Below are positions 1 to 24,000 of a DNA stretch of 24,000 bases, piece after piece. Origin of the DNA: Mycobacteriales bacterium (GTDB taxonomy: Bacteria > Actinomycetota > Actinomycetes > Mycobacteriales > QHCD01). Made by a program: the position numbers and the translations under genes. Location of the stretch: assembly GCA_036267955.1 (NCBI GenBank), contig DATAVB010000161.1, positions 36,095 through 60,094 of the forward strand, in the 5' to 3' direction. The stretch's first letter is position 1; each line of letters opens with the position of its first letter. The notes beneath the pieces are model-generated. The model ran no database searches. It was not told the origin of the DNA and saw nothing but the letters and a program-made list of their open reading frames with translations.

Positions 1-713
1 AGCCCGAGGACGAGTACTGGATGCAGGGCTTCGGCTCCAACTACCTCACGTACGACGTCGCCGAGGCGAACAAGCGGCTGGACAAGGCCGGCCTGACCAG
101 GCGGGGCAGCGACGGGATGCGGCTGCGCCCGGACGGCAAGAAGCTGCAGATCAACGTGCTGACCTTCCCGCTCGGCGTCGGCGTGCCGGTCATCGACGGG
201 TATCAGTACGTGCAGCGCTACTGGAAAGCCGTCGGCATCAACATGCAGATCCAGAACGTCTCGCAGGACCTCTTCTACAAGAAGGCGCCGGACTGCGACT
301 ACGACTTCTGCGGATACGGCTCGGCGGCCGGCTACCACTGGGACATCGACCCGTTGTGGTACGTCCCGACGTCGTCCTTCACCTACTGGGCGTGCCTGTA
401 CGGCAAGTGGTACGAGAGCGGTGGGACTGCGGGCGAGAAGCCGCCGGGCGTCTACCGGCAGCTGCAGCTCTGGTACGACGAGCTGCGTGGCACCGCCGAC
501 CGGAAGCGGCAGCTCGACCTCGGGCACAAGATCCTGCAGCAGCACAATGAGAACTGCTGGATCATCGGCATCGTCCGCATCCCGTTCCAGCCAATCGTGG
601 TCAGCAACGACATGATGAACGTCCGTAAGGACGCTGTGTCGAGCTTCCGCACCGGCCTCGACGAGACGACCCTGGTCGAACAGTTGTACTTCAAGAACCC
701 GGAAAAACATTAG
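1..713 (+). CDS. ABC transporter substrate-binding protein (family-5 peptide/nickel type), C-terminal fragment; 5' end lies upstream of the window
   Basis: The frame is open from nt 3 to TAG at 711-713, so the listed Met at 21 is internal. Third-position GC is high. Co-directional DppB/C/D/F-type genes follow after 95 bp. The family call rests on operon context and general resemblance only. Confidence 0.7.
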   Translation, partial: PEDEYWMQGFGSNYLTYDVAEANKRLDKAGLTRRGSDGMRLRPDGKKLQINVLTFPLGVGVPVIDGYQYVQRYWKAVGINMQIQNVSQDLFYKKAPDCDYDFCGYGSAAGYHWDIDPLWYVPTSSFTYWACLYGKWYESGGTAGEKPPGVYRQLQLWYDELRGTADRKRQLDLGHKILQQHNENCWIIGIVRIPFQPIVVSNDMMNVRKDAVSSFRTGLDETTLVEQLYFKNPEKH

Positions 714-808
714 AGATTGGGCAAGGGCTTCATCGAGAGGCGACTGTGCCCTAGACTCATGCAAACGTTCGCGCTGGACGCCGGCGACGACCCCGCAGGG
801 AGCGGTCT

Positions 809-1801
809 ATGACACGATTCGTGATACGCCGCGTGCTGTACATGATCCCGACGCTCATCCTGATCTCGTTCACGGCGTTCATCATCATCCAGTTGCCGCC
901 CGGCGACTTCCTGACCACGTACGTGGCGAGCCTGCAGAAGGCCGGCCAGACAGTCGACAACGCGCAGTTGGCCGCGTTGAAGCAGCGCTACGGGCTCGAT
1001 CAGGGTTTCATCGTGCAGTACTGGAAGTGGATCAGCGGGATCATCTTCCACCTCGATTTCGGGCAGTCGTTCGAGTACAACCGCCCGGTTTCGTCGCTGT
1101 TGAGCGCCCGGCTCCCGCTGACCATCGCGCTGGGTCTCTGCACGCTGCTGTTCAGCTGGGCGATCGCATTGCCCGCCGGTATCTATTCAGCCGTCCGCAA
1201 ATACTCGCTCGGTGATTACGCGCTGACGACACTGTGTTTCCTCGGTGTTGCGGTCCCCGGATTCCTGGTCGCGCTGGTGGCGGCCTACCTGGAGTTCAGC
1301 GTTCTGCACTGGAGTGTCGGCGGATTGTTGTCGCCGCAGTTCACCGGTGCACAGTGGAACCTGGGCAAGCTGTTCGACTGGTTGCGGCACTTCTGGCTCC
1401 CGGTGATGATCATCGGTGCGGAAGGTACGGCCGGCGTGATCCGGATCCTGCGGGCCAACCTGCTCGACGAGCTGCACAAGCCCTACGTGGTCACGGCCCG
1501 GAGCAAGGGCGTCTCGGAGCGCCGCCTGCTGGCGAAGTATCCGGTGCGCATCGCGCTCAACCCGTTCGTCAGCACGGTGGGTTGGGTGCTTCCGGCGCTC
1601 ATCAACGGCGAGGTGATCGTCTCCTCGGTGCTGGGCCTGAATACCACCGGCCCGCTGCTGCTGGGCGCACTGCAGGGCCAGGACATGTATCTGGCCGGCA
1701 GCATCATTCTGGTCATCAGCACGTTGACCGTCGTCGGCACGCTGATCTCCGACATCGCACTGGCCCTGATCGATCCACGTATCCGCGTGCAGTATGCGTA
1801 G
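809..1801 (+). CDS. ABC transporter permease, DppB/OppB type
   Basis: 330-aa ORF with ATG at 809 and GGGAG 6 nt upstream. N-terminus RFVIRRVLYMIPTLILISFTAFIIIQLPPGD is typical of this family. Multiple hydrophobic spans. EAA-loop-like segment TARSKGVSERRLLAKYPVRIALNP. Confidence 0.9.
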   Translation: MTRFVIRRVLYMIPTLILISFTAFIIIQLPPGDFLTTYVASLQKAGQTVDNAQLAALKQRYGLDQGFIVQYWKWISGIIFHLDFGQSFEYNRPVSSLLSARLPLTIALGLCTLLFSWAIALPAGIYSAVRKYSLGDYALTTLCFLGVAVPGFLVALVAAYLEFSVLHWSVGGLLSPQFTGAQWNLGKLFDWLRHFWLPVMIIGAEGTAGVIRILRANLLDELHKPYVVTARSKGVSERRLLAKYPVRIALNPFVSTVGWVLPALINGEVIVSSVLGLNTTGPLLLGALQGQDMYLAGSIILVISTLTVVGTLISDIALALIDPRIRVQYA

Positions 1802-1831
1802 CCGGATGAGTGCCATTAACGAGGTGGTGAC

Positions 1832-3061
1832 ATGACCCGATCTGACCGCGACGCACCGGCTCCGTCGTTGGACGCCGCCGCAGATGCGGGAGCGACCGGC
1901 CAGCTCGATCCGGTCGCCGTCTCCGCTGTGGCCGTCGAGGAGGCGGCACTCGGGCCGGCGCCGGCCGAGCTGGCCGACAAGGGCAACAGCATTTACGTTG
2001 CTCCACAGTGGAAGCTGGTGTGGTGGCGTTTCCGCAAACACCGGCTCGCCGTCATCGGCATGGTCGTCACGATCCTGCTCTATCTGGTGGCGATCTTCTG
2101 CGAGTTCGCCGCGCCGAGCACGCGGGATGCCTACAACGCCTCGTATTCCTATGCGCCGCCGCAGTGGGTGCACGTCTCGGTGACGAGCAGTCCGCACATC
2201 TACGCGTACGCCTATACCTCGAAGGTTGACCCCAACACGCTGGAACGGACCTTCACACCGGACAAGACGCACAAGATCCCGCTGAGCTTCTTCGTGCACG
2301 GCGACAAGTACAAGATGTGGAATCTGTTCTCCTCCGACATTCACCTCTTCGGCGCGCACCAGGGCCAGCCGTACTATCCGATCGGCGCCGATCAACAGGG
2401 TCGGGATCTGCTGTCCCGGATCATGTACGGCGCCCGAATATCCCTCTCGGTGGGTCTGATCGGTGTCGCGTTCAGTCTCGTGCTCGGCATTCTGCTCGGC
2501 GGCGCGTCCGGCTATTTCGCCGGCAAGACGGACATGGCGGTGCAGCGGTTCATCGAATTCGTGATGTCGATGCCCACGCTGCCGCTCTGGTTGGGCTTTG
2601 CCGCGGCCATTCCACCTGGCTGGGGGCCGGTCAAGTCCTATCTGGCGATCACGGTGATCCTGTCGTTGATCGGCTGGACCGGCCTGGCCCGGGTGGTCCG
2701 CGGTCGGTTCCTGCAGTTGCGCACCGAGGATTTCGTGCTGGCCGCCGAATTGGACGGGGCCCGGAAACCGCGCATCATCGTCCGCCACATGCTGCCGGCC
2801 TTCTCCAGCCACATCATCGCGACACTGACCCTGGCCATTCCGGCGATGATTCTGGGCGAGACCTCGCTGTCCTTCCTCGGTCTCGGTCTGCAGGCGCCGG
2901 TGGTCAGTTGGGGTGTGCTGCTGTCCGATGCGGACAACCTGCGGGTCGTCTCCGACGCGCCGTGGTTGCTGGCGCCCGGGGTCGCGGTGGTCATCGCCGT
3001 GCTCGCCCTCAACTTCGTCGGTGACGGTCTCCGCGACGCCGCCGACCCGTACGTGACCTGA
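1832..3061 (+). CDS. ABC transporter permease, DppC/OppC type, with an Ala/Asp-rich ~60-aa N-terminal extension
   Basis: 409-aa ORF with ATG at 1832 preceded by GAGGTGG. Motif WKLVWWRFRKHRLAVIG precedes TM1. EAA-loop-like AAELDGARKPRIIVRHMLPAF. C-terminal LNFVGDGLRDAADP is typical of the family. Confidence 0.88.
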   Translation: MTRSDRDAPAPSLDAAADAGATGQLDPVAVSAVAVEEAALGPAPAELADKGNSIYVAPQWKLVWWRFRKHRLAVIGMVVTILLYLVAIFCEFAAPSTRDAYNASYSYAPPQWVHVSVTSSPHIYAYAYTSKVDPNTLERTFTPDKTHKIPLSFFVHGDKYKMWNLFSSDIHLFGAHQGQPYYPIGADQQGRDLLSRIMYGARISLSVGLIGVAFSLVLGILLGGASGYFAGKTDMAVQRFIEFVMSMPTLPLWLGFAAAIPPGWGPVKSYLAITVILSLIGWTGLARVVRGRFLQLRTEDFVLAAELDGARKPRIIVRHMLPAFSSHIIATLTLAIPAMILGETSLSFLGLGLQAPVVSWGVLLSDADNLRVVSDAPWLLAPGVAVVIAVLALNFVGDGLRDAADPYVT

Positions 3062-3073
3062 GAGGCCGGGAGA

Positions 3074-4183
3074 ATGAGTACGCAACCGTTGCTCGAGGTA
3101 AAAGGGCTAAAAACGCAATACACCATGGCCGAGGGTGTCGTGCGGGCCGTCGACGGTGTCGATCTGCGCGTGTCACCCGGTGAAACGCTCTGCGTGGTAG
3201 GCGAATCCGGCTGCGGCAAGAGCGTGACAGCGCGCTCGATCCTGCAGCTGGTCGACGCGCCCGGCAAGATCGTGGACGGCCAGATCCTCTTCGACGCGGG
3301 CGAAAACCACGTCGCAACCCAGAGCAGGAAGAAGCGTAAGAAGGACGATCTCAGCGAGGCGCTGCCGGCCGGGACCGTCGACATCGCCAAGCTCGACCCG
3401 CGCGGTGAGCAGATCCGGGCGATCCGCGGCAAGGAGATCTCGATGATCTTCCAGGAGCCGATGTCGTCGCTCTCGCCGGTGCACACCATCGGCAACCAGA
3501 TCATCGAAAACATCCTGTTGCACGAGCAGTTGACCAAGAAAGAGGCGCGGGAGCGGGCGATCGAGGAGCTGCGGCACGTCGGCATTCCGCGGCCGGAGGA
3601 ACGGGTCGACTCCTACACGTTCCAGCTCTCCGGCGGAATGCGGCAGCGTGCGATGATCGCGATGGCGCTGGCCTGCCGGCCCAAGCTGCTCATCGCCGAC
3701 GAGCCGACCACGGCGCTGGACGTCACCACCCAGGCCCAGATCCTGGAGTTGCTGCAGACGCTGCAGGAGCAACTCGGCATGGCGATCATCTTCATCACCC
3801 ACGATCTCGGCGTCGTGGCAGAGATCGCCGACCGGGTGTCGGTGATGTATCTCGGCCTGGTGGTCGAGGACAGTGACGTCGACTCGATCTTCCATTCACC
3901 GCAACACCCGTACACGCAGGCGCTGCTGCGTTCGCTGCCGATGGTCGGCAAACGTTCGCGCGAACATCTGGCGACCATCCGCGGAATGGTCCCGCATCCG
4001 TACAACCGGCCGCCGGGCTGCCCGTTCCACACCCGATGCGACAAATTCATTCCGGGCCACTGCGACACGGATCTGCCGCTGCTCATCGAACGGTCCGATC
4101 CGGCCAACCCGCTGCCCCGCGCGGTCCGCTGTGTGCTCTACGACGAGGCCGAGATGGCAACGGTCGACGGGAAGGCGAGCTGA
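3074..4183 (+). CDS. ABC transporter ATP-binding protein, DppD/OppD type
   Basis: Walker A GESGCGKS, signature LSGGMRQR, Walker [14 protein letters not shown]-loop ITHDLGV. The C-terminal Cys-containing oligopeptide-transporter tail (GCPFHTRC) is present. Confidence 0.92.
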
Positions 4184-5211
4184 TGGAGCAGGAGACGCTG
4201 CTGGACATTCGCGATCTGCGAATGGAGTTCCGGTCCGGCGGCAGCTTTCTCGGTCGCCGCAAGAAAATGCGCGTCGGCGCGGTCGACGGGGTGAATCTGA
4301 CCGTACGGGCCGGCGAAACCCTCGGCCTGGTGGGGGAATCCGGCTGCGGAAAGACCACCCTTGGGCGCTGCGTTCTGCGGGCCTACAAACCGAGCTCCGG
4401 CGAGATGAACTACACCCGCAGCGACGGCTCCACCGTGGATCTGGCGAAGGTGGGGAACGCCGAGCTGCGGTCCTACCGCCGGGAGATCCGAACCGTCTTC
4501 CAGGATCCCAACTCCTCGCTCAACCCGCGGATGACCGTGTTGCAGCTGGTTGGCGAGCCGCTGCGGGTCAACAAACTGGCCAGTGGCAGTGAGCTGACCG
4601 ACCGGGTCGCCGAGACGCTGCGCCTGGTCGGGCTCCGGCCGGAATACATGCGGCGTTATCCACACGCCTTCTCCGGCGGCGAACGGCAGCGGATCGGCAT
4701 CGCGCGCGCCCTGGTCACCCGGCCGCGGCTGGTGATCGCCGACGAAGCGGTCAGTGCACTGGACGTCTCGGTGCGCAGCCAGATCCTCAATCTGCTGCAG
4801 GATCTGCAGCAGCAGCTGGGCCTGACCTACATCTTCGTGTCGCACGACCTGTCGGTCATCCAGCACCTCTGCGACCGGGTCGCGGTGATGTACGTCGGCC
4901 AGATCGTGGAGACCTCCGAGACCGACGAGCTTTTCGCGCAACCCAAGCACCCCTATACCGAGACGCTGCTCGCGGCGCTGCCGCGCCCGGATCCGCGGCT
5001 GCGTAAGAAGGAACGTGCCGCCACCCTGCGCGGTGAGGTCCCCGATCCGGCCAACCCGCCGGACGGCTGCCGGTTCCACCCGCGGTGCCCGTACGCCCGG
5101 GACAACTGCCAGGAGCGGGTGCCGGACCTGGCCGCCATCACCCCCGAGCACCACGCCCGCTGCATCTACGCCACCGAGCTGGAGCTGCGAGGCGTGGCCA
5201 CCTCGGTGTGA
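4183..5211 (+). CDS. ABC transporter ATP-binding protein, DppF/OppF type
   Basis: Walker [10 protein letters not shown], signature FSGGERQR, Walker [13 protein letters not shown], tail [10 protein letters not shown] chose the ATG at 4183, which overlaps the upstream TGA (ATGA coupling). The listed ORF start at 4036 would overlap 147 nt of the preceding gene. Confidence 0.9.
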
Positions 5212-5222
5212 CGCCCGATCGG

Positions 5223-6155
5223 CTACTCCTGCTGGCCGGTGACCAGATGGGCGAGCGCCGCATAGAGCCGGTCCCGGCGTTCGGCCACGCCGGCCGGATC
5301 GTCGGGAGCGGCCAGTACGCCCTGCCCGGCCTTGTGCCCGAGCCGTCCGGCCGCGACGAGTTGGCGGACCAGCTCCGGCGGTTCGAACCGCTCGCCGTGC
5401 GCCGAGGAGAGCGCCTGATACGCGCCGAGATACACGTCCAGGCCGGCCATGTCACCGATAGCGAAGGGCCCGAAGAACGGCAGCCGGAATCCGAACGAGC
5501 CGCGGACGATCTCGTCGACCTCCTCGGCGGACGCGATCCCGTCGGCCACCACGGCCACGGCTTCCTTGAACATCGCGAACTGAATGCGATTGGCGACGAA
5601 ACCCGCGCTGTCCCGAACGATCGACGGCTGCTTTCCGACATCGCGGAGAATTCCGGCGAGAGTCTCCACCACGGCCGGATCGGTGGCCGTGGTCGGGATC
5701 AGCTCTACACAAGGGATCCACTGTGGCGGGTTGAACCAGTGCGCCCCCAGAAATTGCGTCGGCCGGGTCAGCGGCTCCGCCAGCCGGGTGATCGGAATCG
5801 CCGAGGTATTGCTCGCGACGATCGTCGTGGGCGAGCTGGCCGATTCCACCCGGCCGAGCACCGCGTGCTTGATCTGCGGATCCTCCGGCACCGCCTCCAA
5901 CACGAGGTCCGCGCCGGAAACCGCGTTCTCGATGGAGTCGCAGGCGAGCACGCCGTCGGCGGTGGCGTCGGCTGCATCCGTCGTGAGCAGGCCAATTTCG
6001 GCGTACCGCCGGGCCTGTCCGATCGCCCGCTCCCGCGCGGCGACCGCCAACTCTGCCGAGGCGTCGGCAATCCGGCACCGGATCCCGCCCTGGGCGAATA
6101 CCTGGGCGAAACCCATACCCATCGTGCCGGTGCCGACAATTGCGACCTGTTGCAT
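5223..6155 (-). CDS. NAD-dependent 3-hydroxyacyl-CoA (3-hydroxybutyryl-CoA) dehydrogenase family protein
   Basis: N-terminal Rossmann motif VAIVGTGTMGMGFA. Conserved SNTSAI, HWFNP and GFVANR motifs of the 3HCDH N and C domains. AAGGAGA lies 7 nt upstream of the ATG at 6155. Confidence 0.85.
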   Translation of the reverse strand: MQQVAIVGTGTMGMGFAQVFAQGGIRCRIADASAELAVAARERAIGQARRYAEIGLLTTDAADATADGVLACDSIENAVSGADLVLEAVPEDPQIKHAVLGRVESASSPTTIVASNTSAIPITRLAEPLTRPTQFLGAHWFNPPQWIPCVELIPTTATDPAVVETLAGILRDVGKQPSIVRDSAGFVANRIQFAMFKEAVAVVADGIASAEEVDEIVRGSFGFRLPFFGPFAIGDMAGLDVYLGAYQALSSAHGERFEPPELVRQLVAAGRLGHKAGQGVLAAPDDPAGVAERRDRLYAALAHLVTGQQE

Positions 6156-6180
6156 CGGTGCGTCTCCTTACCGGTGATCG

Positions 6181-6208
6181 GCAATATTGCTGTCGGCAGG
6201 GCACTGCC
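6181..6208. promoter_or_regulatory. Candidate operators in the dehydrogenase/IclR divergent region
   Basis: Perfect 10-bp palindrome GCAATATTGC (6181-6190), followed by inverted repeat GGCAG-N4-CTGCC (6195-6208), inside the 146-bp divergent intergenic region. No binding data exist; position and symmetry are the only evidence. Confidence 0.3.
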
Positions 6209-6301
6209 TCGCGGCCGCCGACCGCTCATGCCTACCATCGGGATTGGCTCGTACGACTCCCATCCTGGCACCGTAGCCCGCGAGAACAGGGGAGCAGCAT
6301 C

Positions 6302-7159
6302 GTGACAACAGAGCAGGTCGCCGCCGACGGCGGGTCGCCGTCGGCGGCTTCGTCAGATGCGCCGTCGGATTTGCCGGACGATGCCCGCCCGCGATCCATC
6401 TCCACCGATCGCACCCTCACCGTGCTGGAGACGCTCGTCGAGTCCGAGACACCGCTGACCCTGACCTCGCTCGCGCAGGTGGCGGGCATCCCGTTGGCGA
6501 CGTGCGCGGCCATCGCGCAGACCCTGGAGCAGCGCGGCTATGCCTCCCGGCAGGTCGTGGGGCGCAGCCATTTCTGGCGTCCGACGTTGCGGCTTTCAGC
6601 CCTGTCGGCCCGGCTGTTGCGCGCGATCGACCCGTCCGACGTGGCGAAGCCGCATCTGGAGGCGGTCGCCGACCAGCTCGGGATGCCGACCCACCTGGGC
6701 GTGTTGGACGGCTGGACCATCGTCTATGTGGCCAAGTCCGCGCCGCCGGGCTTCATCCAGTTCGACACCTATCCGGGCAAGATCTCCTCGTTCAACCTGA
6801 CCGCGCTGGGCAAGGCAATCGCGGCCTTCCTGCCGGACGGTGAGCTCGCGCCGCTGCTGCACCATCTGGCGACCGGCACCGGCCCCAAGGCGCGCCGCCG
6901 GGAGCAGTCCGCGCTGCAGGCCGACCTGGCCGAGATCCGCGAACGCGGGTACGCCGTGGAGGACCAGGAGGAACTGGCCGACATCGGTTGCGTTGCCGCG
7001 CCGGTTTTCGGCGCCGATGAAAGGGTCGCCTACTCCGTCGGGGTGACCGGGTTCTCTCGCGAGCTGCTGGACGAGCGGTTCGACGAGGCGGTCGAGGCGA
7101 TCCGCCGCGCCGCCAGCCGGATCTCCCGCGGCCTCGGCTCCTCCATCCCCTCCGCCTGA
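6302..7159 (+). CDS. IclR family transcriptional regulator
   Basis: N-terminal wHTH region RTLTVLETLVESETPLTLTSLAQVAGIPLATCAAIAQTLEQRGY, followed by an IclR-type effector domain. I chose the GTG at 6302 (AGGGGAG 7 nt upstream). The listed TTG at 6140 would overlap the divergent gene start. Confidence 0.82.
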   Translation: MTTEQVAADGGSPSAASSDAPSDLPDDARPRSISTDRTLTVLETLVESETPLTLTSLAQVAGIPLATCAAIAQTLEQRGYASRQVVGRSHFWRPTLRLSALSARLLRAIDPSDVAKPHLEAVADQLGMPTHLGVLDGWTIVYVAKSAPPGFIQFDTYPGKISSFNLTALGKAIAAFLPDGELAPLLHHLATGTGPKARRREQSALQADLAEIRERGYAVEDQEELADIGCVAAPVFGADERVAYSVGVTGFSRELLDERFDEAVEAIRRAASRISRGLGSSIPSA

Positions 7160-7192
7160 CCCCGCAAACCTCTCCCCCGCGACCTCCCCCCG

Positions 7193-7256
7193 GCACCCGC
7201 CTTTCCCAGCACCGCCCCGTTTCCCCGCACCGCCCCGTTTCCCCGCACCCCCTTTT
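7193..7256. repeat. C-rich 18-bp tandem repeat (GCACCGCCCCGTTTCCCC), two perfect plus two degenerate units
   Basis: Perfect units at 7209-7226 and 7227-7244. Degenerate units at 7193-7208 and 7245-7256. The minus strand reads G5-N3-G4-N4-G4-N6-G4-N4-G4. Confidence 0.9.
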
Positions 7257-7315
7257 CATGATCGTGATCGGTTTTTGGTTGCTATAGCCCCAACCACCGA
7301 TCACGATCATGAAAA
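7253..7315. repeat. Palindromic intergenic element, copy 1 (19-bp perfect arms)
   Basis: TTTTCATGATCGTGATCGG (7253-7271) is the exact reverse complement of CCGATCACGATCATGAAAA (7297-7315). The centre carries GGTTGCTATAGC (7277-7288). It is homologous to the element at 19696-19746. Confidence 0.9.
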
Positions 7316-7336
7316 ATCGGCGGCCGGCGTGGCCGA

Positions 7337-7415
7337 CTGACAGCACCTGTCAGCACCCGACAACGGCTGACAGAGATTGGCAGCACCTCTCAGCGGTCTG
7401 TGCGCGGGCTGACAG
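7337..7415 (+). promoter_or_regulatory. Phased CTGACAG motif cluster upstream of the DrrA-like gene (candidate operator array)
   Basis: CTGACAG at 7337, 7367 and 7409. Its complement CTGTCAG at 7347. Degenerate CTCTCAG at 7387. Spacings are 10, 20, 20 and 22 bp. CAGCACC also recurs three times (7341, 7351, 7381). The cluster lies 60-135 bp upstream of the ATG at 7474. Confidence 0.45.
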
Positions 7416-7473
7416 CGGTCTCCCGGATTGTGGGTCACGTACCAGTGAGCCACCACCGCGAGGAGACCGACCG

Positions 7474-8460
7474 ATGTCCCACTCCCAGACTCGGGGCCAG
7501 CCCGAGTACGCGATCCACGCCGAAGGGATGGTCAAGCGCTTCGGCAAGACTGTCGCCCTCGACGGCGTCAACCTGTCGGTCCGGGCGGGCACGGTGCTCG
7601 GACTGCTCGGCCCGAACGGCGCCGGCAAGACCACGGTGGTACGGGCACTGGCCACGCTGATCCGGCCGGACGCCGGGCATGCGGTGGTCGGCGGCTTCGA
7701 CGTCGTCCGCGATGCGCAGAAGGTCCGCGAGCTGATCGGGCTCACCGGCCAGTACGCCGCGGTCGATGAGGAGATGACCGGGATCGAGAACCTGATCCTG
7801 ATCGGCCGGCTGCTGGACCTGTCCCGGGCGACGGCCCGGCGGCGGGCGAACGAGTTGCTCGAGCGCTTCGAGTTGACCGACGCCGGCGGCCGCGCCACCA
7901 AGACCTACTCCGGCGGCATGCGGCGCCGGCTCGACCTGGCCGCCAGCCTCGTCGGCAATCCGCGGGTGCTCTACCTCGACGAGCCGACCACCGGACTCGA
8001 CCCGCACAGCCAGGGCGAGGTGTGGAACATCGTCCGCAGCCTGGTCGCCGACGGTGTCACCGTGCTGCTCACCACCCAGTACATGGATGAGGCCGACCGC
8101 CTCGCCAGCGAGATCGTGGTGATCGACCACGGCCGGGTGATCGCCGACGGGACCCCTGACGAGCTGAAAACGGCGGTGGGCGGCCAGATCCTGGAGGCCC
8201 GGGCCGCCGACACGACCAAGACCGAGACGCTGGCCGCGATGATGCAGGGACTCGTCGGCACCGAGCCGGCCCGGGAGGGCGACGGCACGCTGCTGACCGT
8301 GCCGGTCGCCGACCCGGCCATGCTGCCGGCTCTCGTACGCCGGCTCGACGAGGTCGACATCGTTGCCAGTGAGCTGGCCCTGCGCCGCCCCAGCCTCGGC
8401 GAGGTATTCCTCGCCCTGACCGGGCACGGCACCGATGACAAGGAAGAGGTCGCGGCATGA
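7474..8460 (+). CDS. ABC transporter ATP-binding protein, DrrA-like (ABC-2 exporter family)
   Basis: Walker A GLLGPNGAGKTT, signature YSGGMRRRLDLA, Walker B VLYLDEPTTGLD. I chose the ATG at 7474 (GGAGA 7 nt upstream). The 55 codons from the listed start at 7309 have only about 60% GC3 and begin inside the palindrome. Confidence 0.9.
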   Translation: MSHSQTRGQPEYAIHAEGMVKRFGKTVALDGVNLSVRAGTVLGLLGPNGAGKTTVVRALATLIRPDAGHAVVGGFDVVRDAQKVRELIGLTGQYAAVDEEMTGIENLILIGRLLDLSRATARRRANELLERFELTDAGGRATKTYSGGMRRRLDLAASLVGNPRVLYLDEPTTGLDPHSQGEVWNIVRSLVADGVTVLLTTQYMDEADRLASEIVVIDHGRVIADGTPDELKTAVGGQILEARAADTTKTETLAAMMQGLVGTEPAREGDGTLLTVPVADPAMLPALVRRLDEVDIVASELALRRPSLGEVFLALTGHGTDDKEEVAA

Positions 8461-9290
8461 CCACCACCGAAATAGAAGCGCCACCATTGGAATCCACAGT
8501 GGACAACAAGGATGAGAAGAGGAGTACGGCGATCCCGCCGATAGTCCGACACAGCCTGACGCTGGCATGGCGGACCATCATCCGGATCCGCTACAACCCG
8601 GAACAACTGATCGACGTCACGCTCCAACCGATCATCTTCATTCTGCTTTTCGTATTCGTCTTCGGCGGCGCGATCTCGTCCAACTGGCACGATTACCTGC
8701 CCTTCGTACTGCCCGGCATCATGGCCCAGACTGTCGTTTTCGCCACCATGAGCACCGGTGTGAACCTGAGTACCGATATCACCAAGGGCGTCTTCGACCG
8801 GTTCCGGAGCCTGCCGATATCCCGGTCGGCGCCATTGATCGGCGCCGTTCTCGGTGACGTCGTCCGCTATATCGTGACGATGATCGTCATCCTCGGATTC
8901 GGTATGGCGCTCGGTTTCCGGATCCACACCGACCCGATTTCGGCGATCGCGGCCTGCCTGCTGGTATTGCTTTTCGCGCTGGCATTCTGCTGGATCACGG
9001 TGTGGATCGGTCTGATGGCCAGGAGTCCGGGAAGCGTGCAGGGAATTGCATTTGTCTTCATGTTCCCGTTGACCTTCGGCAGCAATGTCTTCGCCCAGAC
9101 GTCCTCCATGCCGGGATGGCTGCAGGCCTGGGTGAAGGTCAATCCGGTGACCCAGCTGGTCGATTCGGTACGCGGTCTGTTGCTCGGCGGTCCGGTCGCC
9201 GGTCCGGTCTGGCACACGCTCGCCTGGGCCGCCGGTTTCGTGGTGGTCTTCGCCTCCCTGGCGATCCGGGCCTACCGCCGGCGCGCCTGA
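8457..9290 (+). CDS. ABC-2 type transporter permease, DrrB-like
   Basis: ATGA start/stop overlap with the upstream ATPase gene. 277 aa with about 6 hydrophobic spans and an ABC-2 architecture (RIRYNPEQLIDVTLQPIIFILLFVFVFGG). Confidence 0.88.
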   Translation: MTTTEIEAPPLESTVDNKDEKRSTAIPPIVRHSLTLAWRTIIRIRYNPEQLIDVTLQPIIFILLFVFVFGGAISSNWHDYLPFVLPGIMAQTVVFATMSTGVNLSTDITKGVFDRFRSLPISRSAPLIGAVLGDVVRYIVTMIVILGFGMALGFRIHTDPISAIAACLLVLLFALAFCWITVWIGLMARSPGSVQGIAFVFMFPLTFGSNVFAQTSSMPGWLQAWVKVNPVTQLVDSVRGLLLGGPVAGPVWHTLAWAAGFVVVFASLAIRAYRRRA

Positions 9291-9294
9291 GCGA

Positions 9295-12200
9295 TCACGA
9301 CGCGCACACCATTTCCAACGCATCGCCGTACGGCATCTCGACACCCTGCCGGTAGGCGGTTTCGAAAGCCGCTCCCAGCTCGGCCCGCGCCTGTTCGATC
9401 GTGGCAACCACATCGGGGTTGCCACGATCGGGCAGGCCTCTGGCGCTTTCGGCGATGCCGGTCAGGACCGCCGCCCGGTGCAGGTCGCCGCCGGCCCGGG
9501 CGACGAGCGCCAGCCCGTCGATCGCCGTCCCCGCGAAGGCCCGGTCCTCGAACTTGTCGGCCACCCGCACCGCCTCCCGGAAGAGCTCGCCGGCCCGGTC
9601 CAGATTTCCGTCGGCGACCTCGACGTGGGCCAGCCCGACCAGGAAGAACGACCGCACCTGGTCGGGCATCACGTTGACGGTGCGGGATCCCTCCAGCGCC
9701 AACTCGGCCCGCCGCCGCGCCTCGACCAGGTCGCCCGTGCGGCGCGCCACCTCACTCGCGACCGACTCGACGAACAGCACGCTCTCCGGCGCCCCGTATC
9801 GGCGAACCAACAACGACGCCCGCTCGACGGTGGCCCGGGCCGCCTCGACCTGCCCGGTCCGGATCTCGTTCACCGCCCGCTGGCTCAGGCCCTGGCCGAC
9901 GTCCTCGAACGCCTCGAGCTCGGTGAGCATGTCGATCGCCTCCTGCTGCATGGCCAGCGTCGCCTGCAGATCGCCGTGCAGCTCCCGGATCGAGGTCACC
10001 GACTCCAGGGTGGTGGCCATCCCCCAGCGGTCGCCGATAACGCGGAACTCCGCGAGCGCCTCGACGAACTCCTCCTCCGCCTCGCGAGCCCGCCCCTGAT
10101 TGGTGTACGAGTGACCGAGCATCATCCGGGCGACGGCTCTGGTCCACGGATCGGCATGCCGCAGCGCGACCGCGATCTCGTCGTCGACCTGGCTCAGCGG
10201 GCGGCGCGCGGCCATCGCCGCGATCGGGCGCAACAGGCCGAGCAACGGGTGGGTGTCGATCAGCCCGGGGTCGGCCCGCACGAGTCTCATCGCCCGGCCG
10301 AGCGCCCAGCCGGCTTCCCTGGGCTCGCCGGAGTTGCCGTGCAGCATCGCGCGGCCGGCGTGCACCATCGCCGTCTGCCTCGGTGGCCGTTCGCCGGGCA
10401 CCGAAACCGCCTCGGTCAGCCAGGTGCGCGCCTCGGCTCGGTAGCCCCGCATGCTCCAGAACCAGATGAGCGCGGCGCACAGTCGCACGGCGCCGGTCGC
10501 GTCCCGGGTCTCGGCGAAGAAGTGCAGCGCCGCCAGCATGTTGTCGTGCTCGACCTGGATTCGGCGCAACCACTGGAGTTGCTCGGGTCGACGGGTGTGT
10601 GGCTCGGTCTCCTCGGCCAGGGCCAGGAAGTACGCCGCGTGCCGCTCCTGTACGGTGGGCTGCTCGCCGACGATGTCCAGCTGTTCCTGGCTGTACGCAC
10701 GGATCGTCTCCAGCATCCGGTAGCGACCGCCGAGCTCGGCGTTGCCGACCGCCTGCACCAGCGACTTGTCCACCAGTGCGGAGAGCAGATCGACGATGTC
10801 CTCGACCGGCAGGTCGTCGTCGGCGCACACTGCCTCGGCGCTGTCCAGGGTCACTCCGCCGGGGAAGACCGACAGCCGTCGGGCCAGAATCCGTTCGGGC
10901 TTCTCCAACAGATCCCAGCTCCAGTCCACCACCGCCCGCAGCGTCTGGTGCCGCGGCAGCGCGGCGCGACTGCCCCCGGTGAGCAGCCGGAACCGGTTGT
11001 CCAGGCGAGCCGCCAATTCGTCGGGGGTCAGCGACCGCAGCCGGGCGGCGGCCAGCTCAATCGCCAACGGCATGCCGTCCAGCCGGCGGCAGATGTCGTT
11101 CACTGTGTCGTTCACTGTGTCGTTCACTGTGTCGTTCACTGTGTCGTTCACTGTGTCGGTCATGGTCTCGAGCCGGAAATCAGGTCGGACGGCGATCGCC
11201 CGCTCGGTGAACAGCTGCACCGCCGGTGCCGCGCCGTCGACCGTCAGCGGCAATACGGGCCGCAGTGTCTCGCCGGAGATCGCCAACGGCTCCCGGCTGG
11301 TGGCGATGATCCGCAACTGGGCGCAGCGGGCGAGCAGGGTGTCGGCCAGCTCGGCGGCCGCGGCGATGAGGTGCTCGCAGTTGTCCAGGACCACCAGCAG
11401 TCGCTTACCGGACAGGGCCGCCACCAGCCGGCCCACGATGTCCCGACTGTCCGGGCCGGACTCCAGCAATGCGCGTTCCCGCAGACCGAGGGCCGACAGT
11501 ACGGCCTGGGCAACGCCGGCCGGATCGGTCACCGGAGCGAGTTCCACCATCCAGACGCCGTCCGGCAGCTCCTCCAGCAGCCGGGCGCCAACCTCGCTGG
11601 CCAGCCGGGTCTTACCCGCGCCGCCCGGCCCGACCAGGGTCACCAACCGCTGCGCACCGAGCAGTCCGGTGATCGCCGCGACGTCCTCGGCCCGGCCGAC
11701 GAAGCTGGTGAGCTGGGCGCGGAGGTTCGTCGGTGCGACGCCGGTTTCGGCGGGTACGGCCAACTCGCCGCGGAGCACGGCCAGCTGCAGTTTCTGCAGC
11801 TCGTCGGACGGGTCCACGCCCAGTTCGTCGGCGAGCAGCTCGCGGGCCTGTTCGTACGACGCGAGCGCGTCGGCCTGCCGGCCCGTCCGGTAGAGGGCGG
11901 TGATGTGCTGGCCGCGCAGCCGCTCCCGCAGCGGGTGTGCGCCGACCAGATCGTCGAGCTCGGCGATGACGTCGGCATGCCCGCCCAGCTCCAGGTCTGC
12001 TGCGATCCGGTCCTCGATCGCCGCGAGCCGCAGGTCCGCCAACCGCCGAGCGGCGGCCGCCGCGAACGGAGCCTCGCCGACGTCGGCCAGGGCCGGGCCG
12101 CGCCAGAGGGCGAGGCCTGCTCGAAGGGCAGCCCGGGCACCGCGCGGGTTACCGTCCCGCAGTGCCGTCCGTCCCTCGTCGACCTGCCGCTCGAATTCGG

Positions 12201-12486
12201 CGACGTCGGTGCTTTCGGCGGCGAGCCGGTAACCGGCCGGCGTCGAACCGATCAGCTCGGCGTCACCGAGCGAGCGACGTAGCCGGGAGACCAGGGACTG
12301 CAGCGCATTCGCCGCGCCGGCCGGCGGATTGTCGCTCCACAATGCGTCGACCAGAGCTTCGCCCGAGACCGTACGGCCGGCGTCCAGGGCGAGCCGGGCC
12401 AGCAGCGCGCGCAACCGGGCACCGCCGATCTCGATCGGCCGGCCGTCGACGCGCACCTGCAGCGGACCCAGCAGCGAACAGTGCAC
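9295..12486 (-). CDS. AfsR/SARP-family transcriptional regulator with NB-ARC (STAND) ATPase and TPR domains
   Basis: N-terminus LLGPLQVRVDGRPIEIGGARLRALLARLAL...AANALQSLVSRLRRSLG is an OmpR-type winged helix. A BTAD follows (WRGPALADV...LRLAAIEDRIAADLELG). Walker A GPGGAGKTRLA, Walker B LLVVLDNCEH, LDGMPLAIELAAARL motif, then about 450 aa of TPR-like helical repeats. GTG start at 12486. Confidence 0.9.
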   Translation of the reverse strand: MHCSLLGPLQVRVDGRPIEIGGARLRALLARLALDAGRTVSGEALVDALWSDNPPAGAANALQSLVSRLRRSLGDAELIGSTPAGYRLAAESTDVAEFERQVDEGRTALRDGNPRGARAALRAGLALWRGPALADVGEAPFAAAAARRLADLRLAAIEDRIAADLELGGHADVIAELDDLVGAHPLRERLRGQHITALYRTGRQADALASYEQARELLADELGVDPSDELQKLQLAVLRGELAVPAETGVAPTNLRAQLTSFVGRAEDVAAITGLLGAQRLVTLVGPGGAGKTRLASEVGARLLEELPDGVWMVELAPVTDPAGVAQAVLSALGLRERALLESGPDSRDIVGRLVAALSGKRLLVVLDNCEHLIAAAAELADTLLARCAQLRIIATSREPLAISGETLRPVLPLTVDGAAPAVQLFTERAIAVRPDFRLETMTDTVNDTVNDTVNDTVNDTVNDICRRLDGMPLAIELAAARLRSLTPDELAARLDNRFRLLTGGSRAALPRHQTLRAVVDWSWDLLEKPERILARRLSVFPGGVTLDSAEAVCADDDLPVEDIVDLLSALVDKSLVQAVGNAELGGRYRMLETIRAYSQEQLDIVGEQPTVQERHAAYFLALAEETEPHTRRPEQLQWLRRIQVEHDNMLAALHFFAETRDATGAVRLCAALIWFWSMRGYRAEARTWLTEAVSVPGERPPRQTAMVHAGRAMLHGNSGEPREAGWALGRAMRLVRADPGLIDTHPLLGLLRPIAAMAARRPLSQVDDEIAVALRHADPWTRAVARMMLGHSYTNQGRAREAEEEFVEALAEFRVIGDRWGMATTLESVTSIRELHGDLQATLAMQQEAIDMLTELEAFEDVGQGLSQRAVNEIRTGQVEAARATVERASLLVRRYGAPESVLFVESVASEVARRTGDLVEARRRAELALEGSRTVNVMPDQVRSFFLVGLAHVEVADGNLDRAGELFREAVRVADKFEDRAFAGTAIDGLALVARAGGDLHRAAVLTGIAESARGLPDRGNPDVVATIEQARAELGAAFETAYRQGVEMPYGDALEMVCAS
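11095..11166 (-). repeat. In-frame 12-bp tandem repeat inside the AfsR-like CDS (5 perfect units + 1 degenerate), encoding (TVND)x5
   Basis: GTCGTTCACTGT is repeated perfectly at 11095-11154, followed by the degenerate unit GTCGGTCATGGT at 11155-11166. The minus strand reads ACC ATG ACC GAC then (ACA GTG AAC GAC)x5, i.e. TMTD(TVND)5. Confidence 0.95.
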
Positions 12487-12511
12487 GGTCCCAGCCTGTC
12501 AGATCCCCCCG

Positions 12512-12696
12512 GATCGGAGTGCGCTTTGCCCGTTGCGAGCGACGTCGGTCCCGATCGAAGCGCGCTTTACCCGGTCGGGCTGGCGTCGTCCTCGATCGAA
12601 GCGCGCTTTAACCGGCCGCCATGCGCGCCTGCTCGATCGGAGCGCGCTTTACCCGCGCCAATTAGCGTGCCGCGCCGGGTCGAGCGCACTCCGATC
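12512..12696. repeat. Four 41-bp-phased repeat units with a conserved ~21-bp palindromic core, plus one inverted partial copy
   Basis: Cores: GATCGGAGTGCGCTTTGCCCG (12512), GATCGAAGCGCGCTTTACCCG (12553), GATCGAAGCGCGCTTTAACCG (12594), GATCGGAGCGCGCTTTACCCG (12635). The period is exactly 41 bp. The inverted copy GAGCGCACTCCGATC is at 12682-12696. The whole array lies in the 229-bp gap between the secreted-protein stop and the AfsR-like GTG. Confidence 0.9.
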
Positions 12697-12715
12697 GGTG
12701 GTGGTGGTAGGCGAG

Positions 12716-13189
12716 CTACTTGGTCCGCTCGACGACCGACCGGGCCGTGTCCGCACCCAACAGGGGCCCGGTGACGATGCGGGCCTTCGCGCCCTTGATC
12801 AGCTTGCCCGCCGACGACTTCTGCTTGTCGATCCGCACCCGGGTCTTCGCGTCCAACACATAGGTGTGCTGATAGTGGTCGGGACTGATCAGGGTGATCC
12901 GGGTGGGGCTGACGGCGCTGATTGTGCCGCGCTGTACGAGGACGGTGCGGTAGCCCTGTTTGGTCTTGACGGTCAGCTCGCCGTGCACCGCCCGCCGGGC
13001 GAGCCGGGCCTTCTGGCGGGTGTTCTTCTGTTGCGTGTCCGCCACGGTCGTGGCGGTGGTGGCCGACCCGGCCGCGGTCCCGTGCGGCGTCGGACCATTG
13101 GAGTCGGCGGCGTACGCGACACCGCTACCGACCCCGGCCGCCAGCACCACGGCCGCGCCGCCGACGGCGAATGAACGTCGCTTCATCAT
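12716..13189 (-). CDS. Small secreted protein of unknown function (Sec signal peptide)
   Basis: MMKRRSFAVGGAAVVLAAGVGSGVAYA is a canonical signal peptide with an AYA-A cleavage site. GGAGA lies 3 nt (first ATG, 13189) or 6 nt (second ATG, 13186) upstream. The mature part has a beta-rich look (VHGELTVKTKQGYRTVLVQRGTISAV). The listed 247-aa ORF start at 13459 would overlap the divergent regulator gene. Confidence 0.7.
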   Translation of the reverse strand: MMKRRSFAVGGAAVVLAAGVGSGVAYAADSNGPTPHGTAAGSATTATTVADTQQKNTRQKARLARRAVHGELTVKTKQGYRTVLVQRGTISAVSPTRITLISPDHYQHTYVLDAKTRVRIDKQKSSAGKLIKGAKARIVTGPLLGADTARSVVERTK

Positions 13190-13354
13190 GTGTCTCCATT
13201 CCAATCGGGTTCTTCCTGCTGACGAACCCACCCTGGCTGCACCACGTACGCGGACCTTCACCGTCATGTTCGGAGTATGTAAGGACACGCAGGCGGCTGA
13301 CCCGCGCGGTCGACCGGGTGGAGCAGGATCGCTGCGACGAGATGGGAGAGGTGC

Positions 13355-14035
13355 ATGAGCGAGTCGCAAACCGGTGGGCTGGTCCTCGTCATCGAGGACG
13401 AGGGCGTCATCGCCGACCTGCAACGGCTGTACCTGACCCGGGAGGGGTTCGTGGTGCACGTCGAGACGACCGGCGAGGGCGGCCTGGCCGCGGCCCGGTC
13501 ACTTCGGCCGGCCGCGATCGTGCTGGACATCCGGCTGCCCGGCATGGACGGCATGACGCTCTGCCGGACGCTGCGCGCGGAGGGCAACAGCACGCCGATC
13601 ATCTTCGTCACCGCCCGGGACGACGAGGTGGACCGGATCGTCGGTCTGGAGTTGGGCGGCGATGACTACCTGACCAAGCCGTTCTCGCCGCGCGAACTCG
13701 TCGCCCGGATCAAGGCAGTGCTGCGCCGTACCAACCCGACTCAGGCCGCGCCGATCGTGATCGGCGGCCTGCAGGTCGACATCGGTGCCCGGCGGACCAG
13801 CATCGACGGGGTCGCGGTGGAGCTGACCGCCACCGAGTTCGATCTGCTGGCGTTCCTGCTGACCCGACCTGGTCAGGTCTTCTCCCGGGAGCAGCTGCTC
13901 GCGCACGTCTGGGGATATGAGGGCCTGGGCAGCCGGACGGTCGACGTACACGTCGCGCAGGTCCGCGGCAAGCTCGGTGAGGCCAGCCCGATCCGGACCG
14001 TGCGCGGCGTCGGGTACGCAGCGGAACGTCCATGA
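13355..14035 (+). CDS. Two-component response regulator, OmpR/PhoB family
   Basis: Receiver domain (LVIEDE, phospho-acceptor context IVLDIRLPGMDG, DDYLTKPF) plus a winged-helix output domain (LTATEFDLLAFLLTRPGQVFSREQLL...VDVHVAQVRGKL). Confidence 0.93.
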   Translation: MSESQTGGLVLVIEDEGVIADLQRLYLTREGFVVHVETTGEGGLAAARSLRPAAIVLDIRLPGMDGMTLCRTLRAEGNSTPIIFVTARDDEVDRIVGLELGGDDYLTKPFSPRELVARIKAVLRRTNPTQAAPIVIGGLQVDIGARRTSIDGVAVELTATEFDLLAFLLTRPGQVFSREQLLAHVWGYEGLGSRTVDVHVAQVRGKLGEASPIRTVRGVGYAAERP

Positions 14036-15408
14036 TCACCCGTACCCGCCGCAGCCTGGCGTTCCGGATCGGTGTCGTCACGGTCGTGGTCGCGCTGATC
14101 TCGGTGCTGGTCGCCGCGCTGGTCTCGCTCGGCCTGGTCCGCGGCGTCGCGCAGCGGGAGGGACGCCGCCAACTGGGCCGCGAGGCGGTGCTGGTCGCGG
14201 GGCTGGCACCGCGCCGGACCGTGGCACCGAAGGTCCGCACTCTGCTGGTGAAGTCCGGGATCCGGCTCGTCCTGGTAGGCGCCGACGGTACGACCCGGGG
14301 CCGGTTGCCGCTGCCGGCCGGCGACGTGCGCGCGCTGCTGGCCGGCCGGGACATCTCCCGGGTCGAGACGCTGGACGGCCAGCGGGTCTATGTCGAGGGC
14401 CGGCCGCAGGACGGCGGCGGTGCGGTGGCCCTGGTGCAGACGGCGCGGCTGACCCCGAACGACCAGCGAGAATTCTTCCGGCGGGAGCTGCTCGCCTGCC
14501 TGATCGGGCTGGTGGTCGCGGGCGTCGCTGGTGCCCTGGTGGCGCGCCGGCTGGCCCGCCCGCTGCAGCACACCGCCGCCGGCGCCCGGCGGCTTGCGGC
14601 CGGCGAGCGGTCGGTGCGGATCACGCCGGAGGGCCCGGCCGAGGTGGCTGAGGTGGCCGACGCGGTCAACACCCTCGCCGGCGAGCTGGAGCACAGCGAG
14701 GCGCGACAGCAGGACTTTCTGCTCTCGGTATCGCATGAGCTGCGTACCCCGTTGACGGCGATCACTGGCTTCTCCGAGGCGTTGGCCGACGGCGTCACGA
14801 CCGGGGATCAGGTGCCACCGGTCGGTGCCGTACTGCTCGCCGAGTCACGCCGGCTGGACCGGCTCATCGGAGATCTGCTCGATCTGGCCCGGCTGCAGGC
14901 GGCTGACTTCCCGATCGAGCCGGTGCCGGTCGATCTGCGCGGGCTGCTGCGGGAGAGCGCGACGGTCTGGGGCGCGCGCTGCGCCTCGGTGGGCGTGCTG
15001 TTCCGGCTCGAGGAACCGCCCGATCCGCTGTTGGTCACTACGGATCCGACCCGGGTACGGCAGATCATCGACGGTCTGGCCGAGAACGCACTCCGGGTAA
15101 CGCCGGCCGGCGCGCCGATCGTGCTCGCGGTCCGGGCCGAGGGGGCGGAGGCGGTGGTTGAGGTACGGGACGGCGGTCCGGGCCTGACGCCTCAGGATTT
15201 CGCCGATGCCTTCAACGGTTCGGTGCTCTACCAGCGTTATCGCGGGATCCGCCGCGTCGGCACCGGCCTCGGGCTGGCGATCGTGCACCGGTTGGCGATC
15301 CGGCTGGGCGGCGGTGCGGTGGCGGGGCCGGCCCCGGAGGGCGGCGCCCGATTCGCCGTGCGGTTACCGCGGACGCAGCGGCCATCCGGAGAAAGCGCCA
15401 GAATCTGA
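14032..15408 (+). CDS. Sensor histidine kinase (two TM segments, HAMP, HisKA, HATPase_c)
   Basis: ATGA overlap with the response regulator gene. H-box FLLSVSHELRTPLTAITGF. N-box ENALRVTP. G-boxes DGGPGL and GTGLGLAIV. Two hydrophobic spans flank a ~120-aa extracytoplasmic loop. Confidence 0.92.
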   Translation: MITRTRRSLAFRIGVVTVVVALISVLVAALVSLGLVRGVAQREGRRQLGREAVLVAGLAPRRTVAPKVRTLLVKSGIRLVLVGADGTTRGRLPLPAGDVRALLAGRDISRVETLDGQRVYVEGRPQDGGGAVALVQTARLTPNDQREFFRRELLACLIGLVVAGVAGALVARRLARPLQHTAAGARRLAAGERSVRITPEGPAEVAEVADAVNTLAGELEHSEARQQDFLLSVSHELRTPLTAITGFSEALADGVTTGDQVPPVGAVLLAESRRLDRLIGDLLDLARLQAADFPIEPVPVDLRGLLRESATVWGARCASVGVLFRLEEPPDPLLVTTDPTRVRQIIDGLAENALRVTPAGAPIVLAVRAEGAEAVVEVRDGGPGLTPQDFADAFNGSVLYQRYRGIRRVGTGLGLAIVHRLAIRLGGGAVAGPAPEGGARFAVRLPRTQRPSGESARI

Positions 15409-15429
15409 TAGAACTCGGAAATTAATAGA

Positions 15430-15479
15430 CTCGGGCCCTCGCCCGGTCGCGGGGGGAAGCGATCGGTCGGGGGCCCGAG
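15430..15479. terminator. Candidate bidirectional terminator hairpin between the convergent kinase and rpf genes
   Basis: CTCGGGCCC (15430-15438) is complementary to GGGCCCGAG (15471-15479). The intervening 32 nt contains a smaller GC hairpin (CCCGgtcgCGGG). There is no U-tract, which is common in high-GC actinobacteria. Confidence 0.4.
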
Positions 15480-15499
15480 GTCTATGGAGGGTGCTGCTA

Positions 15500-16213
15500 T
15501 CAGCCGAGCTGCAGCTGCTGCCCCGGGTAAATGACGTTGGGGTTGGACCCGACGACCTTCTTGTTGTGCGAGTACAGCGAGTGCCAGTTGACGTGCGAAC
15601 GCAGGGCGATCTTGGAGAGCGTGTCGCCGGACTTGACGACGTAGCTCGGGCCGCTGATCGCACTGCCGGTGCTGGCAGCGCTCGGTGCCGTCTCCCGCTG
15701 CGGGGCGGCGGCCTGCGGAGCCGCCTGCTGCGGCTGCGCCTGCTGCTGAGTCGGCTGGCTCTGGGTCTGCTGGTCGTTGCTCACCGGCGCACTGGTGGAG
15801 CCGCCGTTGGAGCTGGTCAGACCGCCCTTGATCGAGCAGACCGGCCAGGCGCCTGGGCCCTGGCCCGCGAGGACGCGCTGCGCCACTGCGATCTGCTGCT
15901 CACGGCTGGCCTGGTAGGCCTGCGGTGCGTACGCGGTGCCACCGTATGCGGCCCAGGTCGACTGCGTGAACTGGAGGCCACCGGAGAAACCGTTGCCGGT
16001 GTTGATGCTCCAGTTACCCGTCGACTCGCACTGTGCGACGTTGTCCCAAACGCTGCCATCGGCGTGGGCGACCCCACCACCGATGAGGGGGGCGGCGGCT
16101 GCTGCGCCAACTGCGGCGACCGCGACAGCCGCCTTGCGCATCTGGTGCGCCTCGCGACGGTGGCGGCCCTTATAAGAATAAGTAGACCGCGCGACATCAT
16201 GGGTGTTCGACAT
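15500..16213 (-). CDS. rpfA: Resuscitation-promoting factor (Rpf transglycosylase-like domain) with C-terminal LysM domain
   Basis: Rpf catalytic core [38 protein letters not shown]...[23 protein letters not shown]. Gln/Ala/Pro linker. Lys[47 protein letters not shown]. The N-terminal GRHRR motif and signal peptide resemble mycobacterial and Streptomyces RpfA. The symbol is given by analogy (Rpf+LysM behind a ydaO riboswitch). Confidence 0.9.
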
Positions 16214-16226
16214 TTCCGCCTCTCAA

Positions 16227-16362
16227 CGCCTGCGAGGTGAGCTGTCGGGTTCGGGCGAGAGGATGTGCCCGGCCGTTGTGAAAACGGCTTCACCCCAAGG
16301 TGTCCGACACTTGCCGGCCACCGGTGTCACCTGTGGTTCCCCCGCTCCTGCCCTAGCGAGTG
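16227..16362 (-). promoter_or_regulatory. ydaO/yuaA-type cyclic-di-AMP riboswitch in the rpf 5' leader
   Basis: The minus strand reads CGCCCGAACCCGACAGCUCACCUCGCAGGCG (16257-16227), nearly identical to the conserved 3' segment of the ydaO motif as I recall it from B. subtilis (CGCCCGAACCCGACAGCUAACCUCGUAAGCG). It also has GGAGCGGGGGAACCA (16348-16334) and UUGGGGUGAAGCCG (16298-16285), matching the two conserved G-rich ligand-pocket segments. The 5' boundary is approximate. Confidence 0.85.
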
Positions 16363-16751
16363 CTGGGGCCGTCTCCCGGTGGGCAGGACTTGGCGTGCCG
16401 GTGACGGGGTCTGCGGGTTATCGCAGCCGGGACAGAACGTAGGGGAATGCCGAGCCGGGTATCAACTCGGCGTGAGTGCCCTGTACTGCGCGGTACGGCT
16501 GTTCTCATCTAGAGTTACTGCCCCGTTCGGCGTAACTCGGCTCTGCCGAGAGCACCTATTACACGGCGTTGATAACAATCCCTGTCCGTGTCGTTATCTA
16601 GTCGTTACCTGACTAGCAAGGGGATTCTGCCTCAGGTTGGGCCCGCACGGCAGCAGTAACATTGAGCCGTTCGGCCGCTTTCGGTGCATCCGAACACGCA
16701 TCTTCGGAAAGTTGGCAACGTTTTCTCGGCTTTGAATAGCCGGCTAGCGAA

Positions 16752-17696
16752 TTACGGGGCTTTTAGGAGTTTTGCCGGTTCTCGCGCTGCCCGCTGAAGA
16801 GCTTCGATCACCGGCCCGAGTATCGGTGAGCATTCCGAGCCGGTCCGAACAGCGATGCGCACCTGTCGCACCGTTTCTGGAGTTACCGGGCGCAGCGCTA
16901 TCGCGTCGTTCCTGCGCGTTGTGGCCAGGCGCGGTACGAGGGCGACCCCCGCACCGGCAGCCACCAGTGCGCAGACCCCCTCCCAGTCGTTGCAGTGATG
17001 TCGCACGTCCGGCCGGAACCCGGCATTGGCGCAGCTCGCCATGGCGACGTCGTAGCAGGTCCCGCCCGGCGCGCCGACGATCCACGGCTGCTCGGCGAGG
17101 TCGGTCAGCGCGATCGAACGACGGGTGGCGAGCGGGTGGTCCGGCGGCAGCGCGGCGTCCAGCGGGTCGGCCAGCAGCGGCAATCGGTGAAACCGCGGGT
17201 CGGCTCGGGTCGGGGTGCTCCGGTCATCGACGGTGAGGGCGATGTCGAGTTCGCCCGTATCGAGCCGGGTGTAGGAATCCAGCCCTTCGACCTCTCGTAC
17301 CTGTAGCCGGAGCCTGGGTCGGTCGCGCGTGAGGCTGGCCATGGCCGGCGCGACGATGCCGGTGATCGCGGTGGACAGCGCGCCGATCCGGACCGTGCCG
17401 ACGGCTCCTTCCTGCCACTCGGCCAGGTCGGATCGGGCCCGTTCAAGTTGTGCGTACAGGATGTCGGCGTGCTCCAGCAGCACGTGCGCCTGGCCGGTCA
17501 GCCGCACGCCGCGGCCCTGGCGCTCGATGAGAGGTGCTCCGACCTCCTTCGCGAGCGCGGCGAGTTGTTGCGAAACGGCCGACGGGGTCAGATGCAGTGC
17601 GCCGGCCGTCGCGGCGACGGTCTCGCGCTGGCGCAGCTCCCGCAGCACCTGCAGACGGCGAAGGTCAATTGTGAAGCCGTTGCTAACCGATTCCAT
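16752..17696 (-). CDS. LysR family transcriptional regulator
   Basis: N-terminal HTH LRRLQVLRELRQRETVAATAGALHLTPSAVSQQLAALAKEVGAPLIERQGRGVRLT, followed by a LysR substrate-binding domain. 314 aa. Confidence 0.9.
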   Translation of the reverse strand: MESVSNGFTIDLRRLQVLRELRQRETVAATAGALHLTPSAVSQQLAALAKEVGAPLIERQGRGVRLTGQAHVLLEHADILYAQLERARSDLAEWQEGAVGTVRIGALSTAITGIVAPAMASLTRDRPRLRLQVREVEGLDSYTRLDTGELDIALTVDDRSTPTRADPRFHRLPLLADPLDAALPPDHPLATRRSIALTDLAEQPWIVGAPGGTCYDVAMASCANAGFRPDVRHHCNDWEGVCALVAAGAGVALVPRLATTRRNDAIALRPVTPETVRQVRIAVRTGSECSPILGPVIEALQRAAREPAKLLKAP

Positions 17697-17823
17697 GCAG
17701 AAAGTTTAGCTGGACGGCACGGCTGATTGGCTCGACCATCAAGGGGCACTGGCTGTTGCCCTCGATACCGGTCGAGGACTTGTCGCCCGATCCGATCCGA
17801 TCGGGTCGGTGGAGGTGGTTGGG

Positions 17824-18054
17824 ATGGCTGGATCGACCAAGGTCAGGAGCGATCTGCCGGTCTGGCGACGCGGTTGGTGGCCGGCCCTGTCCGGCACCGC
17901 GTCGCGGGTCGCGGCGGCGCACCGGGCGCAGGTCGCGCTGTGGGAGCGGGTGTACAGCTGGCCGCCGGACGATGGACCGCTGCACTGGGTGGACACGGTC
18001 GACGGCCCGGCACTGCGCGGCCAGGTGCTGCCCGGTCGAGCGCCCAAGTGGTGA
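17824..18054 (+). CDS. Hypothetical small Trp-rich protein (76 aa), weakly supported
   Basis: This is the only frame in 17.7-18.1 kb whose product does not look like Arg/Gly/Pro off-frame junk. GC3 is about 85%. GGAGG (17811-17815) lies 8 nt before the ATG at 17824. I see no recognisable domain. The third-codon positions coincide with an antisense ORF, so GC3 alone cannot decide. Confidence 0.35.
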   Translation: MAGSTKVRSDLPVWRRGWWPALSGTASRVAAAHRAQVALWERVYSWPPDDGPLHWVDTVDGPALRGQVLPGRAPKW

Positions 18055-18066
18055 CCTACCGCGGGA

Positions 18067-18096
18067 TTGCGAGGTGCGGCGCCGATTCCGTATAGT
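18067..18096 (+). promoter_or_regulatory. Candidate sigma-70-type promoter for the SAM-IV leader
   Basis: TTGCGA (18067-18072), an 18-nt spacer, then TATAGT (18091-18096). This places a start site about 7-9 nt before the first riboswitch nucleotide. Confidence 0.5.
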
Positions 18097-18104
18097 CGCC
18101 GCCA

Positions 18105-18219
18105 GGTCATGAGTGCCAGCGTTCAGCCCCGGCTTGCTGGCCGGCAACCCTCGCTCCGCGGTGGGGTGCCCCGGGTGAAGACCGGGCCGGGCACAAATGT
18201 GTCGGGCAAGCGCGGGGTC
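18105..18219 (+). promoter_or_regulatory. SAM-IV riboswitch
   Basis: GGUCAUGAGUGCCAGCGUUCAGCCCCGGCUUGCUGGCCGGCAACCCUCGCUCCGCGGUGGGGUGCCCCGGGUGAAGACC...GGCAAGCGCGGGGUC matches, almost base for base in the conserved helices and junctions, the actinobacterial SAM-IV consensus as I recall it (GGUCAUGAGUGCCAGCGUCAAGCCCCGGCUUGCUGGCCGGCAACCCUCC..CCGCGGUGGGGUGCCCCGGGUGAUGACC...GGCAAGCGCGGGUC). Confidence 0.9.
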
Positions 18220-18265
18220 CCGGCACCACAGGCTCAGGGTCCCCCTGGGTCTGGAGGAATGCCCT

Positions 18266-19645
18266 GTGTCTGTCGTGTCGCCCGCTTATGCCGATCGTCT
18301 CCCGCGGCCGTTCACTCCGGCGGTGACCTCGTGTCCCGCGCCTGAGCTGGTCGGGGCCGGTCTCACCGTCCCGCTGGTCACCGGCGATGCGGTGCCGTAC
18401 GCCAACTTCGACTACGCGGCCAGCGCACCGGCGCTCGCCGCGGTTCAGAACGCCGTGCACGACCTGCTCCCCTGGTACGCCAGCGTGCATCGCGGCGCCG
18501 GTCTGCCGTCGCAGACCTGTACCCAGGCGTACGAGGAGGCCCGGGCCGCGGTGGCCCGGTTCGTGGGGGCCCGGCGCGGGACCGCCACGATCTTCACCCG
18601 CAACACCACCGACGCGATGAACCTGCTCGCGCATGCCCTGCCGCCGTCGACCACCGTGGTGGTGTTCGAGACCGAACACCACGCGACCCTGCTGCCGTGG
18701 CGCGGCCGCCGGGTCGTCCGGCTGCCGGCGCCGTCCAGCCCGGAAGCGGCGTGCGCCGCGGTCGCCCAGGCGTTGGCCGACAGCCCGGTCGGCCCGCGGC
18801 TGGTCGCGGTGACCGGAGCCTCGAACGTCACCGGCGAGTGCTGGCCGGTGGCCGAGTTGGCCCGGGTTGCGCACGCCGCCGGCGCCCGGATCGTGGTTGA
18901 CGCCGCCCAACTGGCGCCACACCACCCGGTGGACATGGCCGAGCTGGACGTCGACTATCTCGCCCTGTCCGGGCACAAGCTGTACGCGCCGTTCGGCGTC
19001 GGCGCACTGATCGGCCGCGCGGACTGGCTGCGGGCCGCCCCGCCGTACCTCGTCGGAGGTGGCGCGACCCGCAACGTGAATGACACGAGCGTCTCCTGGG
19101 CGGAGCTGCCGGATCGGCACGAGGCCGGGACCCCGAACGTCGTCGGTGCCGTGGCGCTGGCCGCCGCCTGCGGAGCGCTGCGCCGGGCCGACCGGTACGC
19201 GGCCGCCGCCCGCGAGACGGCCCTGCTGGCCCGGCTGCGGCGCGGCCTGGGCACCGTTCCCGGACTCCGGGAGTTGGCGCTGTGGGACGAGGATGCGCCC
19301 CGGGTGGGCATCACCTCGTTCACCCTGGACGGGTGGGACGGCCGGTGGCTGGCCACCGCGCTGTCCGCCGAGTACGGCATCGGGGTGCGGGCCGGATCGT
19401 TCTGCGCGCACCCGTTCGTCCGCCGGCTGACCGGTGTCGGCGCCGGCTGTACCGGGGACGCACCAGTGCCGGTGCGGGCCAGCATCGGGCTCGGCACGAC
19501 CGAAGAGGACGTCGACCGGCTCGTCGCCGCGGTCGATCAACTCGCCCGCCGGGGGGCCGCATGGTCCTATGTGGACCGCAATGGCGAGGTCGTGCCCAAT
19601 CCCGATCCGCGGCCGCGCAAGAGCATTTCTGAAACCTGGTTCTGA
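18266..19645 (+). CDS. Class-V aminotransferase-fold PLP enzyme (cysteine desulfurase / C-S lyase-like)
   Basis: YANFDYAASAP..., TRNTTDAMNL, VTGASNVTGE, DAAQLAPH and the PLP-lysine motif LSGHKLYAPFGVG are class-V (SufS/CsdA/NifS-like) hallmarks. I chose the GTG at 18266, with GGAGGA (18253-18258) 7 nt upstream. The listed start at 18197 lies inside the riboswitch. Confidence 0.85.
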   Translation: MSVVSPAYADRLPRPFTPAVTSCPAPELVGAGLTVPLVTGDAVPYANFDYAASAPALAAVQNAVHDLLPWYASVHRGAGLPSQTCTQAYEEARAAVARFVGARRGTATIFTRNTTDAMNLLAHALPPSTTVVVFETEHHATLLPWRGRRVVRLPAPSSPEAACAAVAQALADSPVGPRLVAVTGASNVTGECWPVAELARVAHAAGARIVVDAAQLAPHHPVDMAELDVDYLALSGHKLYAPFGVGALIGRADWLRAAPPYLVGGGATRNVNDTSVSWAELPDRHEAGTPNVVGAVALAAACGALRRADRYAAAARETALLARLRRGLGTVPGLRELALWDEDAPRVGITSFTLDGWDGRWLATALSAEYGIGVRAGSFCAHPFVRRLTGVGAGCTGDAPVPVRASIGLGTTEEDVDRLVAAVDQLARRGAAWSYVDRNGEVVPNPDPRPRKSISETWF

Positions 19646-19695
19646 TCGGTTTCACAATAATTCCGGGCGACATTCCCGCCCAGCCGCACTTCTCC

Positions 19696-19746
19696 TGATC
19701 GTGATCGGATTTCGGTTGCTATAGCGCCAAAATCCGATCACGATCA
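19696..19746. repeat. Palindromic intergenic element, copy 2 (17-bp perfect arms)
   Basis: TGATCGTGATCGGATTT (19696-19712) is the exact reverse complement of AAATCCGATCACGATCA (19730-19746). The centre GGTTGCTATAGC (19714-19725) is identical to copy 1. It sits between convergent gene ends (19645 and 19783), so it may act as a bidirectional terminator. Confidence 0.9.
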
Positions 19747-19782
19747 TGGAAATTGGGTCGCGGTGACAGTGGCGGGAATCAA

Positions 19783-20223
19783 TTACGGGACGACGATGGT
19801 CGGCCATTTCGCCGAGCGCACCAGTCGAATTGCCACCGAGCCCACAAATCGATGTTCGCGGTGCTGGGAATGGCCGACGATCACGGCGTCGGCCTGACTC
19901 TCTTCGGCCACGCTCTCCAGCAGCCGGACCGGATCGCCGTTGCCCGCGACGAACCGCCAGGCGACTCCGGTGTCGCGCATGTGCCGTTGTACCTGGTGCT
20001 GGATGTCCTGCTGGATCGAGTCACTCACGCCGGCGAGGCAGGCGTCGACGGTGGCGCCCATCGCCGCTATGACGTAGCTGGGCGTCGCGAACGCGACCAC
20101 GAGCGTCGCGCCCTGCCGCCGGGCCAACCCGGTGGCGTACGCGAGCGCGTGGTCCGCCGGTTCGGTGGCGTCGTAGCCCACCACGATGACCTGCGGGCCG
20201 TCAGTACCCAGCTCGAAGGCCAC
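19783..20223 (-). CDS. Universal stress protein (UspA family)
   Basis: VIVVGYDATEPADHALAYA...GATLVVAF...DAVIVGHSQHREHRFVGSVAIRLVRSAKWPTIVVP is a typical Usp fold signature. I chose the GTG at 20223 (AAGGAG 7 nt upstream) over the listed TTG at 20274. Confidence 0.85.
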   Translation of the reverse strand: MAFELGTDGPQVIVVGYDATEPADHALAYATGLARRQGATLVVAFATPSYVIAAMGATVDACLAGVSDSIQQDIQHQVQRHMRDTGVAWRFVAGNGDPVRLLESVAEESQADAVIVGHSQHREHRFVGSVAIRLVRSAKWPTIVVP

Positions 20224-20265
20224 TGGAGCACTCCTTCCGGCACCGCTGACAGTGGAAAATTCATT

Positions 20266-20281
20266 GTTTAGCAATGTAAAC
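20266..20281. promoter_or_regulatory. AT-rich palindrome in the usp/marR divergent region (candidate MarR operator)
   Basis: GTTTA-gcaatg-TAAAC (20266-20281) lies in the only AT-rich patch of the 68-bp divergent region, 11 nt upstream of the marR ATG. Confidence 0.3.
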
Positions 20282-20291
20282 TATAAAGCAT

Positions 20292-20756
20292 ATGGAGCGA
20301 ACCGAGGGGGCGGCAAGGTTAGCGGGCGAGCTGGCACCACGACTTGCCCGCCTCATCATCACGCTACGACGTGAGACCGCCGCCGCGGGACTGAGTCGGG
20401 TCCAGCTGACCCTGCTCGCGGCGCTGCGCCGGGGCGAGTCGCGCCGGATCACCGAACTGGCCGACCTCGAACAGATCACCCAGCCGTCCATGACCGCTCT
20501 GGTCTCCCGGATGGAACGGGCCGGTTGGGTGCGCCGCGAGCCCGACCCGAACGACCGCCGCGGGGTCCGGGTCACCATCACCGAGGCCGGCGAGAGGCAG
20601 TACGACGCCGGCCTCGCCGGTTACGTCGAGGCGCTGGCCGGCCGGCTGCACAAGCTCGACGAAACCCAGCGGATCGCGCTCCAACAAGCGATTTCGGCGC
20701 TCGACCTGGTCCTCGAGGAGGGCAGCGCCGAGCCGGCGAACGGACCGGCAACGTAG
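20292..20756 (+). CDS. MarR family transcriptional regulator
   Basis: wHTH core LTLLAALRRGESRRITELADLEQITQPSMTALVSRMERAGWVRREPDPNDRRGVRVTITEAGE. 154 aa. No SD precedes the ATG, so the transcript may be leaderless. Confidence 0.9.
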   Translation: MERTEGAARLAGELAPRLARLIITLRRETAAAGLSRVQLTLLAALRRGESRRITELADLEQITQPSMTALVSRMERAGWVRREPDPNDRRGVRVTITEAGERQYDAGLAGYVEALAGRLHKLDETQRIALQQAISALDLVLEEGSAEPANGPAT

Positions 20757-20768
20757 CGCGGCCGGTTC

Positions 20769-21134
20769 CTACCCTTCGTCCAGCTGCGCGATGAGCGTCT
20801 TCGGTGCGACCATCCGGTAGCCGTCCTGGACGATCTCGGCGATCTCGTCCCAGTCCACTCCCGGCACGTCCAGGAACACACCGACCCAGCCGCGGTGCCC
20901 CACGTACGGCGGGATGAAGAACCGCTCCGGATCATTGCCGACGAGCGCGGACTGGGCGCCGGCCGGTGCGTGGCACCAGAAACCGAGCCGGTCGTCGTGG
21001 TGATGGTTGGCGTACATCACGAATTGTTTCTTGCCTCGTACGAAGAAGCTCGGCTCGCCGTGGCTGAGCCGTTCGATCACCTCGGGCAGGGCAAGGCAGA
21101 TCTGGCGCAGGCGCTCGATCGGTGCATCTCCCAT
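20769..21134 (-). CDS. MmcQ/YjbR family DNA-binding protein
   Basis: 121 aa. LRQICLALPEV...HGEPSFFVRGKKQFVMY...PYVGHRGWVGVFLD resembles the YjbR (DUF419) family pattern. Confidence 0.75.
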   Translation of the reverse strand: MGDAPIERLRQICLALPEVIERLSHGEPSFFVRGKKQFVMYANHHHDDRLGFWCHAPAGAQSALVGNDPERFFIPPYVGHRGWVGVFLDVPGVDWDEIAEIVQDGYRMVAPKTLIAQLDEG

Positions 21135-21242
21135 GCATCCGAATTGTGCCCCATCGGCGCGTCGTCAACGGCTTTATACCGTGCAACGTCTTAGCTGTCC
21201 GGCGGCAGTGGGTCGGTTGAAGGAGCAGGAGACTAGGGCAGG

Positions 21243-23006
21243 ATGATGGCCGTGAGCGCGCCCGTCGAGGTTGAGCCGGACCGCAAACCTCCGGTGCAGC
21301 GCTGGTGGGAGCGGTCCCGCCGGCGTACCCCGAGTGCGATCGCCGGGTTGACCTGGCTGATCGGGCTGCTCACCGTGATCAGCGCGCTGATGCGGCACCG
21401 GCACCACCGCTGGGATTACGTCGCCAGCCTGCTCAGCGCGCCGGTCGCCCGGCAGACCACGGCGACCGCGACCGCGTTGCTGATCACCCTTGGCGTACTG
21501 CTGATGTATCTGGCCTCGGGGCTGCGCCGTCGCAAGCGGCGGGCCTGGCGAGCCGCGGTGGTGGTGACCGTCGTGGTGACCGCATCGCATCTGCTCGCCA
21601 AACTGAACATCCCCGGCGCCGTCGTTTCCGTCCTGCTGCTGGTCGTGCTGATCGTGGCGCGGGAGCAGTTCTACGCGCTCGGCGATCCGACCACCCGCTG
21701 GTACGCGCTGCGCGTCACGATCGAGATGGTGATCGCCGGCATCGTGCTCGGCATGGTGGGGCTGGCGGTCAACCACCGGTCGATCATCGGTGAACCGTCG
21801 CTGTGGCAGCAGTTCCAGCACGTGGTGGACGGGATGGTCGGGGTGGAGGGGCCGGTGCGGTTCACCGGCGACCTGGTCACCGACATCGTCGACAACACGC
21901 TGTCCGGCATCGGGGTCCTGATCCTGTGCATGGCGGCGTACCTCTTCCTGCGGTCCGCGCAGCCGCGCGCGGTGCTGACCACCGGCGACGAGGACCGGCT
22001 GCGGGTCCTGCTGGACAAGCACGGCGGCCGCGACTCACTCGGCTACTTCGCACTGCGCCGGGACAAGAGCGTGGTGTGGTCACCGACCGGCAAATCGGCG
22101 GTGACCTATCGCGTGAACGCCGGCGTCGCCCTGGCCAGCGGCGACCCGATCGGCGATCCGGAGGCGTGGCCCGGCGCGATCGACGAGTTTCTCGATCTGG
22201 CCGCCCGGCATGCCTGGGTGCCGGCGGTGATCGGCGCCAGCGAGCAGGGCGCGACCGTCTACTCCAGACACGGGCTGGACGCGCTCGAGTTGGGTGACGA
22301 GGCGATCGTGGACGCCAATACGTTCAGCCTGGACGGCCGGCCGATGCGCGGTGTGCGGCAGGCGGTCAAGCGGGTCGAGCGGGCCGGGTACGACGTGCAG
22401 GTCCGCCGGGCGCGGGACCTGTCCGACGAGGAGATGAACGAACTGGTGACGGTCGCGTCGGCCTGGCGCGGCGGCGCGGTCGAGCGTGGGTTCTCCATGG
22501 CGCTGTCCCGGCTCGGCGATCCGGCCGACGGCGACTGCGTGGTGACGACAGCGCACCAGAACGGTCGACTTCGTGGGCTGCTGCATTTCGTGCCGTGGGG
22601 CAGCGAGGGTCTGTCGCTGGACCTGATGCGGCGCGACCGCAGCGCGGACAACGGGCTCAACGAGCTGTTGATCGTCCGGCTCATCGAGGCGGCCCGGGAC
22701 GACCTGGGGGTCCAGCGGGTCTCGCTGAACTTCGCCGCCTTCCGGTCCGCGCTGGAGCGGGGGGAGCGGATCGGCGCCGGACCGGTGCTGCGGTTGTGGC
22801 GCAAGTTGCTGGTCTTCTTGTCCCGTTGGTGGCAGATCGAGTCGCTCTACCGGTTCAACGTCAAGTTCCGGCCGGACTGGCAGCCGCGGTTCCTGTCCTT
22901 CCCCTCGACCCGGGAGCTGCCGCGGATCGCGTTCGCGGCGATGGAGGCCGAGGCGTTCTTCGTACGGCCGCGGCGGCTGCAGCGGATGCTGCGCCGGGAC
23001 AGCTGA
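21243..23006 (+). CDS. Aminoacyl-phosphatidylglycerol (aminoacyl-lipid) synthase, MprF/LysX-like; membrane domain + DUF2156 catalytic domain
   Basis: The N-terminal ~250 aa contain about 6-7 TM spans. The C-terminal part (GGRDSLGYFALRRDKS...YRVNAGVALASGDPIGD...RGFSMAL...LDLMRR...NGLNELLI...SLYRFNVKFRPDWQPRF) matches the tRNA-dependent aminoacyl-PG synthase domain. No fused lysyl-tRNA synthetase is present. Confidence 0.85.
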   Translation: MMAVSAPVEVEPDRKPPVQRWWERSRRRTPSAIAGLTWLIGLLTVISALMRHRHHRWDYVASLLSAPVARQTTATATALLITLGVLLMYLASGLRRRKRRAWRAAVVVTVVVTASHLLAKLNIPGAVVSVLLLVVLIVAREQFYALGDPTTRWYALRVTIEMVIAGIVLGMVGLAVNHRSIIGEPSLWQQFQHVVDGMVGVEGPVRFTGDLVTDIVDNTLSGIGVLILCMAAYLFLRSAQPRAVLTTGDEDRLRVLLDKHGGRDSLGYFALRRDKSVVWSPTGKSAVTYRVNAGVALASGDPIGDPEAWPGAIDEFLDLAARHAWVPAVIGASEQGATVYSRHGLDALELGDEAIVDANTFSLDGRPMRGVRQAVKRVERAGYDVQVRRARDLSDEEMNELVTVASAWRGGAVERGFSMALSRLGDPADGDCVVTTAHQNGRLRGLLHFVPWGSEGLSLDLMRRDRSADNGLNELLIVRLIEAARDDLGVQRVSLNFAAFRSALERGERIGAGPVLRLWRKLLVFLSRWWQIESLYRFNVKFRPDWQPRFLSFPSTRELPRIAFAAMEAEAFFVRPRRLQRMLRRDS

Positions 23007-23075
23007 CCTTTATCTCGGTGCCGTCGCACCGCCGGCACGGCATACTGACAGGGAACGGGGCTGGAGGCGCGGAGC

Positions 23076-24000
23076 GTGTTTGGAGTCTCCGTCATCTCCT
23101 GGGGTTTCATCGCCGCGTTGGTAGTGGCCGCGGTGATCGCCTGGGTCGGATGGCGGCTGTTGAAGCGGCGTCGTTATCGGACGGCCGCGACTATCGTGCT
23201 GTCCGTCGCGATCGTGCTGAGCACCGCCGGAGCCGCGACCGGGGTCAACCGTTACTTCTCTTACCTGCCGCGATTCGGCGACGTCGTCAGCGTGGTCGAC
23301 GGCAGCAGCTACTGGCCGACGTTCGAGAGCGTGGCCGCGTTGCCGCTGGCGCAGGCGGCCAAGCGTTACCCGCACGGTGCCACGGTCGAATTGAAGGTGC
23401 CGGACAACGGCAGCGGCTTCGGCACGCACGACGCGCTGACCTGGTTGCCGCCGCAGTACTTCACCGAGCCGCACCGACGTTTTCCGGTCGTCTATCTGAT
23501 CCACGGATCCCCCGGGGTGCCGGCAGACTGGTTCCGTGGCGGGCAGGCCGGGACGACCGCGGCAAAACTCGCGACGAAAGACGAACCGATGATCGTGGTG
23601 GCACCGAGAATGAGCCATAACTGGCTCGACGATCCGGAATGTGTCGACGGGAAAACGGAGAAGGTCGAGACGCATTTTCTGGACGACGTCATTCCGACCG
23701 TCGACACCGTGCTGCGTACGGTCGTGTCACGGAATGCCCGTGTCATAGGCGGAATGTCGGCCGGCGGATATTGTGCATTGAATCTCGGACTGCGGCACCG
23801 GAACCTTTTTGCCACGATCATCGACATGAGCGGATTCACCAAACCCACCCATGAGGGCGGGTTGGACGCGCTGTTCGGAAGTGGGCCGAAGGCAAAGGAG
23901 AAAGCGAAGGCGAACACACCCGAGACCTACGTACCCAAGATTCCGGTCACGCCACGGACCCGGATCTGGTTGGACTGCGGCACCTCCGATCACGAGGTGC
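23076..24000 (+). CDS. Membrane-anchored alpha/beta-hydrolase (esterase D / putative esterase family), 3' end outside the window
   Basis: Not in the supplied ORF track because no stop occurs before the window end. My translation from the GTG at 23076 (GGAGG 8 nt upstream; in-frame TGA at 23046) gives MFGVSVISWGFIAALVVAAVIAWVGWRLLKRRRY..(second TM)..FPVVYLIHGSPG...IGGMSAGGYCALNLGLRH. That is two N-terminal TM helices plus the GxSxG nucleophile elbow. Confidence 0.8.
   Translation, partial: MFGVSVISWGFIAALVVAAVIAWVGWRLLKRRRYRTAATIVLSVAIVLSTAGAATGVNRYFSYLPRFGDVVSVVDGSSYWPTFESVAALPLAQAAKRYPHGATVELKVPDNGSGFGTHDALTWLPPQYFTEPHRRFPVVYLIHGSPGVPADWFRGGQAGTTAAKLATKDEPMIVVAPRMSHNWLDDPECVDGKTEKVETHFLDDVIPTVDTVLRTVVSRNARVIGGMSAGGYCALNLGLRHRNLFATIIDMSGFTKPTHEGGLDALFGSGPKAKEKAKANTPETYVPKIPVTPRTRIWLDCGTSDHEV

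Follow-up and report, generated by a model that had tools for sequence, protein, structure and literature searches.

Four direct 21-bp cores and one inverted copy were found on an exact 41-bp grid between the gene of a small secreted protein and the gene of an AfsR-like large SARP regulator, in a stretch of 24,000 nucleotides from an uncultured high-GC actinomycete that was analysed as a whole (hereafter the window; Table 1). The array is real and lineage-specific, its cores and their spacing are under constraint, and its copy number is still changing. Judging from the sequence comparisons below, we tentatively read the array as a DNA-level row of putative binding sites for one sequence-specific protein, a reading to which we give not quite even weight. 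As to function, the most likely role appears to be that of putative protein-binding sites controlling the promoter of the AfsR-like gene, with a secondary effect of a hairpin on read-through.

The AfsR-like protein scored well below the cut-off of the NCBIfam AfsR equivalog, and its Trans_reg_C domain is of the winged-helix type. The small secreted protein had no family match in Pfam or NCBIfam and its homologues are rare; the gene caller made the identical call for its gene on L074, a metagenome locus of the same organism. The OmpR-family response regulator and the histidine kinase are part of a conserved cluster, with synteny in L068, L083 and L084, and an ABC-2 exporter pair lies beyond the AfsR-like gene and is convergent to it. 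At the divergent promoter of the response regulator and the small gene, the block CTTCACCgtcatGTTCGGAGTATGTAAGG at 13256-13284 is conserved in five lineages, and its half-sites are spaced 11-12 bp, as expected of an OmpR-family site. GTTCGGAGT agrees at 8/9 positions with GATCGGAGT, the end of units 1 and 5. It is a candidate lead to the binder, and we keep it as a lead only, since by our estimate a shared 7-mer of this kind would arise by chance about once in five such comparisons.

Table 1. Features of the array region and its neighboring genes (positions of the window).
Feature	Position	Strand	Description
AfsR-like large SARP regulator gene	9295-12486	-	1063 aa, GTG start; Trans_reg_C, BTAD, NB-ARC/AAA and TPR (Pfam)
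Conserved block	12487-12504	-	ATCTGACAGGCTGGGACC; directly before GTG; TG (12501-12500), then CAGGCT (12498-12493)
Core unit 1 (proximal, D1)	12512-12532	+	GATCGGAGTGCGCTTTGCCCG
Core unit 2	12553-12573	+	GATCGAAGCGCGCTTTACCCG; equals consensus
Core unit 3	12594-12614	+	GATCGAAGCGCGCTTTAACCG
Core unit 4	12635-12655	+	GATCGGAGCGCGCTTTACCCG; 3' arm of the minus-strand RNA hairpin
Core unit 5, inverted copy	12676-12696	-	GATCGGAGTGCGCTCGACCCG on the minus strand; exact 41-bp phase
Four 20-bp spacers	12533-12552, 12574-12593, 12615-12634, 12656-12675		Interleaved with the cores; diverged sequence, invariant length
Long hairpin, unit 5 + unit 4	12634-12697	-	Minus-strand transcript; starts 18 nt past the small gene's stop codon (L082, ~30 nt)
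Linker, stop codon to inverted copy	12697-12715	-	ctcgcctaccaccaccacc; CCA/CCG-rich run
Small secreted protein gene	12716-13189	-	157 aa from MMKRRSF...; signal-peptide-like N-terminus
OmpR-family response regulator gene	13355-14035	+	Divergent from the small gene
HAMP/HisKA histidine kinase gene	14032-15408	+	Divergent from the small gene

A repeat finder placed the starts of the four direct cores at 12512, 12553, 12594 and 12635, and the start-to-start distances of 41, 41 and 41 bp bear out the exact period claimed in the preliminary description of this DNA. Tandem Repeats Finder described the array as 3.5 copies of period 41 (score 135). All of the direct cores (4/4) matched the pattern GATCGRAGYGCGCTTTRMCCG with 0 mismatches. 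When up to three mismatches were allowed, the window contained 5 matches, all in the array, where shuffled sequences would be expected to give 0.02. The fifth copy had been described as inverted, located at 12682-12696 and identical to unit 1 over 14 nt. The identity stood (14/14 for the first 14 nt of unit 5, GATCGGAGTGCGCT) but the extent did not, as the copy occupies the full 21 bp at 12676-12696 of the minus strand, with 2 mismatches to the pattern. Its start equals 12635 + 41, which puts it in phase with the direct cores. Unit 1 is separated from the GTG by 25 nt (12487-12511) and the inverted copy from the stop codon of the small gene by 19 nt (12697-12715), each within 1 nt of the 26 and 20 bp claimed before.

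A PWM built from the copies scored the cores at 30-36 bits on one strand and at 5-11 bits on the other, and the core is therefore clearly asymmetric and not a palindrome. A palindrome had been reported in every core and taken to suggest a dimeric regulator. In the window, however, the palindrome AGCGCGCT is found in units 2-4 only, units 1 and 5 reading AGTGCGCT, and it is kept in 4/12 copies collected across the lineage. The palindromic core was hence overstated, because the core is asymmetric and the short palindrome has been lost in most copies. It had also been proposed that 41 bp is about four helical turns, so that all sites face the same side of the DNA. The spacing is indeed exact, but 41 bp does not divide evenly by 10.5 bp; at 10.5 bp/turn the period makes 3.9 turns, and without overwinding or wrapping of the DNA each unit shifts the site by ~34 degrees.

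The same organism was recovered in JGI metagenomes by the exact sequence of the window proteins, in the loci L074 and L077. Following the window proteins outwards lengthened the sequence of the source genome by only ~1.6 kb. L074 is identical to the window across the array, whereas L077 shows 3 differences in 1386 bp, all of them in unit 5 and the adjacent spacer. At 12681, the plus-strand C is an A in L077, which brings unit 5 nearer to the consensus and adds one pair to the hairpin of units 5 and 4. The copy number of the array is unchanged in the three independent assemblies of this organism (window, L074 and L077), while the window and L074 have copy numbers 3 units apart for a 12-bp coding repeat in the regulator gene (11094-11162), at a distance of 1.4 kb. 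A stable copy number beside such a variable repeat is not the behavior of a hypervariable minisatellite.

Two related lineages, L082 and L083, were reached via homologues of the small protein. The DNA of L082 is ~84-86% identical to the window, in an assembly that looks error-prone (75 gap openings in 6.3 kb), and it carries the inverted copy and three direct cores. Its array lacks exactly one 41-bp unit of the window; spacer S2 and either unit 2 or unit 3 are without a counterpart, which makes a clean 41-bp indel. Its linker has 12 extra bases between the stop codon and the inverted copy. Two direct cores are present in L083, whose DNA is ~92% identical to the window, and both the inverted copy and the linker are absent; the distal direct core overlaps the stop codon of the small gene. 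This distal core agrees with the reverse complement of the inverted copy at 20/21 positions. The proximal units of L082 and L083 both keep the GCGCAC variant of unit 1 and its 7-nt gap to the ATCTG block. The lineages thus have 2 (L083), 4 (L082) and 5 (window) units. One more locus, L084, encodes a 65% orthologue of the small protein, and its sequence ends 58 bp after the stop codon.

The claim that conservation is concentrated on the core was upheld both within the array and between lineages. Within the array, 4/21 columns were variable in the core versus 18/20 in the spacer (Fisher p = 6e-6), with the cores 81-95% alike and the spacers 20-50% alike. The pairwise identity of the spacers was 37.5% versus ~31% for shuffled spacers, with p about 0.04-0.08. 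Between the window and L082, the cores matched at 78/84 positions (93%) and the orthologous spacers at 43/60 (72%; 13/20, 13/20 and 17/20 for the single spacers), with p = 0.001. In the flanking AfsR-like gene, the identity was 0.71 at third codon positions and 0.90-0.94 at first and second positions. Therefore, the cores behave like constrained positions, changing about as slowly as the first two codon positions, and the spacers like neutral sequence, changing as third positions do. The length of the spacers behaves differently from their sequence: 0/8 spacers in the three lineages had an indel despite 28-63% substitution, and all units of the window, L074, L077, L082 and L083 stay on the exact 41-bp grid, inverted copy included. 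Exact spacing in two related lineages and in every spacer favors a DNA-level function that depends on spacing, e.g., cooperative protein binding. Unequal recombination explains the whole-unit changes, but it does not explain the core-only likeness and the fixed spacer length.

Constant 21-bp repeats, 20-bp spacers that are near-random in their mutual similarity, an exact period and a deviant terminal repeat are also what a degenerate orphan CRISPR-like array would show. That explanation is effectively refuted, because the terminal copy is inverted and not merely degenerate, and because the spacers are orthologous between lineages (see the counts above) and have changed by point substitution instead of being replaced. 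No cas gene was found in the 24 kb, and in known CRISPR systems both repeat and spacer are longer than those of the array.

The best homologues of the AfsR-like protein are 61, 58 and 57% identical and have the same gene order as the window (kinase, regulator, small protein, AfsR-like, ABC-2, ABC). No core-like sequence was found in these three syntenic loci, in which the gap between the small gene and the AfsR-like gene is 65, 30 and 30 bp. Absence of the array upstream of orthologous regulators had been named beforehand as an observation that would speak against it; it holds for the three orthologues at 57-61% identity, and it is false for the two closer relatives. Homologues of <=51% identity (P0004, P0011 and P0012) are paralogues in other gene contexts and were uninformative. 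A possible ancestral single site in L068 (AATTGGCCGGGCGCAACCTCC vs AATTGGCGCGGGTAAAGCGCGCTCC in the window) was considered and rejected, as the resemblance was too weak (PWM < 8 bits).

No second occurrence of the core was found in the 24-kb window, 20 kb of L082, L083 and L068-L070, with the best PWM match outside the array at <=8 bits, and the core was absent from ~8 kb of non-syntenic DNA of a relative. The DNA of this lineage searched for dispersed copies came to about 32 kb. Since the core had no second locus in the sequence searched, a regulon is not supported. A scan of one genome per species (n=185,579) gave 67 loci with a single match each, mostly in coding sequence (e.g., IEARF codons), some of which are one gene conserved across species (Streptomyces or Sphingomonas); neither an array nor more than one core copy was present in any of these genomes. 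Three metagenome loci with a two-core phased pattern (L071-L073) have 42-, 42- and 36-bp tandem repeats and were judged unrelated, as only the demanded 14-mer was common; by our estimate their number (n=3) is within chance expectation. Three patterns searched in viral contigs gave nothing or single coding matches, and blastn of plasmids (PLSDB) and phages gave no match to the array. Two Rfam scans of the region gave none at threshold, the best scores being 22.7 bits for mir-2058 (threshold 90) and 18 bits for Ms_IGR-7 (threshold 45), and a literature search with core sequence strings returned primers and unrelated matches only. These results agree with the earlier statement that no element with this architecture has been described, as far as Rfam, plasmids, phages, viral contigs and the 185,579 reference genomes are concerned. 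A generic dispersed REP-like repeat, which had been named as a refutation, was not seen in the ~32 kb of the lineage or in the 185,579 genomes.

The array could also be non-adaptive, i.e., a MIRU-type minisatellite whose 41-bp intercistronic unit is functionless, multiplied by slippage or unequal recombination and maybe belonging to a dispersed family. MIRUs are 46-101-bp tandem repeats with 41 loci in one genome (PMC3914561), and they were originally discovered in a two-component operon (Supply 1997, as cited in PMC3914561). The array resembles them in its actinobacterial intercistronic position, between co-directional genes and beside a two-component system, in the differences of whole units among related lineages (2, 4 and 5 units) and in its absence from more distant orthologues; moreover, dispersed copies were sought in only ~32 kb of lineage DNA. 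Nevertheless, we consider this origin rather unlikely. The units are 41 bp long and are not alike throughout, as the core and spacer identities within the array show. Conservation is confined to the 21-bp core, with spacers near saturation in the array and evolving ~four times faster than the cores between lineages, whereas slippage or unequal crossing-over would homogenise whole units. Furthermore, the copy number is stable in three assemblies while the nearby variable-number repeat varies, no genome of the 185,579 species representatives has more than one core copy, and in the window neither the flanking start codon nor the flanking stop codon is overlapped by a small ORF.

A mobile-element remnant was weighed as well, in the form of a 185-bp MITE-like insertion with units 1 and 5 as TIRs and the internal units as subterminal transposase sites, or of an invertible segment flanked by units 1 and 5. 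The outermost units are the most alike, at 14/14 and inverted, likewise in L082, and in comparison with the orthologues the array behaves like sequence inserted after the stop codon and before the conserved ATCTG block. The orientation of the distal unit, direct in L083 and inverted in L082 and the window, with the 20/21 agreement given above, would fit an inversion event of this kind. Among the hallmarks of a MITE (TIRs, target-site duplication and multiple copies), however, only inverted termini are present: inspection of the array borders revealed no target-site duplication, and there was no second copy in any sequence searched. In addition, the 24-kb window has no transposase or recombinase gene, a single orientation was found in the three assemblies, and an inverted copy on the common 41-bp grid fits an array and not two independent element ends. 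We therefore regard a mobile origin as very unlikely.

On a minus-strand transcript, units 5 and 4 pair into a long hairpin of -46 kcal/mol (z = -5.6), which reaches -46.8 kcal/mol in L077. Folded as a whole, the array is more stable than shuffled sequence (z = -3.4), with unit 5 paired with unit 1, whereas single cores, at -3.5 to -10.7 kcal/mol, do not surpass their shuffled controls (z > 0). An RNA-level role had been called equally possible. It would consist of an intercistronic hairpin in an operon of the small gene and the AfsR-like gene that terminates or attenuates read-through or blocks 3' exonucleases, with the extra direct copies as alternative partners. The stability of the hairpin and its start 18 nt past the stop codon agree with such a role, as does the folding of the whole array. 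The sole SNP of L077 in unit 5 turns a G.A mismatch of the stem into a pair, and no significant structure was seen at the array position in the orthologues that lack the array. On the other hand, L083 has two conserved direct cores with no inverted copy and no hairpin. One hairpin partner would be enough, yet all direct cores are equally conserved, and RNA pairing needs no exact 41-nt spacing. No U-tract follows the hairpin, the consensus scan gave no terminator-like site, and no Rfam family reached its threshold. Because L083 keeps the cores without the inverted copy, and because one partner suffices, single cores do not fold and an exact period is unneeded, the hairpin is not the common function of the array. 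The stem with unit 4 is confirmed, an RNA-level role as the main function is unlikely, and the hairpin is real and probably matters for read-through.

When the four orthologous upstream regions (window and L068-L070) were aligned, the sole conserved intergenic stretch was ATCTGnnAnGCTGnnnnnGTG, located before the start codon. The ATCTG, A, GCTG and GTG of this block are invariant in these four, and the block before GTG is identical in L077, L082 and L083. In the window and both relatives, 7 nt invariably separate the last core from ATCTGACAGGCTGGGAC; the three lineages (window, L082 and L083) share a 7-nt distance between the proximal core and the ATCTGACAGGCT block, and the block that follows the last core at this distance before GTG is ATCTGnnAnGCT. 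The hexamer of the TG-n-CAGGCT arrangement ends 6 nt before GTG, and every orthologue retains its A at position 2 and its T at position 6. Should the G of GTG be the transcription start, giving a leaderless mRNA, the block may represent an extended -10-like element at -15 to -7. Leaderless mRNAs are common in actinobacteria, and the extended -10 reading fits. Alternatively, the block could have a ribosome-binding role in a co-transcribed operon. A promoter and terminator consensus scan found nothing, and inspection of the units revealed no promoter-like hexamers inside them.

Reading the array as a row of protein-binding sites, we propose a young, lineage-specific cis-regulatory region in which 21-22-bp asymmetric sites stand on a strict 41-bp grid upstream of the AfsR-like promoter. 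The conserved block before GTG would be the extended -10 of a leaderless or near-leaderless transcript. Unit 1, which reads CGGGCAAAGCGCACTCCGATC in the gene orientation, covers -46 to -26 relative to GTG, and no -35 hexamer exists in this place (CACTCC is found there). A protein bound to the proximal core may activate or block RNA polymerase. Since this core would lie over the -35 position, the promoter should depend on, or be blocked by, the core binder. A ~22-bp core overlapping the -35 region has the footprint and the position reported for a SARP dimer (PMC10936776), which we counted in favor of the operator. The upstream cores, ~4 helical turns apart, could allow cooperative loading of further copies of the protein, and the inverted distal core would give rise to the -46 kcal/mol hairpin in the read-through transcript, probably uncoupling the regulator from the upstream gene. 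The candidate binders are, in descending order of preference, the AfsR-like protein itself, which has a winged-helix domain and is predicted to oligomerise through its NOD domain, the neighboring OmpR-type regulator, and a factor encoded elsewhere. Because the array is absent at 57-61% identity and its copy number varies among close relatives, the extra units would be dispensable or merely modulatory.

A bolder version of the binding-site reading, which we hold to be doubtful, sees the array as an evolvable "regulatory minisatellite". An oligomerising STAND-type SARP or the partner response regulator would occupy head-to-tail sites four turns apart, and gain, loss or inversion of units would tune or switch the expression of the regulator between populations. 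If this is true, the binding geometry would be one not known from SARPs or OmpR-family proteins. Provided that the cores are binding sites, the lineages with 0 (distant orthologues), 2, 4 and 5 sites would display the birth and growth of a multi-site operator, with constraint already visible on the sites and their spacing. They would also provide a natural series for the effect of site number and helical phasing on the output of a large SARP-type regulator, and regulators of this type control antibiotic and stress programmes in actinomycetes. Should the array turn out to be a repeat that is dispersed or neutral, it would be no more than a local curiosity.

Several known systems share features with the array. 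SARP boxes are 22 bp long and consist of two 11-bp direct repeats, with a spacing of 11 or 22 bp; they overlap the -35 region, and the 3' repeat lies 8 bp from the -10 element (PMC10936776). Like SARP/AfsR boxes, such as the 22-bp afs box of the Streptomyces coelicolor afsS promoter, the cores are direct, head-to-tail and not palindromic. They also share ~22 bp per protein dimer, the overlap with a putative -35 region that has a poor -35 hexamer, and a large SARP with NOD and TPR domains encoded adjacent to them. Unlike SARP boxes, the array has a period of 41 bp in every unit of three lineages, and it contains five sites with one inverted. The 11-bp halves of the core, CGGGTAAAGCG and CGCTTCGATCG, agree at 6/11 positions (unit 1: 4/11), where composition alone predicts ~3.3. 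The proximal core ends 13 bp before the putative -10 CAGGCT (12498-12493), i.e., it would overlap the -35 region in the wrong register for a SARP box, and relative to the afs box, at -40 to -19, it is displaced upstream by ~7 bp. The resemblance to a SARP heptad that had been pointed out before is consequently not supported, as it fails the published rules on spacing and, with the putative -10, on 8 bp to the -10 element (PMC10936776).

The array is like MIRUs in being made of actinobacterial tandem units of tens of bp that are intercistronic, close to a two-component system and of lineage-dependent copy number. MIRU units measure 46-101 bp, are alike over the whole unit and occur at many loci, whereas the array has 41-bp units of which only the 21-bp core is conserved, is at one known locus, has one copy inverted and is stable in copy number in the population sampled. 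REP, BIME and REPIN elements are likewise intergenic between co-directional genes, and, as a REPIN does, the inverted pair of units gives a long hairpin. Unlike in REP/REPIN, a single core of the array is no palindrome that folds on itself (z > 0), direct copies make up four of the five, and the array is not dispersed in the sequence searched.

The sopC locus of the F plasmid consists of twelve 43-bp repeats, each with a SopB site. Plasmid iteron and centromere arrays of this kind have tandem units of ~41-43 bp with a strict period, as does our array, and cores of the sopC type load protein cooperatively. Unlike them, the array is chromosomal, belongs to a conserved gene cluster that lacks rep and par genes, has spacers that are not conserved and shows no similarity to PLSDB. 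By analogy of layout, iteron/sopC-like arrays appear to be the nearest architectural analogue. The array belongs to no described family; as a phased array of putative binding sites, or as an intercistronic actinobacterial repeat, it is not unprecedented.

The AfsR-like gene itself carries a 12-bp tandem repeat, which lies within the part that codes for the regulator's NB-ARC region and is translated into (TVND)n. In L074, another assembly of the same organism, the repeat is shorter by three units than in the window, and it is essentially missing from the relative L082. It is an in-frame coding variable-number repeat of a STAND regulator. The AfsR-like reading frame of L082 apparently ends after about 2.1 kb and is followed by MoxR (AAA_3), DUF58 and BatA genes, where the ABC-2 exporter pair otherwise stands. 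This difference in gene order (L082 11679-15163) either reflects a rearrangement or arose by misassembly, the contig being error-prone.

Near the start of the ABC ATPase gene, an 18-bp direct repeat is followed by an AT-rich inverted repeat, and the ATG of the gene (7309) falls within the right arm of the latter. The inverted repeat could be an operator, or it could form a hairpin that sequesters a start codon of the exporter operon. A different inverted repeat, of 13 nt, was found at the corresponding position of L068, a syntenic locus lacking the array of 21-bp cores.

Repeats and other sequence features in and around the regulator locus and in the compared loci
Feature	Sequence	Location	Context
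12-bp tandem repeat, x5.8, 98% identity	TGTCGTTCACTG	window 11094-11162	inside AfsR-like gene
18-bp direct repeat, x2.7	TTTCCCCGCACCGCCCCG	window 7202-7249	near start of ABC ATPase gene
AT-rich 26-nt inverted repeat, 92% complementary, 11-nt loop		window, arms 7253-7278 / 7290-7315	after the 18-bp direct repeat
Run of CCA/CCG repeats (gene orientation)	ggtggtggtgg	window 12697-12711; L082 10264-10304	between small-gene stop codon and inverted copy
Classical hairpin and T-run	GCAGAAAGGCCGGCC...GGCCGGCTTTTCTGC	L084 4502-4559	3' of small-protein orthologue gene
42-bp tandem repeat	GGCGAGCCTGTCGGCGGATCGGAGTGCGCTTGGGTTCGGCAG-like	L071 69-175; L073 13363-13459	metagenome Ga0208370
Conserved block	CTTCACCgtcatGTTCGGAGTATGTAAGG	window 13256-13284	divergent promoter of response regulator and small gene

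The linker that separates the small secreted-protein gene from the inverted copy of the core contains a ggtggtggtgg run. L082 has 12 bp more of it, and a second relative, L083, lacks it. In the L084 lineage, whose small protein is 65% identical, the sequence indicates that the gene is closed by an ordinary terminator, and the contig ends at this hairpin and T-run.

The same 42-bp tandem repeat was observed on two contigs of one metagenome, at the contig end in L071 and, in L073, at the edge of the stretch retrieved from a 67.6-kb contig. This suggests that another GC-rich organism has the repeat at several loci, or at least at two. The 14-mer GATCGGAGYGCGCT is the only sequence that it has in common with the array.

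In the divergent promoter, the block CTTCACCgtcatGTTCGGAGTATGTAAGG is kept across five orthologous lineages, array-less ones among them. Its half-sites are separated by 11-12 bp, like those of OmpR-family binding sites, and the response regulator itself is the probable binder.
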